This document shows, one piece after another, positions 1-64,000 of a stretch of DNA of 64,000 nt. The DNA is from an uncultured Candidatus Saccharibacteria bacterium (GTDB lineage: Bacteria > Patescibacteriota > Minisyncoccia > Phycocordibacterales > UBA5272). Numbering within the stretch: the stretch's first letter is position 1; each line of letters starts with the position of its first letter. The notes beneath the pieces are model-generated. The model was given only the letters and a program-made list of their open reading frames with translations. It made no database searches and was not told the DNA's origin. The stretch spans positions 12,752 through 76,751 of the forward strand of contig CAYGDA010000002.1 of assembly GCA_964348515.1 (NCBI GenBank). The letters run 5' to 3'. The translations under genes and the position numbers were made by a program.

Positions 1-1
1 T

Positions 2-2425
2 TCCGTCGTAGGGGCGTCAACACTAACAACGGATGCCGCCGGTCCGCTTGGCTATTTGGCGGAAGGGGCGAGGACTAATCTTCAAACATACTCAGATATA
101 TTTGCATTTGGTCAGGGAGGAGGAGTGGCATCCGGAGGTTCGGCGGCTCAAGTAACCGCCGTCACTCCGTATGGGACTACACCCTCAACCGTTGTTCAAT
201 TCTCTGCGAATGTTCAATATGGGGAATATGATACGGGCCCGGGGTTCGCTGTTGTATCTGGTACTACTTATACTTGGAGTTTTTGGGCTAAAAGCATTTC
301 GGGTAACACGAACATCTCATATATTTTCCACGAGACTGGTGGTACTCCAGTCTACACAATTGCAGATTTCACTGTTACGTCATCGTGGCAGAGATATTCG
401 TTTACGAGGACAGTGGGGGGAGGTAATACAACGATGACTCTTGGGTTGGGGGACAGGAATGCCTCCGGGCCTTTTGCGGTACTTCAATTTTTTGGTTCCC
501 AGTTTGAACAAGCTTCTTTCGCCTCATCTTACATCCCCACCACGAGCGGGACAGTGACGCGCAACATAGACTTATTGTTGTATCAAAAAACAAATAATCT
601 AAATGTTGCGACAGGTAGCGCCTATATGGAAGTAACACCCACATGGGGAACCTCCGGGCCGGGTACAAGCCCCAGGTTTCTGGCGCCATACAATTCACCT
701 ACAGCTCTGGAATTTTTGGGGACGAACCCCAGCGGGATTACTGCTGAAATGTACAACACTAGCGATGGAGGCAGTGCTGTAAGCGCAGCCTATACTCCCG
801 GGGTAATGAAAAGGGTAGGGTCAAAATGGGGGGGAGGGACTTGGAAACCGTTTGCGGCGGGGGTTGGTGGAGCGGGTAGTGTGTATACACTCACTTCGGA
901 CTCGGCAACTACTCTTGTCATCGGTGGGTCAACAAACAACGGTCAGGATTCTTCGTATACAAATATTCGTAACGTGAAAATTTGGCCGAAGATTTTAACG
1001 GACGCCCAGCTTGTGACAATGACGAGCACCAACAGCACGCAGGCTCGCTCTGTGATATCGCAGGCGGCGGTAAATCCTCCGACTAAAACCGGACTCGTCG
1101 GTCATTGGAAGCTTGACGAAGGTACCGGAATAAAAGCGAATGATTCTTCCGCGAGCGTAAATTCAGGTACGCTTGTTGGTGGTCCGACTTGGACAACGGG
1201 GAAGTTAGGCAAAGCACTCAATTTTAATGGTTCAAGCCAGTATATAAATGCCGGTACACAAAGTGTTACGGGTTCTTTCGCGCTTTCTTGTTGGGTAAAA
1301 ACAAATACAATTACCGTATATCAGCGGTGTGTGGAAAAGGGAATGTACAGTAACGGTTGGTTGCTTGGCATAACAAACCTTGGTAAGGCGGATTTCACGG
1401 TTGGCGACGGAGCTACATACAGACAGCGCGCGGGGCTAACTACTTTGGATACAAATAAGTGGTATCACATCACGGGTGTTTATGATTCTTCGGTTCAGAA
1501 AATGTATATTTATTTAAATGGGGTGCTGGATAATACACCGCTTGATATAACAGGATATGTTATTGCAAACCCGAGTAATTCTGTTCAGATAGGGGCGGAA
1601 CTGTCGGCTTCGTATTTGTTTAACGGTTCAATTGATGATGTGCGTATTTATAACCGCACTGTGTCAGTTGCAGAAATCGCAGCTCTCTATAAAACAGGCG
1701 CCACAGTTATAAATGCCGGCACTAATAATTCTCTGACAAACGGGCTTGTGGGTCTCTGGTCGTTTGACGGTAAGGATGTGAATTGGGGTTCAAATACTGC
1801 GTTTGACCGGAGCGGTCAGGGGAATAACGGTACGTTTAATTTAATGAGTACGACCTCTTCTCCCGTGAAAGGGAAAATTGGACAGGGGATGTATTTTGAC
1901 AGCGTTGATGATTATGTTTCAGTAAACAACAGCGTGTCGCTTCAGCCTCTTACCGGAAATTGGTCGGTAGGATTCTGGATTAACCGTAAGGGGCTTGGCA
2001 CGGGTGATTTTCCTGAAGTTATTGGTTCGCGCCCTTGGCTGACTGGCGTTGATAAAGGATGGGCTGTTTCTCTTTCTACCGCTGATACTAAAATGTCGGC
2101 ACATTACGCTGATGGTACTGTGGGATTTGATGTTCCTGCGCAAAGAAGCGCTTCTGTTGTACCGCTTAATACTTGGCAACATTGGGTTGTGGTCTTTGAC
2201 AGAACAAACAGCAAGTTGAATTTTTATTTAAATGGTCAGCTTGACGTCCAAAATTCCGTGGCCTTTCCTTCGGGGACAATTGACCAGGCGGATAACATTT
2301 ACATAGGTAGGGAAATAGGCGGGGGCAACAACAGGAGATTGAATGCCATTTTGGATGATGTGCGTGTATATAATAGAGCGCTTTCGGCAACAGAAGCTAA
2401 GCAGATGTATAACCTCGGCAAATGA
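2..2425 (+). CDS. LamG / concanavalin-A-like lectin domain repeat protein, probably 5'-truncated by the window edge
   Basis: The frame is open from nt 2 with no upstream stop and no ATG before TTG at 56. Repeated LamG-type motifs recur (GLVGxW..DG....SGQGN.GT, DDVRIYNR.LSA.E). No signal peptide is present, unlike the downstream paralogue. Confidence 0.6.
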   Translation, partial: SVVGASTLTTDAAGPLGYLAEGARTNLQTYSDIFAFGQGGGVASGGSAAQVTAVTPYGTTPSTVVQFSANVQYGEYDTGPGFAVVSGTTYTWSFWAKSISGNTNISYIFHETGGTPVYTIADFTVTSSWQRYSFTRTVGGGNTTMTLGLGDRNASGPFAVLQFFGSQFEQASFASSYIPTTSGTVTRNIDLLLYQKTNNLNVATGSAYMEVTPTWGTSGPGTSPRFLAPYNSPTALEFLGTNPSGITAEMYNTSDGGSAVSAAYTPGVMKRVGSKWGGGTWKPFAAGVGGAGSVYTLTSDSATTLVIGGSTNNGQDSSYTNIRNVKIWPKILTDAQLVTMTSTNSTQARSVISQAAVNPPTKTGLVGHWKLDEGTGIKANDSSASVNSGTLVGGPTWTTGKLGKALNFNGSSQYINAGTQSVTGSFALSCWVKTNTITVYQRCVEKGMYSNGWLLGITNLGKADFTVGDGATYRQRAGLTTLDTNKWYHITGVYDSSVQKMYIYLNGVLDNTPLDITGYVIANPSNSVQIGAELSASYLFNGSIDDVRIYNRTVSVAEIAALYKTGATVINAGTNNSLTNGLVGLWSFDGKDVNWGSNTAFDRSGQGNNGTFNLMSTTSSPVKGKIGQGMYFDSVDDYVSVNNSVSLQPLTGNWSVGFWINRKGLGTGDFPEVIGSRPWLTGVDKGWAVSLSTADTKMSAHYADGTVGFDVPAQRSASVVPLNTWQHWVVVFDRTNSKLNFYLNGQLDVQNSVAFPSGTIDQADNIYIGREIGGGNNRRLNAILDDVRVYNRALSATEAKQMYNLGK

Positions 2426-4620
2426 TTATGAGAACAGATATTAAAAAATTCGCCAAGTTTACAACAATTGTTGTTTTTGTTTTGTCGTTGCCTGTGAGCG
2501 TGAGCGCGGCAATCAAAACCTCTGCCTCCGTTCCCGGGCCCACAAAAGGTCTTGTAGGTTACTGGACACTTGATGGCAAAGACACGAACTGGTCTGCCAA
2601 TACTACATCGGATAAAAGCGGTCAGGGGAATACGGGAACGCTTATATCAATGAGCACAACAACCAGTCCCAGACAGGGAATAATTGGTCAGGCGCTGAAA
2701 TTCAACGCAAGTGGCCGTGTAAATGTACCTAATTACAACATAAACTCAAATCAAATCACGGTTAGTTTTTGGTTTAACACGGATGACGCTAATACGGTGC
2801 GGCGGATAATTGAACATGATTGGAATGTTGGAGGTGTATTTACTACACACATTAACTCAGGCACGGTAAACGCATGTTTCAATGGTACGTGTAGTCCGAT
2901 GTTGACGGCTCCAATTGTTGCTAATAAATGGTATCACCTCGTACTGACTTATAGTGGAACTACAGCCCGAATGTATTTGAATGGTGTTCAGCAGGCTCCG
3001 GCGAATTATGGGACAGCTATTGCAAACTCAACGCATGATATTTTTATCGGGAGTTCGAGCTTCCCCTTCAGTGGCATGATTGACGATGTTCGCATGTATA
3101 ACCGTGCGTTGTCTGCAAGAGAAGTAATAAGTCTTTATAACCAAGGTGCCGCGGGAATTAAATCAGGAGCGAGCCAAACAAGCGCGAATGTCCCGATAAA
3201 CAGCGGTCTTGTCGGCTACTGGCCCATGGACGGGAGAGATGTGAACTGGACTGCAAACACGACGGCGGACAAAAGCGGGCAGGGAAATACAGGCACCCTC
3301 ATTAATATGAGTACAACAACTTCTCCCTCGCAGGGGGTAATCGGTCAGGCTCTTAATTTCAATGGCTCTAATTATGCAGTGACAGCCAACAATGACGCTC
3401 TTAATTTCGGCACAGGCCCGTTTTCTTTTTCCGTATGGGTTAATGCGAATAGTTTAACGGCTAATGCAGATGGGGTATTTTCAAAAGACTCATATGCCGG
3501 GGGTAATTCATATACCGGGTATCTCGTTAATGTACGCGCCGGTCCAACATGGAGTTTTGAAACGCGTAATGTTGTCTCTGGTGCCGGTCCTGATAATGTC
3601 GTGTTAAGCGCGTCTAACGCAACAACCGGGTGGACGCATATTGTAGCAGTGCGGAGCGGAAATTCTCCCGCAGTATTGCGTTTATATATTAATGGTGTTT
3701 TGTCCAACACAACAACTGAAGGCTCTGTAACTGATGTTTCCAATTCTGCAGGATTTACTATAGGAAACTTAAATTCAGGTCTCCCGTCACAATATTTTAA
3801 CGGCAAAACAGACGATGTTCGTGCTTACAACCGCGCGCTTTCCGCAAGCGAAATAAAGCAGCTTTATCAACAAGGCGCGGCTGGGCTCAAATCAGCTTCA
3901 AGCCAGACGGGTGCAAATGTTCCCATAAACAACGGGCTCGTTGGCTATTGGCCGTTTGACGGCAAAGATACAAATTGGACAACGGGTATGACGGCTGACA
4001 AAAGCGGACAAGGAAACATGGGCACGCTTGTTAATATGAGTACTACTACTTCTCCAGCGCAGGGAAAGATTGGACAGGCTTTTAGATTTGGCGGAGCAAC
4101 AAGTTATATTAATGTGGGCAATCCCGCGTCTTTGTCTTTCTCTAATCAGTCGTTTTCCGTGAGCTCCTGGGTAAGGCTAAATACTGTTCCTACAGCCGAC
4201 GGAAACGACATCGGGATTGTTGCGGACTACAGAAATACTAACGCACGATGGTTTCTTTATAAATTTAGAAATGCCGCGGGTACATTTGCTTTCGCTCTTG
4301 ATACTAACGGGGCGTGGTCGCCGGACAAGACAGCTTTCGGCTCAACTGTTCCCGTGACTAACAGGTGGTACCACGTAGTGGGTGTGTATGACCATTCTAC
4401 GGGGAATGCTTTGATTTATGTGAATGGAGTTTTTGAAAATAATTCCGGGGGGAGTCCTATTACAATCGGGGCGGTTAATGATGTGACAATCGGTAATTGG
4501 TATAGTTTGGACGGACTCGGCGGAACCAGCGGACCTAATGGAGATATTGATGATGTGCGCATTTACAACCGTGCGCTTTCGGTCACGGAAGTTAAAAAAC
4601 TTTATAATTTGGGTCGTTAG
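2422..4620 (+). CDS. Secreted LamG-domain protein with three tandem ~220-aa internal repeats
   Basis: N-terminal signal/TM (FTTIVVFVLSLPVSVSAA). Three repeats each start GLVGYW.(L/M/F)DG.D.NW..N.T.DKSGQGN.GTL..MSTTTSP.QG.IGQA and end DDVR.YNRALS..E...LY. Its ATGA overlaps the upstream stop, suggesting translational coupling. Confidence 0.7.
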   Translation: MIMRTDIKKFAKFTTIVVFVLSLPVSVSAAIKTSASVPGPTKGLVGYWTLDGKDTNWSANTTSDKSGQGNTGTLISMSTTTSPRQGIIGQALKFNASGRVNVPNYNINSNQITVSFWFNTDDANTVRRIIEHDWNVGGVFTTHINSGTVNACFNGTCSPMLTAPIVANKWYHLVLTYSGTTARMYLNGVQQAPANYGTAIANSTHDIFIGSSSFPFSGMIDDVRMYNRALSAREVISLYNQGAAGIKSGASQTSANVPINSGLVGYWPMDGRDVNWTANTTADKSGQGNTGTLINMSTTTSPSQGVIGQALNFNGSNYAVTANNDALNFGTGPFSFSVWVNANSLTANADGVFSKDSYAGGNSYTGYLVNVRAGPTWSFETRNVVSGAGPDNVVLSASNATTGWTHIVAVRSGNSPAVLRLYINGVLSNTTTEGSVTDVSNSAGFTIGNLNSGLPSQYFNGKTDDVRAYNRALSASEIKQLYQQGAAGLKSASSQTGANVPINNGLVGYWPFDGKDTNWTTGMTADKSGQGNMGTLVNMSTTTSPAQGKIGQAFRFGGATSYINVGNPASLSFSNQSFSVSSWVRLNTVPTADGNDIGIVADYRNTNARWFLYKFRNAAGTFAFALDTNGAWSPDKTAFGSTVPVTNRWYHVVGVYDHSTGNALIYVNGVFENNSGGSPITIGAVNDVTIGNWYSLDGLGGTSGPNGDIDDVRIYNRALSVTEVKKLYNLGR

Positions 4621-4702
4621 TGCCGTTTAGGGCGTATTTGAAAAACTTTAATATTGTGGTAATATAGAGAGCAACTAGCCCTCGGGGGCATTTTTTAGTG
4701 GT

Positions 4703-6490
4703 ATGGAGATTAGAAACATTGCGATTATAGCCCACGTTGACCACGGGAAGACTACTCTTACTGATGCCTTGATGAGGCAGACAGGTATGGTGGAGGAAGG
4801 ATTCTCAATGGACTCGAACGACCTTGAAAAGGAGCGGGGTATTACCATTTACTCAAAAAACACCTCTGTCTTATATAAGGATACTAAAATAAACATTGTT
4901 GATACTCCAGGACACGCCGATTTCGGTTCCGAAGTTGAGCGGGTGCTCCGCTCTATTGATTGCGTGCTTTTGGTTGTTGATGCCCAGGAGGGGCCGATGC
5001 CCCAGACGCGTTTTGTTCTGAAAAAATCTCTTGAACTCGGGCTTAAACCGATTGTGGTTATAAATAAAATAGACAAGCCCGCCGCCGACCCAAAACGCGT
5101 GCATGATGAGGTGTTTGAACTTTTTATGGAACTTGGCGCAACTGACGAACAGTTGGATTTTCCTACCGTCTATGCAAACGGCCGTGCCGGGGTGGCTAAG
5201 CGCAATATGGAAGATGAGGCGAAAGACCTGACCCCTATACTTGATTTGGTTTTGGAAAAAGTCGCGGTGGCGAGTGGTCATGAAGAAGGGGTTTTCCGCG
5301 CTCAGGTTTTCAATCTCGCGTACGATAACTTTTTGGGGCGTATGGCTATTGCCAGAGTGTATGAAGGGAAACTTCCAACAGGCGCGGCTATTTTTGCCAA
5401 GAAAAGTTCCGGGGATATTCATAACGGCAAGGTTGCGAAACTTTTTACATTCAAGGGAATTTCCCGCGTGGAAGTAGCGGAGGTTTCTTCGGGCGACATA
5501 GTTTTAATTGCCGGTATTCCGGAAGTTTATATTGGGGATACTCTTTGCATGGATAAGGAAGTGGAAGTTTTGCCGGCTATTGCTATTGATGAGCCAACCA
5601 TCACTTTGGATTTCGTCGTTAACGACAGTCCGTTTGCGGGGCGTGAAGGAAAATATGTAACGGGGCGCCAATTGCGCGAGCGCCTGGAGCGCGAACTTGA
5701 AGTAAACGTGGGATTGCGTATTGAATTTCTGCAGGATGTCTCCCGTGTTTCCGGGCGCGGAGAACTTCATATTGCGATTTTGATTGAAAATCTGCGCCGT
5801 GAAGGTTATGAACTTCAGGTGTCCCAACCGCGGGTTGTGAAGAAGCACGAAGGAGACGCAACTCTTGAACCTTTTGAAGAAGTGACTATAGACGTGCCCG
5901 CAGCGGTTTCCGGCGCGGTAATTGAAAAACTGACAAAGCGCCGCGGCATTATTACTTCCATGGATGAGAAGCACGGGATAATCCGTGTTTTGGCTGAAAT
6001 CCCGACGCGCGGACTTTTGGGCTACCGCAATGAATTTATGATAGACACAAAAGGAGAGGGAATTATTTCCGCGCGGTTTTTGGAGTTCCGTCCGGAAGCG
6101 GGGGACATAAAGAAGAGAGACGTCGGTTCAATGATAACAATGGCTTCAGGAAAAGTTCTGGGCTATTCGCTTTGGAACCTGCAGGAGCGCGGTGTTTTGT
6201 ATATTGCCCCGAATGTTGAAATTTATGAGGGGCAGGTAATCGGCAATACTTCAAAAGGGGAAGAGATGGCGGTAAATCCCACCAAAGGAAAAAATCTTTC
6301 AAATGTGCGTTCTTCAGGAACGGACGAAGCGATTGTCCTTGTTCCGCCGTGGGAGCTTTCCATAGAGCGCGGGCTTGAAGTTATACAGGGCGATGAATAT
6401 TTGGAAGTGACTCCGAAAAGCGTGCGTTTGCGTAAAAAAGTTTTGACGGAAGTTGAACGCGCCAAATCGTCCAGGAAAAAACAGGATTAA
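4703..6490 (+). CDS. typA: Translational GTPase TypA/BipA
   Basis: N-terminus IRNIAIIAHVDHGKTTLTDALM, G-domain motifs DTPGHADF and NKID, 595 aa, full-length BipA architecture. Confidence 0.9.
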   Translation: MEIRNIAIIAHVDHGKTTLTDALMRQTGMVEEGFSMDSNDLEKERGITIYSKNTSVLYKDTKINIVDTPGHADFGSEVERVLRSIDCVLLVVDAQEGPMPQTRFVLKKSLELGLKPIVVINKIDKPAADPKRVHDEVFELFMELGATDEQLDFPTVYANGRAGVAKRNMEDEAKDLTPILDLVLEKVAVASGHEEGVFRAQVFNLAYDNFLGRMAIARVYEGKLPTGAAIFAKKSSGDIHNGKVAKLFTFKGISRVEVAEVSSGDIVLIAGIPEVYIGDTLCMDKEVEVLPAIAIDEPTITLDFVVNDSPFAGREGKYVTGRQLRERLERELEVNVGLRIEFLQDVSRVSGRGELHIAILIENLRREGYELQVSQPRVVKKHEGDATLEPFEEVTIDVPAAVSGAVIEKLTKRRGIITSMDEKHGIIRVLAEIPTRGLLGYRNEFMIDTKGEGIISARFLEFRPEAGDIKKRDVGSMITMASGKVLGYSLWNLQERGVLYIAPNVEIYEGQVIGNTSKGEEMAVNPTKGKNLSNVRSSGTDEAIVLVPPWELSIERGLEVIQGDEYLEVTPKSVRLRKKVLTEVERAKSSRKKQD

Positions 6491-6518
6491 ATAAGGGCAG
6501 TCGTGTAAAATACTAAGT

Positions 6519-7004
6519 ATGGTGAGCAAGACTATCAAGATATCAGTTGCAGTTTCAGTTTTGGCTGTTGTGGCGATAATAGGCACGGCGGCTTTTTTTT
6601 CTTTTTTCAAAACAAGCATAAAGGAGCTGCAGAAAACTGACAAGGCAGTGGTAGCTGTTTCTTTTCCGGCGCGCAATGTTTCCGTTAACGCGAAAGTTGC
6701 CGATACTGCCGTGTCGCGCGCGCAGGGCCTTTCAGGCACGGAACCGTTGAAAGAAGATGAAGGAATGTTTTTCGTTTTTGATAATCCAGGGCGCCAAATT
6801 TTTTTTATGAAGGATATGAAATACAGTCTTGATATTTTCTGGCTCGATGAATCAAAGAAAATTATTTTTATTGAAAGGGAAGTAAGCCCTGATACTTATC
6901 CGAAAACTTTTTCCTCGGACAAACCGGCCAAATACGTGCTTGAAGTAATTGCCGGTTTTGCCGAAAGACACGGCGTTTCTTTGGGGGATATGGCGTCCTG
7001 GTAG
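6519..7004 (+). CDS. DUF192 (COG1430) family protein with N-terminal TM
   Basis: N-terminal hydrophobic helix. Conserved DUF192 core (MFFVFD..G...FFMKDMKYSLDIFWLD..KKII.I...SP). Confidence 0.6.
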   Translation: MVSKTIKISVAVSVLAVVAIIGTAAFFSFFKTSIKELQKTDKAVVAVSFPARNVSVNAKVADTAVSRAQGLSGTEPLKEDEGMFFVFDNPGRQIFFMKDMKYSLDIFWLDESKKIIFIEREVSPDTYPKTFSSDKPAKYVLEVIAGFAERHGVSLGDMASW

Positions 7005-7007
7005 GGG

Positions 7008-7036
7008 TTTACATAGTCTTTTTATCGTTGTATAAT
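7008..7036 (+). promoter_or_regulatory. Sigma70-like promoter for RNase P RNA (TTTACA-17-TATAAT)
   Basis: TTTACA at 7008-7013 and TATAAT at 7031-7036 with a 17-nt spacer, placing the start of transcription about 7043 at the 5' strand of P1. Confidence 0.5.
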
Positions 7037-7042
7037 TTTGCC

Positions 7043-7392
7043 GTTGTGTTGGGCAGCCGCTCCGCGGGATTTTTATCTCACGGGGAGGAAAGTCCGAACA
7101 CTCGCCTTGGGTTTTTCTCAAGGCAGCAGGGTAGCGGGTAACGCCCGTCGTTCCGCGCCACTTTTGGTTTTTAAATCTTGAATGTCAAAAGTGGCGCGGA
7201 ATAGAGCTGAGAACAGAAACGACCCGGTTTAGTCCGGCTGAAACGGCAAAATGCTTACCTGTGTGCAAGGCCGTGCCCCTCCCGCAAGGGAGAGGAGTGC
7301 CGCTCGAGCCTGGGAGTAATTTCAGGCCCAGATGAATGGCTGCCGTTCCGCCTCAGGGCGGGATACAGAATTCGGCTTATAAACACAACACA
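7043..7392 (+). ncRNA. rnpB: RNase P RNA, bacterial type A
   Basis: Universally conserved elements are present: P4 5' strand GGAGGAAAGTCCGAACAC, GGGTAACGCC...GCGCCAC (P10/11-J11/12), ACAGAAACGACCC, and AGATGAATGGCTGCCG...ACAGAATTCGGCTTAT (P4 3' strand). P1 pairing is gttgtgtt (7043-50) with aacacaac (7381-88). Confidence 0.85.
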
Positions 7393-7396
7393 TCAA

Positions 7397-7426
7397 AAAA
7401 CGCTGTCAACACCAGCGTTTTTTGTT
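7397..7426 (+). terminator. Rho-independent terminator after rnpB
   Basis: aacgctg-tcaacac-cagcgtt hairpin followed by TTTTTTG. Confidence 0.6.
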
Positions 7427-7499
7427 TGCTTGCCCAGGCGAAAGGCGATATAATTTTCTACTATTAACAGTAGAAGTATAAAAAGCAGTTATTACATTT

Positions 7500-9914
7500 A
7501 TGGAAGAGAAAAAGGCAAGTGTTTTACTTGATAAGGTTTCGTTTTTTGTCATAGTTATAAGCGCATTTTTATTGCCGTTGTTTTTCCTGTCATCTCCCGG
7601 CGTGTCTCTCGATGTCAGCAAGGCAGTTCTTTTGTACCCCGCGATTCTGTTGGCTTTCGCGTTGTGGATTATGGCCCGTCTTGTTGACGGCAATTTCTTT
7701 ATTCCGAAATCAGCGACACTTTTGTCGGTGTTTTTGGTTTCTGTCGTGTTCTTTCTTTCTTCGCTTGTATCGCAGTCGCCTATAGTTTCCATGATAGGGC
7801 TCGGTCCTGAGACGGGAACATTTCTTGCCATAGCGCTTATGTCTATTGCCGCGTTTTTGGCTTCGCTTTTCTTCCAGTCGAAAAATAACGTTTTCTACTT
7901 CTACAGTGCTCTCCTTGTCTCGTTCGTTGTTGCGGTGGTCTTTCAGGCCATACGGGTGCTTTCAAACGGTTCTATGCTTTCTTTCGGGGTATTTGCCGAC
8001 ACTTCAGGAAATCTCGTTGGAAAATGGAATGATTTTGCCATCTTCCTTGGTTTTATAGTTACTTTGGCTCTTTCGGCTCTTGAATTCTTGACCATTTCCA
8101 CCGGTCTGCGGTCTCTTCTGATTGCTGTGGTAGTTGCCGGGTTGGCGTTCCTTTCCCTGGTTAATTTTTCTTTAGCTTGGCTTTTCACCGGCGTATTTGC
8201 CCTGGTTCTTTTCCTTTACGGACATTATTACGTGTCCCGCGAATCAGGCAGCGTGCCTGCTTCCACAGGATCATGGTTTTTGAAGACCTCGTTTTTCGTT
8301 ACCATAATCTCCCTGTTCTTCTTCTTCTTTACTCTAGCCACCTCGCAGAACCCTCTGTTTTACAGAAGTGCCGCAGAGCAGCAGAAAGTGTTAAGCGGGG
8401 AAGTAAAAGCTTCGCGTTTTGAAATAGGACAGCTTGAAGTAAGACCTTCGTTTTCAGGAACCTGGGATGTAATAAAGGCTGAAAAATCAAAAAGCTTCTG
8501 GCTCGGGGCAGGACCAAACCGTTTCGTGAATGAATGGCTGTCTTCAAAACCTGCCGGCGTAAATGAATCTATATTTTGGGGAACAGACTTCAATTTCGGC
8601 TATGGTCTAATACCGACGTTTGCTGTTACGACGGGTTTCTTGGGTTTCTTGGCTTTCCTTTTCCTTATAATCTCCTTCGTTTACAGGGGAGGCAAAGCAA
8701 TGCTTTCCGGCGGGCTGACGCGCGTATCCAACTTTACGGTCGCATCTTCCTTCTTGGGAGCTTTGTATCTCTGGGTTTTCTCCCTTATGTACGTGCCCGG
8801 GGTAGCTTTGTTTACGCTCATGTTCATAATGACCGGACTTGCGATAGGAGTTTTGGCGTCTGAAGGATTTGTACGTCGTACGGCGTTCAATGTGTTTTCA
8901 AGTCGGGTTGTAAGCTTTATTTCAATTCTCGTTTTACTCCTTGTGCTTATGGGGGTTCTCTACGGCGGGTACCAGCTTACAAAGAGGCTTTCGAGCATAT
9001 TCTCATTCGCCGAAGCGTCCGTAAAGGCGAACACCGGAAACGATTTGGACGGAGCTGAGGCACTTTTGAATGAGGCCGCTTCTTCCGCTCCCCACGATCT
9101 TTATTTCCGCAGTATGTCGGAACTCCAACTTCTTAAATTGAATGTTATCGCTTCAAAAACAGGTACGGATGCGGAGAAGGAAACATTACAGAAAAACTTC
9201 CTCGATACCCTGGGTAAAGCGATTGCCGGAGCGGAAAATGCCATAAAGTTCGATAGGACCAATTACCTTAACTTCGTGGCTCTGGCGCGTATTTATGAGG
9301 CAATTTTGCCCATTGTACCGCAGAATTCTTACGACAGTGCCTACAAGAATGCCCGCGCCGGGTATGACCAGGCTCTTATCCTGAATCCTCACAGTCCCGG
9401 GTTATATCTGACGGAGGCCAGACTTGAGGTTACCCACAAGGATTTGAAGGCCGTGCGTGCCCTTCTTGAGAAGGCTCTTACAGAAAAGACAAATTACACG
9501 GAAGCGGTGTTCCTTCTTTCCCAACTTGAGGCAACGGAGAATAATATTCCCGCGGCTATCGCCAGAGCGGAAGATGCCGCCCGTCTTGCGCCTAACGAGA
9601 TAATAATTTTCTTCCAGTTGGGTCTTCTTAAATACAATAACCGCGATTACAAGGGCGCGGTGGAAGCCCTTGAAAGAGCTGTGTACCTGAACAATAATTA
9701 CTCTAATGCCAGATACTTCCTCGGCCTCTCTTACCAGAAGCTTGGACGTACTTCGGATGCCGTTACCCAATTCCAGAGAATTCAGGAGCTCAATCCTGAT
9801 AACAGCGAAGTAAAACAAATTCTGTCCAATCTTCAGGCCAGCAAGGATCCGTTTGAAGCGGCTCCGACAAAGCCTGAGAAGCGAAGCAAGCTTCCTGTTC
9901 AGGACCAGAACTAA
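7500..9914 (+). CDS. Polytopic membrane protein with C-terminal TPR repeats (O-antigen-ligase-like N-domain)
   Basis: About 12 predicted TM helices in the first ~480 aa. The C-terminal ~300 aa carry TPR-like repeats (AEALLNEA, ARIYEA, YFLGLSYQKLGRTSDAV..FQRIQELNPDN). Confidence 0.5.
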   Translation: MEEKKASVLLDKVSFFVIVISAFLLPLFFLSSPGVSLDVSKAVLLYPAILLAFALWIMARLVDGNFFIPKSATLLSVFLVSVVFFLSSLVSQSPIVSMIGLGPETGTFLAIALMSIAAFLASLFFQSKNNVFYFYSALLVSFVVAVVFQAIRVLSNGSMLSFGVFADTSGNLVGKWNDFAIFLGFIVTLALSALEFLTISTGLRSLLIAVVVAGLAFLSLVNFSLAWLFTGVFALVLFLYGHYYVSRESGSVPASTGSWFLKTSFFVTIISLFFFFFTLATSQNPLFYRSAAEQQKVLSGEVKASRFEIGQLEVRPSFSGTWDVIKAEKSKSFWLGAGPNRFVNEWLSSKPAGVNESIFWGTDFNFGYGLIPTFAVTTGFLGFLAFLFLIISFVYRGGKAMLSGGLTRVSNFTVASSFLGALYLWVFSLMYVPGVALFTLMFIMTGLAIGVLASEGFVRRTAFNVFSSRVVSFISILVLLLVLMGVLYGGYQLTKRLSSIFSFAEASVKANTGNDLDGAEALLNEAASSAPHDLYFRSMSELQLLKLNVIASKTGTDAEKETLQKNFLDTLGKAIAGAENAIKFDRTNYLNFVALARIYEAILPIVPQNSYDSAYKNARAGYDQALILNPHSPGLYLTEARLEVTHKDLKAVRALLEKALTEKTNYTEAVFLLSQLEATENNIPAAIARAEDAARLAPNEIIIFFQLGLLKYNNRDYKGAVEALERAVYLNNNYSNARYFLGLSYQKLGRTSDAVTQFQRIQELNPDNSEVKQILSNLQASKDPFEAAPTKPEKRSKLPVQDQN

Positions 9915-9943
9915 GATAAAAGTGCCCGAGTTACATAGATAGA

Positions 9944-11611
9944 ATGAAAGCCTTCTTGAGTAAGGAATTTTCCAGCACGCATGAAGCGGCGGTTCTGCTA
10001 GCTGTTTTTTCCTTGTTTTCCCAGATATTGGCGCTTGTCCGCGATAAACTCCTCGCTTATATGTTCGGGGCCGGGGCTGTGTTGGATACCTACTATGCCG
10101 CGTTTCGGGTGCCTGATCTCATATACGCGCTTCTGGCTTCAGCTTTTGCGTCCGTGGTTATAGTGCCCACCCTTATGGGGATTGTTGAGGAAAAAGGAGA
10201 GGAATCAATGCGGCGTTTTTCAGGGGCGATATTCAAGGCTTTCTTTGTTCTTATGTGCGCGGTTTCTGTAATATTGTTTTTCCTTATGCCGTACATCGTG
10301 CCGTTTTCCGCTCCGGGTTTTACTGCGGCCGCTCAATCGGACGTGGTTATGCTTTCCAGGATTTTACTTCTTTCTCCGCTGCTCCTTGGTCTTTCTAACT
10401 TGTTTGGCAGCGTTGCCCAAATGCGCCGGCATTTTTGGTTTGTAGCCATGGCGCCTGTTTTTTACAACATAGGGATAATCGCAGGTATAGTTTTGCTTTA
10501 CCCGGTTTTGGGATTGTCCGGTCTTGCCTGGGGAGTCGCTTTGGGGGCTTTGCTTCATTTGTTTACGCAAGGGACTGAAGCGCGCCGCTCGCCCGCTGCT
10601 CCGGATTTTTCAGCCCCGCTGTCGTTTAAGGAATTGCGGGGGCTTTTCAAAATATCTCTCCCGCGCATGTTCACGCTTTCTTTGAGCCAGATTCTGCTTT
10701 TGTGTTTTACGGCCATAGCTTCTACGCTCTCGCTTGGTTCCGTGGCGATATTTACGTTCGCTTTTAATCTGCAATCAGTCCCGCTTGCTTTAATCGGAAT
10801 GAGTTACTCTACGGCCGCTTTTCCGAGCCTCTCCTCGTTTTTTGCCAAAAAAGACAAAATCGGCTTTTCTAAAGAAATGCATAGCGCTCTGGCACAGATT
10901 ATCTTTTGGTCTGTGGTGGTTACGTGTTTTTTCATAGTTTTGCGCGCTCACATAGTACGTGTAATTTTGGGAGCCGGAGCTTTTTCCTGGAACGATACCA
11001 GGCTTACGGCGGCGGCTCTCGCGGTTTTTATATTTTCAATTCTTGCCCAGAACGCCATGATGCTTTTTACCCGCGGGTATTACGCGCTTAAAGACACAAA
11101 AACTCCGCTCTTACTGCACGGCTTTTCTTCCGTAGTTTCCGTCGGTTTTGCTTTTTTGTTTTTGTATCTTTTTAAAACCGCCGAATCTTTCAGATTTTTT
11201 ATAGATGATCTTTTGCGTGTTGACGGAGTGCAGGGGACGGCGGTGCTTATGCTTCCGCTTGCGTATTCGGTCGGGGCGATTATGGGCGCGGTGCTGTTGT
11301 CTTTTGATTTAGCCCGCAAAAATTTTCTGTCGCTAAAAAATATATATAAAACTTTTCTGCAGGTGTTTGGGGCGTCGCTTTTGGGCGCCTACGCCTCGTA
11401 TTTGTTTCTTGATTCTCTTTCCGGCCCGTTCGGGCTGACTACTTTTTGGGGGGTATTTGGACAGGGGGCTGTGGCCGGAATAGGCGGCGCGGCGATTTCG
11501 GCGCTGTTCCTAATTGTTCTTGATAATGCCGAATTTAAGAGGATACTTACAGTTTTCCGCCATAAATTCTGGAGAGGGCGGGCTCTTGTGCCGGAGCAGA
11601 CGGAGCTGTAA
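9944..11611 (+). CDS. murJ: Lipid II flippase MurJ (MviN family)
   Basis: N-terminus ILALVRDKLLAYMFGAGAVLDTYYAAFRVPDLIYALLASAFASVVIVP matches the MurJ signature (R..L.A..FGAG...DA..VAFR.PN). 14-TM topology, 555 aa. Confidence 0.8.
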   Translation: MKAFLSKEFSSTHEAAVLLAVFSLFSQILALVRDKLLAYMFGAGAVLDTYYAAFRVPDLIYALLASAFASVVIVPTLMGIVEEKGEESMRRFSGAIFKAFFVLMCAVSVILFFLMPYIVPFSAPGFTAAAQSDVVMLSRILLLSPLLLGLSNLFGSVAQMRRHFWFVAMAPVFYNIGIIAGIVLLYPVLGLSGLAWGVALGALLHLFTQGTEARRSPAAPDFSAPLSFKELRGLFKISLPRMFTLSLSQILLLCFTAIASTLSLGSVAIFTFAFNLQSVPLALIGMSYSTAAFPSLSSFFAKKDKIGFSKEMHSALAQIIFWSVVVTCFFIVLRAHIVRVILGAGAFSWNDTRLTAAALAVFIFSILAQNAMMLFTRGYYALKDTKTPLLLHGFSSVVSVGFAFLFLYLFKTAESFRFFIDDLLRVDGVQGTAVLMLPLAYSVGAIMGAVLLSFDLARKNFLSLKNIYKTFLQVFGASLLGAYASYLFLDSLSGPFGLTTFWGVFGQGAVAGIGGAAISALFLIVLDNAEFKRILTVFRHKFWRGRALVPEQTEL

Positions 11612-11660
11612 AAATGATAGTTGCGGGTGTTTATGGTAGAGTGCTCGCATTGCTTTTGTT

Positions 11661-13445
11661 ATGGATCACATCAGAAATTTTTCAATAATTGCCCACATAG
11701 ATCACGGTAAGTCCACCCTGGCTGACCGGATGTTGGAGCTGACACACACTATTGATGCCCGGAAAATGCGTGCTCAGGTATTGGACTCTATGGAGCTTGA
11801 GCGCGAGCGAGGCATAACCATAAAAATGACTCCCGTGCGGATGGATTATGTGCACGAGGGGAAGAATTACATTTTGAATCTCATAGACACCCCCGGGCAT
11901 ATTGATTTCTCTTACGAGGTGTCCCGTTCTTTGCGCGCTGTTGAAGGGGCTTTGCTTTTGGTTGATGCCACCCAGGGAGTACAAGCGCAGACTCTTACAA
12001 CACTTCACATGGCTGAAGAATCCGGTCTCACGATAATTCCGGTGCTGACCAAGATAGATTCTCCGCTGGCAAGAGTTTCTGAAACACGCCGTGAAATGGC
12101 TGAACTTCTTCTGATTGATGAGAGTGAAGTGATGCTTGTTTCAGGGAAGACCGGGGAAGGAGTTCTTGAACTTTTTGAGACTGTAATCAAGCGCGTGCCT
12201 CCGCCAAAGTCTGAATATGAAAAGGAAGGCGGGGCGCGGGCTTTGGTGTTTGATTTTGAATACTCTAACCATCAGGGGATTATTCTTTATGTCCGCGTTC
12301 TGGACGGGGAGATGAATAAGCGTGATGATTGTCTGCTTTTGGAAGCCAAAGCTTCTTTTATAACCAATGAAATAGGAGTATTTTTGCCGGGGATGAAGGA
12401 AACAGAAATTTTGCACAAAGGAGAAATCGGCTACATTGTGACCGGTATAAAAGAGCCGGGGGTAGCCAGAATCGGGGATACGGTGACCCTTTCCCGGAAA
12501 CGCCTGCCGGCGTTTCCGGGCTATGCCGAGCCGAGGCCGCTGGTATTTGCCTCTATTTTTCCTGAAGGCCAGGATGATTTCAGTATTCTTAAAAACGCTC
12601 TCCTTCGTCTTAAACTTTCCGATTCATCTCTTACTTTTGAAGAAGAAAATTCAAGCGTACTGGGACGCGGGTTTAGATGCGGATTTTTGGGAATGCTCCA
12701 TTTGGAAATAATTACTGAACGCCTGCGCCGTGAATTTTCAATTGAACTTATTATTACGCTTCCTTCAATAAACTACGCTATTACGTACAAAAACGGCAAA
12801 AAAGAAACAATTTATACGCCGTCTAAGTTTCCGGATGACGGAGCGTACACTGAATGTTATGAACCGTGGATAGACGCGAAAATTATCACACCTCCTGATT
12901 ATGTAAGTCCTCTGATGCAGCTTCTTTATAATTACGAGGCGGAGGTGGGGGATTCTCATGCTTTTGGAGATACCCGTGTTTCCATTTCTTTTAAAATGCC
13001 CCTGCGCGAGCTAATGCGTAATTTCTTTGATGTTCTGAAAAGTGTTTCTTCCGGATACGCTTCGCTTTCTTATGAGCTTGCCGAAAACCGCCTTGCCCAC
13101 GTAACGCGTCTTGATATTTTGGTGGCTGAAGAAGAAGTCTTGGCTTTTTCGAAAGTTATTTCTGTGCGCCGGATAGAAGAGGAAGCCGAGGCGGCGGTGG
13201 AAAAACTTTACAAAATACTCCCGCAGGAACTTTTTACGGTAAAAATACAAGCTCGTTCCAGGGGAAGAATAATTTCCTCGCGCACGCTTAAAGCCCTGAA
13301 AAAAGACGTTACGGGGTACCTGTACGGCGGGGACATTACGCGGAAAATGAAATTGCGTGAAAAGCAGAAAAAAGGCAAAAAGAAAATGCTTGCCCGCGGG
13401 CGTGTTCATATCGGTCATGATGTATTCCTGCAGATGATGAAATAA
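11661..13445 (+). CDS. lepA: Elongation factor 4 (LepA)
   Basis: IRNFSIIAHIDHGKSTLADR, DTPGHIDF, TKID G-domain motifs plus the LepA-specific C-terminal domain. 594 aa. Confidence 0.9.
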   Translation: MDHIRNFSIIAHIDHGKSTLADRMLELTHTIDARKMRAQVLDSMELERERGITIKMTPVRMDYVHEGKNYILNLIDTPGHIDFSYEVSRSLRAVEGALLLVDATQGVQAQTLTTLHMAEESGLTIIPVLTKIDSPLARVSETRREMAELLLIDESEVMLVSGKTGEGVLELFETVIKRVPPPKSEYEKEGGARALVFDFEYSNHQGIILYVRVLDGEMNKRDDCLLLEAKASFITNEIGVFLPGMKETEILHKGEIGYIVTGIKEPGVARIGDTVTLSRKRLPAFPGYAEPRPLVFASIFPEGQDDFSILKNALLRLKLSDSSLTFEEENSSVLGRGFRCGFLGMLHLEIITERLRREFSIELIITLPSINYAITYKNGKKETIYTPSKFPDDGAYTECYEPWIDAKIITPPDYVSPLMQLLYNYEAEVGDSHAFGDTRVSISFKMPLRELMRNFFDVLKSVSSGYASLSYELAENRLAHVTRLDILVAEEEVLAFSKVISVRRIEEEAEAAVEKLYKILPQELFTVKIQARSRGRIISSRTLKALKKDVTGYLYGGDITRKMKLREKQKKGKKKMLARGRVHIGHDVFLQMMK

Positions 13446-13451
13446 AACCGG

Positions 13452-14621
13452 CTAGATATTTTTTTCCAGTTCCTTTTCGGCAATAGCGTAGTGCTTGCTC
13501 TTGTAGTACTTGGACACGACGCCGTTTATGACCCACGTGAGAAGAAGAAGGGCACCGAAATACACCAAACCTATGGAAGTGAATTTTGGCAGTGAATCTT
13601 TACTCAAATATCCGAATATTCCGGCAACTACCCCTATGGTGGTGATTAACTGCAGGGAGGATATGGTGTTTTTTGTGCTTTTAGCCTGCAGGTCTGTGAA
13701 TATATCAATGGTGGATGAAAGGTAATTTTTTGTCATACTCCAGATATGTTTGACGTATTCGTGCGTGTCCAGGAGAGTTTCGAATTTCAGCTGGAAAAGG
13801 GGCTGTAGAGAAGCGTCTATTTTTTCCACATTTGTCACTTTTTGTCTCGTCCGCACATAGGCCGGCATTTGGTCTATCCTGGCTCCGATCAGGTTTATTG
13901 TTTTTTGATACACAGACAGTTCATTACGCATGGCATCAATGTCGGTGCCTTTTATGTCCCCGCCTTCTTTGATTGCGCGGATTTTTTCCCACAGAGTGCG
14001 GTGGATTGCCAGATAGCGGTGCAGTTGGGTTTTGAATTCCCGGAAGAATATTTGGGATTCTATTATTTCCCGCGCCAAATTTTCATCTTTAAGGTTGTTG
14101 ATGAGTATCATCCCGGGGCTTCTGTATACGCCGACGTTCTCTGTTGAGAAGACTGAGTAGATTTCTTCGCTCGCTTCTTTGAATGTTTTTTCTATGTCTT
14201 CTTTATTTGCGTCTGCAGAGGTGACTATGTAGGGAAGAATTGTCTGTATATTGGCGAGTTCTTTTGGCACCGGCGCGCCCAGGCTGAAAATAAAAGACAG
14301 GCTTACCGACAGTTTTTTGTCGTAGTAACTCTTTATTTCCGCAAAATCTTCCGTAAGGGAGTGAAAATTTTTCTCCAGAACAATGAGCCCGTCTTCGTAA
14401 ATTCTGTACCGGATACCGTCGTTGGTTTCTACATCCAAATATTCAAGGGGGCCGTTTTCCCGGTGTACTTCTTTTATATTCAGACGTTCAAAGGCCGCGC
14501 TTAGGTCTTTTTTAGAGAACCCCAGGGAAGATCTTTTGTATTTGAGAAAATCCCAGATTTCCGTAAGATGCAGTGTTGTTCTCTGGAACCATCCGCCTAT
14601 GTATATTTTTTGTATATTCAT
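13452..14621 (-). CDS. Hypothetical protein with two C-terminal TM helices (CorA-like topology)
   Basis: A large soluble N-domain is followed by two closely spaced TM helices at the C-terminus (ITTIGVVAGIFGYL, IGLVYFGALLLLTWVINGVV). No GMN motif. Function unknown. Confidence 0.4.
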   Translation of the reverse strand: MNIQKIYIGGWFQRTTLHLTEIWDFLKYKRSSLGFSKKDLSAAFERLNIKEVHRENGPLEYLDVETNDGIRYRIYEDGLIVLEKNFHSLTEDFAEIKSYYDKKLSVSLSFIFSLGAPVPKELANIQTILPYIVTSADANKEDIEKTFKEASEEIYSVFSTENVGVYRSPGMILINNLKDENLAREIIESQIFFREFKTQLHRYLAIHRTLWEKIRAIKEGGDIKGTDIDAMRNELSVYQKTINLIGARIDQMPAYVRTRQKVTNVEKIDASLQPLFQLKFETLLDTHEYVKHIWSMTKNYLSSTIDIFTDLQAKSTKNTISSLQLITTIGVVAGIFGYLSKDSLPKFTSIGLVYFGALLLLTWVINGVVSKYYKSKHYAIAEKELEKNI

Positions 14622-14697
14622 TTGTAATTAAAATAATATCACACACCGGATACAGACATAGTAAAACCGGCTAAAAATGCCGGTTTTACTATGTCTG

Positions 14698-14769
14698 TGC
14701 CCTTGGCAGGAATCGAACCCACATTGACCCCTTAGGACGGGGCAGTTCTATCCATTGAACTACAAGGGC
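14698..14769 (-). tRNA. tRNA-Arg(CCU)
   Basis: The reverse complement gives GCCCTTG-TA-GTTC..GAAC-T-GCCCC-GTCCTAA-GGGGT..GTGGG-TTCGATT-CCTGC-CAAGGGC-A. The cloverleaf has anticodon CCT. No CCA is encoded. Confidence 0.8.
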
Positions 14770-14773
14770 GGTT

Positions 14774-15013
14774 TTACACTCCGAGTACCGCGGTAATCTT
14801 CTCCCGGTTGAAACCCACAAAAAACTGCCCGTCTATCTCAATTATGGGAACGCCTTGTACAGGAGAACCCATCCTTTGCGAAAGCTCGGGGATAATTTCA
14901 GGGTTTTTGGTAAGATCATGTTCTTTGTAATCAACGTTTTTATCCTTGAAAAATTGTTTGGCGGCGTTGCAATAGACACACGTAGGGGTTGAGTATATTA
15001 TGACGTTTTTCAT
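14774..15013 (-). CDS. Glutaredoxin-like protein (CxxC thiol-disulfide oxidoreductase)
   Basis: 79 aa with YSTPTCVYCNAAKQFF active-site motif and a GVP cis-Pro motif. Lies directly upstream of tRNA-Arg on the same strand. Confidence 0.75.
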   Translation of the reverse strand: MKNVIIYSTPTCVYCNAAKQFFKDKNVDYKEHDLTKNPEIIPELSQRMGSPVQGVPIIEIDGQFFVGFNREKITAVLGV

Positions 15014-15202
15014 ATTTTAGTATTTTGAAAACTGATTAAAGTCCCGGGGTTTCCTAGCCGAAAAGAGACGGCAGTGACCAGGCAATCATGCCCAAAATCA
15101 CTATGATACTAAGGAATGCCCACATGATTGTAATGACTTTTTTACTTTTCTTTTGGAACAGCATATAAGGTATGATGTAAACGAAAGAACTATAGCAGGC
15201 AT

Positions 15203-15601
15203 ATGAGAGAATTTCAAGAAAGAAACAGGAGAAAGAACTTCCTTTATTCAAAACCGGTACTTTTCGCACTTTTTGCCCTTGTCTGGGTATTTGGGAGTGC
15301 TGCCTATTCAATGTACGAAAAAGCTTCTTACACAAAGGATTTACGCGACAAAGCTAAAAATGAATACGAACGCCTTGCTGTTAAAGAGGCTTCAGTTATT
15401 GAAAAAACAAGGTTACTTTCATCGGAACGCGGGAAAGAAGAGATTTTAAGAGACCAGTACAGATTTGCAAAAGCTGACGAAGGGGTAATGGTAATAGTTG
15501 AACAGACCGCCTCTTCAAGCCCTCAAACTCAGGTAAAATTGGACTGGTTTGAGCGTATGCGCCATGCTATAGTTTCTTCCGTCGCGAGTATTTTTGAATA
15601 A
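15203..15601 (+). CDS. Septum formation initiator family protein (FtsB/DivIC-like)
   Basis: Single N-terminal TM, a coiled coil, and a C-terminal motif EILRDQYRFAKADEGVMVIVE resembling FtsB (ARE.LGYVKPGE.V). The start could be an internal Met. Confidence 0.5.
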   Translation: MREFQERNRRKNFLYSKPVLFALFALVWVFGSAAYSMYEKASYTKDLRDKAKNEYERLAVKEASVIEKTRLLSSERGKEEILRDQYRFAKADEGVMVIVEQTASSSPQTQVKLDWFERMRHAIVSSVASIFE

Positions 15602-15615
15602 ATTTTTCAATAAAA

Positions 15616-15688
15616 GCGGGATTAGTTTAGTGGTAGGATGACTGCTTCCCAAGCAGTAGGCACGAGTTCGATTCTCGTATCCCGCACC
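15616..15688 (+). tRNA. tRNA-Gly(CCC)
   Basis: GCGGGAT...ACTGC-TTCCCAA-GCAGT...ACGAG-TTCGATT-CTCGT-ATCCCGC-A-CC. Anticodon CCC, partial CCA. Confidence 0.8.
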
Positions 15689-15692
15689 GGTT

Positions 15693-16307
15693 ATGAATAA
15701 AAAAGTTTCGGTTTCAATTTTAATTATATTGGTTTGTTTTGGTATATATTGGTTTTTTGGGGACAACGTTGAAATTAAAAACTACCCTCCGCACGAAGGT
15801 AATGTAGTTGCGTTCGGTGACAGTCTGGTTTCGGGGAACGGCTCAACACCGGGCAATGATTTTGTTTCGCTTCTTTCTGTAAAAATAAACGAACCCATAA
15901 TAAATCTTGGAATTTCCGGAAATACCACAAGAGACGGTTTGGCCAGAATCGACGAGATATTTGATAAAAACCCGCGCATAGTTCTGCTTCTGCTTGGAGG
16001 TAATGATTATTTAAAAAGAATTCCCAGTGAAGAAACATTTAAAAATTTGCGGGAAATTATTTCCCGTCTGGAGGAAAAGGGAATCCTGGTGGTTTTGCTC
16101 GGCATACGCGGCGGAGTATTGGTGGATCATTTTGATGCGGATTTTGAGGATTTGGCCAGGGAAAATGGTACCGCTTACGTACCTGATGTTTTGGACGGGA
16201 TTTTTGGCAAAAATAATCTGATGTCGGATACTATTCATCCCAATGATGAAGGGTATAAAATAATAGCGGACAGGGTTTTTACCGTTGTCAGTAAGGTTTT
16301 GAGGTGA
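15693..16307 (+). CDS. SGNH/GDSL hydrolase (lysophospholipase L1 / arylesterase-like)
   Basis: Signal/TM N-terminus. Block I VVAFGDSLVSGNG, block III GGNDY and block V DTIHPNDEG match the GDSL family. Confidence 0.8.
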   Translation: MNKKVSVSILIILVCFGIYWFFGDNVEIKNYPPHEGNVVAFGDSLVSGNGSTPGNDFVSLLSVKINEPIINLGISGNTTRDGLARIDEIFDKNPRIVLLLLGGNDYLKRIPSEETFKNLREIISRLEEKGILVVLLGIRGGVLVDHFDADFEDLARENGTAYVPDVLDGIFGKNNLMSDTIHPNDEGYKIIADRVFTVVSKVLR

Positions 16308-16474
16308 TACCAGCCCTTGCTTTTTTGCCGTATAGTTGTAGTATTTTTATGTACGGGTTTCGCTCGTGCGAGGGGTTCTTTTTTCCAATGGAATAGGGAG
16401 GATTATCTTCATAAATTACACGCCTACGGGGTAACAAAGAAACTTTAATTCAAAATTACAAGTGGGGTGCTTAA

Positions 16475-16912
16475 ATGAAAAAGAAGGCAGCGATAACGTC
16501 CGCCGGGCCCGATTTACCTGAAGGGTTCATCCGTCAGCAGGCTGCGAGGTTCACTCTGGATCTCGTTCTGGTGTACGCGAATCAGGAGAACAAGTTCGAC
16601 TTCCACCGCAACCCGCCGAGGGTCCGCCAGGGATGCGAGCACTTGGCCGTGCCGGAATGCATGGCTTTGGCCAAGCTTGTGAAGCGCGTCTACTTCGACA
16701 ACCTGCACAAGGACGATTCTCCGAACAAGGTCGAAGTCGAAGTCGTCGGACGGGACGAGAACGGCTTCATGGCGTTTGTGGCGCCGGGGGAATCAATGAC
16801 CCTGCGCGCTCACGGGCGTTTTCTGAAACCGGTATGCGTCGATGTGAAGGTGACGAAAGCCGGCAACAAGAGCCGAAGCACACTGGCCATGGCAGTACAG
16901 GCGGCGGGCTGA
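16475..16912 (+). CDS. Hypothetical protein encoded by a compositionally foreign (GC-rich, GC3-rich) gene
   Basis: About 60 % GC against ~46 % in the flanks. Codons are strongly G/C-ending (TTC, GAC, AAC, AAG, GTC, CTG). SD GGGGTG precedes the ATG. No recognisable domain. Confidence 0.55.
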   Translation: MKKKAAITSAGPDLPEGFIRQQAARFTLDLVLVYANQENKFDFHRNPPRVRQGCEHLAVPECMALAKLVKRVYFDNLHKDDSPNKVEVEVVGRDENGFMAFVAPGESMTLRAHGRFLKPVCVDVKVTKAGNKSRSTLAMAVQAAG

Positions 16913-16997
16913 AAGACATCCTCCAACACAACAACAAGAGAAGCCCTGGGTAACACCCCAGGGCTTTCGTAATTATGAGTTAGCGGGTTACAATTGA

Positions 16998-17309
16998 GTG
17001 ATGGAACCAGACACACAAGCACAGCTTAAGGAGATACTCGCGCTTACCCGCGAGAACAATGAATATCTGCGCGTTATTAACAGCCGTGAAAGAACCAGGA
17101 CGATACTGAGGGTTTTTTATTGGACCCTGATTATAGGGGCCACTGTTGGAAGCTATTATTTAATACAGCCGTTAATTAACACATATCTCGGCAGTACATC
17201 GTCTCTTTTGAACAGTCTGCAAAGTATACAGAAAGCGGGAACAAGTTTGCCTAATTCAGAGGATATACAGAAGGCCATACAAAATTTCAAGATTCCGGGG
17301 ACTCAATAG
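16998..17309 (+). CDS. Small coiled-coil plus single-TM membrane protein
   Basis: GTG/ATG start. N-terminal amphipathic helix, Arg-rich juxtamembrane segment (RERTRTILRVFYWTLIIGATVG) and one TM. Weakly similar to 26798-27076. Confidence 0.4.
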   Translation: MMEPDTQAQLKEILALTRENNEYLRVINSRERTRTILRVFYWTLIIGATVGSYYLIQPLINTYLGSTSSLLNSLQSIQKAGTSLPNSEDIQKAIQNFKIPGTQ

Positions 17310-17370
17310 ATTTTGCCCCACACGCCATAGTTTGCTATATTCTTTAAGTTCGCGGTTTGTACCAACAATT

Positions 17371-17443
17371 GCTGGGATAGCTCAGTTGGTAGAGCATTTG
17401 CCTGAAGAGCAAAGGGTCGCCAGTTCGAGCCTGGCTCCCAGCA
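17371..17443 (+). tRNA. tRNA-Phe(GAA)
   Basis: GCTGGGA-TA-GCTC-AGTTGGTA-GAGC-A-TTTGC-CTGAAGA-GCAAA-GGGTC-GCCAG-TTCGAGC-CTGGC-TCCCAGC-A. Confidence 0.9.
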
Positions 17444-17535
17444 CAAAAACGAAGGTTTTGTGAGGCGGAGGCGCGACTGCGCCGAGCCGGGGTCGCGGAA
17501 TTTTTCAGCAGAAAAATATCTGTGACCAGAAAAAC

Positions 17536-17562
17536 AAAAAACGCCCGTCTGGGCGTTTTTTG
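17536..17562. terminator. Bidirectional intrinsic terminator between tRNA-Phe and hsp20
   Basis: A-tract, then acgccc-gtct-gggcgt hairpin, then TTTTTT. It abuts the hsp20 stop on the opposite strand. Confidence 0.6.
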
Positions 17563-18051
17563 TTATATGGATTTTACGCGCAGTTTTGCCTGGCGCTCTT
17601 TGTCTATTTTTGGCAGGCGTATGATGAGCAGTCCGTGTTTTTCTACAGCCTCGGATTCTTCAATTTCTATTTCGTGGGGGAGGAGGATTGTGCGTGAGAA
17701 AGGCCCCCAATAGAGTTCTTTGTAGAAATAATCTTCGCTGGGAATTTGGCTGTTGGCCTCCCGCTTTCCTTTGATTGTGACCATGTCACGCGTAATAGAT
17801 AAGTGGAGGTCTTCCGGCTTGACCCCGGCAATCATGGCTTCGATGATAATTTCTTTGTCCGTCTGATATACATCAACTGAAAGTTCTCCTTCTTCTTCGG
17901 AAGATTCGTCTTCTACCCAGGCATCATTGCGGGTATTCTTTTTTACCGGAGTGTATTCTTCTTTCTGCTTGACCGGTATCTCGCGCTCCTTTTCTTCGTC
18001 GAGGCTGATGCTGCCGGCAAGTTTTTCAAAAAATGAACGCTTTTCTTTCAT
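17563..18051 (-). CDS. Hsp20/alpha-crystallin family small heat-shock protein
   Basis: Alpha-crystallin domain (VDVYQTDKEIIIEAMIAGVKPEDLHLSI, G.F.R...LP...I) and a Glu-rich N-terminal extension. Confidence 0.8.
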   Translation of the reverse strand: MKEKRSFFEKLAGSISLDEEKEREIPVKQKEEYTPVKKNTRNDAWVEDESSEEEGELSVDVYQTDKEIIIEAMIAGVKPEDLHLSITRDMVTIKGKREANSQIPSEDYFYKELYWGPFSRTILLPHEIEIEESEAVEKHGLLIIRLPKIDKERQAKLRVKSI

Positions 18052-18060
18052 AGTTTCAAA

Positions 18061-18744
18061 TTACGTTTTTAAATGTTTTAACTTTTCGAAAAGTAAGAGT
18101 ATTACCACGCCGATTGTCCACATAAATCCGTACACCTCGAGCATGTTTACCTTCGTTCCGTCTATTATAAGGTAGTTAAAAAGCGCATGCAATGAAACAG
18201 CTGTGCATAGTCCGATTGCGACGTAGAAAAAACGCAATATCGGACCATGATAAAAGGCGAGTCCGAGCATTATACCTATGGAGGCGCTCGCGAATACGTG
18301 AAGTGGTGAAGAGCCCACAAAGCGCATTGCCTGGTTTACTATGTTTTCCGATACGGAGTAATCAGCCAGGCCCCTATGAAGAAAGTAGGCATTTTCTATC
18401 GCGGCAAATCCGAGGGCAGCCGTTACAAGATAGATGGCAGGGTCTAGGGGTTCGTCGATTTCACTGTTGTCGGCATTGGTGAAATAGTACACGCCCCACT
18501 TGAGTATTTCTTCCGTTGCGGCCCACACAACCACAAGCTTCAATCCGGAGAAATAAGGGTACAGCATTTTTTCCACAAACAGGGCTATGGGAACCGCGAG
18601 CATTCCGGCGATGAAAGTCAGAGCCAACAGGGAAGGGGGTTCCGGCTGTTCTTCGTCTTCTGTCCTCCAAAAGAAAAACCAAACCAGGGCGGGCACGACT
18701 CCGCCGGCAAAAGATATAAGTGCAGCTTCGATAACCGGGTTCAT
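18061..18744 (-). CDS. PrsW-family intramembrane metalloprotease-like protein
   Basis: Polytopic membrane protein with EEILKWG, LGFAAIENAYFL and H....... motifs typical of PrsW/COG2339. Confidence 0.55.
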   Translation of the reverse strand: MNPVIEAALISFAGGVVPALVWFFFWRTEDEEQPEPPSLLALTFIAGMLAVPIALFVEKMLYPYFSGLKLVVVWAATEEILKWGVYYFTNADNSEIDEPLDPAIYLVTAALGFAAIENAYFLHRGLADYSVSENIVNQAMRFVGSSPLHVFASASIGIMLGLAFYHGPILRFFYVAIGLCTAVSLHALFNYLIIDGTKVNMLEVYGFMWTIGVVILLLFEKLKHLKT

Positions 18745-18747
18745 TTA

Positions 18748-20958
18748 TTATTTTGAAGGCCAAGCTTCAATCATAAGCATAGCATCTCTTCCTTTCAGAA
18801 TCTTCCAGATGGCTTCTGTTACGAACGGCATAAAGGGGTGCAGAGCCTTGAGCTCTTCTTCCAGGATTACAGTGAGTACCGTTTGGGCATTTTGTTTGTC
18901 GGTGTTTCCCGCGGATATCTGTTTTTTGGAATCTTCAATAATCACATCAGCAAAAGTGTGCCAAAAATAGTCGTATAGTTTTTCGCCCGCCAGATAGAAC
19001 CGGTAGTTTTCTATATCAGAAGTTATGTCGGCAAGTTTTTCACGCCATTCGCTGATTTTCTTGCGGTCAGTTTCGGGCAGGTTTTCGTAAGCGACGGGCG
19101 AATCCATGTCTTTCGTGTTTTCCGCCACAAACCGTGTCGCGTTCCAGATTTTGTTGGCGAAGTTTTTATAACCGCGTATTTTGTCTTCCGACAGTTTGGA
19201 ATCGTTGCCCGGGGCAGTGCCTATAATAAGAGAAAGACGCACGGCATCAGCTCCGTATTTGTCTATCATGTCCACCGGGTCAATTATGTTGCCGAGGGAT
19301 TTGGACATCTTCTGGCCCTTACCGTCGCGTACCAGGCCGTGCAGATAGACTTTTTTGAATGGGACTTGTCCTAAGAGATAAGTACTCATTAAAATCATAC
19401 GCGCTACCCAGAAGAAAAGAATATCGTACCCTGTCTCAAGAACGTCCGTTGGATGATACATTTCTAAATCCTTTGTTTTTTCCGGCCACCCGAGGGTGGA
19501 AAATGTCCAAAGACCCGAAGAAAACCAGGTATCAAGAGTATCGGAATCCTGTTCCCAGCCATCGCCTTCGGGGGCTTCTATCCCGGCATATATTTCATTT
19601 TCCTTATACCACACGGGTATTCTGTGCCCGTACCAGATTTGGCGGGATATACACCAGTCGCGCAGATTGTCTATCCAGTGGAAGTATATTTTTGAGAACC
19701 GTTCCGGGATAATTTCAGTTTGACCGCTTTCAACCGCGTGACGCATCAGTTTTTTGAGAGTAACTGTTTCGCCGGAGCTTATGCCTTCAAGCTCTGAATG
19801 GGGGAGAGTAAATTCTTTATTAACATTAACAAACCACTGGAGTTTAATTTGCGGTTCTATTATTCCTCCGCCGCGGCTGTTAACGGAAACATTGTGAATA
19901 TAATTTTCATCAATTTTTGTCACCAAGCCCTTCTTCTCCAGTTTTTCAACAATGGCCGCACGGGCTTTCTTGATGTGTTGTCCAGCGAATTCTCCGGCTA
20001 TGGGCAGAAGTATTCCGCGTTCGTCTATTACCTGTTCAATATCCAGGTTGTGCCGTTTTGCAATTTCAAAGTCTATTGCCGAGTGAGCCGGAGTGATGGT
20101 CATAACACCGGAACCGAATTCCATATCCGCCGCTTCATCTTTTATTATTGTCGCGGTTATGGGTCCGTTTATCCATTCAAGTTCGAAAGTACCTCCGTGT
20201 TTGTATTCCGCGTATCTTTTGTCATCCGGATGCATTACTACGTATTTGTCCCCGAACTTTGTTTCGGGACGTACTGTTCCGATTTCAAATGGACCGTATT
20301 TAAAATGATAGAAGGAATCTTTTTGCTCCACGTACTCCATCTCGTCATCGGAGACGGTAGTTTGGAGTTTTGGGTCCCAGTTGACGATGCGGTTGCCGCG
20401 GTAAATCAGTCCGTCGTCATACATTCTCTTGAATGCGGTTTTGACGGCCAGATTTCTTTTTTCGTCCAGCGTGTAGGCTTCTCGGCTCCAGTCAACTGAC
20501 GAGCCCATGCGGCGCAATTGATTTGTAATCCTGTCGTGGCTTTCTTGCGCAAATTTTTCCACCCGTTTCAGGAATTCCTCGCGCCCTAAATCGTGGCGTG
20601 TTTTTTCTTCCTTTTTGTAGATTTCTTTTTCTACTTTTTCCTGCGTGGCGATGGCGGCGTGGTCGGTGCCGGGGAGCCACAGAGCCTTTTTGCCGCGCAT
20701 GCGCTGGAAACGCACCATTATGTCTTCAATAGCCAGCATGGCGGCGTGCCCTATGTGGAGAGTCCCGGTTACATTGGGAGGAGGGAGGATTATAGAGTAG
20801 GGAGTTTTGTGGCGCTCGGGCAAATTGTCCGGATTAAAAAGCCCGGACTTTTCCCACCCTTCGTATATAAGACCCTCGGTTTCTTTAGGGTTGTATGGTT
20901 TTAATAGCTTATCTTTCTCCATATTGCGTATACTACAGAAACAAATGCTTAGAAACAA
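18748..20958 (-). CDS. valS: Valyl-tRNA synthetase (short form lacking the C-terminal coiled coil)
   Basis: PPPNVTGTLHIGHA (HIGH), KMSKSLGNIIDP (KMSKS) and a ValRS-type editing-domain region. At 736 aa it is shorter than canonical ValRS. Confidence 0.85.
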   Translation of the reverse strand: MFLSICFCSIRNMEKDKLLKPYNPKETEGLIYEGWEKSGLFNPDNLPERHKTPYSIILPPPNVTGTLHIGHAAMLAIEDIMVRFQRMRGKKALWLPGTDHAAIATQEKVEKEIYKKEEKTRHDLGREEFLKRVEKFAQESHDRITNQLRRMGSSVDWSREAYTLDEKRNLAVKTAFKRMYDDGLIYRGNRIVNWDPKLQTTVSDDEMEYVEQKDSFYHFKYGPFEIGTVRPETKFGDKYVVMHPDDKRYAEYKHGGTFELEWINGPITATIIKDEAADMEFGSGVMTITPAHSAIDFEIAKRHNLDIEQVIDERGILLPIAGEFAGQHIKKARAAIVEKLEKKGLVTKIDENYIHNVSVNSRGGGIIEPQIKLQWFVNVNKEFTLPHSELEGISSGETVTLKKLMRHAVESGQTEIIPERFSKIYFHWIDNLRDWCISRQIWYGHRIPVWYKENEIYAGIEAPEGDGWEQDSDTLDTWFSSGLWTFSTLGWPEKTKDLEMYHPTDVLETGYDILFFWVARMILMSTYLLGQVPFKKVYLHGLVRDGKGQKMSKSLGNIIDPVDMIDKYGADAVRLSLIIGTAPGNDSKLSEDKIRGYKNFANKIWNATRFVAENTKDMDSPVAYENLPETDRKKISEWREKLADITSDIENYRFYLAGEKLYDYFWHTFADVIIEDSKKQISAGNTDKQNAQTVLTVILEEELKALHPFMPFVTEAIWKILKGRDAMLMIEAWPSK

Positions 20959-21317
20959 GAAAATATTAACAAAACAATTCCGTTAAAAAATAATTTCCTT
21001 TCTCTGTTTTTTTGTCTCCAATATCTGATTTTGAGTTATCCACACTTTTCTTCAAAAAAATATTGTATATACGTTTTATATATTAGATAATGTATGTAGG
21101 ACGCGCACGGCATCATAAAAAAATTTTGGACACGCAAGTGTCTCCGCGGTCGATGATGCAGAAGTGAGCGTTACTTACTTAAAAAAAACATGGCAGCAAA
21201 AAAGAAAAAGGCAAAGAAGGCAGCGAAGAAACGCAAATAGTTCTCGTTGTTTTGCCAGAAAATCCCCCGCGCTCCCAAGCTGGGGGATTTTCTTTTTGTT
21301 TGTTAGAATGCCCCAGT

Positions 21318-23831
21318 ATGAAGTGGCTTAAGTCAATACTTGGAACCCCGGAGGATAAAATCCTGCGCAAATACAAGCCGATTTTAAATAAGATAAACTC
21401 GCTCGAGGAGGGGATGGAAAAGCTGACCCAGGATGATTTCAGGAGCAGGACTGAAGTTCTGAAGAAGCGTTTGAGCGACGGGGAAACTCTTGATGACATT
21501 TTGCCGGAGGCTTTTGCGCTTGTCCGCGAAGCATCAAGACGCACTCTCGGTGAGCGTCATTATGACGTGCAGCTTGTCGGTGGTATTTCTCTCCATGAGG
21601 GGAACATTACTGAGATGCGCACAGGTGAAGGAAAAACTTTGGTGGCCACATTGCCCGCGTATTTAAACGCACTCGAAGGAAAGGGATTGCACGTCGTCAC
21701 GGTAAACGATTATCTTTCCCGCCGTGATGGTGTGTGGATGGGGCAGATATACAACTACCTTGGACTCTCAATCGGTATCTTAAATCACAATGTTTCCTAT
21801 ATTTACGACCCGGCTCATTCCGACAAAGACAAGGAGCGCGACGAGACAGGGTCATTCCACGTGGTTCATGAATTTTTGAGACCGGTTTCCAAGAGGGAGG
21901 CTTATGCCGCGGACATCACTTACGGCACGAATAATGAATTCGGGTTTGATTATTTACGGGATAATATTTCTTACAATGAGGCGGATGTTGTTCAGCGCGG
22001 ATGGAATTACGCCATAGTAGACGAAATCGACTCTATATTAATAGACGAGGCTCGCACTCCGCTTATTATTTCAGCGCCGTCGGCCGAGTCGGAAAATCTG
22101 TATGAGGTATTTGCCCAACACGCCAGAAAATTCAATAAGGAAGAAGATTACACCGTTGACGAGAAGTTCAAGCAGATACAACTTACGGCTGAGGGCATAG
22201 CCAAAGCGGAAAAACTGCTGAATGTAGACAATATATATACGGAGAAGGGGATGAAGTACGTGCATCACCTGGAAACTGCCGTAAGGGCCAAGGCTTTGTA
22301 TTTATTGGACAAGGATTACGTAGTGCGGGACGGGGAGGTTGTTATTGTTGACGAATTTACGGGCAGACTCCAGCCCGGGCGCCGCTGGTCGGAGGGGCTC
22401 CACCAGGCTATAGAGGCTAAAGAGGGGGTTCATGTACAGAAGGAGTCGCGGACTTTGGCATCCATTACCTTCCAGAACTACTTCAGGTTCTATAAGAAGC
22501 TTTCCGGCATGACGGGTACAGCCGACACTTCAGCGGAAGAATTTGCCAAGGTATACGGTCTCCAGGTGGATAAGATTCCCACAAACAAAGCCGTTCAGCG
22601 TATTGACCATACAGATTTGATTTTTCAGACGGAGAAAGGAAAATTTCAGGCTATTACCAAAAAAATCCGGGAGCTTAACGAACACGGACAGCCGGTTCTT
22701 GTTGGTACCGCGTCAATTGATAAGAATGAAATTTTGTCGGAATATTTGAGGCGCGAAGGAATAAAACACGAACTCTTGAACGCCAAGAATCACGAACGTG
22801 AAGGCGAAATTATAGCGCAAGCCGGGCGGAAGGGTGCGGTTACCATAGCGACAAATATGGCCGGCCGCGGTGTGGATATTAAATTGGGAGGTAACCCGGC
22901 AAATAAAGAAGCCGCGGATGAAGTACGGTCTCTCGGTGGACTTTTTGTTCTGGGTACGGAGAGGCACGAAGCGCGCCGCATAGACAACCAGCTTCGCGGG
23001 CGCAGTGGCCGCCAGGGAGATCCGGGGGAAACACAATTTTATGTTTCTCTTGAGGATTCTCTTATGCGCGTGTTTGCGTCGGACACCGTAAAAAACATGA
23101 TGGGACGTTTTGGCATTCCCGAAGATGAGCCGATTGATTCACGGCTGGTGGCCAAAGCACTGGAGAGCGCTCAGGCAAAAATAGAAGGACACAACTTTGA
23201 TTCGCGCAAAAGCGTTTTGCAGTTTGACGATGTTCTTAACCACCAGCGCGCCACAATTTACACACGCCGCCGCAAAATCCTTATGGGGGGAATGGAAGAA
23301 GCGCGAGAGTACGTTATGTCCGTAGCCGAGGCAGACGAAGAATTATTGCAAAAAATAAACGAGAAAACAGGCAAAATAGGCGTAGAACTTTTCTATAAAA
23401 TTATGCGCAGCGTAGCTCTCCAGACGATTGATTCCCTGTGGATGGAACATTTGGAGGTTATGGATTATCTGCGCAGTTCCGTGAACTTGCGCGCTTACGG
23501 CCAGCGCGATCCTTTGGTTGAGTATAAAAAAGAGGGACTCCGTCTTTTCCGCGACATGGAGGCGACACTGGAAGGAAGAATGATTGAGTTTATTGAACAT
23601 ATTGAAGAAGTCGCCAAGGCGATGGAGCCTGCGCCCAAGGCGGTTTATGACACGAAAAATATACAGGAAGGATTTGAAGGAGGCGGGGATGTGCCCTCCG
23701 GCGGTGTTACTGTGCATAATGAAGAAAAGGTAGGGCGAAATGACCCGTGCCCGTGCGGAAGCGGAAAAAAGTATAAAAAATGCGGGGATTTGAACACGGA
23801 GGAGCATCAGAGACTAATGAATGGGAAATAA
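21318..23831 (+). CDS. secA: Preprotein translocase ATPase SecA
   Basis: MKWLKSILG start (the track ORF extends upstream to 21252 but the SecA N-terminus begins here). DEAD-like motor motifs and a C-terminal zinc finger CPCGSGKKYKKC. Confidence 0.9.
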   Translation: MKWLKSILGTPEDKILRKYKPILNKINSLEEGMEKLTQDDFRSRTEVLKKRLSDGETLDDILPEAFALVREASRRTLGERHYDVQLVGGISLHEGNITEMRTGEGKTLVATLPAYLNALEGKGLHVVTVNDYLSRRDGVWMGQIYNYLGLSIGILNHNVSYIYDPAHSDKDKERDETGSFHVVHEFLRPVSKREAYAADITYGTNNEFGFDYLRDNISYNEADVVQRGWNYAIVDEIDSILIDEARTPLIISAPSAESENLYEVFAQHARKFNKEEDYTVDEKFKQIQLTAEGIAKAEKLLNVDNIYTEKGMKYVHHLETAVRAKALYLLDKDYVVRDGEVVIVDEFTGRLQPGRRWSEGLHQAIEAKEGVHVQKESRTLASITFQNYFRFYKKLSGMTGTADTSAEEFAKVYGLQVDKIPTNKAVQRIDHTDLIFQTEKGKFQAITKKIRELNEHGQPVLVGTASIDKNEILSEYLRREGIKHELLNAKNHEREGEIIAQAGRKGAVTIATNMAGRGVDIKLGGNPANKEAADEVRSLGGLFVLGTERHEARRIDNQLRGRSGRQGDPGETQFYVSLEDSLMRVFASDTVKNMMGRFGIPEDEPIDSRLVAKALESAQAKIEGHNFDSRKSVLQFDDVLNHQRATIYTRRRKILMGGMEEAREYVMSVAEADEELLQKINEKTGKIGVELFYKIMRSVALQTIDSLWMEHLEVMDYLRSSVNLRAYGQRDPLVEYKKEGLRLFRDMEATLEGRMIEFIEHIEEVAKAMEPAPKAVYDTKNIQEGFEGGGDVPSGGVTVHNEEKVGRNDPCPCGSGKKYKKCGDLNTEEHQRLMNGK

Positions 23832-23864
23832 TTTTTTTAACTTTATATTTAGTAAATATCGCAT

Positions 23865-25163
23865 ATGTCAGATTTAACGAAAGACGCTAGTCTGAACACT
23901 TCTTATTGCCAAGAGTTAGAAGCTCAGAGTGTTGTAAATCGCGGCCTTTGGTTTGCTAAATTTATTAGAAATAATAAAAAAATAATTATTGACGTATTAA
24001 CTACTTATGAAATATATAGAGTTGCTAATGATGAAATATCCAGAACTCTTGATTTATTAGAAAATTTAAACGAAAACAAAGAATACTTTGAAAAGAAAAT
24101 TGGAACAACCGTTTCTTTTTTACCCATAAATCAACCATTATATGCTTTGGCTTGTTTCGGTATCGTTCCGGCTTTAATGTCGAAACAGGTGTATGTGCGT
24201 CCACCAGCGATAGCGTGGGGCATGATTAATGAACTGGTTAAGGTTATATCTTTAAATACATTTTTCCCAAATCTGTTTATATCTAACCAAACGCGGAATG
24301 AATTTATAAATCAACACAAAATGAGAAAGGGGATTAATAGAGCCGATGTTGTAATTTTTACCGGTAAGCCAGAAAATGCTTATATTACCCAAAAAGCTTT
24401 TGGGGAATCGGTTTTATTTATAGGAAATGGGGCAAGCCATAATCCCGTCGTTATCTCAAGAGGTGCTGATATAGATGCTTCTGTGGAGGCAGTATTAGAG
24501 GTCCAACTATATAATCAAGGAGCTGATTGTGCTGCCCCAAATTCAATACTCGTAGAATCTAGCGTTTATAATAATTTTATTAAGAGGTTAAGAATAGCCG
24601 TAAAGGGAGTAAAAGTAGGTGGCTATAAAGACAAGGAGACTATTGTAGGTCCATTTCTTGAAAAGAAACATTTAAAAGAAGTGGAAGCATTACTAATGGA
24701 ATACGATAGGTTTATAGACCACTCTACTCGGCCTGTTTTAAGACGTGAAGAAAATATTATTGCTCCGATTATTATAAATAAACCGTTAGTTGAAGGTGGA
24801 AATTATGTTGAATGGTATGCCCCGGTTTTTATAGTTCAAAAATATGAAAAAGATTCAGATCTGCATCTTTATTTTGAAAATCCTGTTTATGAAAAACAAG
24901 CTGGTTACATAACTCTTTTTGGGAAAAGTGATTATGTCGAAGGGCTAATAGGAAAAAAGTTTTATTCTGGCAAAATTCTTCACCCAGCGGATACTATACT
25001 TAGAAATACACACCTTCATGCGTTTGGTATGGAACGTGGAGTAAAACCATATGGTGGTTACGGAGAAAACAGTTCATTTGTTAGCTGGGGTGGTATTACT
25101 TTACCTAAACCAACGCTGCCACAACGAGAAATATACGATTATTTGGTCAAAAATAAATTTTAA
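23865..25163 (+). CDS. Aldehyde-dehydrogenase-superfamily reductase-like protein (LuxC/ProA/CoA-acylating ALDH-like); AT-rich cassette gene 1
   Basis: The ALDH Rossmann motif (VVIFTGK) and the catalytic-Cys motif (YNQGADCAAPNSILV, compare F.N.GQ.C.A..R) are present. The general-base Glu motif ELGG is replaced by FIGNG. 432 aa, about 33 % GC. Confidence 0.5.
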   Translation: MSDLTKDASLNTSYCQELEAQSVVNRGLWFAKFIRNNKKIIIDVLTTYEIYRVANDEISRTLDLLENLNENKEYFEKKIGTTVSFLPINQPLYALACFGIVPALMSKQVYVRPPAIAWGMINELVKVISLNTFFPNLFISNQTRNEFINQHKMRKGINRADVVIFTGKPENAYITQKAFGESVLFIGNGASHNPVVISRGADIDASVEAVLEVQLYNQGADCAAPNSILVESSVYNNFIKRLRIAVKGVKVGGYKDKETIVGPFLEKKHLKEVEALLMEYDRFIDHSTRPVLRREENIIAPIIINKPLVEGGNYVEWYAPVFIVQKYEKDSDLHLYFENPVYEKQAGYITLFGKSDYVEGLIGKKFYSGKILHPADTILRNTHLHAFGMERGVKPYGGYGENSSFVSWGGITLPKPTLPQREIYDYLVKNKF

Positions 25164-25810
25164 TGAAACTAATCTCTAAAATAGAAAATGCCCGCTATTC
25201 TGCAACCATATCTCATAATAATTATTTAGGAGAATGTATTTCTGTTGCATATGAATTAACAGGAGAAGAGGTGAAGGAAGGAGGATTTACGGATAAAACT
25301 GTGTTGATTTTATTAAAAATTAAAAATGAAGAATTTCCTTTTGAAAATAATAAACGAGAGACTTTATTTGGGAAAGGGACTTTTGTGGGGAATAAAGTAC
25401 CATTAAGAATAATGAGTTCGTGTATGACCGGACTATTGGGTGATAAAATGTGTGAATGTCATGATGATATGGTTAAGTATTTAAAGACGCTTGGGGCTCG
25501 AGACGAGGGTATATTTGTTTATTTGCCCCAAGAAGGACAAGGTAGGGGTCTTAAGGTTAAACTTAGAGACCATAGGTTACAGTATGGTTTTGATGATATG
25601 GGAAAAAGAATCGTCCCAAAGACTTTTAGAGAGGCTACGTCGTATTTAATACCCAATAGTAAATTTGATATAAGAAAGTTCGGGTTTCTGAAAGACTGCT
25701 TCAGTCTTCTTGGCCTTGATATGTTTGAGTTTGGTTGGCTTGGGGGCGAAAACAGGATTAAACAACTTAAAAGTGAAACCGGTTTAAGGGTAAGTAATTT
25801 AAAATTTTAA
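25163..25810 (+). CDS. GTP cyclohydrolase II (RibA)-like protein; AT-rich cassette gene 2
   Basis: RIMSSCMTGLLGDKMCECH matches the zinc site (RVHSECLTGD...CDCG), and YLPQEGQGRGL matches YHRQEGRNIGL. Overlaps gene 1 at TAATG. Confidence 0.65.
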   Translation: MKLISKIENARYSATISHNNYLGECISVAYELTGEEVKEGGFTDKTVLILLKIKNEEFPFENNKRETLFGKGTFVGNKVPLRIMSSCMTGLLGDKMCECHDDMVKYLKTLGARDEGIFVYLPQEGQGRGLKVKLRDHRLQYGFDDMGKRIVPKTFREATSYLIPNSKFDIRKFGFLKDCFSLLGLDMFEFGWLGGENRIKQLKSETGLRVSNLKF

Positions 25811-26658
25811 TGAGTCAAATTCCTTTTGAAGGTTACGACTTCGAAAAAATAAAGAAAGAATTCAATGCCGTTCTTTCAGAGGTTTTTGATAAGGATATAG
25901 AATATGCTTTTTTTAGTGGAAGTGTGGCTTATGGCGGAGGAATAGTAAAAAAAAGTGATATTGATATAGCTATCGTACTAAAAGAAAAAGAGTATTCGTT
26001 GTCTAAATTTATTGATTTTGGAAAACACTATATCGAGATAAACAAAAAAAATAATTTCGTTCCCGACGTTACCTTCCCTGGAGAATTTCTTACGCCACTT
26101 TTGGTTTCAGATGCTATTTCTGGCAGGGGTTTTTCAGTAAAAGATAATATTTTATATTTACCTATTGCATCCACTGAATATTATTTGGCTGACCCAGAAC
26201 GTTGGTTCAGGGCTTGGTTAAGTATGTTGACTTTTAGTGTTTTTGTAACTGGTTCTGTTTCAAAATTTGAAGAGGCAAAAAGAAATGCATGGAGGACAGT
26301 TTTACTATTTTTGTTTTCCACACCTCAGTTCCGTGTAGTTAGCTTAAGTGACTTAACGGATATGCTTTCTAATGGGGATAACAAATGGCTAGGTTTTGGG
26401 GTCACAAAGAATTATTGTCTTTTTCGTGATTATGAAACAAAGATAATTAAAAATACTTTAGTCGGATTAATCCAAGAGGGTTTTATAGAGGAATCAGGTG
26501 GTTTTTATAGACCGGTCCGTAAGGCCATTAATATGTGGAATTACTCGGTTGTTCAGAAGATAAAAGATAAAAGCATAAGAAAGGCTAATTTTTTAATAGA
26601 CCTTGATAATACTAATAAAATATCTAATTCATTTAATGTTGGAAGAATTGGTACTTAA
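25810..26658 (+). CDS. Pol-beta-superfamily nucleotidyltransferase with C-terminal helical domain (ANT/LinB/AbiEii-like size); AT-rich cassette gene 3
   Basis: Motif FFSGSVAYGGGIVKKSDIDIAIVL (hG[GS]-x10-DhD). 282 aa. Overlaps gene 2 at TAATG. Confidence 0.6.
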   Translation: MSQIPFEGYDFEKIKKEFNAVLSEVFDKDIEYAFFSGSVAYGGGIVKKSDIDIAIVLKEKEYSLSKFIDFGKHYIEINKKNNFVPDVTFPGEFLTPLLVSDAISGRGFSVKDNILYLPIASTEYYLADPERWFRAWLSMLTFSVFVTGSVSKFEEAKRNAWRTVLLFLFSTPQFRVVSLSDLTDMLSNGDNKWLGFGVTKNYCLFRDYETKIIKNTLVGLIQEGFIEESGGFYRPVRKAINMWNYSVVQKIKDKSIRKANFLIDLDNTNKISNSFNVGRIGT

Positions 26659-26797
26659 GAGGTTAAATTTCCACAAGATGCTTATAATTAACGATAACTG
26701 CTCACGAGATTAGTATTTTAATTTTTGTTATAATCCAAAACTCTAGGGGGACGTATCCATTTGGGGCACATTTCAAGAAGTGCCAAGGGGCATAACT

Positions 26798-27076
26798 ATG
26801 GAAAATCTGGAACAAAGAATAGAAAAAATAGAGGAAAGAAATTCACGTGTAGAAATTGACAAAGCGTGGGAAACGAGCTGGACCCGCAGAGTTTTATTGG
26901 CATTGCTTACGTACTTGGCAATAGGGTTGTATTTGTGGACAATTGAAATATCAAGACCCTGGCTGAACGCGATAGTCCCGACTGTCGGTTTTATGGTCTC
27001 GACCTTAACGATGCCGTTTTTCAGGGGATTGTGGTTAAAGTTTGTGTGTAGTACAAAAAAACATAAAGAGATATGA
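26798..27076 (+). CDS. Small coiled-coil plus 2-TM membrane protein
   Basis: SD AAGGGG 7 nt upstream. MENLEQRIEKIEERNSRVEIDKAWETSWTRRVLLALLTYLAIG, then two TM helices. Confidence 0.45.
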   Translation: MENLEQRIEKIEERNSRVEIDKAWETSWTRRVLLALLTYLAIGLYLWTIEISRPWLNAIVPTVGFMVSTLTMPFFRGLWLKFVCSTKKHKEI

Positions 27077-27726
27077 AGTTACTCCTTACGTCCGGCGGTC
27101 TGACGAACAAATCTATAGAGAAAGCTTTGTTTGACCTGGTTGGTAAAAAACCGGAAGAGACATCGCTGGTTTTTATCCCAACGGCTTCAAACATTGAAAC
27201 GGGGGACAAGGGTTGGTTTATTGACGATCTTTCCAACCTTAAAAAACAGAATTTTAAGTCAATCTGCATTGCAGATATTTCCGCCGTTCCGGAAGATATT
27301 TGGAGGCCTCAAATTGAAGAGGCCGACGTTCTGTTTTTCGAAGGAGGAAATACGTATCACTTGATGAGGTGGATAAACAAAACCGGTCTCGTAAGTATGC
27401 TTCCGGAACTGCTTAAAACAAAAGTATACGTAGGGTTGAGTGCGGGAAGCATGGTAACTAACCCGGACTTAGCGCTGAGGTTATCTCAAATAATATACGG
27501 CGATGATCTGGAGGAGGAAGCCATGGATGGGCTTAACTATGTGGATTTTTATTTTCTGCCCCATCTAAATTCACCGTTCTTCCCTGCGCGTATGGAAGAA
27601 AAAATCAGAGAGGTTGCCGGAACTTTATCCAGAAAAATATATGCTCTTGACGATCAGTCTGCTCTGAAGATTGTCGATGGTAATGTTGAAGTTATAAGCG
27701 AGGGGAAGTGGCTCGCTGTTAATTGA
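27073..27726 (+). CDS. Peptidase S51 family protein (dipeptidase E / cyanophycinase-like)
   Basis: LLLTSGG, FFEGGNTYHLMRW, and catalytic Ser context VGLSAGSM. 217 aa. Confidence 0.75.
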   Translation: MKLLLTSGGLTNKSIEKALFDLVGKKPEETSLVFIPTASNIETGDKGWFIDDLSNLKKQNFKSICIADISAVPEDIWRPQIEEADVLFFEGGNTYHLMRWINKTGLVSMLPELLKTKVYVGLSAGSMVTNPDLALRLSQIIYGDDLEEEAMDGLNYVDFYFLPHLNSPFFPARMEEKIREVAGTLSRKIYALDDQSALKIVDGNVEVISEGKWLAVN

Positions 27727-27732
27727 AATCAT

Positions 27733-28197
27733 ATGAAAAAAATTTTAACGCTTTGTTTGGTTCATAATCATCCGCAGGTTTTACTTGGTATGAAGAAACG
27801 CGGATTTGGTGCCGGACGCTGGAATGGTTTCGGAGGAAAAATTCAGGGAGAAGAAACAATAGAAGAAGCGGCGCGCCGTGAAATGTTGGAAGAGGCGGGG
27901 ATTGAACTTCAAGATATTGAGAAGAGGGGAATCATTGAGTTTGAATTCCAGGGGAACCCGGAAATTCTGGAGGTGCATATTTTCCGCTCGGAAAATTTTG
28001 AAGGTGAACCTAAGGAAAGTGAAGAGATGAAACCGGCATGGTATCACGTTGATGAAGTTCCGTTTGAAGAAATGTGGCCTGATGACATTCATTGGTTTCC
28101 TCTTTTTCTTGGCGGGAAAAAATTTAAGGGTAAATTTTTGTTCGGTCCCGGTGATTCTATTTTGGAGCAGGAGCTTTTTGAAGTTGAAGAGATTTAA
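27733..28197 (+). CDS. NUDIX hydrolase, MTH1/NUDT1-like (oxidised purine NTP pyrophosphatase-like)
   Basis: Nudix box GGKIQGEETIEEAARREMLEEAGI. The flanks RWNGFGGK and WFPLF closely resemble MTH1. Confidence 0.75.
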   Translation: MKKILTLCLVHNHPQVLLGMKKRGFGAGRWNGFGGKIQGEETIEEAARREMLEEAGIELQDIEKRGIIEFEFQGNPEILEVHIFRSENFEGEPKESEEMKPAWYHVDEVPFEEMWPDDIHWFPLFLGGKKFKGKFLFGPGDSILEQELFEVEEI

Positions 28198-28370
28198 ATA
28201 TTTCGGCCATGGTTTTTGGAATTAGGGAGTTTTCCACAGGTTTTAGGAGCACTGTTTTTGCGACGTTTGGCCTGAGCTTACAGGACTGGTTTTTTTGAAG
28301 AAGGCGCAATTTTGGAGAGCTCCCCGGTTCGGCTATAATGAATGTATAGGAGGTTAAAGAATCACACGCG

Positions 28371-28565
28371 ATGATCCCGGCTGCTTACAATGAATACCGA
28401 TGCAAGAAGTGCAATAAACTTTTTTTCAAAGGTATTTTAGTTGAAAGCGAGGTCGAGATTAAATGCAAAAAGTGCGGCTCTCTGGAAAAGATAAAAGGGA
28501 TTAATGCGGAGCAATTGCTTTGTTTAAAGCCCGTTTGTCCGAACAGGGTGGCGTTTCAGAAATAA
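28371..28565 (+). CDS. Small Zn-ribbon protein (phage Mu Com-like C4 finger)
   Basis: YRCKKCNKLFFKG...EIKCKKCGSLEKI shows the paired CxxC spacing characteristic of Com-family zinc fingers. 64 aa. Confidence 0.4.
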   Translation: MIPAAYNEYRCKKCNKLFFKGILVESEVEIKCKKCGSLEKIKGINAEQLLCLKPVCPNRVAFQK

Positions 28566-28681
28566 GTTTGCGCACTTTTGGTAAATAGGATGCAGAAGCT
28601 CTCGAAGCTCACAAACAAAGCGTGGGCGTTTTTTTATCTCTAATTTTATTAACTTTTATTAACGTTTTTATTCGCAAACCC

Positions 28682-30829
28682 ATGAGCAATTTAAAAGAAC
28701 CAACGAGTGCCTCTTTAACAGTCGCCAAACGGGATGGCCGTAATGTGCATTTTGATCCGGTTAAGATTACCAAAGCCATAGAGAGAGCCGCGGAATCAAC
28801 CGGGGAGTTCGGCATAACGGAAGCCAAAACTCTTACGGAGCAGATTACGCGTTACCTCGCTTCCGCGGAACTGGCCGGACATCAGGTGACTATCGAACAG
28901 ATTCAGGACATCGTTGAACGCACGCTCATGGGGGCCGGTTACTTTGTAACCGCCAAAGCATACATTCTTTACCGCGAAAAACGCCGCCAGTCACGCGAGG
29001 CGAAAAGCACTTTCATCGATGTTGAGAACACTATGAAAGAATATTTGGATAAATCCGACTGGCGGGTTAATGCGAATGCAAACCAGGGATATTCTTTGGG
29101 CGGACTCATACTAAATGCGTCCGGCAAGCTCATTGCCAATTTTTGGCTGAATAATATTTATAACGAACGCATTCGCGAAGCTCACCGGGAAGGAGATATG
29201 CATATCCACGACCTTGATATGTTTTCCGGTTACTGCGCGGGGTGGAGTCTGCGCCAGCTTCTTGAAGAAGGGTTCAACGGAGTATCAGGCAAAACGGAAT
29301 CCGCACCGCCGAAACATTTGGATGCGGCAATAGGGCAAATGGTTAATTTTCTCGGCACGCTTCAGAATGAATGGGCCGGTGCACAGGCATTTTCCTCGTT
29401 TGATACCTACCTTGCTCCGTTTGTAAAAAAGGATGATTTGCCTTACGCGGAAGTTAAGCAGTTGGTTCAGCAATTTGTATTTAATCTGAATGTGCCGTCA
29501 CGCTGGGGGACGCAGACACCGTTTACCAATATTACGCTTGATTGGATATGCCCTGAGGACATGAGAGAGAAAAAACCGTTTATAGGCAAGAAAATACTTG
29601 ATTTTGCCTACGGAGACTGCCAGAAGGAAATGGACATGATAAACAGGGCTTTTATTGAGGTTATGACGGAAGGGGATGTTAACGGCCGGATTTTTACTTT
29701 CCCTATTCCCACGTACAACATAACCAAGGATTTTGACTGGGAAAATGAAAACGCGGAACGCCTGTTTACCATGACGGCAAAATTCGGCATTCCGTATTTC
29801 CAGAACTTTATAAATTCCGATCTCAATCCGAGCGACGTGCGCAGTATGTGCTGTCGTCTTCAGTTGGATTTGCGTGAACTGCGGGTCCGCGGCGGCGGGT
29901 TGTTCGGCTCCGCTGAAATGACCGGCAGTATCGGAGTTGTGACTCTGAATCTTCCCCGCATAGGGTTTACTTCAAAAACCAAGAAAGAATTTTTTGAAAG
30001 ACTTGCCGAGCTTATGGACATTGCCAAGGAGTCTTTGGAACTGAAGAGAAAGGTTGTTAAAGAAAATATAGACAGAGGGTTGCTTCCTTACACTAAGCGC
30101 TATTTGCCGACACTCAACAACCATTTTGGAACCATAGGATTAAACGGAATGAACGAAGCAATTCTTAATTTCATGGGTAAAGACATTGCCGCTCCCGAAG
30201 GAAAAGAGTTTGCCATGGAGATATTGAGCTTTATGCGTGACCGCCTTGCCGACTATCAGGAGGAAACGGGCAACCTTTATAACCTGGAAGCAACGCCGGC
30301 AGAAGGGACAACTTACCGTTTTGCCAAAGAAGACAAAAAACGTTTTCCGAACATTATTCAGAGAGGTACGGCGCAGGCTCCTTATTACACAAACTCCAGC
30401 CACTTACCGGTTGATTATACTGATGATCCTCTGTTCGCCCTTGATCATCAGGATGAGCTTCAGAAAAGTTACACGGGGGGTACGGTGCTGCATCTTTTTC
30501 TTGGAGAAAAAGTAAACGATTGGAAAATGTGCCGTTCGTTTGTCAAAAAAGTGGCATCAAGATATCACCTGCCGTATTTTACTATTACTCCGACATTCAG
30601 TATTTGTCCTTCGCACGGCTATATAAGCGGGGAGCAGCCCACTTGTCCGACGTGTTCCGAGACAACAGAAGTGTGGTCACGCATAGTGGGTTATTTTCGT
30701 CCTGTCGGCGAATGGAACAAAGGCAAGAAAAGCGAATATGCGGACCGCACTGAATTTGTGGTTCCAAATCACTCAGTGTCAGAACGTGTCATTCCGGCGC
30801 CCGGGGTGAAAAAAGAGGCCTCATGCTGA
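28682..30829 (+). CDS. nrdD: Anaerobic ribonucleoside-triphosphate reductase NrdD
   Basis: N-terminal ATP-cone (VAKRDGRNVHFDPVKITKAIE), C4 zinc site (CPSHGY...CPTC) and a C-terminal glycyl-radical motif RIVGYFRPV. Start chosen at MSNLKEP, 60 nt inside the track ORF. Confidence 0.85.
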   Translation: MSNLKEPTSASLTVAKRDGRNVHFDPVKITKAIERAAESTGEFGITEAKTLTEQITRYLASAELAGHQVTIEQIQDIVERTLMGAGYFVTAKAYILYREKRRQSREAKSTFIDVENTMKEYLDKSDWRVNANANQGYSLGGLILNASGKLIANFWLNNIYNERIREAHREGDMHIHDLDMFSGYCAGWSLRQLLEEGFNGVSGKTESAPPKHLDAAIGQMVNFLGTLQNEWAGAQAFSSFDTYLAPFVKKDDLPYAEVKQLVQQFVFNLNVPSRWGTQTPFTNITLDWICPEDMREKKPFIGKKILDFAYGDCQKEMDMINRAFIEVMTEGDVNGRIFTFPIPTYNITKDFDWENENAERLFTMTAKFGIPYFQNFINSDLNPSDVRSMCCRLQLDLRELRVRGGGLFGSAEMTGSIGVVTLNLPRIGFTSKTKKEFFERLAELMDIAKESLELKRKVVKENIDRGLLPYTKRYLPTLNNHFGTIGLNGMNEAILNFMGKDIAAPEGKEFAMEILSFMRDRLADYQEETGNLYNLEATPAEGTTYRFAKEDKKRFPNIIQRGTAQAPYYTNSSHLPVDYTDDPLFALDHQDELQKSYTGGTVLHLFLGEKVNDWKMCRSFVKKVASRYHLPYFTITPTFSICPSHGYISGEQPTCPTCSETTEVWSRIVGYFRPVGEWNKGKKSEYADRTEFVVPNHSVSERVIPAPGVKKEASC

Positions 30830-31518
30830 TAGGAGGACTTCAAAAACTGTCTCTTATAGATTACCCCGACAAGGTGGCGGCGGTTGTTTTTACCAAAGGG
30901 TGTTTATTCCGTTGCCCTTTTTGCCATAACCCTGATTTGGTTCTGCACGAACGCGAAGTACCGGATTTGTTTGAAGAGACCAAGGAATACTTAAAAAAAC
31001 ATCATGAGTTTCTGGACGGAGTGTGCGTTACCGGCGGAGAACCTACCATACACAAAGATTTGCCTGAGTTTATAGATTTTGTGAAGGGGCTCGGTCTTTC
31101 TGTAAAATTGGATACAAACGGGGTGACGCCGAAAATGGTGGAAAAATTTTTGAAAGAAAAAAGCATAGATTATGTTGCGATGGACATAAAACACACCTGG
31201 GACAAGTATGATTCAATCGCCAATCTTGCCCCGGATAAAAAAGATTTTGTGGCCAGGTGCAAAGAAACATTCAGGATGGTGCAGGATTCAGGGATTGCTC
31301 ATGAGTGGCGCACTACGGTACTGCCGGGATATCACACAGACGATGATTTTTTGGAAATGGCTTCGCAAATGAAACCCGGGGAAAGTTATTATATTCAGGA
31401 TATAAGTTACGCGGTGACACTCAATCAGGGATTGGACAACACCAAACCGTCCGACGCCAAAGGAATAGCTTCCAAATTGAGAGTTAAATACCCGGGATTG
31501 TTTGTCGGTACGCGCTAG
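30823..31518 (+). CDS. nrdG: Anaerobic ribonucleotide reductase activating protein (radical SAM)
   Basis: CLFRCPFCHN (Cx3Cx2C) and GVCVTGGEPT. Overlaps the nrdD stop. Confidence 0.85.
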   Translation: MLIGGLQKLSLIDYPDKVAAVVFTKGCLFRCPFCHNPDLVLHEREVPDLFEETKEYLKKHHEFLDGVCVTGGEPTIHKDLPEFIDFVKGLGLSVKLDTNGVTPKMVEKFLKEKSIDYVAMDIKHTWDKYDSIANLAPDKKDFVARCKETFRMVQDSGIAHEWRTTVLPGYHTDDDFLEMASQMKPGESYYIQDISYAVTLNQGLDNTKPSDAKGIASKLRVKYPGLFVGTR

Positions 31519-32240
31519 ATTATAAGGTTTTGGATTACCAAAAACATCACTATGACGCCTGAGATGGTGGCCAGTATTGTTCTCCACGAAGAATGCGAGC
31601 TGTGCGCTTCCGGTAAAATATCCGCCGCGCTTATATAAATCAGAAAACCGGAGAAGAAACCCAGGTATAAAAGAAGCGCTTTGTCGGAAAGGGAAAAGAG
31701 AAGGGTGGAAGCGGCTCCGGCAATCGGGGCGAAAGCAGCAGCAACCAAAAAGAAAAGTGAACGCAGCGGAGAGTTTTTGTGGGAAAGCATCAGGGAGACG
31801 GTATTGAGTCCGTCAGAAAAGTCATGGGCGATTACCGCAACAGCAATTGAAATTCCCACCGTCGGGGAAATTTGGAAACCCAGACCGATTCCCACGCCGT
31901 CCAGAAATGAGTGGGCTATTAAAGCAAGGGCTGATGCCATGCCGACGGTCGGGTGATGATGTTCGCCGTACTCTTCTTCGTGCGAATGGTGTATGAGAAG
32001 CGCTTTTTCCAGGATATGGAAAAGCAGAAAACCGACAACGAGCGCTCCCATAGGCCAACTTGCGGGGAGGTCCGTCTTGCCGAGCAAATCAAAAATCTCC
32101 GGAAGTATGTCGAAAGAAATCAGAGACAGGATGACTCCCGCCGTAAACCCGAGGAGGAGATGCAGCTTGTCTTTAAACCTGAGTGCAAACAGTCCCCCCA
32201 GAAGGGTGGAGAAAAATGCGATAATGGGGTAGATAATCAT
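31515..32240 (-). CDS. zupT: ZIP family metal (zinc) transporter
   Basis: His-rich loop HSHEEEYGEHHH and metal-binding helices HSFLDGVGIG / IAHDFSDGL. Confidence 0.75.
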   Translation of the reverse strand: MIIYPIIAFFSTLLGGLFALRFKDKLHLLLGFTAGVILSLISFDILPEIFDLLGKTDLPASWPMGALVVGFLLFHILEKALLIHHSHEEEYGEHHHPTVGMASALALIAHSFLDGVGIGLGFQISPTVGISIAVAVIAHDFSDGLNTVSLMLSHKNSPLRSLFFLVAAAFAPIAGAASTLLFSLSDKALLLYLGFFSGFLIYISAADILPEAHSSHSSWRTILATISGVIVMFLVIQNLII

Positions 32241-32299
32241 TTGTGGATACTATAGCGCGCAAACACGGCGGAGCAAAACAGGTACGGACACGGTGTTTT

Positions 32300-33370
32300 T
32301 TAAAGAGAAAGGAGATGCAGCGTTGTGACGGCTTGAGAGAATACAAGAAATCCGATTAAAGCCGCGTTTATCCGGCGGGTGGTTGGCCATTTTAGCGGGG
32401 ACTCCGTTTTTTCTGAATAAGAAAGAAAAAACAGGGGGAGTAAAGATTCCCATACAAAAAATAGCGGATAAAAATACCATGCCGGATGATATCTGGAGAG
32501 CATCAATATTCCGGTAATTACGAGCGTTGTGGCGGAAAGCCAGATAAAAAAATTTTTCGGCACTGGGAAAAACCTCGGCCAAAAAATCAGAAGCGTTGTC
32601 CCCAAAAACACTGAAAGCATTGCAAGCGGGGACATGGCCAGAATCCGGGTGAATGGTTCCGTTGTTATCAGGTTATGGAAATACAAATCATTTAATTTTT
32701 CGTAGGCGCCAATCATATAGTTTAAGGGAGTGCCCATCGGCAGGTTTATCAGTGAAAAAATAACTGCGGATGTGCCTGCAGTTATTAGTATTTTTTTTCC
32801 GAAGCAGAACCATAAAAACAAAAGTCCGCTTCCTAAAAATATGGCTGTTATGTCAAAGCGGGTGGAGAGAGCCACTCCGCCGGCTATCCCGAGAATCAAA
32901 AAGTGGCGAATCCCCGCCGCATCTTTGCGTTCCAATATGAGGAGAATCAGGAACGCCAAAAGGACAGTTAAAACTGAAACAAGGGAGGAAGGGAGGGTGG
33001 CGCTTTCGTAGAGCCGACTAAAAATAATAAGTCCGACAGAGCCGACCCACCACAGACTTTGCGGGCGCAGCATGTGTGCGGCTATACCGATAAATGTCAC
33101 CGCTATTGAAATAAGGATGGCTAAAGAAAGACGAAGCGCGAGCGCAGTATCTATGCCGCTTTTCATCAGGAGACTTGCCGGGAGGAGAAATGATGTGCCG
33201 GGGTATCCGTATGTTATGTAATCCCGCGGTATGGTTTCTCCCGCGGCGACTTTTTCAGCCAGCGGAATCCACAGTTCCTCGTCTATAAATTCAAAATTGA
33301 GCCACAGAAAAACCTGAATTAGGAGGCTGGCGCAGAATACAAACAGGAATACCCGCGTCTTATTCTGCAT
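32300..33370 (-). CDS. Polytopic membrane protein, GT-C (ArnT/PMT-like) glycosyltransferase fold candidate
   Basis: About 10 TM helices. An early loop carries acidic and aromatic residues (FEFIDEELW...YITYGYPG). Confidence 0.35.
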   Translation of the reverse strand: MQNKTRVFLFVFCASLLIQVFLWLNFEFIDEELWIPLAEKVAAGETIPRDYITYGYPGTSFLLPASLLMKSGIDTALALRLSLAILISIAVTFIGIAAHMLRPQSLWWVGSVGLIIFSRLYESATLPSSLVSVLTVLLAFLILLILERKDAAGIRHFLILGIAGGVALSTRFDITAIFLGSGLLFLWFCFGKKILITAGTSAVIFSLINLPMGTPLNYMIGAYEKLNDLYFHNLITTEPFTRILAMSPLAMLSVFLGTTLLIFWPRFFPVPKNFFIWLSATTLVITGILMLSRYHPAWYFYPLFFVWESLLPLFFLSYSEKTESPLKWPTTRRINAALIGFLVFSQAVTTLHLLSL

Positions 33371-33371
33371 G

Positions 33372-33686
33372 TCACTCCGGTTGAGTTTCTTTGGACTTGT
33401 CTAATCTGTCCAACCCCAGTTTTTTTACTCCAAAATAAACTACAGCGGCAATAACGCAGAAATTAATCAGGACGCTGATGAAATTACCGTATTTTATTTC
33501 CGCTCCGGCTACGCTTATTACGGCGGTAGTAAGTCCATGAGTTTTATTAAGAAGGATACCTATAATGGGGTTTATCAAGTCATTGACTACAGACTGCACT
33601 ACCGTGGAAACGGCGCCGCCAAGTATAAAACCGACAGCAAGACCCACAACACCCTGTGTGCGCACAAAATTTAAAAAGTCTTTCAT
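33372..33686 (-). CDS. mscL: Large-conductance mechanosensitive channel MscL
   Basis: MKDFLNFVRTQGVVGLAVGFILGGA...DLINPIIG matches the MscL TM1 signature. Confidence 0.85.
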   Translation of the reverse strand: MKDFLNFVRTQGVVGLAVGFILGGAVSTVVQSVVNDLINPIIGILLNKTHGLTTAVISVAGAEIKYGNFISVLINFCVIAAVVYFGVKKLGLDRLDKSKETQPE

Positions 33687-33745
33687 GGGAATATTTTATC
33701 ATGGAAAAGCCAAGCTTTTCATGCTATAGTTTCGCCACAAATTAT

Positions 33746-33835
33746 GGAGACGTGGCTGAGTGGTCGAAGGCACCTCACTGCTAACGAGGCAAGGGGTAAA
33801 ACCCTTCATGAGTTCGAATCTCATCGTCTCCGCCA
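33746..33835 (+). tRNA. tRNA-Ser(GCU)
   Basis: Type-II tRNA with a long variable arm. Anticodon loop CTGCTAA. CCA is encoded. Confidence 0.8.
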
Positions 33836-33880
33836 AAATTCGGATAGGTTTTTTACGCCCGTTTCCTGTAAAATGGAAAC

Positions 33881-34522
33881 ATGTTTAATTTGCGTCTAGC
33901 AAAGAAACTCGGTCTTAACGAAAAAGAAACGGCCATTTTCAAAAAACTTTCCACGCCGGTTAAAGTTCAGGATTTTTTAAATACTCTGGGAACCCGTGTT
34001 GTAAAAGTCGGAAGCAAAACGGAATACTTGTCCCCGCGCGAAGTTTTAAAAATAAAAAAGGCACATTGCATTGAAGGTGCGTTTTTGGCTGCAACCGCTT
34101 TTTGGCTTCACGGCAGGGAGCCCGTACTTATGGACTTAAAAGCAAAGCTTCCTGATTATGACCACGTGGTGGCGCTTTTTAAAGAGGGGAGATATTGGGG
34201 AGCGGCAAGCAAGACCAACCATTATTGTCTGCGTTACCGCGACCCTATATATTTTTCACAAAGAGAATTGGCGGTTACGTATTTCCACGAATATTTTTAC
34301 GATACGGTTAAGAGAAAAACTTTGGTAAGTTTTTCCAAACCGTTCTCCCTCAAAAAATTTGGAACCGGTTGGATAAAAGACGAAGGCAACCTTTCTTTTA
34401 TTGCTGAAAAGCTTGATAAGTCGGCTCACGTGCCGATTTTGCCAAAGGGATTCAGGCCCCGCCACGTGGATCAAATAGAGATTGAAGCCTACAAACTCAC
34501 GGAACACCGGGTCGGCTCTTAG
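33881..34522 (+). CDS. Hypothetical protein (possible transglutaminase-like Cys-His-Asp fold)
   Basis: KKAHCIEGAFLAATAFWLHG...DYDHVVAL. Annotation is tentative. Confidence 0.35.
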   Translation: MFNLRLAKKLGLNEKETAIFKKLSTPVKVQDFLNTLGTRVVKVGSKTEYLSPREVLKIKKAHCIEGAFLAATAFWLHGREPVLMDLKAKLPDYDHVVALFKEGRYWGAASKTNHYCLRYRDPIYFSQRELAVTYFHEYFYDTVKRKTLVSFSKPFSLKKFGTGWIKDEGNLSFIAEKLDKSAHVPILPKGFRPRHVDQIEIEAYKLTEHRVGS

Positions 34523-34604
34523 ATATTTGTGGAGATGTTCCTTGTGAGTCATCTGATACCGTTCTATACTTATAAGGATAAACAAATAACTTAATCAGCA
34601 ATTT

Positions 34605-35618
34605 ATGCAAAAATTTTTTTTGATTCTTTTGGTGCTTGTGGTTATAGGTGCCGGGGTTTGGTACTACCAGGGGGGTAACATTCTGAAAGCCGTTAAAACC
34701 ACCTCCATGCAGGAGGCCATGAACACTTATGCCGGCAAAAAGGTGCTCTTTGTTGACTCGTATCACGCCGGTTATGAGTGGAGCGACGGGGTTACCCGCG
34801 GTGTACAGAAAACCCTGGAGGGGACCGGAGTAGAGCTGAAAGTCGTGCGCATGGACACAAAGAGAAACCCTTCCGCTGAATTTCTGACACAGTCGGCCGC
34901 CAACACAAGGGCGGAGATAGACGCCTTCAAGCCGGATGTTCTTATAACTTCGGATGACAATGCTTTCAAGGCTGTTGTTATGCCTTTTTATAAAGACGCG
35001 GCATTGCCCGTGGTTTTCTGCGGTCTTAACTGGGACGCTTCCGTTTACGGCGCCCCGTACAGAAATACGACAGGAATGGTTGAAGTGAGCCTGACAAACC
35101 AGATAATCGACCAGCTGAGTGTTTTTGCCAAAGGAGCACGCATAGGATATCTGTCAGCCGACACTGAAACTGAACACAAAAATCTTGATGCTTACGGAAA
35201 GTTTTTGAACATAACCTTTACCAAGGCCTATTTCCCGAAAGATTTTGCGGAGTGGAAGACTGATTTCAAGAAAATGCAGAATGAGGTTGATATGATTATC
35301 TTTGAGAATAACGCCGGGATAAAAGACTGGAACGATAATGAAGCGGAAGCTTTTGCCTATTCGGAAACCAAAGTTCCTGTTGGGACAACAAATCCCTGGA
35401 TTATGAAGACCGCTCTTCTTGGTATAACCAAAATACCGGAAGAGCAGGGGGAATGGTCAGCCCAGTCGGCCCTGCAGATTTTGGGTGGTGAAAAGCCGTC
35501 TGACATTCCTGTCGTCAAAAATAAACTCGGTACGCTTAGCGTTAATTTGAAAATTGCCGATAAGCTCCATGCCTCGTTTGCCCCTTCAGTTCTGAAAAAC
35601 GCCCAAGTAATACAATAA
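34605..35618 (+). CDS. Periplasmic substrate-binding-like sensor protein (COG2984-type ABC SBP fold)
   Basis: Signal anchor followed by a periplasmic binding-protein fold. Sits immediately upstream of a histidine kinase. Confidence 0.5.
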   Translation: MQKFFLILLVLVVIGAGVWYYQGGNILKAVKTTSMQEAMNTYAGKKVLFVDSYHAGYEWSDGVTRGVQKTLEGTGVELKVVRMDTKRNPSAEFLTQSAANTRAEIDAFKPDVLITSDDNAFKAVVMPFYKDAALPVVFCGLNWDASVYGAPYRNTTGMVEVSLTNQIIDQLSVFAKGARIGYLSADTETEHKNLDAYGKFLNITFTKAYFPKDFAEWKTDFKKMQNEVDMIIFENNAGIKDWNDNEAEAFAYSETKVPVGTTNPWIMKTALLGITKIPEEQGEWSAQSALQILGGEKPSDIPVVKNKLGTLSVNLKIADKLHASFAPSVLKNAQVIQ

Positions 35619-35636
35619 ACATCCAATAAGTTCTTA

Positions 35637-37268
35637 ATGAATAAGTTTTTTTCCAATCTCTCAATATTCAAGAAGATAAGTCTGGCTTTCTTTATTCTTA
35701 TCAGCTTTTCTTTCGTGTTGGCCGGTATTGGTATTTTCCAGCTGTTTCAGATTAGGGCCATAACCAACGGCCTGAATCACGAGATTATGGAAAATGATCA
35801 TTTCCAGGAGATCGTGCTGACTTTGCAGACCATTGAAGGAGATGTGGAAAGTTATGCCACCGTCGGCGGTGAAGACAATAAAAATACCTTTTACAAAAAT
35901 CTTGATTATGTAATAAGGCATTCTGATGAGCTTGGGATTGTCACGGATGAAAAAACCGCCGACACGCTGGCGCAGTCGCGGGTGGGACTTTCAGAATTAC
36001 GCCGCAGATTTGACGCCCTTGTTCTGGCGGCCGAGGGGGATACGGGAGGTTTTTCCGGGGGAGGAAGGAATCTGAATAAGGAGATAGCTTTTGTTTATGA
36101 GGAAATCCACGGATTAAGAGCCGCTTACACGGAGGCAAGGAATGTCGCCAATGAAGTTTTTCAGCAGCGTATCGGGGAAAGCACTGCACGCATAAATCTT
36201 GCCATAGAACAGTTTATTGTTTTTGAAACAATACTTCTTGTGTTTGCTCTTGCTTTGGGGTTCTCGCTTTCCAGAACTTTGACTCGTCCGATTATTGATC
36301 TGAGGGATGTGGCGGCAAAAATTTCCGCCGGTGATTATTCCGCGCGATCTTTAGCCACCGGTAATGATGAAATAGGAGACCTAAGCCGGGTGTTTAACGC
36401 GATGGCCGAGCATTTGCTCCGTTATACCAATGAACTTGAGGGGGAAGTGGTTAAGCGGACGGAAGAACTGAAGCAGAATGTCGTGCAGTTGAACATAAAA
36501 AATGAAATGCTCCTTGCCCGTGAGGAAGAGCTTACTCAGGTGAATGACCGTTTGCGAGAACTGGACAAGGCAAAATCGGAGTTCATTTCCGTTGCCGCGC
36601 ATCAGCTGCGTACGCCGCTCTCCGCGGTCAAATGGATAATGAGCATACTGATTGACGAAAGTTCAGAAAATTTAACCTCGGAACAGAGGAGTCTCCTCAT
36701 GAAAGGAAATGAAAGCAATGAACGTATGATAAATCTTGTGAACGAAATGCTTGTGGTAACCCGCATTGAGTCAGGGAAAATACAATTTGCCCCGACCTTC
36801 CTCCACGTTGAAGACCTTATTGAAAACCTTATGCTTGATTTTTCGGGGCAGACTTACGTGCGTAAGATAGTTATAACTCTTGATAAGCCGCCCGTAAAGC
36901 TCCCTTATGTATATGCCGACCCGGACAAACTGCGCTCAGTTATTCAGAACATAATGGAAAATGCCGTTAAATATACTCCGGACGGCGGAGCGATAAAAGT
37001 TACCGTAGTACGGGACGGAGATGTGGCCAGGATTTCTTTTGCGGATAACGGAATAGGTATTCCCGAGAAGCAAAAAACGGCGATATTCAACAAATTCTTC
37101 CGCGCTGATAATGCCATTAAGCGCCAGACTGACGGTTCGGGTCTGGGCCTGTTTATAGCAAAAAATATGCTTGAGAAACAGGGCGGACGCATATGGTTTG
37201 AAAGCGAGGAAGGTAAGGGTACTGTCTTTACGATGGAACTTCCGCTCTCCAAGGATATACAAGCATAG
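35637..37268 (+). CDS. Sensor histidine kinase (2 TM, HAMP, HisKA, HATPase_c)
   Basis: H-box VAAHQLRTPLSAV, N-box NAVKYT, G-boxes DNGIGIP and GSGLGL. Confidence 0.85.
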   Translation: MNKFFSNLSIFKKISLAFFILISFSFVLAGIGIFQLFQIRAITNGLNHEIMENDHFQEIVLTLQTIEGDVESYATVGGEDNKNTFYKNLDYVIRHSDELGIVTDEKTADTLAQSRVGLSELRRRFDALVLAAEGDTGGFSGGGRNLNKEIAFVYEEIHGLRAAYTEARNVANEVFQQRIGESTARINLAIEQFIVFETILLVFALALGFSLSRTLTRPIIDLRDVAAKISAGDYSARSLATGNDEIGDLSRVFNAMAEHLLRYTNELEGEVVKRTEELKQNVVQLNIKNEMLLAREEELTQVNDRLRELDKAKSEFISVAAHQLRTPLSAVKWIMSILIDESSENLTSEQRSLLMKGNESNERMINLVNEMLVVTRIESGKIQFAPTFLHVEDLIENLMLDFSGQTYVRKIVITLDKPPVKLPYVYADPDKLRSVIQNIMENAVKYTPDGGAIKVTVVRDGDVARISFADNGIGIPEKQKTAIFNKFFRADNAIKRQTDGSGLGLFIAKNMLEKQGGRIWFESEEGKGTVFTMELPLSKDIQA

Positions 37269-37326
37269 ACGCGGGTCTTTAACTTTACTATAATTTAATG
37301 CAAGCGAATTTAGCATCGCGAAACTT

Positions 37327-38133
37327 ATGAACAACGGCAAGAAAATTCTCATCATTGAAGATGAGCAGATTTTGGGGGACATTCTTTTAAACAAGCTCTA
37401 TGGCGACGGGTTTAACGCCCAGTGGGAGCTTGACGGTGAGGCCGGACTTTCGCGTATGCGTGAATTCAAACCGGATTTGGTTCTTCTGGATATATTGATG
37501 CCAAAGAAAGACGGATATGAAGTTTTGCAGACAATGCGGGACGATCCGGAGCTTTCATCGATTCCGGTGGTTGTGATTTCAAATTCCGGGCAGCCCGTGG
37601 AGATAGAGCGTATTTTGGAACTCGGTGCGCGCGATTACATAATTAAGGCCCAGTTCAGTCCGGAGGAAGTTTTGGAAAAAGTCCGTAAGTATCTTGATAA
37701 GGATAGCGGCCCTAAAGAAGGAAACCAGGAATCATCGCAGAAGGACAAATCACATATAAAAATTATTGTGGTGGAGGACGATTCTTTTCTATCCGGACTT
37801 TCCGTAAGCAGATTGCAAAAAGAGGGCTACACGGTTTTGTCCGCGGTTGATGGCGAACAGGCCCTTAAGATGGTTGAGGAGAATAAACCGGACCTTATGC
37901 TCCTGGATATAATAATGCCCGGCATAAACGGTTTTGAAGTTCTGCGTTCTTTGAGGGCTAATCCTGAATACAAGGACATGGCTATAATTATTTTTTCTAA
38001 TCTTGGTCAGGACCATGAAATAGAGGAAGGAAAGAAACTCGGGGCGGATGATTTTCTTATCAAAGCCAAGTTCACTCTGAAGGAGGTCGTTGAGAAGATA
38101 AGCACACTCTTAAAGAGAAAGGGAAAAATTTAG
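37327..38133 (+). CDS. Tandem receiver (REC-REC) response regulator without output domain
   Basis: Two CheY-like domains (LLDILMP and LLDIIMP with conserved Asp/Lys) separated by a linker. Confidence 0.8.
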   Translation: MNNGKKILIIEDEQILGDILLNKLYGDGFNAQWELDGEAGLSRMREFKPDLVLLDILMPKKDGYEVLQTMRDDPELSSIPVVVISNSGQPVEIERILELGARDYIIKAQFSPEEVLEKVRKYLDKDSGPKEGNQESSQKDKSHIKIIVVEDDSFLSGLSVSRLQKEGYTVLSAVDGEQALKMVEENKPDLMLLDIIMPGINGFEVLRSLRANPEYKDMAIIIFSNLGQDHEIEEGKKLGADDFLIKAKFTLKEVVEKISTLLKRKGKI

Positions 38134-38804
38134 TCCGCGTGAGAAATGGTTATTGCGTATACGGAAGCCGCGTTTTGTTTTTCCAGCGCCCGACGCGCCT
38201 CTCTTAAGGTTTCTCCGGTTGTGACTATGTCGTCCACTATGAATACGCATGCTCCCGACAGGTTAATTTCTGAGGCTTCAAAGCTGCCGGCTATATTTAA
38301 TCCGCGGACTTTTTTTGAAGGTGTCTTTGCCTGAGTTTTGGTTTCTTTTGTTTTTGTTATTAGTTTAACCGCTTGTGAATCCGGGAAGAACTTTTGCCAG
38401 GATTCACTCAGGAATCCCGCGTGGTCGAAACCGCGTTTGCGGATTCTTTTTTCCGTCGCCGGAATCGGGATAAATAATATTCTTTTGGAGCCTTCAAAAA
38501 GTAATATTTCTTCCAAATATTCCATCATTGCTTCGCGGGCTTTTCCCAGAAGGAAGCTCCCTATGTCTTTGCGTCCTCGGTATTTAAAATTCCACAAGAG
38601 AGTACGCACACCGGGGTTTTTATACGGCAGGGCGCTTATTATCCATTTGTCGCGTATGTGTAGTTCCGCCGGCAGCAGATTTTTGCATTTTTGACAGATA
38701 AAACTTCCGGTTTTCGCGCAAAGAGCGCACTTGTCCGGGAATACTGCTCCGGCAATATAGTTCACCCATTTGCCTATGATTTCAGGAAAAAGATGAATAT
38801 TCAT
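38130..38804 (-). CDS. comFC: ComF family protein (ComFC, phosphoribosyltransferase domain)
   Basis: N-terminal C4 zinc finger (CALC...CQKC) and a PRTase motif VFIVDDIVTTGETL. Confidence 0.8.
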   Translation of the reverse strand: MNIHLFPEIIGKWVNYIAGAVFPDKCALCAKTGSFICQKCKNLLPAELHIRDKWIISALPYKNPGVRTLLWNFKYRGRKDIGSFLLGKAREAMMEYLEEILLFEGSKRILFIPIPATEKRIRKRGFDHAGFLSESWQKFFPDSQAVKLITKTKETKTQAKTPSKKVRGLNIAGSFEASEINLSGACVFIVDDIVTTGETLREARRALEKQNAASVYAITISHAD

Positions 38805-38836
38805 ATGGTATAATCATAAAGTATATACCTTTTCCT

Positions 38837-39967
38837 ATGGCAAATTTCTTTGGGGATTTTTTTTCAAAATTAGTGGCTGAAAAAGAAAATAGCGTTCTTG
38901 GAATTGACATAGGAACTTCTTCAATAAAAATTGTTCAGTTAAAGCGAAAAGGGGGTAAGGCCGTGCTTGAAACCTACGGAGAACTTGCTCTCGGCCCGTA
39001 CGCGGGACTTGAGGTTGGACAGGCCACTCTCTTGTCCGAAGAAAAACTGACGGATGCGCTTAAAGATATTATGCGCGAGTCAAAAGTGACGACAAAGGAG
39101 GCCGGGATGGCCATTCCTTTCAGTTCCAGTCTTATTTCCCTTATAGAATTGCCTCAGGTTTCGGAAAAGGAGCTCGCGACAATGGTACCGATAGAAGCCA
39201 GAAAATATATCCCGGTGCCGATTACTGAAGTGTCGCTGGACTGGTGGCTTTTGCCTGAAGAGATACAGGATGCGTCTGAAGAAGAAATAGAAAAGAAAGA
39301 AAGTTCCGGCGTAGCCATCAAGAACCGCATTGAAGTTATGATAGCCGCAATACACAATGACGTTAACGCGCGCTACCAGTCTATTGTGAAAAAATTGGGA
39401 TTGGAGGGGGTTTTCTATGAGATAGAACTTTTCAGCACGCTCCGCGGAATTATAAGAAGGGAATTGGGGGCGCTCATGGTGGTTGATATCGGGGCCTCCA
39501 CTACTAAGGCATTTGTTTCAGAACGCGGGGTTTTAAGAAGTTCACATACGATAAATCGCGGATCTCAGGACATAACAGTAGCTCTTTCCCGCTCCATGAA
39601 TATTTCCATAAGAGAAGCAGAAGAATTAAAACGCAATTACGGTCTTATGGGACGCGCCGAGGACCCGGCGCTTCGGGACGTGGTTGTGTTATCCACAGAA
39701 TATATATTTTCGGAGGTATCCCGCATAGCGCTCAATTTCGAAAGGAGATATAATAAAGCCATACAGAAAATCGTATTTACGGGCGGAGGGGCGCTTCTGA
39801 AAGAATTTTTACACGAAGCGTCCAGGACGCTTGAGACGGAAGTGGTGCTCGGCAATCCATTTTCTGTTGTTGAGGCCCCGGCGTTTTTGGCGGACATATT
39901 GCGCGAGGCTGGTCCGGAGTTCGCAGTTGCCGTAGGTCTTGCTTTAAGAAAGCTAGAAGAAAATTAA
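38837..39967 (+). CDS. pilM: Type IV pilus assembly protein PilM
   Basis: Actin-like ATPase fold. VLGIDIGTSSIKIVQL. Confidence 0.8.
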   Translation: MANFFGDFFSKLVAEKENSVLGIDIGTSSIKIVQLKRKGGKAVLETYGELALGPYAGLEVGQATLLSEEKLTDALKDIMRESKVTTKEAGMAIPFSSSLISLIELPQVSEKELATMVPIEARKYIPVPITEVSLDWWLLPEEIQDASEEEIEKKESSGVAIKNRIEVMIAAIHNDVNARYQSIVKKLGLEGVFYEIELFSTLRGIIRRELGALMVVDIGASTTKAFVSERGVLRSSHTINRGSQDITVALSRSMNISIREAEELKRNYGLMGRAEDPALRDVVVLSTEYIFSEVSRIALNFERRYNKAIQKIVFTGGGALLKEFLHEASRTLETEVVLGNPFSVVEAPAFLADILREAGPEFAVAVGLALRKLEEN

Positions 39968-39975
39968 TCAAGGGT

Positions 39976-40605
39976 ATGGAATTTCCAGCATCGTTCATTC
40001 CTAAAAAAACAATAGAAGAATCGCCAATCCGCCGCTCCTCGGCAGACTTTTTTACCGTTGTATCGACTATAGTTTTTTTGGTGTCAGTTCTGGGGCTTGT
40101 CGGGACGATTCTTGCGGAAAAGTATTATAAAAACAATATTTCCAAACTTGACGTAACCATTCAGAGAGAAGATAAGGCTTTTGATGAAAAAGCTATCGCT
40201 GAGCTTGATTCGCTTAGTAAACGTTTAGCTATAGTAAATGACCTTTTGTCAAAAGGGCATCACCCGTTGGTTTCCCGTATTTTCATATTACTGGAGAATG
40301 ACACACTGAAAAACGTTTATTATTCAACTTTCAGTTATAAACTGGATGAAATAAACGGAGTCCGCAGAGTTGTTTTGAAACTGGACGGGCAGGCCCGCGA
40401 CTATGCGTCCATAGCCATGCAATCTGAGATATTCCGGGCCAGCCCTTTCATAATAGACCATTCCTTTTCCGGGTTGGAAAACGGCAAGGGAGGTATAGTT
40501 TTTTCTCTTGTAATTCTGGTGAATCCCGACATTTTTAAATACGAAGAAGTTTCTGAAGATTCAATTTCGTTCAATTATGCCGGACAGGCGAAATTAAAAT
40601 TATAA
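39976..40605 (+). CDS. pilN: PilN-like pilus assembly protein
   Basis: Single N-terminal TM plus a periplasmic domain, at the expected position in the pilMNO order. Confidence 0.55.
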   Translation: MEFPASFIPKKTIEESPIRRSSADFFTVVSTIVFLVSVLGLVGTILAEKYYKNNISKLDVTIQREDKAFDEKAIAELDSLSKRLAIVNDLLSKGHHPLVSRIFILLENDTLKNVYYSTFSYKLDEINGVRRVVLKLDGQARDYASIAMQSEIFRASPFIIDHSFSGLENGKGGIVFSLVILVNPDIFKYEEVSEDSISFNYAGQAKLKL

Positions 40606-40610
40606 ACACC

Positions 40611-41162
40611 ATGTTCCGAGTAATTTTTAACACCCTTCTTATAGTCACGGCCGTCACGCTTTTTCTTATTTTTACCAGACCCCAGTATGATTCTTTGAGC
40701 AAGCTTCGCAGCACACTTTCGTCCAGGAATGACGTCGTTAATAATTCCGGCGCGCTCAAAGATGAGTTGCGCAAAAAACAGGCGGCCAAGAGCAGTATTG
40801 ATATAAACCTGATTGATAGACTCAACAAAATTGTTCCGGCCGACGTTGATTCCGTGTTTTTGATTATAGAAGTTGACGACTTGGCCCGTCGTTACGGGAT
40901 GTCTCTGAAAAGTCCGCGGTTTAGTTCTAAAGACGTGGTGTCTGACACCAGAGGTTTTCAGACAATAGATACAAAGCCGTATAATGTGTTTACTTTTGAA
41001 TTCGTGGTCGACGGTTCGTACGATAATTTTATGGAATTTTTGAGGGATGTGGAGCGCAATATGCGTTTATTTGACGTGACGGCAGTTTCCTTTATGACTC
41101 CGGAAAAAGGTAACACAATATCTTTCCGCGTTTCTCTAAACACCTACTGGCTTAAAAAATAA
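40611..41162 (+). CDS. pilO: PilO-like pilus assembly protein
   Basis: Single TM and a coiled coil, with conserved position. Confidence 0.5.
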   Translation: MFRVIFNTLLIVTAVTLFLIFTRPQYDSLSKLRSTLSSRNDVVNNSGALKDELRKKQAAKSSIDINLIDRLNKIVPADVDSVFLIIEVDDLARRYGMSLKSPRFSSKDVVSDTRGFQTIDTKPYNVFTFEFVVDGSYDNFMEFLRDVERNMRLFDVTAVSFMTPEKGNTISFRVSLNTYWLKK

Positions 41163-41170
41163 AAAGTATT

Positions 41171-41608
41171 ATGGAAAACATCTTGGAATATCTGAAGAAA
41201 TACAAAAATATAGCGGTGTTCTTGGCTATTTTCCTGGCGGCTTTTTATGCTTACAGGTTTATTACGGGGAATTTCCGCTCGTCGTCGACTCCCGCCGTTC
41301 AGACCGTAGTGAATGTGTCGACAGAGCTTTCTCCGGATGCGACAATTGCGGAGAAGTTCGTGGAACGCCTCCAGAGACTGCGGGCGGTTCAGATTGATAA
41401 GGCAAATCAGGCGGTATTCAGTAAAAAATTATTTTCTGATTTGCGTGAGCACCAGCCCCTTACAATATCTGCCGATCAAACCGAGAGGAGGAAAAACAAT
41501 CCTTTTGTCGGGGTGCCGGTGAAAGAAACGGTTATCCCGGAGGAATTAGTCGAACCCTCGACACCCTCCGGGACCGCAATACCGGCAAGTTTGAGGCGTG
41601 TTCAGTAG
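41171..41608 (+). CDS. Hypothetical membrane-anchored protein in the pilMNO-pilB operon (PilP-position)
   Basis: N-terminal TM plus a Pro-rich C-terminus. Confidence 0.35.
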   Translation: MENILEYLKKYKNIAVFLAIFLAAFYAYRFITGNFRSSSTPAVQTVVNVSTELSPDATIAEKFVERLQRLRAVQIDKANQAVFSKKLFSDLREHQPLTISADQTERRKNNPFVGVPVKETVIPEELVEPSTPSGTAIPASLRRVQ

Positions 41609-41733
41609 CTGAAATACCGGCGTTGGTTCTTGGTCATGGTGAGACATATGCAAAAAATAAAGGTCGAATAGACAAAATTGATGTTATGAACCGCCGGTTA
41701 TGAATGCGGACTTAATACAAAACACAAATATAA

Positions 41734-43482
41734 ATGAGTTTAATAATAGACGAGCTTATAAGGGAAGGATATCTTACGCAGAAGGCCGGTAAAGAGGTAA
41801 TAGAGGAAATAAATACGTCGGAAACCCCTAAGACGGTTGATGAGATACTGCTTGGTCGCGGCATTTCCAAGGAGCTCATTCTTTCCACCAGAAGTAAAAT
41901 TCTAAACGTTCCTTTCCGGACAATTGATTTGGCCAGTTTCAGTCCGGAAATATTGAAATACGTTCCCGAGGAATCGGCGTTCTATTACCGCTTTGTGCCG
42001 CTTGGAGTTAAAGACGGGGTGCTTGAAGTGGGAATGGTTGATCCGGAATCTCTGCCCAGCCGCGACGCTCTGCAGTTTATTTCCTCCCGTTTAGGTGTCC
42101 CGTATAAAATTTTTCTTATTGCCGACGACGATTTTCAGGAAATCATAAAGAATTACAAAGGTCTCACTGGAGAGATAGACAAAGCGCTTGGCGAGTTTGA
42201 TTCAGGGTCTCTAAAGGCTGATTTACTGTCCCAAATCGTAAAGAATGATGATATAAGCGCGGTTACTGTAAATGCTGAAGGGGTGGATGTAAAAATATCG
42301 GAGGACGCGCCTATTACTAAGATCGTTTCAGTTATTATACGTCACGCCATAGAAGGCAATGCTTCTGATATACACATAGAGCACGTCGGTGATTCGGTGC
42401 GCGTACGTTTCCGCGTTGACGGTGTTTTGTTCACAAGCCTTGTCCTTCCGACTTTAGTGCACGGGGCGGTTGTGGCCCGTATAAAAATATTGGCTAATTT
42501 AAAGCTTGATGAAAAACGCAAGCCCCAGGACGGTCGTTTTTCTTCCATTCTGGACGAAAAACGCATAGACTTCCGCGTTTCAACTTTTCCTTCCTATTAC
42601 GGAGAGAAAGTTGAAATCCGCGTTCTGGACTCATTTCATGGGGTTAAGCCCCTTGATGCTGTAGGTCTTGATGAGTACAGCATGCAGATAGTGCGGGACG
42701 CCCTCCAAAGGCCGTATGGACTGATACTGCTTTGCGGACCAACGGGTTCAGGAAAAACCACAACCCTCTATTCAATGTTGAATGAGCTTGACCGCGAAAA
42801 GCGTAATGTTGTTTCTTTGGAAGATCCAGTGGAATATAACATTTCAAACATAAGCCAATCGCAAATTATGCCGGAGATTGGATACACCTTTGCCACGGGA
42901 CTGCGTTCAATTTTGCGCCAAGATCCTGACGTCATAATGGTCGGAGAAATACGCGACAAGGAAACGGCTAAACTCGCCATTCAGGCGGCTCTTACCGGAC
43001 ACCTGGTATTTTCCACAATCCACACCAATACCGCTGTAGGTGTCATTCCACGCCTTATTGATATGGAGGTGGACCCGTTTTTGATAGCCCCGACTCTTAT
43101 AATGGCCATGGGACAGCGTCTTGTGCGCAAAATCTGCCCCACTTCCAAGCGCGCTATTCCACTCGAAGGCAGCATGAGAAAAATGATTGACGAGGAATTT
43201 GCCGATTTGCCGGAAGAAGCCCGCAAAAGATTGCCGCTTGATGCCAAGGAAATTTATGACGTGGAACCGTCCCCGGAGTGCTCATCCGGTACCCGCGGTC
43301 GTATGGCCGTGTTTGAGATACTCAAGGTCGATAAAGACATAGAAAAGGTTATTTTGACCAGCGGCTCCGATCAGGATATTTGGAAGATGGCTCGGCAGAA
43401 GGGAATGACCACGATGAAAGAAGATGCGCTTATAAAGAGTATACGCGGGGAAGTGCCTTTCACGGAAGCAAATTACTTGTAA
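41734..43482 (+). CDS. pilB: Type IV pilus assembly ATPase PilB (GspE family)
   Basis: T2SSE_N domain, Walker A GPTGSGKTTT, Asp box and a tetracysteine CPTS...C. Confidence 0.85.
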   Translation: MSLIIDELIREGYLTQKAGKEVIEEINTSETPKTVDEILLGRGISKELILSTRSKILNVPFRTIDLASFSPEILKYVPEESAFYYRFVPLGVKDGVLEVGMVDPESLPSRDALQFISSRLGVPYKIFLIADDDFQEIIKNYKGLTGEIDKALGEFDSGSLKADLLSQIVKNDDISAVTVNAEGVDVKISEDAPITKIVSVIIRHAIEGNASDIHIEHVGDSVRVRFRVDGVLFTSLVLPTLVHGAVVARIKILANLKLDEKRKPQDGRFSSILDEKRIDFRVSTFPSYYGEKVEIRVLDSFHGVKPLDAVGLDEYSMQIVRDALQRPYGLILLCGPTGSGKTTTLYSMLNELDREKRNVVSLEDPVEYNISNISQSQIMPEIGYTFATGLRSILRQDPDVIMVGEIRDKETAKLAIQAALTGHLVFSTIHTNTAVGVIPRLIDMEVDPFLIAPTLIMAMGQRLVRKICPTSKRAIPLEGSMRKMIDEEFADLPEEARKRLPLDAKEIYDVEPSPECSSGTRGRMAVFEILKVDKDIEKVILTSGSDQDIWKMARQKGMTTMKEDALIKSIRGEVPFTEANYL

Positions 43483-43518
43483 GAGAGAGTGTTTGGCTAG
43501 TATACTTCTACTAACAAC

Positions 43519-43920
43519 ATGGCAAAAGAAGAAAAAAAGACAATTCTTATAACCGATGACGATACTTTTTTGCTGGACATGTATGCCCTTAAATTTTCAG
43601 AGAACGGGTTCCAGGTAATTTCCTGTTTGGGAAGCCATGCGGCGTTGGAAAAATTCCGCGAGGGTACTATTCCTCATATAGCGCTTTTGGATATTGTTAT
43701 GCCTGCTATGGACGGATTTGAGCTTCTGGAAACACTAAACAGAGAAGGGTTGGGCAAAAGCACGGTTAAAATTTTTCTGTCCAACCGCGGCCAGGCTGAG
43801 GATGTTGCCCGTGGCAGGGAACTGGGAGCAGCCGGTTATATTATAAAGGCAACGGCTACCCCTTCCGAGGTGGTAAAAAAAGTCATGGACATTTTCAATA
43901 TGAATAACGGTTCCAAATAA
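43519..43920 (+). CDS. Stand-alone receiver-domain response regulator (CheY/PilH-like)
   Basis: ILITDDD...LLDIVMPAMDG...K. 133 aa. Confidence 0.8.
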   Translation: MAKEEKKTILITDDDTFLLDMYALKFSENGFQVISCLGSHAALEKFREGTIPHIALLDIVMPAMDGFELLETLNREGLGKSTVKIFLSNRGQAEDVARGRELGAAGYIIKATATPSEVVKKVMDIFNMNNGSK

Positions 43921-43922
43921 AC

Positions 43923-44978
43923 ATGAATTATAAAAAACAAATTGAAGATTTGATTGTGCTTATGGTAAAGGAGGGAGCCTCTGATCTTCATGTGGTTGCC
44001 GGGGAAAAGCCGTCTCTCCGGATTTCCGGAGAATTGGTGCTTCTTGTCAAATATGAGGAAATTTCAAAGGAAGAATCATTGTTACTGATAAAGGAATTAT
44101 TGACGGAAGTACAATTTAAGAAATTCATCGAAAATCAGGAATGTGATTTTTCTTACGAGTTCGGTGAGTACCGCCTGCGCGGAAACGTCTATTTCCAGCG
44201 CGGCGCCGCCGGTCTGGCTTTGCGTCTAATTCCAAAAGTTAAAACTCTGGCTGAACTTAACCTCCCTCCGATATTGGAGACATTTGCCGCAAAGAAACAG
44301 GGTTTTTTCCTCGTGGTTGGGCCGGTGGGACAGGGAAAATCCACCACTCTGGCTTCCATGGTAATGCTTATAAACAATGAACGCCGCAAGCACATTATTA
44401 CCGTTGAAGACCCGATAGAATATATCTACCCGAAAGGAAAATCCATTATAGACCAGCGCGAAGTCGGGATTGATACAAAAGATTTCAAAACAGGCCTGAC
44501 GTCGGCTTTTCGGCAGGACGTGGACGTCATTCTCATAGGTGAAATGCGCGATTTGGAGACCATCTCCACCGCTGTTACGGCGGCCGAAACCGGGCATTTG
44601 GTTTTTTCCACTTTGCACACTAATTCCGCGGCCCAGACCATTGACCGAATAATAGATTCTTTCCCGGCCAGTCAGCAGGATCAAATCCGCATTCAGCTTG
44701 CGGCAAGCTTGCTTGGTGTTTTCTCGCAGCGCCTTGTCCCGCGTGTATCCGGCGGACTTCTTCCCGCATACGAGCTTCTCATAAACAATAATGCCGTGTC
44801 TAATCTGATAAGGGAGAGCCGCACGAACGAACTAAATCTGGTCATTGAAACGGGTACCGAAAGCGGAATGATTGATTTGAACCGTTCGCTTGTGGAGCTC
44901 GTGCGCAGGGGAGAAGTCACGGTCGAGACTGCATACGCGTATGCTTCCGATCCGCATGCCCTGGAAAGGCTTCTTTAA
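43923..44978 (+). CDS. pilT: Twitching-motility retraction ATPase PilT
   Basis: Walker A GPVGQGKSTT and the AIRNLIRE-like motif NLIRESRT. Confidence 0.85.
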   Translation: MNYKKQIEDLIVLMVKEGASDLHVVAGEKPSLRISGELVLLVKYEEISKEESLLLIKELLTEVQFKKFIENQECDFSYEFGEYRLRGNVYFQRGAAGLALRLIPKVKTLAELNLPPILETFAAKKQGFFLVVGPVGQGKSTTLASMVMLINNERRKHIITVEDPIEYIYPKGKSIIDQREVGIDTKDFKTGLTSAFRQDVDVILIGEMRDLETISTAVTAAETGHLVFSTLHTNSAAQTIDRIIDSFPASQQDQIRIQLAASLLGVFSQRLVPRVSGGLLPAYELLINNNAVSNLIRESRTNELNLVIETGTESGMIDLNRSLVELVRRGEVTVETAYAYASDPHALERLL

Positions 44979-44981
44979 AAA

Positions 44982-46196
44982 ATGATTTTTGACTATAAAG
45001 TTATAACCGCAGACGGGGAACAGAAAACCGGTTCTGTTGACGCTATTTCTAAAGACGTTGCCATATCTTCCCTCCAACGGCGTGATTTTGTTATAGCTTC
45101 GCTTACCGAGCGGGGCGGTATGAATGCATTCATGCTCCTCCTCTCCAGAATTCATCTTTTTGATAAGGTTAGTGACAGGGATGTTGTTTTGCTTTCACGC
45201 CAGCTGGCCACTCTTTTCGAGTCTGGCGTTTCCGCTCTGAAGGCTTTTCGGATGCTTGCTTCCGATTCAGAGAATGCCGCTGTGCGTGACAGTCTCACTC
45301 TGATAGCCGATGACATACAATCTGGGCTCTCTATTTCCGGCGCTCTTAACAAATTTCCGTCAATTTTTTCTTCTTTTTACGTGAATATGGTGCGTGCCGG
45401 AGAAGAAGCGGGGAAGCTCAATGAGATATTTGCTTTCTTGGCGGATTATTTGGATCGCACGGATGAACTTACCGCCAAGACCAAAAATGCTTTTATATAC
45501 CCCCTCTTTGTTATATTTACATTCATAATAGTTGTTGTGCTTATGCTTACATTGGTTATTCCCAAACTCTCGGAGATACTTCTGGCGTCAGGCCAGGAAA
45601 TACCTTTCTATACGCAGGTTGTTATAGGAATGAGCAAGGTTTTTACTGACTATGGAGTTTTTCTGGTTCTTTTCTTCACGTGTTTCGGATTTTATATATG
45701 GTGGACCAGGCGTGGCATGGGGGAAGAGCATTATGTTGACGACTTTAAATTAAGCTTCCCTTACATAAACCAGATTTACCGCAAGCTGTATTTGGCGCGC
45801 ATAGCCGATAACTTGGATACAATGCTCTCCGCCGGAATTCCAATAGTCCGTGCCCTGGAGATAACTTCCACGGTTGTGGGTAATAAGGTTTTTGAAGACA
45901 TGCTCCTAAAGGCTAGGGAAAAGGTAAGAAGCGGAACCCTTCTCTCGGAAGCTTTAGCGCAAAATTCTGAAATACCGGCGGTTATGATACAGATGATTAG
46001 AGTGGGTGAAGAAACGGGTAAGCTTGGAAATGTCCTTAAAAATCTGGCTAAATTTTACCAGCGCGAAGTTTTTTCCACTGTGGACGGTCTTATTGGCCTC
46101 ATTGAGCCTGTCATGGTGGTCGCTTTAGGCCTTGCTGTCGGGATTCTTCTTGTTTCTGTCCTTATTCCCATATATAACATTGCCGGAAGTCTGTAA
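44982..46196 (+). CDS. pilC: Type IV pilus platform protein PilC (GspF family)
   Basis: Two GspF repeats, 3-4 TM, 404 aa. Confidence 0.85.
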   Translation: MIFDYKVITADGEQKTGSVDAISKDVAISSLQRRDFVIASLTERGGMNAFMLLLSRIHLFDKVSDRDVVLLSRQLATLFESGVSALKAFRMLASDSENAAVRDSLTLIADDIQSGLSISGALNKFPSIFSSFYVNMVRAGEEAGKLNEIFAFLADYLDRTDELTAKTKNAFIYPLFVIFTFIIVVVLMLTLVIPKLSEILLASGQEIPFYTQVVIGMSKVFTDYGVFLVLFFTCFGFYIWWTRRGMGEEHYVDDFKLSFPYINQIYRKLYLARIADNLDTMLSAGIPIVRALEITSTVVGNKVFEDMLLKAREKVRSGTLLSEALAQNSEIPAVMIQMIRVGEETGKLGNVLKNLAKFYQREVFSTVDGLIGLIEPVMVVALGLAVGILLVSVLIPIYNIAGSL

Positions 46197-46329
46197 TTTT
46201 GAGTAATTCACACCCCCGCTTGCGGAAAAATAAGGGGTTTATGGTATACTGTGGATAGCCTTAAAAATAAGTTTATTATCTAAATTGAGAGTACTTTCCC
46301 TCTGATAAGGCGAGAGGCAAAGCAACAGT

Positions 46330-46737
46330 ATGTCAAAGAAATATCAAAAAGGGTTTACCCTCATCGAACTTCTCGTAGTTATCGCCATAATCGGCATTCT
46401 TTCCTCGGTTGTTCTGGCGTCGCTTAACAACGCACGCAACAAGGGATCGGACGCCAATATCAAGGCTAATCTCGCCAATTCGCGCGCGCAGGCCGAGCTT
46501 TACTACGATTCAAGCGGAAATACCTACGCAGGTGTTTGTACGGCGGCTTCCGGTGTTTTGAACATGAAGACCGGCGCAGCGCAGCAGTCAGCCGCAGTCG
46601 CATGTAATGACTCAGCTACGGCTTGGGCCATGTCGGCTCAACTTAAGTCAAATACAGCCCAGTATTGGTGTGTTGACTCAACCGGTACGTCTACGCTTAA
46701 AGCAGCTGGTGTAGGTGCCGCGACAGCTTGCCCCTAG
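46330..46737 (+). CDS. Type IV major pilin, paralogue 1
   Basis: Class III signal KG|FTLIELLVVIAIIGIL and a C-terminal disulfide loop (C...CP). Confidence 0.85.
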   Translation: MSKKYQKGFTLIELLVVIAIIGILSSVVLASLNNARNKGSDANIKANLANSRAQAELYYDSSGNTYAGVCTAASGVLNMKTGAAQQSAAVACNDSATAWAMSAQLKSNTAQYWCVDSTGTSTLKAAGVGAATACP

Positions 46738-46766
46738 TAGTACAGTTTTAGTTTGGTTCTCGTCAC

Positions 46767-46790
46767 AAAACCGCCCATGGGCGGTTTTGT
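46767..46790 (+). terminator. Intrinsic terminator after pilin 1
   Basis: aaaaccgccca-tgggcggtttt palindromic hairpin plus T-run. Confidence 0.6.
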
Positions 46791-46850
46791 AATTGACCGG
46801 ATTTTTCGTGATACAATATATTCATTATAAAATAGGCAAAAAGCATTTTT

Positions 46851-47255
46851 ATGAAAACAAATTTCCGCGCGGGGTTCACTCTGATAGAACTTCTCGTAGT
46901 CATAGCCATAATCGGCATTCTTTCCCAAGTTGTTCTTGCGTCCGTTAATTCAGCGCGGGCCAAGGCGGTGGACGCTAAGATTAAAGCCACTTTGGCCAAT
47001 TCGCGTGCTCAGGCCGAAAATTATCATGATTCAAACGGTAATGTTTATTCCGGAGTATGCACAGACGGAACAGGTGTTCTTAACATGAAAACCGGAGCGG
47101 CGGAACAGTCTGCAAGCGTAACCTGCAATGACAGTGCTGACGCTTGGGCTATGTCGGCTCAACTTAAGTCCGATATAACGCAATACTGGTGTGTTGACTC
47201 AACCGGTACTTCCACACAGAAGGAAGCGGTCTTGGATACGGCGACAAACTGCTAA
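46851..47255 (+). CDS. Type IV major pilin, paralogue 2
   Basis: AG|FTLIELLVVIAIIGIL. The N-terminal 50 aa and C-terminal 40 aa are near-identical to paralogue 1, and the middle is divergent. Confidence 0.85.
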   Translation: MKTNFRAGFTLIELLVVIAIIGILSQVVLASVNSARAKAVDAKIKATLANSRAQAENYHDSNGNVYSGVCTDGTGVLNMKTGAAEQSASVTCNDSADAWAMSAQLKSDITQYWCVDSTGTSTQKEAVLDTATNC

Positions 47256-47304
47256 ATTTCTTATGCATTCAAAAACAAAAACAGGACGGAAGGAGTTTCC
47301 TTTA

Positions 47305-47772
47305 GTGTCCGAATTCATTTCAGCGCGTGGGTTTACCCTCATCGAACTTCTCGTAGTTATCGCCATAATCGGCATTCTTTCTTCGGTTGTTCTGGCGTCG
47401 CTCTCAGGCGCGCGCAAACGCGGAGGTGATTCCGCCATAAAACAAAATCTCTCCAACATGCGCGCGCAGGCGGAGATGTTTTATGACATTACCAATCAGA
47501 CTTATGGGAATACATTCCCAATCGGGGCCTGCAGTACGGCTGTCGCGGGAAGTATTTTCGCCACCTCCACCGTTGCCGGAATGCTCGTGTCCGCGGGTAA
47601 AGCAAGCGGAGGCAACGGCATGAACGTAGGGACTTGTCAGGCAACGGCCGGTACGTGGTCGGCGTCAGTGCCTTTGTATTCCGACCCGACAAAAAGTTGG
47701 TGTGTTGATAATCAGGGTAATTCCAAACAGATAAACGGTCCCATAACCGGGGGAAGTCCGTATTGTCCATAA
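47305..47772 (+). CDS. Type IV pilin, paralogue 3
   Basis: GTG start with SD AGGAG 9 nt upstream gives the leader MSEFISARG|FTLIELLVVIAIIGIL. The track ORF starts farther upstream at 47191 inside pilin 2. C-terminal CP. Confidence 0.7.
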   Translation: MSEFISARGFTLIELLVVIAIIGILSSVVLASLSGARKRGGDSAIKQNLSNMRAQAEMFYDITNQTYGNTFPIGACSTAVAGSIFATSTVAGMLVSAGKASGGNGMNVGTCQATAGTWSASVPLYSDPTKSWCVDNQGNSKQINGPITGGSPYCP

Positions 47773-48563
47773 TGATGGCTGGCTTTACAGGCCTGTTATT
47801 AGCCTTTTTGTTCGGCACCGTTGTTGGCAGTTTTTTGAATGTGGTGTCGCTCCGGCTTCATTCCGGTGTTTCTTTGGGAGGCCGCTCTTTTTGTTTTTCC
47901 TGCGGCAAGAAATTGAACTGGTTTGAACTTGTCCCATTATTCAGTTTTTTGGTTCAATCCGGCAGGTGCCGCGGCTGCGGTGCGAGAATTTCTCCGCAAT
48001 ATCCTCTGATTGAAGGACTGACAGGTTTGGTTTTCGCTTCCGTGTTTTATAAATTTGCCGTTGCGGGATTGTTTGATATACCGGGGTTTGTTTTGGCACT
48101 TACGTTTTTTTCGTTTTTTATAGTGCTCATCCCGTACGATTTGCGGCATCTCATTGTTCCCAATGAATTCGTGTATCCGCTTATCGGAATTTCAATCGTA
48201 TCTCTTTTTTGGGGGGAGTATCCGTCGTTTCCGCCGACCTCATATTTACTTAGTGGTCCTATAGTTGCTCTTTTGCCATTTTGCCTTCATTTTTTTTCAA
48301 AGGGCCGATGGATTGGTTTTGGTGACATAAAATTGTTTCTGGCTGCCGGGTGGTTTTTGCCTTTTCCACAGGCGGTTTCCGCCTTCCTCCTTTCTTTCTG
48401 GATAGGGGCGGCCTTTTCCGTGCTGCTTATTTTAAGGAAATCTGCTCATCTGAAAACAGCCGTGCCTTTCGGACCTTTTATTTTTGCGGGCGTATTCTTG
48501 GCGTTTGTTTTACGTCTTGATATTGTACATATAGCAGATTTACTTTCTTCCTATGGCTCATAG
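47763..48563 (+). CDS. pilD: Prepilin peptidase PilD (A24 family)
   Basis: Tetracysteine CFSCGKKL...CRGCG plus polytopic topology. Confidence 0.85.
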   Translation: MSIMMAGFTGLLLAFLFGTVVGSFLNVVSLRLHSGVSLGGRSFCFSCGKKLNWFELVPLFSFLVQSGRCRGCGARISPQYPLIEGLTGLVFASVFYKFAVAGLFDIPGFVLALTFFSFFIVLIPYDLRHLIVPNEFVYPLIGISIVSLFWGEYPSFPPTSYLLSGPIVALLPFCLHFFSKGRWIGFGDIKLFLAAGWFLPFPQAVSAFLLSFWIGAAFSVLLILRKSAHLKTAVPFGPFIFAGVFLAFVLRLDIVHIADLLSSYGS

Positions 48564-49176
48564 ATTCAAAAAAACAAAAATATACAGTTATGGATTTAGT
48601 CTGACTGAATTTGTCGTGGCCATAGGCATTTTTCTGATGGTTGGTTCAGTACTCATGTTTAATTATCCCGAGCTTAACAACCGCTCTTCGCTTGACGGAG
48701 TGGCGCATCAAATAGCGCTGGATCTGCGCCAAGTGCAGTTGTTCGGAACCTCCGTAAAAGAAACCGGTCAGGGGACAGGGGTGTTTCCCGGTTACGGCCT
48801 GTATTTTTCTTCGGGCATGACGGCGGGATATATTTTGTTTGCCGATTCTGTGTCCGCGGACAAGCGTTATTCAGGCTCTTCGGAGCTTGTATCCACTACC
48901 AATATAACTACCGGGGAGACGATATCCGACATATGTGCGAATTTAAAGAGAGACGGAAAGATAGCCGGTGACCCGGGTTCATTTTGCAAATCCAGAGGGA
49001 GTCTGGACGCTGTCCATATTTCTTTTACAAGACCCAATCCGGACGCCACCATAACCTCAACATTGGGCGGAACCCCGACGGCCGTATCCGATGTTGAAAT
49101 TGTGATGTTGGGGAAAAGGGGGGATATAAAAAGAACCATAGTCGTATATCCAACCGGTCAGATTACGGTAGAATAA
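48553..49176 (+). CDS. Minor pilin / pseudopilin
   Basis: Prepilin N-terminus YG|FSLTEFVVAIGIFLMV. Confidence 0.7.
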   Translation: MAHRFKKTKIYSYGFSLTEFVVAIGIFLMVGSVLMFNYPELNNRSSLDGVAHQIALDLRQVQLFGTSVKETGQGTGVFPGYGLYFSSGMTAGYILFADSVSADKRYSGSSELVSTTNITTGETISDICANLKRDGKIAGDPGSFCKSRGSLDAVHISFTRPNPDATITSTLGGTPTAVSDVEIVMLGKRGDIKRTIVVYPTGQITVE

Positions 49177-49182
49177 GTATAT

Positions 49183-49788
49183 ATGCCCGTATATAAAAAA
49201 GCTGATGGGTTTACCCTGGTGGAAGTACTCGTGGCTATTTCTCTCTTCGCTTTGGTTATGATTACGGTATTAGACGTGCTTCTGCAGTTTGGAGCTGTCC
49301 ACAAAAGGTCTTTATCCAGTCACGAAGCTTACGACAACATAGGTTTTACAATGGAAACAATGTCCAGGAATATCCTCCTTGGGTACAATTACCATTGCGG
49401 TTCGACCGGTACTATCGGTTCTCCGCAGGATTGCGGAGCCGGCCTCTCAAGCAATTTCATAGCTTTTGAAGGACAGGACGGCGACGTAAGTAACTCTACG
49501 GACCAGGTGATTTATTGCTTGGATACCGTAAGCCACCAAGTATTACGTTCCACTATCGGTTCCTCCGCCGGGGCTTGTTCCATCGCTAATGCCAATTACG
49601 TTCCTATTTCTTCGCAAAACCTCCAGGTAGATGATTTAAAATTTTTTGTGAGCGGTACCAGTCCGTCGGACAATTTTCAACCAAAAGCCACAATAGTCGT
49701 TTCCGGAGTCACTAAACTTCCTAAGACCCAACTTAACACATCGTTTTTCTTTGAGACCACGGTCAGCCAGAGAATCCTTGATTTATAA
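49183..49788 (+). CDS. Minor pilin / pseudopilin
   Basis: DG|FTLVEVLVAISLFALV. Confidence 0.7.
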   Translation: MPVYKKADGFTLVEVLVAISLFALVMITVLDVLLQFGAVHKRSLSSHEAYDNIGFTMETMSRNILLGYNYHCGSTGTIGSPQDCGAGLSSNFIAFEGQDGDVSNSTDQVIYCLDTVSHQVLRSTIGSSAGACSIANANYVPISSQNLQVDDLKFFVSGTSPSDNFQPKATIVVSGVTKLPKTQLNTSFFFETTVSQRILDL

Positions 49789-49791
49789 AAA

Positions 49792-50372
49792 ATGGAAACA
49801 ATGAATAACAAAAAAAGAACGACCGGCAAAAATATCCCAAAAAGGGGATTTACTCTGGTGGAGGTTCTCGTTTCTATTTCTATTCTTGTTGTTGCCATAA
49901 CCGCCCCGCTTGTTTTCGTCTCCGCCAGCGTTTCCTACGGCAGAACCGCCAAATATGAGACAACCGCGACTTATCTTGCCCAGGAGGCGATTGAAGCACT
50001 AAGGAACGAGCGTGACCGCGCGACACTAAACGGCGGGGGCTGGGGCGGGTTTTTGTCGGCTCTCGGGTCTCCCTCGGCAAGTTGTTTTTCCGCTTCAGGC
50101 TGCTTGGTTGATGTGGCTGCCCAGCTTGAAAGTCCGGCTGCCGCGCCGCTTATATCCGCATGTTCGGGTGCGTGCAGTATTCTTTATAAAAACAGCATAA
50201 CCAATCTTTATTCTTACAGATCCAGTCCACCGTGGGCGCCGACGACATTTACCCGCACCGTAAAAGTGGTTTCAATAGACGCAAACGAGCTGAAAATAAC
50301 CTCTATCGTAAGCTGGGCGACGACAACGGGGACAAGCCAGACCACCCTTACGGAATTTTTAAGAAATTGGCA

Positions 50373-50376
<4 letters not shown>
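49792..50376 (+). CDS. Minor pilin / pseudopilin
   Basis: RG|FTLVEVLVSISILVVAI. Confidence 0.7.
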
Positions 50377-52893
<2,517 letters not shown>

Positions 52894-52993
52894 AATATTT
52901 GCAGCGGCAAATCAGATATAGCAATTTCACACGGTTGACAAGATTGCCCGCGGATTGTATTTTTTGATTAGGTAAAACGAACAGGGGGTGGAG

Positions 52994-53173
52994 ATGAAGA
53001 TAAACAAGACTGTTACCGCGGTCGCTCTCGCGGTGGTCCTGGCCGTAACCATAGCGCCGTTCGTGTTCATGACGATGGCTGATGACGGCCAAACAAAGAA
53101 ACTCTCGGAAACGAACGACCGCGGCAAGGCCTCAAAAGGGGGAATTGGCCGGTACTCGCTCATCCCAAGATAG
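52994..53173 (+). CDS. Small secreted or membrane protein
   Basis: Strong SD AGGGGGTG 6 nt upstream. N-terminal hydrophobic helix. Confidence 0.35.
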   Translation: MKINKTVTAVALAVVLAVTIAPFVFMTMADDGQTKKLSETNDRGKASKGGIGRYSLIPR

Positions 53174-53234
53174 GTCTCCCTTTAAGGGGGATTTTTTAAT
53201 GTAAACTCAAATATTTTGTGCTAAAATCGCCTTT

Positions 53235-53531
53235 ATGGAACTTTCTATCAAAGAAATAGAAAATCTGGCGTCGCTTTCCAGACTCACCCTTTCTGAGGAG
53301 GAGAAAAAGGTTATGGCTAAAGAGTTTTCTTCTATTTTGGGCTACGTGTCTGAGCTTAAGGAGGCGTTGCCGGAGGCCGCTACCGGGTCGTCTCCTGAAC
53401 TCAGGAATGTCATGCGCGAGGACAAAGTTACGAATGAACCGGGGGTTTACTCAAAGGTTCTTTTGGGCGAGGCTCCGCGTTCAAAAGACGATTATGTGGA
53501 AGTGACACAGGTATTTAATGAAGAAGATTAA
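53235..53531 (+). CDS. gatC: Glu/Asp-tRNA amidotransferase subunit C
   Basis: IENLASLSRLTLSEEEKKVMAKEFSSILGYV. Confidence 0.85.
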   Translation: MELSIKEIENLASLSRLTLSEEEKKVMAKEFSSILGYVSELKEALPEAATGSSPELRNVMREDKVTNEPGVYSKVLLGEAPRSKDDYVEVTQVFNEED

Positions 53532-54942
53532 TCTGAAACTTTTGACAATAGAAAAAGCAGCCGAAGATTTACGCTCCGGGGAATTTTCCGCACGCGAACT
53601 CGCGGAAAATTATTTGGAAAATATATCGGAAAAAAACGACGATATTTTTGCGTATCTGGAAGTTTATGATGACGTGTTGGCACAGGCGGACGAGGCTGAT
53701 AAAAAAATTAAATCAGGGACGGCGACCATTCTTACAGGTATACCACTTGCGGTTAAAGACAATATTTTAATTGAGGGACGCAAGGCAAGCGGCGGTTCAA
53801 AAATACTGGAAAATTACCGTGCCACCTACGATGCCTCCATCATAAAAAAATTGAAGGAAGAGGGCGTCGTGTTTTTGGGCCGCACTAATATGGACGAATT
53901 TGCTATGGGGGGGTCGACGGAAAACTCCGCATACGGCGTCACAAAAAATCCTTTTGACTTAAAGAGGGTTGCCGGCGGTTCTTCCGGCGGTTCCGCCGCC
54001 GCCGTGGCTATGGACGGAGCTTTGTTGGCGCTCGGTTCGGATACAGGGGGCTCAATACGGCAACCGGCGTCTTTTTGCGGCGTGGTTGGATTAAAGACGA
54101 CATACGGAAGCGTTTCCAGACATGGTCTTATGGCAATGGGGTCGTCTTTGGATCAGATAGGGCCTTTCGGAAAGACGGTAAGAGATGCGGAGATACTCTT
54201 TAATGCCCTGTCTTTTAATGATCCTATGGACAGTACCTCTCTTCCTAAAAACATGCGTGAAATTTCCCGCGGGGAAAATAATAAAAAAATAGGCGTACCA
54301 TTTGATTTTATTGAAAGAGACGGAATAGATAAGGAAGTTTTGGAAAATTTTAAGGACACTCTTAAAAAAATGGAGAAACACGGATACGAAATTATCCCTG
54401 TTTCGCTCCCGAATATTTCATACGCGCTTTCCGTGTACTACGTGCTTATGCCAGCGGAGGTATCAAGCAACATGGCCCGCTACGATGGAGTACGCTATGG
54501 CCTTTCTGTTGAAGGCAATTCTCACGCTGACAGTTTTTCAAAAACAAGAGCCGTTGGTTTTGGCGCGGAGGTGCGCCGCAGGATAATGCTTGGAACATAC
54601 GTTCTTTCACACGGCTACTACGATGCTTTTTATGGTAAGGCAAATATGGTGCGTGAAAAAATAAAGGCGGAATTTGCCGAAACGTTCAAAAAAGTTTCCT
54701 GTATAGCCACTCCGACGTCCCCAACGCCGGCGTTTTTGGTCGGAGAGAAATCACAGGATCCTTTGTCTATGTATTTGGCGGATATTTTTACTGTTCCCGC
54801 GAACATTGCGGGTATACCGTCTATTTCCGTACCCTCAGGAAAAACGCATTCAGGATTGCCTTTGGGAATACAATTCACGGCGTCCTATTTGCGTGAGGAC
54901 ATTCTCTTCTCGGCAGGAAAAGACATTGAGGGTATAATTTAA
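53518..54942 (+). CDS. gatA: Glu/Asp-tRNA amidotransferase subunit A
   Basis: Amidase signature GGSSGGSAAAVA. 474 aa. Confidence 0.9.
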   Translation: MKKINLKLLTIEKAAEDLRSGEFSARELAENYLENISEKNDDIFAYLEVYDDVLAQADEADKKIKSGTATILTGIPLAVKDNILIEGRKASGGSKILENYRATYDASIIKKLKEEGVVFLGRTNMDEFAMGGSTENSAYGVTKNPFDLKRVAGGSSGGSAAAVAMDGALLALGSDTGGSIRQPASFCGVVGLKTTYGSVSRHGLMAMGSSLDQIGPFGKTVRDAEILFNALSFNDPMDSTSLPKNMREISRGENNKKIGVPFDFIERDGIDKEVLENFKDTLKKMEKHGYEIIPVSLPNISYALSVYYVLMPAEVSSNMARYDGVRYGLSVEGNSHADSFSKTRAVGFGAEVRRRIMLGTYVLSHGYYDAFYGKANMVREKIKAEFAETFKKVSCIATPTSPTPAFLVGEKSQDPLSMYLADIFTVPANIAGIPSISVPSGKTHSGLPLGIQFTASYLREDILFSAGKDIEGII

Positions 54943-54944
54943 AT

Positions 54945-55739
54945 ATGGACAATCTCGCACAAAGCGTGACCCCCGCAGTGACACCTTCGGACTCTTATAT
55001 TCATTTTTTAAACATTGAATATTTTTTCAATGTTATCTTCCAGGTTATTTTATGGCTGCGTTATGAGATTTTTGGCCCCGTGGAAATACGCAACGCCATA
55101 AATGCATCCGATACCCCTTTGTACACCGCGGAAGAATGGTATTTCAAAATGAAGGGGCTCGGGCAGTCATTCACCTGGACGGATTTCGTGGCTTCCGTAA
55201 AGGATTTTTTCAGCGGATCTCAAAGTCCCGCGGTAACGGAAACACCCAGCCAGGCGGGGGCCTCTTTAAACGCCGGGGACTTGTTTTCTTCGTTCCAAAA
55301 TTTGTTTTCAATAATTTTCTTAATTTTGGTGACTATTATTATGTACAGCCTTGTACGCTGGTGGGAGACCATAAGAGATCAGAAAAAGAAAGTTAAGGAG
55401 ATGCACCGCAAGCCGGAAGAAATAACAGTGTCTAAAAATGAACGCTGGCAAATTGTGCTCAATCATTTAAATTCCGGTAATCCTCCGGAGTGGAGACTCG
55501 CCGTTCTGGAAGCGGATAATATTTTGGCTGAAATTTTGGAAAACCGCGGGTATCAGGGCGAGGGAATAGGGGAGAAACTTACAAACTCCAATTTCAATAC
55601 GATAGAAGATGCCTGGGACGCACACAAAGTGCGTAACCGCATAGCCCACGAGGGAGTTGATTTTGCCCTTACGGAACATGAAGCCAGACGGGTCATTGCT
55701 CTTTACGAACGGGTGTTTATGGAATTCAACGCGATTTAA
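54945..55739 (+). CDS. Membrane protein with C-terminal DUF4145 (HEPN-like, Rx4H) domain
   Basis: Central TM (IIFLILVTIIMYSLV). The C-terminal ~110 aa carry the R-N-R-I-A-H-E motif and the helical pattern of DUF4145/HEPN. Confidence 0.5.
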   Translation: MDNLAQSVTPAVTPSDSYIHFLNIEYFFNVIFQVILWLRYEIFGPVEIRNAINASDTPLYTAEEWYFKMKGLGQSFTWTDFVASVKDFFSGSQSPAVTETPSQAGASLNAGDLFSSFQNLFSIIFLILVTIIMYSLVRWWETIRDQKKKVKEMHRKPEEITVSKNERWQIVLNHLNSGNPPEWRLAVLEADNILAEILENRGYQGEGIGEKLTNSNFNTIEDAWDAHKVRNRIAHEGVDFALTEHEARRVIALYERVFMEFNAI

Positions 55740-56263
55740 GATTTTATTGTTTTGTATTTCTCTGCTGCTTCTCTGACGAATTTTTCAATATTAAACTTGC
55801 CGGGGTTTTCGCATATATATCCATATCCAAGAGGAAGACCGCCCAAGCTGACTTCAAAATTAATATAGGAATAATTGTCAGGGTGTTTGGCAAGTTTGCC
55901 TCCGTTTTCCCACCGCGCGACAACATTTAACTCATGGTCTATTTCCTGCAGGCGGCTGCGCACATCGTTTTCAAGCCTCTCGCGCACGGTTTCAAGATAT
56001 TGCTTCTTTATTTCACTGAACACGTTTTCCTGGTCAAATTCGCCAGGGTCAGCATATGTATGTTTGTAAATAAGTTCGCCACTGTAGGCAGCCTCAATGT
56101 TTAAAGATCCGTCAAAATAAACGGTTACACCGAGATTTTTATCCAGGTCGGAAAGTTTGTCGCGCATATCCTGTTCTGTTTCTTTGCGGAACTTTTCAGG
56201 TATAAGTTTTTCTTCCTCGCTGTCCGGCAAAAAGGGGATTCTCTCGGAGAAATTCATATACAT
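55736..56263 (-). CDS. Hypothetical protein
   Basis: Start moved to MYMNFSER, because the track ORF runs into tRNA-Asp. No recognisable domain. Confidence 0.45.
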   Translation of the reverse strand: MYMNFSERIPFLPDSEEEKLIPEKFRKETEQDMRDKLSDLDKNLGVTVYFDGSLNIEAAYSGELIYKHTYADPGEFDQENVFSEIKKQYLETVRERLENDVRSRLQEIDHELNVVARWENGGKLAKHPDNYSYINFEVSLGGLPLGYGYICENPGKFNIEKFVREAAEKYKTIKS

Positions 56264-56333
56264 ACGATACTTTCTCCCGGTTTTTTTTGCAATTAAAAAC
56301 AAAACGGTACAAAACCGCTTTGTTTTGAATCTG

Positions 56334-56407
56334 CGCGGCCAACCGGGCTCGAACCGGCAACCTCCCGCGTGACAGGCGGGTGCTCTAACCAATTGAGCTA
56401 TGGCCGC
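56334..56407 (-). tRNA. tRNA-Asp(GUC)
   Basis: Reverse complement: GCGGCCA-TA-GCTC-AATTGGTT-AGAGC-A-CCCGC-CTGTCAC-GCGGG-AGGTT-GCCGG-TTCGAGC-CCGGT-TGGCCGC-G. Confidence 0.9.
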
Positions 56408-56444
56408 AATCCGTATATTGGAATATACGCCGTTTTTAAACGGG

Positions 56445-56518
56445 TGTCGGCGGCTGGGATCGAACCAGCGACCTAGGGCTTATGAGTCCCTCGCTCTAAC
56501 CAACTGAGCTACGCCGAC
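56445..56518 (-). tRNA. tRNA-Met(CAU) elongator (or tRNA-Ile2 if lysidinylated)
   Basis: Reverse complement: GTCGGCG-TA-GCTC-AGTTGGTT-AGAGC...CTCATAA...GCTGG-TTCGATC-CCAGC-CGCCGAC-A. Positions 1 and 72 are paired, so it is not an initiator. Confidence 0.75.
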
Positions 56519-56631
56519 TAAAACAAATTTTTCTAAAATTTGTTCGCCCGGCTCGTGCCCTTTGGGACACGAGCTTAGGACGTAATCCTGGGCGTCTTGC
56601 ACTCTTCGTGTCTGTCACCCACGATTACTTG

Positions 56632-56703
<72 letters not shown>

Positions 56704-56780
56704 ATGTGTGAACATTAAACTGCGTTGAACTTTACGAGCTTGGTTCATAACCTTGGTTATTCGCGCCGTAAGTCCTTTCG

Positions 56781-56805
56781 GAGCTACCGCTGCTCCATCC
56801 CGCTA
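56781..56805 (-). repeat. Exact 25-nt duplicate of the 5' segment of tRNA-fMet
   Basis: gagctaccgctgctccatcccgcta occurs at 56680-56704 (inside the gene) and again at 56781-56805. Confidence 0.85.
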
Positions 56806-56950
56806 CACTTAAACACTATTTTTCTATCTAAAAAAGCCCCAAACGAGCTTGCAACCATAGTACCTATATTATGGAAAAAATCAAGCCCAAAAGACGGGTT
56901 TGTCTAGAAAATATAGCGTATTATGTTATAATCGCCGTGTTTAAAAATAA

Positions 56951-57026
56951 GCCAATGTAGCTCAGTTGGTAGAGCACATCCATGGTAAGGATGAGGTCAC
57001 CGGTTCGATCCCGGTCGTTGGCTCCA
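56951..57026 (+). tRNA. tRNA-Thr(GGU)
   Basis: GCCAATG-TA-GCTC-AGTTGGTA-GAGC-A-CATCC-ATGGTAA-GGATG-AGGTC-ACCGG-TTCGATC-CCGGT-CGTTGGC-T-CCA. Confidence 0.85.
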
Positions 57027-57046
57027 GGGCAAAGTGCCCCATAAAA

Positions 57047-57066
57047 GCCGGAGTAGCTCAGTTGGC
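57047..57066 (+). repeat. Exact 20-nt copy of the 5' end of tRNA-Thr(CGU)
   Basis: gccggagtagctcagttggc is identical to 57121-57140. It is followed by a 54-nt spacer containing a ggtcatt/aatgacc hairpin. Confidence 0.85.
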
Positions 57067-57120
57067 GGGTCATTTCATTCAGCAGAATGACCTACTGGGT
57101 CGCTCGCGTGTCCTGTTGGA

Positions 57121-57196
57121 GCCGGAGTAGCTCAGTTGGCAGAGCATCTCACTCGTAACGAGAAGGTCGCCAGTTCGATTCTGGCCTCCGGCTCCA
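57121..57196 (+). tRNA. tRNA-Thr(CGU)
   Basis: GCCGGAG-TA-GCTC-AGTTGGCA-GAGC-A-TCTCA-CTCGTAA-CGAGA-AGGTC-GCCAG-TTCGATT-CTGGC-CTCCGGC-T-CCA. Confidence 0.85.
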
Positions 57197-57203
57197 ACAG
57201 GAT

Positions 57204-57243
57204 AACGAGAATGTCGCCAGTTCGATTCTGGCCTCTGGCTCCA
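57204..57243 (+). repeat. 40-nt near-exact (38/40) copy of the 3' part of tRNA-Thr(CGU)
   Basis: aacgagaaTgtcgccagttcgattctggcctcTggctcca compared with tRNA nt 37-76 at 57157-57196. It begins 7 nt after the complete gene. Confidence 0.85.
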
Positions 57244-57256
57244 TAAATTATATTCA

Positions 57257-57388
57257 CTAAGATAAAATCTGGACTATAAGAGCAATAAGCGCGATGACCA
57301 GGAGGGTGTGAATGAGGTTGCCTCCCACTTGAAAGCCAAACCCGAGGAGCCAAAGAACGAATAAAATTATAACGATTGTCTTGAACAT
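57257..57388 (-). CDS. lmo0937-family small membrane protein (43 aa)
   Basis: MFKTIVIILFVLWLLGFGFQVGGNLIHTLLVIALIALIVQILS matches the LWLLGF...GG.LIH.LLVIA pattern of this family. Below the ORF-track size cutoff. Confidence 0.5.
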   Translation of the reverse strand: MFKTIVIILFVLWLLGFGFQVGGNLIHTLLVIALIALIVQILS

Positions 57389-57393
57389 GATTT

Positions 57394-57879
57394 TTATTTT
57401 GTCGTGAATGTTAAGCGGTCTCCACGGATAGTGCCGAGATTGTTTTTAGCCACGACACGGAAATAATAAGTGGTTTTTGAGTTAAGATTGGAGATATTTG
57501 TTCTAACCGAAGTCACGCTTGAATTTGCGCCTGCTCTCACGGGATTTGTTGTTTTTATTAATGCTGATCCTAAGAGGGGATCAGTACTGTATTCGAACCA
57601 ATAAGTAGTTTCTGATCCGTTTGGATTAATTGTGCCGCGCAGTGTCGCGGTTGAAGTATTTATGCTGCTGGCGTTCTGCGTGGTGGCCACAGGCGCGGTC
57701 GCCACAGAGGAAACAGAAGTCTTAAAGTTTAAGATTGTGCCGTTCACAACGCCGAATTTATTTTGGGAATCAAGGCGGAAGTAATACGTGGTATTTGGTT
57801 CAAGACCCGATAGAGATGCGGAGGCGGATATGTTGTTGTTGCCGATAAAGAATAATAAAAAGCGTTTGTTGTTGCGCAT
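57394..57879 (-). CDS. Secreted protein with two fibronectin type III-like domains
   Basis: Signal peptide. EPNTTYYFRL...FKT and TTYYFRVVAKNNLG...TFTT match FN3 C-terminal strands. Confidence 0.6.
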   Translation of the reverse strand: MRNNKRFLLFFIGNNNISASASLSGLEPNTTYYFRLDSQNKFGVVNGTILNFKTSVSSVATAPVATTQNASSINTSTATLRGTINPNGSETTYWFEYSTDPLLGSALIKTTNPVRAGANSSVTSVRTNISNLNSKTTYYFRVVAKNNLGTIRGDRLTFTTK

Positions 57880-58191
57880 TTATTTTGATAGATTTTCACT
57901 AGTATATTTGTGGAGATAGACCTATGAACTTTTTCAGTTCAATGGAGTATGCTCTTTGCGTTGGCACGCCCAAGTCCCCGCCGGGACCAGCAAAGACCGG
58001 AAATTTTGTCTGGCCGAAAGAGTTTCGCGATCCAGTGGACGCCGCGCTCCATTTAAGTACTCCGCGTTCGGTGTCCCGGTCGGACAAAGCATTGCCGGAG
58101 AATTGGGGGACAGGGTTTTTCCAGGAAGGATAGTGCTGTATGCGCCCACAACATGGGCGCTTTTTGTTTGTGTTAGAATTACAGCTACTTT

Positions 58192-58788
58192 ATGGCGGAT
58201 TTTCCTCTTGAAAAAATACTTGAATTTTCCCGGCTTCTTAATAAATTTCGTTTGGAAAAAAGAGTTGTGCGGGTTAACGGCGAAGACAGGCAGGAAAATG
58301 ATGTTGAGCACAGCTATCAATTGGCAATGCTGACATGGTTTCTGATTGACTCCGGAAAATTAAAATTAGACAGGGACCTGGCGGTTTCTTACGCTCTGGT
58401 TCACGATTTGGTGGAAGTGTATGCCGGCGATACTTATATTTATACGGAAGATTTGAAACATAAAGAATCAAAAGATGAGAGGGAGGCCGATGCCGCGAAA
58501 CGCATAGCTTCCGAATTTCCCGAGTTTGGCGAATTACATAAACTGATTGAAAATTATGAACACAGGGAAGATCCTGAAAGCAGATTTGTTTACGCCCTTG
58601 ATAAAATTCAGCCCATTATAAATATTTATCTGGACGGCGGGCATAATTGGAGAGAAAGGTCGGTGACCCTTCCAATGCTTGTTGAGAACAAAAAAGATAA
58701 GGTAAAACTTTCCCCTGAGGTGGAGAAAATTTATAACGAACTGTTCGCCATGCTTAAAGACAGGGAAAAAGAACTTTTTGGGGCGTAG
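58192..58788 (+). CDS. HD-domain phosphohydrolase (YfbR-like 5'-deoxynucleotidase family)
   Basis: H..(EHS)...HD(LVHDLVE)...D metal-binding pattern. Confidence 0.7.
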   Translation: MADFPLEKILEFSRLLNKFRLEKRVVRVNGEDRQENDVEHSYQLAMLTWFLIDSGKLKLDRDLAVSYALVHDLVEVYAGDTYIYTEDLKHKESKDEREADAAKRIASEFPEFGELHKLIENYEHREDPESRFVYALDKIQPIINIYLDGGHNWRERSVTLPMLVENKKDKVKLSPEVEKIYNELFAMLKDREKELFGA

Positions 58789-58809
58789 CTTGCGGATAGG
58801 TGCCAGGCA

Positions 58810-59706
58810 ATGTACTTTTTATATATGCACGACAAGGATGACACAGAAGAGAAAATAAAGGAGATAGAAGCGCTTATGGCCTCAAACGATTTTTGGAATG
58901 ACCGTGAAAGGGCGCAGGCCGCCGTTAAGGAGCTTCAGGAACTGAAAGCAAAGCGCGAGGGGGTGAGAGCCTACGACCGCGGGAACGCCATCCTTACGAT
59001 TCTCTCAGGAGCCGGCGGGGATGATGCTGAAGATTTTTCAAATATGCTTCTGGGTATGTATTTCGCTTTTCTCGGGAAAATGGGTTGGTCCTACAAAGTT
59101 CTCCACGAAAATAAAAATGACCACGGCGGATACAGAAATATAACTATAGAGATAGAAGGCAAGAACGCTTACGGGACACTGAAAAAAGAATCAGGTGTAC
59201 ACAGGCTTGTGCGTATCTCTCCGTTTAACGCCAAGAAACTCCGCCACACTTCTTTTTCTATGGTTGAGATATTGCCAAAACTGCCGAAGGCGGGGGTTAT
59301 TGATATTCCGCCGGAGGAACTTCGCGTTGAATTCAGCAAATCGTCAGGTCCGGGCGGGCAAAATGTAAACAAGCGCGAGACGGCAGTACGCGTTGTGCAT
59401 ATACCGACAAACATTGCGGTGCACGCCGAGTCTGAACGCTCCCAGGAACAAAACCGCGAGAAAGCGCTTGAAATTTTGAAGGGAAAACTTTTTAAACTTG
59501 AAGAAGAACATCGTGAAGCGACAATGAAGGGAATGCAAATTTCAAAGACGACTGAAATAGAATGGGGGAATCAGATACGCTCATACGTTTTGCATCCGTA
59601 CAAAATGGTTAAAGACCATCGAACTGGCGCGGAAACGAGCGATGTTACGGGGGTTTTGGAGAGGGGAGACATTGAGCTATTTTTGGAAGCGGAGAAGAAT
59701 TTGTAA
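58810..59706 (+). CDS. prfB: Peptide chain release factor 2 (short N-domain form)
   Basis: SPF tripeptide (ISPFNAKK), GGQ (SGPGGQNVNKRETAVR) and a C-terminal WGNQIRSYVLHPY. 298 aa. No CTT-TGA-C frameshift site was found. Confidence 0.85.
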   Translation: MYFLYMHDKDDTEEKIKEIEALMASNDFWNDRERAQAAVKELQELKAKREGVRAYDRGNAILTILSGAGGDDAEDFSNMLLGMYFAFLGKMGWSYKVLHENKNDHGGYRNITIEIEGKNAYGTLKKESGVHRLVRISPFNAKKLRHTSFSMVEILPKLPKAGVIDIPPEELRVEFSKSSGPGGQNVNKRETAVRVVHIPTNIAVHAESERSQEQNREKALEILKGKLFKLEEEHREATMKGMQISKTTEIEWGNQIRSYVLHPYKMVKDHRTGAETSDVTGVLERGDIELFLEAEKNL

Positions 59707-59720
59707 GGACTTTCTTGGGC

Positions 59721-59748
59721 TTGCTTTTTGGCTGATTCCTGCTATAAT
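59721..59748 (+). promoter_or_regulatory. Candidate sigma70 promoter (TTGCTT-16-TATAAT) for an intergenic transcript
   Basis: Sequence match only. Confidence 0.35.
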
Positions 59749-59941
59749 ACGAGAGTGGTTCGGGTTTAGATTTTCAGATACAAAAGGTCGCTACGCGACC
59801 AAAACTACACCCCGGGAACAAATTTCTCCCCTCTGCCCGCCCACACCTGCTCTTTACTACCCCGTTTCTTCGCTGCTACGCTTCTTTCTTCTAGCGTGGC
59901 AATCTTTATCGCCCACAGCCCGCCCGGCCTAAGCGACCTTC

Positions 59942-59990
59942 ACAGCCTTGCGCCCCCCATAACGCAAGGCTGTCCTTTTTTATGCCGGGA
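59942..59990 (+). terminator. Intrinsic terminator
   Basis: acagccttgcg-ccccccataa-cgcaaggctgt hairpin with an 11-bp stem, followed by CCTTTTTTAT. Confidence 0.65.
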
Positions 59991-60034
59991 ACCTAAGTTT
60001 TGGATGGGGCACTTTTTATACTATAATTGCGGCA

Positions 60035-60718
60035 ATGATCCGTTACGAAAAGGTTTCAAAAGCTTACGGCCGCGACGTTAAGGTTTTAGATGACGTCAAT
60101 TTTCAAATCTTCCCGGCCGAGTTTGTCTCCATTGTCGGCCATTCCGGTGCCGGCAAAACCACTCTAATAAAACTTCTCTTGGCCGAAGAAAAACCGACCG
60201 AAGGCGCGGTTTTTTATGACAGCCTGGCAATACACAAATTGCCTCACAGTAAAATCACGGAATTCCGCAGAAAGGTGGGTGTGGTATTCCAGGAATACCG
60301 GCTTTTGCCGAACAAGACCGCTTACGAAAATATTGCTTTTGCCATGGAAGCTTCCGGCAAAACAGACGAGGAAATACGTTCTGATGTGCCTCACGTACTT
60401 GAGTTGGTTGATTTGGGGCACAAACTGCACAGTTTCCCCGGACAGCTCTCCGGCGGGGAGCGTCAGCGCATAGCTATTGCCCGCGCCATCATTAATCGTC
60501 CCGACATAATTGTTGCCGATGAACCGACGGGCAGTCTGGACCCCGTAAACACCCACGAGATAGTTCAGATTCTTAAAAAAATAAACGACCTTGGCACTAC
60601 TGTAATTTTAGCCACTCACAACAAAGGAGTAATAGACTCATTGGGGAGGCGTGTCATTACCATGGAAAGGGGTAAAATAGTACGTGACGATAAGGTTGGT
60701 AAATACAGCTTAAAATAA
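60035..60718 (+). CDS. ftsE: Cell-division ABC ATPase FtsE
   Basis: Walker A GHSGAGKTT, signature LSGGERQR, Walker B IIVADEPT. A TATAAT lies 7 nt before the ATG, suggesting a leaderless or short leader. Confidence 0.9.
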   Translation: MIRYEKVSKAYGRDVKVLDDVNFQIFPAEFVSIVGHSGAGKTTLIKLLLAEEKPTEGAVFYDSLAIHKLPHSKITEFRRKVGVVFQEYRLLPNKTAYENIAFAMEASGKTDEEIRSDVPHVLELVDLGHKLHSFPGQLSGGERQRIAIARAIINRPDIIVADEPTGSLDPVNTHEIVQILKKINDLGTTVILATHNKGVIDSLGRRVITMERGKIVRDDKVGKYSLK

Positions 60719-61645
60719 ATGCTCCAGACAACATTCAAAAGAATAGTGAAAGCAGGAGGAACAGGATTTTACAGGAACCGTGTAGTTTCTCTGGCGTCCC
60801 TTTTCGTGATGACCATAACTCTTTTCATAATAGGTTTTCTGGTTTTTTCTCAGGCGGTGCTCACTTATACGCTCCGTCAGATTGAGAGCAAGGTTGATGT
60901 GAATGTTTATTTTACCGCCAACGCCCCGGAGGAGAGCATAAAATCAATACAGGAGGCGCTCCAGAAAATGCCGGAAGTGGAAACCGTCACGTACGTGACC
61001 CGCGAACAGGCGCTGTTTAACTTCAAAGAAAGACACGTAAACGAATATATTATTCTGGAAGCGCTTCAGGAGCTTGGAGACAATCCTCTGGGGGCTTACA
61101 TTTCCGTAAAGGCCAAGCAATCATCACAGTACGAAACCATTGCGCGTTTTCTGCAGGGCGACAGCCAGCTTGTTAAGGATAACGAGGAATACATAGACAA
61201 CATAAATTATTTCCAGAATAAAGAAAGCATTGACCGTTTGTCGGCGATTGTAAACGGGGTAAACCGCTTAGGCTATGCCCTGGCTGTGATATTCGTGCTT
61301 ATCTCAAGCATGATTACTTTCAACACCATCCGTTTGTCTATTTATATTTTCCGTGAAGAAATCGCCGTCATGCGCCTTGTGGGCGCGGACAATCTTTACA
61401 TACGCGGACCGTTTATAGTCGAGGGAATCTTATACGGCTTGGTATCCACGTTGATTACATTGTTTCTTTTTTGGCCGGCCACGGTGTGGGTGAGCAACGT
61501 CACCGCGGACTTTTTGGGGGGTTTTAGTTTGGCCGGCTATTATTTCTCCAACTTTTTCTACATTTTCTTTATCGTGCTGGGCACGGGAGTTGCCTTGGGC
61601 GCGGTCTCGTCGTTTTTGGCGGTCAGGAAGTATTTAGTAAATTAG
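60719..61645 (+). CDS. ftsX: Cell-division permease-like protein FtsX
   Basis: Four TM helices with a large first periplasmic loop. Immediately follows ftsE. Confidence 0.85.
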   Translation: MLQTTFKRIVKAGGTGFYRNRVVSLASLFVMTITLFIIGFLVFSQAVLTYTLRQIESKVDVNVYFTANAPEESIKSIQEALQKMPEVETVTYVTREQALFNFKERHVNEYIILEALQELGDNPLGAYISVKAKQSSQYETIARFLQGDSQLVKDNEEYIDNINYFQNKESIDRLSAIVNGVNRLGYALAVIFVLISSMITFNTIRLSIYIFREEIAVMRLVGADNLYIRGPFIVEGILYGLVSTLITLFLFWPATVWVSNVTADFLGGFSLAGYYFSNFFYIFFIVLGTGVALGAVSSFLAVRKYLVN

Positions 61646-61668
61646 TCCCGTTAGAGATTTTATGGGTT

Positions 61669-61935
61669 ATGTACTACGTATACATCCTGAAAAGCTCAAA
61701 AGATGGGAAGTGGTATACTGGTAGTACAAAAGACCTTCGGAAGCGCCTGATTGAGCATAACGAGGGCAGGTCCTCATCCACAAAGGGGAGAGGACCTTTT
61801 CAGGTAATTTATTGCGAGATGTCTTTAGATAAAGAAGACGCCCTCGCAAGGGAAAGATATTTGAAAACCGGGATGGGTAAACGATATCTTAAGAACAGAT
61901 TAAAGCGCTTCCTATCTCTAACGGGATTAAAATAA
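61669..61935 (+). CDS. GIY-YIG nuclease family protein (UPF0213-like)
   Basis: YYVYILKSSKDGKWYTGSTKDLRKRLIEHNEG. Confidence 0.8.
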   Translation: MYYVYILKSSKDGKWYTGSTKDLRKRLIEHNEGRSSSTKGRGPFQVIYCEMSLDKEDALARERYLKTGMGKRYLKNRLKRFLSLTGLK

Positions 61936-61938
61936 TTT

Positions 61939-63588
61939 ATGGCAAAACAAGAACCAAAGTTTATCTTTGTGGTAGGGGGAGTTATTTCCGGAGTGGGAAA
62001 GGGAATAGCCGCTTCTTCCATAGGCAGGATTCTCCAATCAAGGGGTTTTTCGGTGACCGCCATAAAAATTGACCCTTACGTAAATGTTGATGCCGGAACA
62101 ATGAACCCGACCGAACATGGCGAAGTGTTTGTTCTGGATGACGGCGATGAGTGCGACCAGGATATGGGGAACTATGAGCGTTTTCTTGACGCTACGCTTA
62201 CACGCACTAATTACATGACGACAGGCCGGGTGTACCAGGCAGTCATACAAAAGGAGCGGAATTTGGAATACGGAGGCAAATGCGTGCAGGTTGTTCCGCA
62301 TATACCACTGGAGATAGTAAAGCGCATTGAGCGCGCCGCCTCGGATGCAAAGGCGGACGTTGCCATAATTGAAATAGGCGGAACCGTCGGCGAATATGAA
62401 AATATTCTTTTCCTTGAGGCGGCGCGCATGATGAAGCTCCGCGGAAAGGGAAACGTGGCTTTTGTTATGGTGAGCTACGTTCCGGTGCCGAGCAAAGTTG
62501 GCGAAATGAAGACTAAGCCGACTCAGCACGCCGTGCGCAACCTAAACGCAACAGGAATACAGCCGGATATAATAATCGCCAGAAGCGAGGCTCCGCTTGA
62601 CCACAAGCGTAAAGAAAAAATAGCGCTTCACTGTAACGTTCCGTCCGAGGCTGTCGTTTCGGCACCGGACGTGGACAGTATTTACGACGTGCCTGTTAAT
62701 TTTGAAAAAGATAAATTAGGCGACCTGATAATAAAAATGCTGGCTCTTCCGAAGCGCAAAGGCCCGGGGCTCTCAGCCTGGGCGCATTTTTCCAAAGATA
62801 TAAAAAATTATGATAACGGCCTAAAAATCGCCATTGTCGGCAAATATTTTGACACCGGGGATTTTGTTCTTTCAGATTCGTATATTTCGGTTATTGAGGC
62901 TGTGAAGTACTCGTCATATAAGCTGAAAAAGAAACCCGCGCTTGCTTGGCTTAATTCTAAAGATTTTGAGAAGGACCCGCGCAAGCTCCGTGAACTTTCC
63001 AAGTATGACGGAATAATAGTACCCGGAGGTTTTGGGGAGAGCGGGATAGAAGGGAAGTTGAAAGTCATTGAATATGCCCGCAAGAATAAAATTCCGTATT
63101 TCGGGCTTTGCTACGGCATGCAGCTTATGACCATTGAATACGCGCGACACGTTCTGGGGCTTAAAGATGCCACCACGGCAGAAATAAATCCGGAATCAAA
63201 AAATCTAATTATAGATATTATGCCGGAGCAGAAAGAGAAGCTCCGCAAGAAAGATTACGGAGGTTCTATGCGGCTGGGCGCTTACCCGGCGATTTTGAAA
63301 AAGGGAACCATAGCCGAGTCTGCTTACGGAGCTACGAAAATTTCAGAGCGCCACCGCCACCGCTACGAAGTGAATCCTGAATACATATCGCAGATTGAAA
63401 ATGCCGGACTTATTTTTTCCGGTAAAAGTCCTGACGGACGCCTTATGGAAATCGCCGAACTTCCGCGCAAAGAGCACCCGTTCTTTTTGGGAACGCAATT
63501 TCATCCGGAGTTTAAGGCGCGTCCGCTTTCTCCGCATCCTCTTTTTACGGAGTTTGTGAAAGCGACGATAAAGAGGCACAAAAAATGA
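61939..63588 (+). CDS. pyrG: CTP synthase
   Basis: N-terminal synthetase domain (IFVVGGVISGVGKGI) and C-terminal GATase with catalytic LGLCYGMQ. 549 aa. Confidence 0.9.
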   Translation: MAKQEPKFIFVVGGVISGVGKGIAASSIGRILQSRGFSVTAIKIDPYVNVDAGTMNPTEHGEVFVLDDGDECDQDMGNYERFLDATLTRTNYMTTGRVYQAVIQKERNLEYGGKCVQVVPHIPLEIVKRIERAASDAKADVAIIEIGGTVGEYENILFLEAARMMKLRGKGNVAFVMVSYVPVPSKVGEMKTKPTQHAVRNLNATGIQPDIIIARSEAPLDHKRKEKIALHCNVPSEAVVSAPDVDSIYDVPVNFEKDKLGDLIIKMLALPKRKGPGLSAWAHFSKDIKNYDNGLKIAIVGKYFDTGDFVLSDSYISVIEAVKYSSYKLKKKPALAWLNSKDFEKDPRKLRELSKYDGIIVPGGFGESGIEGKLKVIEYARKNKIPYFGLCYGMQLMTIEYARHVLGLKDATTAEINPESKNLIIDIMPEQKEKLRKKDYGGSMRLGAYPAILKKGTIAESAYGATKISERHRHRYEVNPEYISQIENAGLIFSGKSPDGRLMEIAELPRKEHPFFLGTQFHPEFKARPLSPHPLFTEFVKATIKRHKK

Positions 63589-63932
63589 ACGGATTGAAAG
63601 AACACGTTTTGCGTTTCCGTGCGGTAAATTTGGACACTTTTTTCGATATTAAGAGGGGAATAAAGACAGTTGAGACCCGTGCGGCAACTCCCCGTTACAG
63701 AAAAATAAAAGTGGGGGATATGCTGGTGTTTGTCTGCGGCAGAGAGAGGTTTAAGAAGAAAGTCACCAAGGTTAAGCTTTTCAAGAGCATAACCGCGCTT
63801 TTCAAATTCTATCCGTGGAAAACAGTCATGACCCGCGGGAAGACCAGGGCGGAAGCGGTGGCTAAGTACCATTCGTTTCCCGGGTATGATGAAAAAATAA
63901 AAGAGTTTGGCCTGGTTGCGTTTGAGTTTTAA
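63585..63932 (+). CDS. ASCH-domain protein
   Basis: PUA-like beta-barrel motifs (KTVETR, GDMLVF). Overlaps the pyrG stop. Confidence 0.6.
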   Translation: MNGLKEHVLRFRAVNLDTFFDIKRGIKTVETRAATPRYRKIKVGDMLVFVCGRERFKKKVTKVKLFKSITALFKFYPWKTVMTRGKTRAEAVAKYHSFPGYDEKIKEFGLVAFEF

Positions 63933-64000
63933 TGGTTGAGAAAAGCCGGTTTTTGTTGTAAGTTGAGGAGTGAAAACGACGAAATACTGAGCCCAGCAGG

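Follow-up and report, generated by a model that had tools for sequence, protein, structure and literature searches.

The open reading frame at 16475-16912 of the window, i.e., of the whole analysed stretch of 64,000 nucleotides, is a genuine, lineage-restricted protein-coding gene, and a foreign origin of this gene is plausible. The initial annotation had described it as compositionally foreign, and this was verified. Its GC content is 0.589 (GC1 0.62, GC2 0.40, GC3 0.747), compared with a mean GC content of 0.45 and a mean GC3 of 0.470 (standard deviation 0.070, maximum 0.684) for the 62 other open reading frames of the window, which corresponds to a z value of 4.0 for GC3. The best 438-bp stretch elsewhere in the window reaches a GC content of only 0.55. 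A sliding GC profile with a width of 60 bp revealed that the sharp onset of the GC-rich tract coincides with the start codon, and that the tract extends as far as the hairpin that follows the gene. At third codon positions the base fractions are A.13, C.35, G.40 and T.12, compared with A.23, C.23, G.26 and T.28 in the background. The GC content of about 60% and the skew towards G/C-ending codons had thus been annotated correctly, but the statement that such codons are used almost exclusively was too strong, as their actual share is 75%. Also, the neighbouring genes, which had all been regarded as A/T-rich in their codons, have GC3 values of 0.35-0.53 and no strong A/T bias.

The open reading frame exhibits a strong codon periodicity (chi-square p = 2e-9) with the order GC3 > GC1 > GC2, which is typical of genes from genomes with roughly 60% GC. 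The RNase P RNA gene, which is located in the same window and is also GC-rich, was used as a control, and it showed no such signal (p = 0.83). The same protein was present in the same context in the ENA assemblies ERZ27247817, -820, -828, -830 and -837 and in the Logan assembly ERR3094302. The identity of these six contigs to the window is 99.8-100%, without a single SNP inside the open reading frame. Both of its junctions recur unchanged in at least six independent assemblies, which were generated with two assemblers (ENA/MEGAHIT and Logan) from several samples, and therefore the open reading frame is not chimeric. As a consequence of the lack of any variation among the six contigs, they carry no population-genetic signal for this gene.

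The features of the region are compiled in Table 1. The leader upstream of the gene shares the AT-richness of the remaining genome, and it contains a small hairpin and a T-run at about 16351-16380, which probably end the transcription of the preceding GDSL gene. No promoter-like site with a score of at least 9/12 and no convincing promoter was found in the leader. The hairpin downstream of the gene consists of 10 perfect base pairs and one additional G-U pair with a loop of 6 nt, and its predicted folding energy is -20.9 kcal/mol (z -4.4). It is terminator-like, and the T-tail on the + strand is weak (UUUCGUAAUU). A perfect GC-rich hairpin does therefore exist as annotated, but it has a 10-bp stem and is located at 16941-16966, and not a 9-bp stem at 16944-16967. 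It had also been described as unlike the other terminators, and this description did not survive closer inspection: several related loci have hairpins of the form AAGCCC...GGGCTT where terminators are located, so that this form is generic, and the hairpin at 17533-17564 of the window likewise has a GC core. The idea that the hairpin might be a repeated element was dropped, because it occurs in only one copy in the window and is a generic terminator motif in the relatives. Around the gene, only short direct repeats at chance level and no att-like sites were found. Neither an integrase nor a transposase nor a reverse transcriptase is encoded within about 10 kb of the gene; the surroundings consist of housekeeping genes, such as those for LepA, ValRS, SecA and HSP20, or of genes without a Pfam mobility domain.

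Table 1. Features of the region around the GC-rich gene (positions in the window).
Feature	Positions	Strand	Remarks
GDSL-type esterase/lipase gene	15693..16307	+	Pfam PF13472 at 2.3e-23; GC 0.40
Intergenic leader, AT-rich, 167 bp	16308..16474	+	fine-scale GC 0.32-0.48
GC-rich ORFan CDS	16475..16912	+	145 aa; composition, codon periodicity
Stem-loop AAGCCCTGGG-TAACAC-CCCAGGGCTT	16941..16966	+	29 nt past the stop codon; fold
p103, conserved small membrane protein	16998..17309	+	downstream boundary where homology to relatives resumes
tRNA-Phe (GAA)	17371..17444	+	ARAGORN and Rfam; landmark downstream of p103

The p103 gene probably starts with the ATG at 17001. Its product had been proposed to be a paralogue of the 98-aa protein that follows an AT-rich cassette elsewhere in the window. 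BLASTP did not yield any match between the two proteins at E values up to 100, and they have only a loose likeness in common, i.e., an N-terminal helix followed by one or more transmembrane segments, so that this proposal found no support.

To place the gene in a wider context, the genomic loci of GTDB species representatives were anchored with the valyl-tRNA synthetase (ValRS). The organism was found to group among Paceibacteria-type Patescibacteria, with a best ValRS identity of 69%, and the records of its relatives are labelled Kaiserbacteria, Nomurabacteria, Campbellbacteria and similar. The gene order ValRS-PrsW-HSP20-(tRNA-Phe)-p103-Grx-p132-LepA is widely kept among these relatives, and about 45 related loci have a p103 homologue adjoining HSP20. 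In the p103-anchored GTDB relatives, a survey was made of the slot that extends from p103 to the nearest anchor on its upstream side (Grx, except in three loci), and neither the ORFan nor the GDSL gene was present in any of them. In 13 relatives the slot is empty (100-513 bp, no open reading frame of at least 60 aa). In the remaining relatives it is filled with 0.6-6.8 kb of unrelated genes, which encode a GGDEF protein, an HD hydrolase, an M10 peptidase, an acyltransferase, a two-component system and AT-rich HTH proteins; in two loci (L030 and L045) the slot contains GC-rich genes. Homologues of the GDSL protein in relatives have identities of at most 64% and are encoded in unrelated contexts, and the use of the GDSL protein and p103 as queries for close relatives did not yield any. 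The comparison of the region from the GDSL gene to tRNA-Phe in related genomes, which had been proposed as a check, turned out to be inapplicable, because the GDSL gene itself is missing from this position in all relatives. The gene is restricted to the lineage, and the slot is empty or otherwise filled in every more distant relative. The Grx-p103 slot is therefore a general accessory-gene hot spot. The GDSL gene, which has a native-like composition, and the ORFan are its lineage-specific occupants in the window.

A scan of JGI contigs with PrsW identified a closer relative (L092/L093), the PrsW protein of which is 73% identical to that of the window, whereas the GTDB relatives reach about 40%. 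The p103 homologue of this organism led to one of its ENA contigs, 5.2 kb in length (L093), and this is the only close relative that was available for comparison. At the amino acid level, the identities to the window are 90% for HSP20, 75% for Grx, 73% for PrsW, 52% for p132 and 51% for p103. The tRNA-Phe is 99% identical and its promoter region has been kept (z 6.0). L093 has the tRNA-Gly/p132/Grx/tRNA-Arg block in inverted orientation and lacks the GDSL gene. It contains an open reading frame of 135 aa (2622-3029 of the contig), which immediately precedes the p103 homologue and has the same orientation as the gene in the window. Its GC content is 0.596 (GC1 0.58, GC2 0.46, GC3 0.743) in a contig with a GC content of 0.44, and it also exhibits codon periodicity (p = 2.5e-5). 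Its third-position base fractions (A.16, C.36, G.39, T.10) are nearly superimposable on those of the gene in the window. The N-termini of both proteins are lysine-rich, and LPEGF at residues 14-18 of the 145-aa protein corresponds to LPDGF at residues 14-18 of the 135-aa protein; the motif LP[ED]GF did not occur in any of 6,126 other open reading frames from related loci. A stem-loop of the form AAGCCC...GGGCTT is also present 3' of the counterpart in L093.

Sequence similarity between the two genes was searched for at several levels. BLASTP of the two proteins yielded a best E value of 0.55 for a match that spans only LPEGF/LPDGF, and Smith-Waterman as well as global alignment scores had z values of at most 1.6 against shuffled sequences. 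At the DNA level, the similarity of the open reading frames (z 0.05) and of the spacers between them and p103 (z -0.3) was at the level of chance, and the similarity of the leader to that of L093 was not significant (z 1.7). In contrast, the coding DNA of p103 is clearly similar (z = 5.8), and therefore the homology between the window and L093 breaks exactly at the start codon of p103. The 135-aa open reading frame cannot be demonstrated by sequence comparison to be an orthologue of the gene in the window. A related genome with an orthologue of similar GC content at this position had been named in advance as an observation that would refute a recent acquisition; the survey found a gene with the same GC and GC3 at this position, but its orthology is not demonstrable.

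The gene caller had not annotated the 135-aa open reading frame of L093, but had placed a 153-aa gene on its antisense strand. This call is in line with the alternative that the GC-rich tracts represent a structured non-coding RNA or an antisense gene, or, in the case of the window, an assembly chimera, instead of a protein gene on the + strand. GC-rich islands can indeed be RNAs in this genome, as exemplified by the RNase P RNA at 7041-7395, and the L093 open reading frame folds better than its shuffled versions (z -3.8). For the gene in the window, however, the folding z value is only -1.44, compared with -6.4 for the RNase P control, and no Rfam match with an E value of up to 1 was found in 16475-16966. 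The periodicity fits only the sense frame, and the window does not contain a long antisense open reading frame. Together with the identical junctions in the independent assemblies and assemblers, these results make this alternative extremely improbable.

Another possibility is that a piece of foreign or GC-rich DNA has no function, and that the open frame is fortuitous or is the decaying remnant of a gene. In favour of this possibility, no homologues, no confident fold and no promoter were found for the gene in the window, and a full-length stop-free frame in any of the six frames was present in 4% of the shuffled versions of the window gene and in 9% of those of the L093 counterpart. On the other hand, both open reading frames have a strong periodicity, which is confined to the open frame, and both are open on the same strand. 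The sequence of the 145-aa protein also has protein-like amphipathic strand and helix patterns, although in a model of low confidence, and the gene is unchanged in all sampled populations. Therefore, we regard a non-functional piece of DNA as quite unlikely, and a fortuitous open reading frame in particular as unlikely.

The 145-aa product is a basic (pI 9.4), soluble and mildly hydrophilic protein with three cysteines, and inspection of its sequence did not reveal any obvious transmembrane segment or signal peptide. The initial annotation had stated that it has no recognizable domain, and this was borne out, as Pfam, PHROGs, PADLOC, NCBIfam and the PDB sequences did not contain any match to a domain or family. 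Only the protein itself was retrieved when 5.8 billion clusters were searched by k-mer/HMMER and 1.84 billion representatives exhaustively by phmmer. The protein collection that was searched comprises about 15 billion proteins and includes ENA and Logan assemblies from the samples in which the gene occurs. A tblastn search of phage and plasmid records did not yield anything relevant, and scans for peptide patterns in IMG/VR and in JGI metagenome contigs remained without a match. The sense-strand 135-aa protein of L093 is absent from the collection of 15 billion proteins. GC-rich inserts can be mis-called in such genomes, and searches for homologues at the protein level can therefore miss them.

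A single-sequence AlphaFold (AF2) model of the 145-aa protein had a pLDDT of only 43.6 and is unreliable. A Foldseek search of the PDB with this model resulted in meaningless matches only (best E value 0.54, TM scores of at most 0.32). A RelE/ParE-like helix-helix-beta topology had been considered and was dropped, because it rested only on this model. For a small, basic and soluble protein, an accessory role of the conflict type, e.g., in immunity, exclusion or anti-defence, might be guessed. The rapid turnover of the protein agrees with this guess, behind which there is no homology.

The initial annotation had named the host of the episymbiont as a possible donor, and a very recent transfer from this high-GC host would account for a composition that is foreign and has not been ameliorated. 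Patescibacteria take up DNA and undergo frequent horizontal gene transfer (PMC12455944). However, the majority of individual transfers into this group have other Patescibacteria as their source (PMC12455944). In addition, the gene has no homologue among about 15 billion public proteins, although these include the assemblies of the very samples in which the gene occurs, and none in the phage and plasmid records, IMG/VR or the JGI contigs; a host donor is therefore disfavoured, and the proposal found no support. The counterpart in L093 indicates furthermore that this is not an isolated event of one strain. Taken together, a very recent transfer from the host is very unlikely.

The time of the acquisition was addressed with fourfold-degenerate sites of the flanking genes, at residues that are conserved between the window and L093. 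Only 34% of these sites are identical (64 of 186), compared with 25% that would be expected at saturation. Synonymous sites are thus nearly saturated, and a passive retention of the high GC content from a common ancestor is therefore unlikely. The GC3 of an ancestral gene that evolved under the resident mutational bias should have shifted for the most part towards ~0.47, instead both open reading frames have values of ~0.75. We favour the reading that both open reading frames arrived or were replaced after the split of the two lineages, and that they came from a similar pool of roughly 60% GC, a scenario to which we would assign about an even chance. The foreign origin, the timing after the split and the common donor pool are our interpretation of these compositional data. 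The gene in the window is arranged as a stand-alone unit, composed of an AT-rich leader, the open reading frame and a strong stem-loop, in the variable slot directly upstream of p103 and tRNA-Phe. It would have arrived, or would last have been replaced, in the lineage of the window after the split from L093. Repeated installation or replacement from one fast-evolving, GC-rich gene pool would be the simplest account, and such a pool would more likely be found in unsampled mobile or viral DNA than in the core genome of a cellular host. Horizontal gene transfer and genomic islands are common in Patescibacteria (PMC12455944).

The alternative to an acquisition after the split is an old resident gene that evolves fast, i.e., a single GC-rich ancestral gene that has diverged past recognition and the GC content of which has been actively maintained, e.g., through selection that acts on the mRNA or the codons, or through biased gene conversion. 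Several features point in this direction. Position, strand, size, the lysine-rich N-terminus and the motif LP[ED]GF at residues 14-18 are common to both open reading frames, and by eye both proteins seem to be colinear, with two helices followed by beta-strands. Hairpins of the form AAGCCC...GGGCTT follow both genes. The neighbouring p103 and p132 have already diverged to about 50% identity, so that a somewhat faster gene could well have become unrecognizable, and the near-equal GC3 values of 0.747 and 0.743 resemble an equilibrium. However, with nearly saturated synonymous sites, a GC3 of 0.75 in place of the equilibrium value of ~0.47 would need an unusual force that acts on this one gene. 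The similarity between the two open reading frames is not significant for either protein or DNA, and the form of the hairpin is generic. Furthermore, G-ending codons dominate the four-fold boxes, which is expected for the mutational bias of a donor and not for translational selection. Taken together, an old resident gene is unlikely, but it deserves to be taken seriously.

The claim of a recent acquisition could thus be retained in part. The GC3 that has not been ameliorated in spite of a fourfold-site identity of only 34% speaks in its favour; the lack of a donor, of repeats and of mobility genes speaks against it. "Recent" can refer solely to the time since the split from L093, and it is valid on the condition that the composition is not actively maintained.

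The account of a common gene pool has its own difficulties. Neither a donor nor a homologue was found, and integrases, transposases, reverse transcriptases, flanking direct repeats and a duplication of a tRNA fragment were not detected in the window. Moreover, if two look-alike genes had independently reached one slot and agreed in orientation, size and N-terminal motif, this would be a coincidence that requires a mechanism. Thus, the pool account needs a reason for hits at the same site, and a fast-evolving ancestral gene needs a force that acts on one gene only.

In a further reading, the slot upstream of p103 and tRNA-Phe could be a dedicated hypervariable locus that harbours a single GC-rich cassette, the architecture and composition of which are kept across species while the remaining sequence is turned over completely. 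In this case, the conserved architecture would comprise the size, the strand, the lysine-rich N-terminus with LP[ED]GF and the terminal hairpin. The cause could be a site-directed exchange of cassettes without an integrase nearby, or a gene-specific process that speeds up divergence and at the same time maintains a GC3 of ~0.75 in a genome of 45% GC. We consider this reading a long shot.

The gene was compared with several known systems. Daubin and Ochman reportedly dealt with horizontally acquired ORFans in 2004, and the AT content of classical ORFans usually exceeds that of their genome. Like an ORFan or a genomic islet, the gene is short, lineage-restricted and without homologues, it has an atypical composition, and it lies between conserved genes in a variable region. 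Unlike classical ORFans, it is 14 points GC-richer than the genome, and it differs from ORFans and islets also in that no donor or mobility signature was found and that a compositional twin exists at the same site in the nearest relative. Phage morons, which are said to have been described by Juhala et al. in 2000 as promoter-ORF-terminator units of atypical composition between conserved genes, have in common with the gene a single open reading frame with its own stem-loop, a deviating GC content and a location between conserved genes. However, the gene does not lie in a prophage, no PHROG match was found, the neighbours are LepA, Grx, GDSL, HSP20, PrsW, ValRS and SecA, and a promoter-like site of at least 9/12 is lacking upstream. 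The hairpin is strong, and its T-tail is weak.

Integron cassettes resemble the gene in that a promoter-poor single open reading frame is followed by an inverted repeat, and in that differing open reading frames occur at the site among relatives. In contrast to integrons, no IntI, attI or recombinase domain is present within about 10 kb, and the gene is a single unit and not part of an array. The attC site at the 3' end of a cassette is an imperfect R''-L''/L'-R' palindrome with a GTTRRRY core; the hairpin of the window, in contrast, has a perfect 10-bp stem and a 6-nt loop, and GTTRRRY is not present on its 3' side. The vicinity of tRNA-Phe, a classic target of islands, and the atypical composition are reminiscent of tRNA-associated islands. 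However, the gene is located 5' of tRNA-Phe with p103 in between, and there is no integrase and no repeat of the tRNA 3'-end; the sole repeat that resembles a tRNA is a 12-mer that contains one mismatch and does not exceed chance level. Finally, the gene shares with GC-rich genes for structured RNAs, such as the RNase P RNA, a local peak in GC content that spans a few hundred bases, but it differs from them in its periodicity, its open frame, its lack of excess folding energy and its lack of an Rfam match.

Horizontal gene transfer and small islands are already known in Patescibacteria (PMC12455944), and in this respect the gene adds a further orphan of foreign composition to this group. What is unusual about the case is solely the twin open reading frame in the sister lineage. 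The antisense gene call in L093 reveals a concrete route by which artificial "ORFans" can be generated, i.e., from GC-rich inserts in AT-richer genomes, and claims that a gene has no homologue need six-frame checks. If the twin pattern is encountered again in further genomes, the locus would be tractable for the analysis of gene turnover or of the maintenance of composition in ultra-small symbionts.

The variable accessory-gene site upstream of p103, a conserved small membrane protein gene, and of tRNA-Phe holds the GC-rich 145-aa ORFan in the window, and its contents were also analyzed in relatives. In three distant relatives an AT-rich gene (GC 0.25-0.30) was found directly upstream of p103. 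The encoded proteins of about 200-233 aa are similar to each other and have common motifs, e.g., LYWGEGNK, and they may represent a selfish element residing in the same slot as the ORFan. GC-rich genes were present at this site in further relatives. The coordinates are compiled in the Table.

Features of the window and of the accessory-gene site in relatives (L029, L030, L045, L081: retrieved loci)
Feature	Location	Strand	Characteristics
RNase P RNA gene, bacterial class A	window 7041-7395	+	Rfam, 95.2 bits, E 9e-30
AT-rich three-gene block	window 23865-26658	+	immediately downstream of SecA
AT-rich protein gene directly upstream of p103	L029 14683-15384		HTH match marginal
AT-rich protein gene directly upstream of p103	L045 10480-11103		no Pfam match
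AT-rich protein gene directly upstream of p103	L081 14810-15415		N-terminal HTH matches, weak
274-aa protein	L030 13870-14694		weak DUF218 match; GC 0.56, up to 0.62 in 5′ part
Response regulator (GC3 0.68) and 247-aa uncharacterized protein (GC 0.57)	L045 11213-12679		locus GC 0.45

The region adjoining the slot was compared between the window and L093, the contig of the nearest relative. The block tRNA-Arg(CCT)/Grx/p132/tRNA-Gly(CCC) has inverted orientations in the two (window 14696-15687, L093 1374-2327; DNA identity 67%), and the edges of the inverted Grx/p132 block are formed by the two tRNA genes. At the tRNA-Phe, a perfect 18-nt inverted repeat (CCCATTACTTATGCCGGC / GCCGGCATAAGTAATGGG) flanks the gene on both sides in L093 (3456-3605), where a degenerate copy of the 5′ half of the tRNA lies upstream of it and an additional 164-aa gene separates it from HSP20. 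In the window, the region between tRNA-Phe and HSP20 (17445-17564) contains a very GC-rich stretch of about 45 nt (17455-17500), which is followed on its 3′ side by a strong bidirectional terminator (17533-17564). The p103 protein itself (window 16998-17309) yielded a weak, sub-threshold match to the NCBIfam P110/LppT adhesin N-terminal domain (E 1.4e-4, 21.7 bits; cutoff 80 bits), which is probably compositional.

Two further regions of the window have a conspicuous composition. The AT-rich block encodes an aldehyde dehydrogenase, a GTP cyclohydrolase II, and a protein of 282 aa that weakly matches Pol-beta nucleotidyltransferase. With a GC of 0.33-0.35 and a GC3 of 0.24-0.28 it is an outlier in the opposite direction to the ORFan, and the block is also carried by L002, another retrieved locus. 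The RNase P RNA gene explains the GC-rich "gap" that separates the genes of the DUF192 and TPR proteins. The RNA has a stable fold (z -6.4), its score is slightly below the Rfam gathering score of 100, and it was not reported by the Rfam scan at the default gathering threshold.

In the GC-rich segment of L093 the public gene call (P0126, 153 aa) is on the minus strand (2544-3014), antisense to the ORF at 2622-3029 (+), the counterpart of the ORFan. The codon periodicity of this segment is borne by the sense ORF, and its protein was not present in the protein collection searched. The mRNA of the sense ORF has a more stable fold than its own shuffled versions (z -3.8), in contrast to the mRNA of the window ORF, which is not more stable than its shuffled versions (z -1.4). 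The antisense miscall in L093 exemplifies a systematic risk for GC-rich inserts.

Follow-up and report, generated by a model that had tools for sequence, protein, structure and literature searches.

A rare patescibacterial gene cassette that may combine reduced lysine with a ring-opened guanine nucleotide

The three genes described here, from a 64 kb stretch of DNA (the window, i.e. the whole stretch that was analysed), are best explained as a copy, devoid of lysyl-tRNA synthetase (LysRS), of a rare, mobile, Patescibacteria-restricted cassette whose four activities make a small molecule from reduced lysine and a guanine-derived nucleotide, a reading to which we assign a probability of about 0.5. 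In its full form the cassette comprises a LysRS, an aldehyde dehydrogenase (ALDH) with a Cys/Asn active site that lacks the general-base Glu, a RibA-type cyclohydrolase that lacks the catalytic Tyr, and a Tam41/ANT-like nucleotidyltransferase (NTase). An interpretation made earlier from the letters alone (the sequence-only reading) is partly supported: its three superfamily calls hold and all the motifs that it quoted for genes 1–3 are present, whereas the LysRS-linked, four-component context was missing from it.

Layout and composition of the cassette

The cassette and its neighbours are arranged as follows.

21252–23831: secA, neighbour of the cassette
23865–25163, + strand: gene 1 ORF, 432 aa
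25161–25165, + strand: TAATG stop/start overlap of genes 1 and 2, read from the sequence
25163–25810, + strand: gene 2 ORF, 215 aa
25808–25812, + strand: TAATG stop/start overlap of genes 2 and 3, read from the sequence
25810–26658, + strand: gene 3 ORF, 282 aa
27073–27726: peptidase S51 gene (Pfam 3.6e-30), neighbour of the cassette

Both TAATG joins given by the sequence-only reading are exact, as are the neighbours that it named, and the two junctions are embedded in one repeated AAATTTTAATGA context. The AT-richness that it described corresponds to a GC content of 33.9% for the cassette versus 45.8% for the remainder of the window; across 279 other segments of 2794 nt the mean is 45.8%, the sd 1.2% and the minimum 41.7%, which puts the cassette at z = −10. 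GC3 is 24–28% in the cassette genes, compared with 53% for secA, 49% for nrdD and 45% for the gene of the S51 peptidase. Acquisition of the cassette as a unit is supported by the related loci, as in 7 of 8 genomes the cassette is lower in GC than its own flanks. A search around the window cassette revealed neither flanking repeats nor insertion scars, and promoter-like and terminator-like sites are no more than chance. LysRS, ribD, ribH, ribE and ribB are absent from the whole 64 kb window.

Related loci and the link to LysRS

The families of genes 2 and 3 are both rare. A word search of 5.8 billion proteins gave 4 clusters for gene 2, for which an exhaustive HMMER search gave about 10 close representatives, and the gene 3 family comprises 15 clusters. 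A neighbourhood survey revealed that the two families co-occur elsewhere without exception, and always together with an oxidoreductase; the window copies are 43–56% (gene 1), 37–56% (gene 2) and 37–65% (gene 3) identical to other cassette members.

LysRS is fused or adjacent to the cassette in 9 of 10 informative loci. In two lineages (L002/L003 and L017) the ALDH forms a fusion with a class I LysRS, with that of L002/L003 scoring 383 bits against TIGR00467 (cutoff 148) and matching 1IRX over its full length (4e-85). In seven further loci (L004, L005, L012, L013, L014, L015 and L026) a class II LysRS lies upstream, downstream or embedded, each protein scoring 472–627 bits against a cutoff of 468. 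Recruitment of two non-homologous LysRS classes to one cassette argues for a functional link to LysRS, with the loci to be read as phylogenetically non-independent (e.g. the L004 and L026 LysRS genes are 86% identical). Pairwise identities of the ALDH and class II LysRS co-vary (r = 0.88), and genes 2 and 3 exhibit no co-divergence with LysRS (r about −0.13).

Besides ALDH::LysRS-I, fusions of the ALDH to gene 3 (P0010, P0011 and three others; 44% identity, E 4e-77) and of gene 3 to gene 2 (P0145, P0147, L017 and L018; E 2e-40) are observed. In L014 and L027 the place of the ALDH is taken by an alpha-oxoamine synthase (AOS) and an SDR, the copies of which are 53% and 44% identical between the two loci. 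This pair is an alternative means of turning an amino acid into an amino ketone or an amino alcohol, and L014 retains its LysRS although the ALDH is absent. L012 and L026 include an NIS synthetase, L017 includes an MFS transporter, and a GNAT and a methyltransferase also occur among the partners. L017 lies close to phage-like genes. The statement of the sequence-only reading that no known pathway matches is sustained, with riboflavin genes not nearby, no system called by PADLOC and no description of the cassette found in the literature.

Gene 1 is an ALDH in which Asn replaces the general-base Glu

Gene 1 matches Pfam Aldedh (PF00171) over residues 45–332 with 75 bits (cutoff 23, E 5.8e-21), and 229 ALDH chains of the PDB at E<1e-3. 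Its FTGK, FIGNG and GADCAAPN motifs are found at positions 165, 185 and 219. In an alignment to PDB 6c43, Cys222 corresponds to the catalytic Cys302, Asn89 to the oxyanion Asn169 and Glu316 to the NAD-ribose Glu399, and Asn188 (FIGNGASHNP) occupies the general-base Glu268 position of the ELGGK motif. The loss of Glu pointed out by the sequence-only reading is thus a family trait, with Asn at this position in 120 of the 120 best family hits; in the same set the catalytic Cys is retained in all 120, and the oxyanion Asn and NAD-site Glu in 119 each. With Asn188 in place of Glu268, gene 1 lacks the general base of hydrolytic, acid-forming ALDHs, and its match to the LuxC family (PF05893) falls short at 19.5 bits (cutoff 21, E 5e-4).

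The Glu-to-Asn exchange in ALDH6 halts thioester hydrolysis, and the acyl group of the adenylating LuxE is reduced after its transfer to the catalytic-site Cys of the ALDH-family enzyme LuxC (PMC12041015). Gene 1 is likewise predicted to work in the reductive direction. Since its best profile matches are oxidative amino-aldehyde dehydrogenases and LuxC falls below its cutoff, the case for this direction is made solely by the loss of Glu and the link to LysRS.

The ALDH family is large and found in Patescibacteria only. A tail homologous to the C-terminus of LysRS-I (E 8e-14), a domain with a role in tRNA binding, is carried by 88 of the 120 best family hits and is absent from the window copy. 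Most family members are standalone, occurring in the absence of genes 2 and 3, which suggests a separate role for the ALDH. Standalone ALDH-tail genes are located among housekeeping and translation genes, and databases often mislabel these Glu-less, LysRS-I-tailed ALDHs as ‘lysyl-tRNA synthetase’.

Gene 2 is a RibA homologue lacking Tyr105

By sequence, gene 2 encodes a RibA homologue that is full-length and divergent. Its match to Pfam GTP_cyclohydro2 (39.5 bits, cutoff 23.3, E 5.3e-10) covers only residues 69–147, and its relatives P0145 and P0149 span positions 38–162 of the 165 in the profile; scores against the NCBIfam RibA models all fall far below cutoff (49/464, 41/148 and 40/206). The SSCMTG, CEC and YLPQEGQGRGL motifs are found at positions 85, 97 and 120. 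Alignment to PDB 2bz0 and 4rl4 equates Cys87, Cys97 and Cys99 with the RibA zinc ligands Cys54, Cys65 and Cys67, a triad that is invariant in 16 subfamily sequences, and Arg82, Lys133, Asp169 and Arg171 with R49, K101, D126 and R128. Arg171 (the counterpart of the nucleophile Arg128), Asp169 and Lys133 are invariant in the subfamily alignment; the matching of D126 and R128 uses the RibA reference beyond residue 117, which we take to be correct.

The sequence-only reading had rightly recognized the zinc triad of the RibA active site, but overlooked the loss of the catalytic tyrosine, as His137 stands at the position of Tyr105. All nine cassette copies keep R49, C54, C65, C67, E92, K101, D126 and R128, and at the Tyr105 position six have His, three have Met and none has Tyr. 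In RibA, Tyr105 is required for complete ring opening and deformylation, and Spoonamore and Bandarian are said to have found in 2008 that loss of this Tyr in a Streptomyces RibA paralogue stops the reaction at the formamidopyrimidine. Because Tyr105 is missing, gene 2 probably stops at the formamidopyrimidine stage. A Tyr-less homologue of gene 2 also occurs fused to a creatininase-family domain, which fits a GCH-III-type output at the formamidopyrimidine stage since this family includes the AFRPP formamidase BrbF (PMC9478397).

Gene 3 is an intact Pol-beta nucleotidyltransferase

The hG[GS]...DxD motif and NTase fold identify gene 3 as an intact Pol-beta nucleotidyltransferase, with Gly37-Ser38, Asp50 and Asp52 (D-I-D at 50–52) and the third carboxylate Asp86 all in place. 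The NTase domain is followed by a helical middle domain and a winged-helix C-terminal domain. The fold is Tam41/ANT(3'')(9)-like, Tam41 being the closest. Assignment to the ANT(9)/ANT(3'')(9) subfamily was rejected (NCBIfam ANT(9), 11.9 bits against a cutoff of 340), the likeness being one of fold only. Of the two comparisons drawn by the sequence-only reading, that with ANT therefore stands for size and fold, whereas similarity to AbiEii was undetected in a Pfam scan at E<=1; no antitoxin-like neighbour, as would be relevant to AbiEii or MenT, is present among the window ORFs.

A proposed route from lysine and GTP

In the preferred reading, lysine would be activated by LysRS, yielding Lys-AMP or Lys-tRNA(Lys); LysRS as a partner is observed, and the exact substrate we infer. 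The lysyl group would be captured on Cys222 of the ALDH as a thioester, which would escape hydrolysis because Asn replaces the water-activating Glu, and would be reduced by NAD(P)H to an alpha-amino aldehyde, a logic shared by analogy with LuxE/LuxC and glutamyl-tRNA reductase. The ‘acyl-adenylate reductase’ guessed at by the sequence-only reading was a good guess, as the adenylate may now be identified as lysyl. Gene 3 would attach an NMP, with GTP as the probable donor of a GMP, either to an oxygen of the reduced lysine or to a phosphate, as suggested by its fold, the fusions and the alternative partners, and gene 2 would open the imidazole ring of the guanine; the order of these two steps is left free. 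The putative product would resemble lysyl-adenylate, and may be further acylated by the NIS synthetase in some lineages and exported by the MFS pump in one. In the window, a housekeeping LysRS encoded elsewhere in the genome would have to act in trans.

A small-molecule pathway is indicated by the NIS synthetase, MFS, AOS, SDR, GNAT and methyltransferase partners, which are hallmarks of such biosynthesis. Against the preferred reading stands the window copy itself, with no LysRS within 64 kb. RibA chemistry normally begins at free GTP and releases PPi, a poor fit with gene 2 acting after nucleotidyl transfer, and the ALDH gives an aldehyde whereas AOS and SDR give an alcohol.

Alternative readings

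With the same or similar chemistry, the product may be an antimetabolite directed at LysRS, namely a non-hydrolysable lysyl-adenylate mimic (in some lineages an NIS-built, siderophore-like ‘Trojan horse’), with the linked LysRS serving mainly as a putative self-resistance copy and not as supplier. We consider this unlikely, albeit with several observations in its favour. Aminoalkyl adenylates are classical inhibitors of aminoacyl-tRNA synthetases (aaRS), and in the antibiotic clusters for such inhibitors (albomycin, mupirocin, agrocin 84 and indolmycin) the target synthetase is encoded in an additional copy. The LysRS genes of L002, L012, L013 and L014 have the atypical GC of the cassette and are thus taken to be co-transferred accessory copies; retention of LysRS in L014, where AOS and SDR substitute for the ALDH, suits resistance no less than supply, and the NIS synthetase and MFS exporter suggest a secreted product. 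However, L004 and L026 have LysRS genes of host-like GC that resemble housekeeping genes, the window copy has no LysRS at all, and the ALDHs that are joined to an entire LysRS-I, together with the many that bear only its tail, favour substrate channelling or tRNA binding over immunity. A more far-reaching reading, to which we likewise give a low probability, is this: a mobile pathway of ultra-small Patescibacteria with a new type of enzyme, a synthetase-coupled ALDH or ‘aminoacyl reductase’, would convert activated lysine to an amino aldehyde or alcohol that is O-nucleotidylated before the guanine is opened, giving a nucleotide antimetabolite of a new class that mimics lysyl-adenylate, with a siderophore-like carrier in some lineages and with the co-transferred LysRS doubling as self-protection.

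The ALDH tails, together with the winged-helix domain of gene 3, which could bind nucleic acid, and the translation genes around standalone ALDH-tail genes, would also suit a translation-related role devoid of any metabolite pathway, in which tRNA(Lys) or Lys-tRNA(Lys) is modified, repaired, quality-controlled or consumed in a regulated manner. This is quite improbable, as no tRNA(Lys) gene lies near any of the cassettes, the partner enzymes are those of small-molecule biosynthesis, the sporadic, GC-atypical distribution suits an accessory trait and, to our knowledge, no tRNA-modification pathway uses RibA-type ring opening. The retained RibA catalytic set could alternatively provide an entry to a flavin-, pterin- or deazaflavin-like cofactor, in which a diaminopyrimidine ribotide from gene 2 meets a lysine-derived amino-carbonyl and gene 3 yields the dinucleotide form. 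The biosynthesis of lumazine, F0 and toxoflavin does involve condensation of a diaminopyrimidine with a carbonyl compound, and the NMP acceptor of Tam41 is a phosphomonoester, a kind of group that the RibA product has in its 5'-phosphate. We regard this entry as very unlikely: RibD, RibH, RibE, RibB and other cofactor genes are absent from all 10 related neighbourhoods, the occurrence is rare and patchy, unlike that of a cofactor pathway, and, with Tyr105 missing, the 5-amino group is predicted to bear a formyl group that would prevent condensation. Finally, the anti-phage idea of the sequence-only reading, e.g. a defence or abortive-infection module acting by depletion of GTP or Lys-tRNA or by nucleotide signalling, is unsupported and in our view extremely improbable. 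The cassette is mobile and GC-atypical, L017 has its phage-like neighbours, and gene 3 weakly matches PADLOC models over the NTase core only (PDC-S09, 4.6e-06; CD-NTase, 9e-05), but genes 1 and 2 have no PADLOC match, no sensor or effector domain is present in the cassette, the surroundings consist of housekeeping genes (secA, lysS, greA and the mraZ/dcw cluster) with no defence-island context, and IMG/VR, phage and plasmid collections hold no relatives except one ordinary RibA-like stretch.

Implications

If the preferred reading is true, the cassette would be the first case of an aaRS coupled, and even fused, to an ALDH-type reductase, so that the idea behind glutamyl-tRNA reductase would have been invented a second time, independently. 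RibA-type purine ring opening would have been put to a new use outside flavin and toxoflavin chemistry, and CPR bacteria, usually viewed as biosynthetically minimal, would be exchanging a dedicated secondary-metabolite module. The putative product would be of interest in relation to aaRS because it may mimic lysyl-adenylate. Irrespective of the chemistry, a large, misannotated patescibacterial family of Glu-less, LysRS-I-tailed ALDHs is defined that is directly testable.

Comparison with known systems

Synthetases embedded in biosynthetic clusters are exemplified by valanimycin VlmL/VlmA, by the immunity synthetases of albomycin, mupirocin and agrocin 84, and by LysX, an MprF::LysRS fusion. 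There, as here, genes of accessory metabolism enclose a full-length aaRS or are fused to it, the aaRS acting either as a dedicated supplier of aminoacyl-tRNA or as a resistant target copy; none of these systems contains an ALDH, a RibA-type cyclohydrolase or a gene-3-type NTase, and none is from Patescibacteria. Gene 3 is only 9–14% identical to Tam41 and ANT(3'')(9)/AadA, with TM-scores of about 0.33, and lacks their membrane or resistance context. With RibA (GTP cyclohydrolase II) gene 2 has in common the zinc Cys triad and R49, E92, K101, D126 and R128, but it lies under every equivalog cutoff and differs by the His at position 105, by an Arg that is shifted within QEGxGRG, by a GGENR segment instead of TNNPKK and by a distinctive N-terminal Y-x-A-T-P...LG-x-C motif, and its family never adjoins riboflavin genes.

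Methylmalonate-semialdehyde dehydrogenase (ALDH6) likewise has Asn for Glu268, and its Cys thioester is passed on and not hydrolysed (PMC12041015). Gene 1 differs in having no MSDH-level similarity in an NCBIfam scan and no CoA-related context, its partner being LysRS. In LuxE/LuxC, ProB–ProA (P5CS) and HemA, as in the proposed scheme, a carboxylate is activated by an ATP enzyme or as aminoacyl-tRNA, held as a Cys thioester and reduced by NAD(P)H to an aldehyde. HemA, the glutamyl-tRNA reductase, has a fold unrelated to ALDH. LuxC and ProA are members of the ALDH superfamily that lack the hydrolytic Glu (PMC12041015); gene 1 lies outside both families and keeps the oxyanion Asn and NAD-site Glu. 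ProB–ProA and LysRS–ALDH are both found as fusions, and in comparison with LuxE/LuxC the predicted activity here has a canonical class I or class II LysRS as the activator and an amino acid as the acid.

Linkage to lysyl-tRNA synthetases

The cassette is linked to a lysyl-tRNA synthetase (LysRS) in nine of ten informative loci, in four gene orders and with two non-homologous classes of the enzyme, class I (LysRS-I) and class II (LysRS-II); the window is the sole exception, as no LysRS occurs across its 64 kb. The genes in the window are:

23865-25163, same strand as genes 2 and 3: gene 1, Glu-less ALDH, 432 aa
25163-25810, same strand as genes 1 and 3: gene 2, RibA-type GTP cyclohydrolase, 215 aa
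25810-26658, same strand as genes 1 and 2: gene 3, Pol-beta nucleotidyltransferase, 282 aa

Table. Gene order in the cassette of the window and related loci (L-numbers), with GC content of cassette and flank for genomes with usable flanks (double colon, fusion)
Window: ALDH, gene 2, gene 3; cassette 34%, flank 46%
L002/L003: ALDH::LysRS-I (977 aa), gene 2, gene 3; L002 cassette 34-38%, flank 43%
L004: ALDH, gene 2, gene 3, LysRS-II
L005: LysRS-II, ALDH, gene 2, contig end
L012, L026: LysRS-II, ALDH, NIS synthetase (IucA/IucC+FhuF), gene 2, gene 3; L012 cassette 30-35%, flank 39%; L026 cassette 37-39%, flank 57%
L013: ALDH, gene 2, LysRS-II, gene 3; cassette 34-38%, flank 50%
L014: LysRS-II, SDR, gene 2, gene 3, alpha-oxoamine synthase (AOS), without ALDH; cassette 42-45%, flank 48%
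L015: ALDH::gene 3, gene 2, LysRS-II; cassette 41-47%, flank 52%
L017: ALDH::LysRS-I, gene 3::gene 2, MFS transporter; cassette 53%, flank 54%

The LysRS-I part of the L002/L003 fusion is complete (TIGR00467, 383 bits; full-length match to 1IRX, E 4e-85) and its HxGN and KMSGSKG motifs align with 1IRX; all seven LysRS-II genes score 472-627 bits (cutoff 468). Three kinds of fusion are seen, namely LysRS-I::ALDH, ALDH::gene 3 (five proteins; 44% identity, E 4e-77) and gene 3::gene 2 (E 2e-40). The sequence-only reading had proposed a survey of homologue neighbourhoods, which finds the cassette conserved in at least 10 loci with the LysRS link described here; together with the three kinds of fusion, this conservation refutes a chance juxtaposition of the genes. 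Pairwise identities of the ALDH and LysRS-II co-vary (r = 0.88), and those of genes 2 and 3 show no co-variation with LysRS. Gene 3 belongs to a family of 15 clusters. In Rfam and tRNA scans, the surroundings of all cassettes are free of tRNA(Lys), riboswitches and other RNAs.

In L017 (4283-11970), the MFS transporter gene directly follows the gene 3::gene 2 fusion, and a ParB_N+N6/N4 DNA methylase and a weak terminase-like ORF farther downstream suggest a neighbouring prophage or mobile element. The locus L027 (4383-8831) carries, in a row, a GNAT, a methyltransferase, an SDR, a gene 3 homologue and an AOS-type PLP enzyme with no gene 2 in view, and is a variant cluster centred on gene 3; its AOS and SDR are 53% and 44% identical, respectively, to those of L014.

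Composition and mobility of the cassette

The coordinates of both TAATG overlaps given in the sequence-only reading are exact, every motif that it quoted is present in the sequence, and a repeated AAATTTTAATGA context, read from the sequence, surrounds both junctions. Its description of the cassette as AT-rich likewise holds, with a GC content of 33.9% against 45.8% for the remaining window, 10 sd under the mean of 279 other windows of equal length (sd 1.2%, minimum 41.7%), and a GC3 of 24-28% against 45-53% for secA, the S51 peptidase gene and nrdD. Of the eight genomes whose flanks are usable, seven have a cassette with lower GC than its surroundings, which supports the earlier proposal of acquisition as a unit; stand-alone ALDH-tail genes are likewise somewhat GC-poor, and therefore part of the bias may be family-intrinsic. 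The composition of LysRS is cassette-like in L002, L012, L013 and L014, and host-like in L004 and L026. In the latter two the LysRS-II genes are 86% identical (L004 2940-4439 and L026 11775-13217), whereas the adjoining cassettes are very different: gene 2 is of type 1 (see below) in one and of type 2 in the other with 23% identity, gene 3 shares 32% identity, and the NIS synthetase occurs in L026 only, a comparison that points to rapid cassette turnover beside lysS. On scanning, the cassette borders in the window show neither direct nor inverted flanking repeats and carry no integrase or tRNA, and promoter-like and terminator-like matches at the cassette are no more frequent than by chance.

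Milder GC dips lie at 15001-16000 (39.9%), adjoining tRNA-Gly(CCC) and near tRNA-Arg(CCT), and at 40001-41000 (41.2%). Two genes 3' of the cassette is a NUDIX hydrolase gene (27733-28197), and another is found just 5' of LysRS in L014 (2227-2748); the gene may encode an accessory pyrophosphatase or be there by coincidence. Farther on, a 64-aa ORF with two CxxC pairs in a zinc-ribbon-like pattern (28371-28565) lies just 5' of the anaerobic ribonucleotide reductase genes nrdD and nrdG (28622-31518).

Gene 1 defines a Glu-less ALDH family

The assignment of gene 1 to the ALDH superfamily is borne out by Pfam (75 bits, cutoff 23), the nearest solved structures being amino-aldehyde dehydrogenases such as 6c43; the score against the LuxC model is slightly under cutoff. 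Alignment places Asn89 at the oxyanion Asn169, Cys222 at the catalytic Cys302 and Glu316 at Glu399 (ALDH numbering), and the general base Glu268 is replaced by Asn188, as the earlier reading had noticed in recognizing its loss. An ordinary acid-forming ALDH is rejected. Strong relatives from a profile search number at least 337, and the 120 best among them all have E<1e-150 and 42-56% identity to gene 1; Cys222, Asn188, Asn89 and Glu316 are kept in 119-120 of these 120, and wherever sources name an organism for them it belongs to the Patescibacteria/CPR (Woesebacteria, Parcubacteria, Paceibacterota, Peregrinibacteria or Zambryskibacteria). By architecture, 88 of the best 120 carry a C-terminal LysRS-I-like tail, 14 an N-terminal extension and 5 a tail without assignment, 5 are fused to gene 3, and 8 are bare as in the window. 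Over its last ~95 residues the tail is homologous to the very C-terminal end of class I LysRS (E 8e-14), which is why the family is often named ‘lysyl-tRNA synthetase’ in databases.

Typical tailed ALDHs are stand-alone genes among housekeeping neighbours, for example in L009 (8001-9803) and L010 (8001-9863); the misnomer for such members is often ‘lysyl-tRNA synthetase class I’. A HisKA/HATPase_c gene lies directly next to the stand-alone gene in two lineages. The tRNA-synt_2 gene near that of L010 is a non-discriminating AspRS and was left out of the LysRS pattern. The match of phrog_15577 (PHROG, unknown function) to the ALDH (3e-16) looks like generic superfamily resemblance.

Gene 2 comprises two Tyr-less types

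Pfam GTP_cyclohydro2 covers residues 69-147 only of gene 2 and every NCBIfam RibA cutoff lies far above its score; subfamily alignments reveal full-length homology to RibA. Invariant positions of the subfamily alignment include the Zn triad (Cys87, Cys97 and Cys99) and the residues that correspond to RibA R49, K101, D126 and the nucleophile R128; the earlier RibA-like call stands. The position of RibA Tyr105 is His137 in the window. Type 1 proteins (window, L002, L004, L005, L013 and L014) have His at this position and a GGENR-like segment replacing TNNPKK, whereas type 2 proteins (L012, L015 and L026) have Met and are otherwise RibA-like; the types share only 20-28% identity and neither has Tyr. 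The close family is very small: a word-index search through 5.8 billion proteins gave 4 clusters, and when 1.84 billion representatives were searched exhaustively with HMMER, roughly ten close members emerged, along with some thirty full-length relatives at greater distance. A genome-collection scan with gene 2 returned a sole, spurious match of 20 residues (L001).

A Tyr-to-Met RibA paralogue described by Spoonamore & Bandarian in 2008 reportedly halts at the formamidopyrimidine nucleotide. The more distant homologue P0149 (466 aa, a protein without locus) fuses a creatininase-family domain (PF02633, 1.3e-33) to a Tyr-less GCH-II-like domain. The AFRPP formamidase BrbF is a creatininase-family member, and a ‘missing’ bacterial GTP cyclohydrolase III has been discussed (PMC9478397). 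The fusion is consistent with a Tyr-less RibA that would halt at formamidopyrimidine, and makes P0149 a candidate for the missing enzyme, acting with AFRPP formamidase.

A second RibA-like clade (P0150-P0179, no loci) has Leu at the Tyr105 position and conserved C-terminal extensions of ~90 aa or ~300 aa without Pfam match. An unannotated phage contig (MT836348.1:2927-3307) contains a RibA-like stretch with 31% identity to gene 2 (E 2e-5), which looks like generic superfamily resemblance.

Proposed mechanism and alternative readings

All component folds are known, and neither the cassette nor the ALDH-LysRS fusions nor the tailed ALDH family came up in full-text literature searches; the combination corresponds to no known pathway or system, as the sequence-only reading had stated, and its function is what we infer. 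Gene linkages, fusions and residue patterns are observed, and every chemical step below is a proposal drawn from them. In ALDH6, an Asn in place of the catalytic Glu eliminates the hydrolytic water and keeps the Cys thioester intact, and the adenylate-forming LuxE hands its acyl group to a Cys of LuxC, from which the aldehyde is released (PMC12041015). By this logic, the ALDH is proposed to reduce LysRS-activated lysine to an alpha-amino aldehyde. AOS and SDR, the classical route from amino acid to amino ketone to amino alcohol, take the place of the ALDH in L014 and L027. Enzymes of the ANT and Tam41 types transfer nucleotidyl groups to hydroxyl or phosphate oxygens; gene 3 would nucleotidylate the reduced amino-acid unit, an acceptor supported by the alternative partners AOS and SDR. 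The fusion chain LysRS-ALDH-gene 3-gene 2 suggests the order of action, in which gene 2 would open the guanine ring last, although it is just as possible that RibA chemistry comes first, on free GTP, and that NMP is then transferred to the 5'-phosphate in a Tam41-like step. Further acylation, which would occur at the free epsilon-amine, and export are suggested by the NIS synthetases of two lineages and the MFS pump of one.

The LysRS may instead be a self-resistance copy, as the L014 pattern (LysRS-II present, ALDH absent) and co-transfer of LysRS with the cassette would favour; the ALDH::LysRS fusions speak against it, as does the presence of a LysRS tail on the majority of ALDHs. Resistance and supply of the activated amino acid may coexist as roles. 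A tRNA-directed function fits poorly with the small-molecule partner enzymes, and for the alternative of a cofactor pathway the companion genes are absent; a riboflavin operon is rejected. The earlier suggestion of an anti-phage module finds no support, as PADLOC matches are weak and restricted to the NTase core, the contexts are housekeeping instead of the defence islands that had been envisaged, and viral, phage and plasmid collections yielded no relevant relatives; a known defence system is rejected, as is the AbiEii toxin with which gene 3 had been compared.

The reduction of LysRS-activated lysine is the preferred reading. Glutamyl-tRNA reductase is a tRNA-dependent analogue of activated-acyl reduction, and LysRS paired with a gene 1-type ALDH would share its logic with both this enzyme and LuxE/LuxC.
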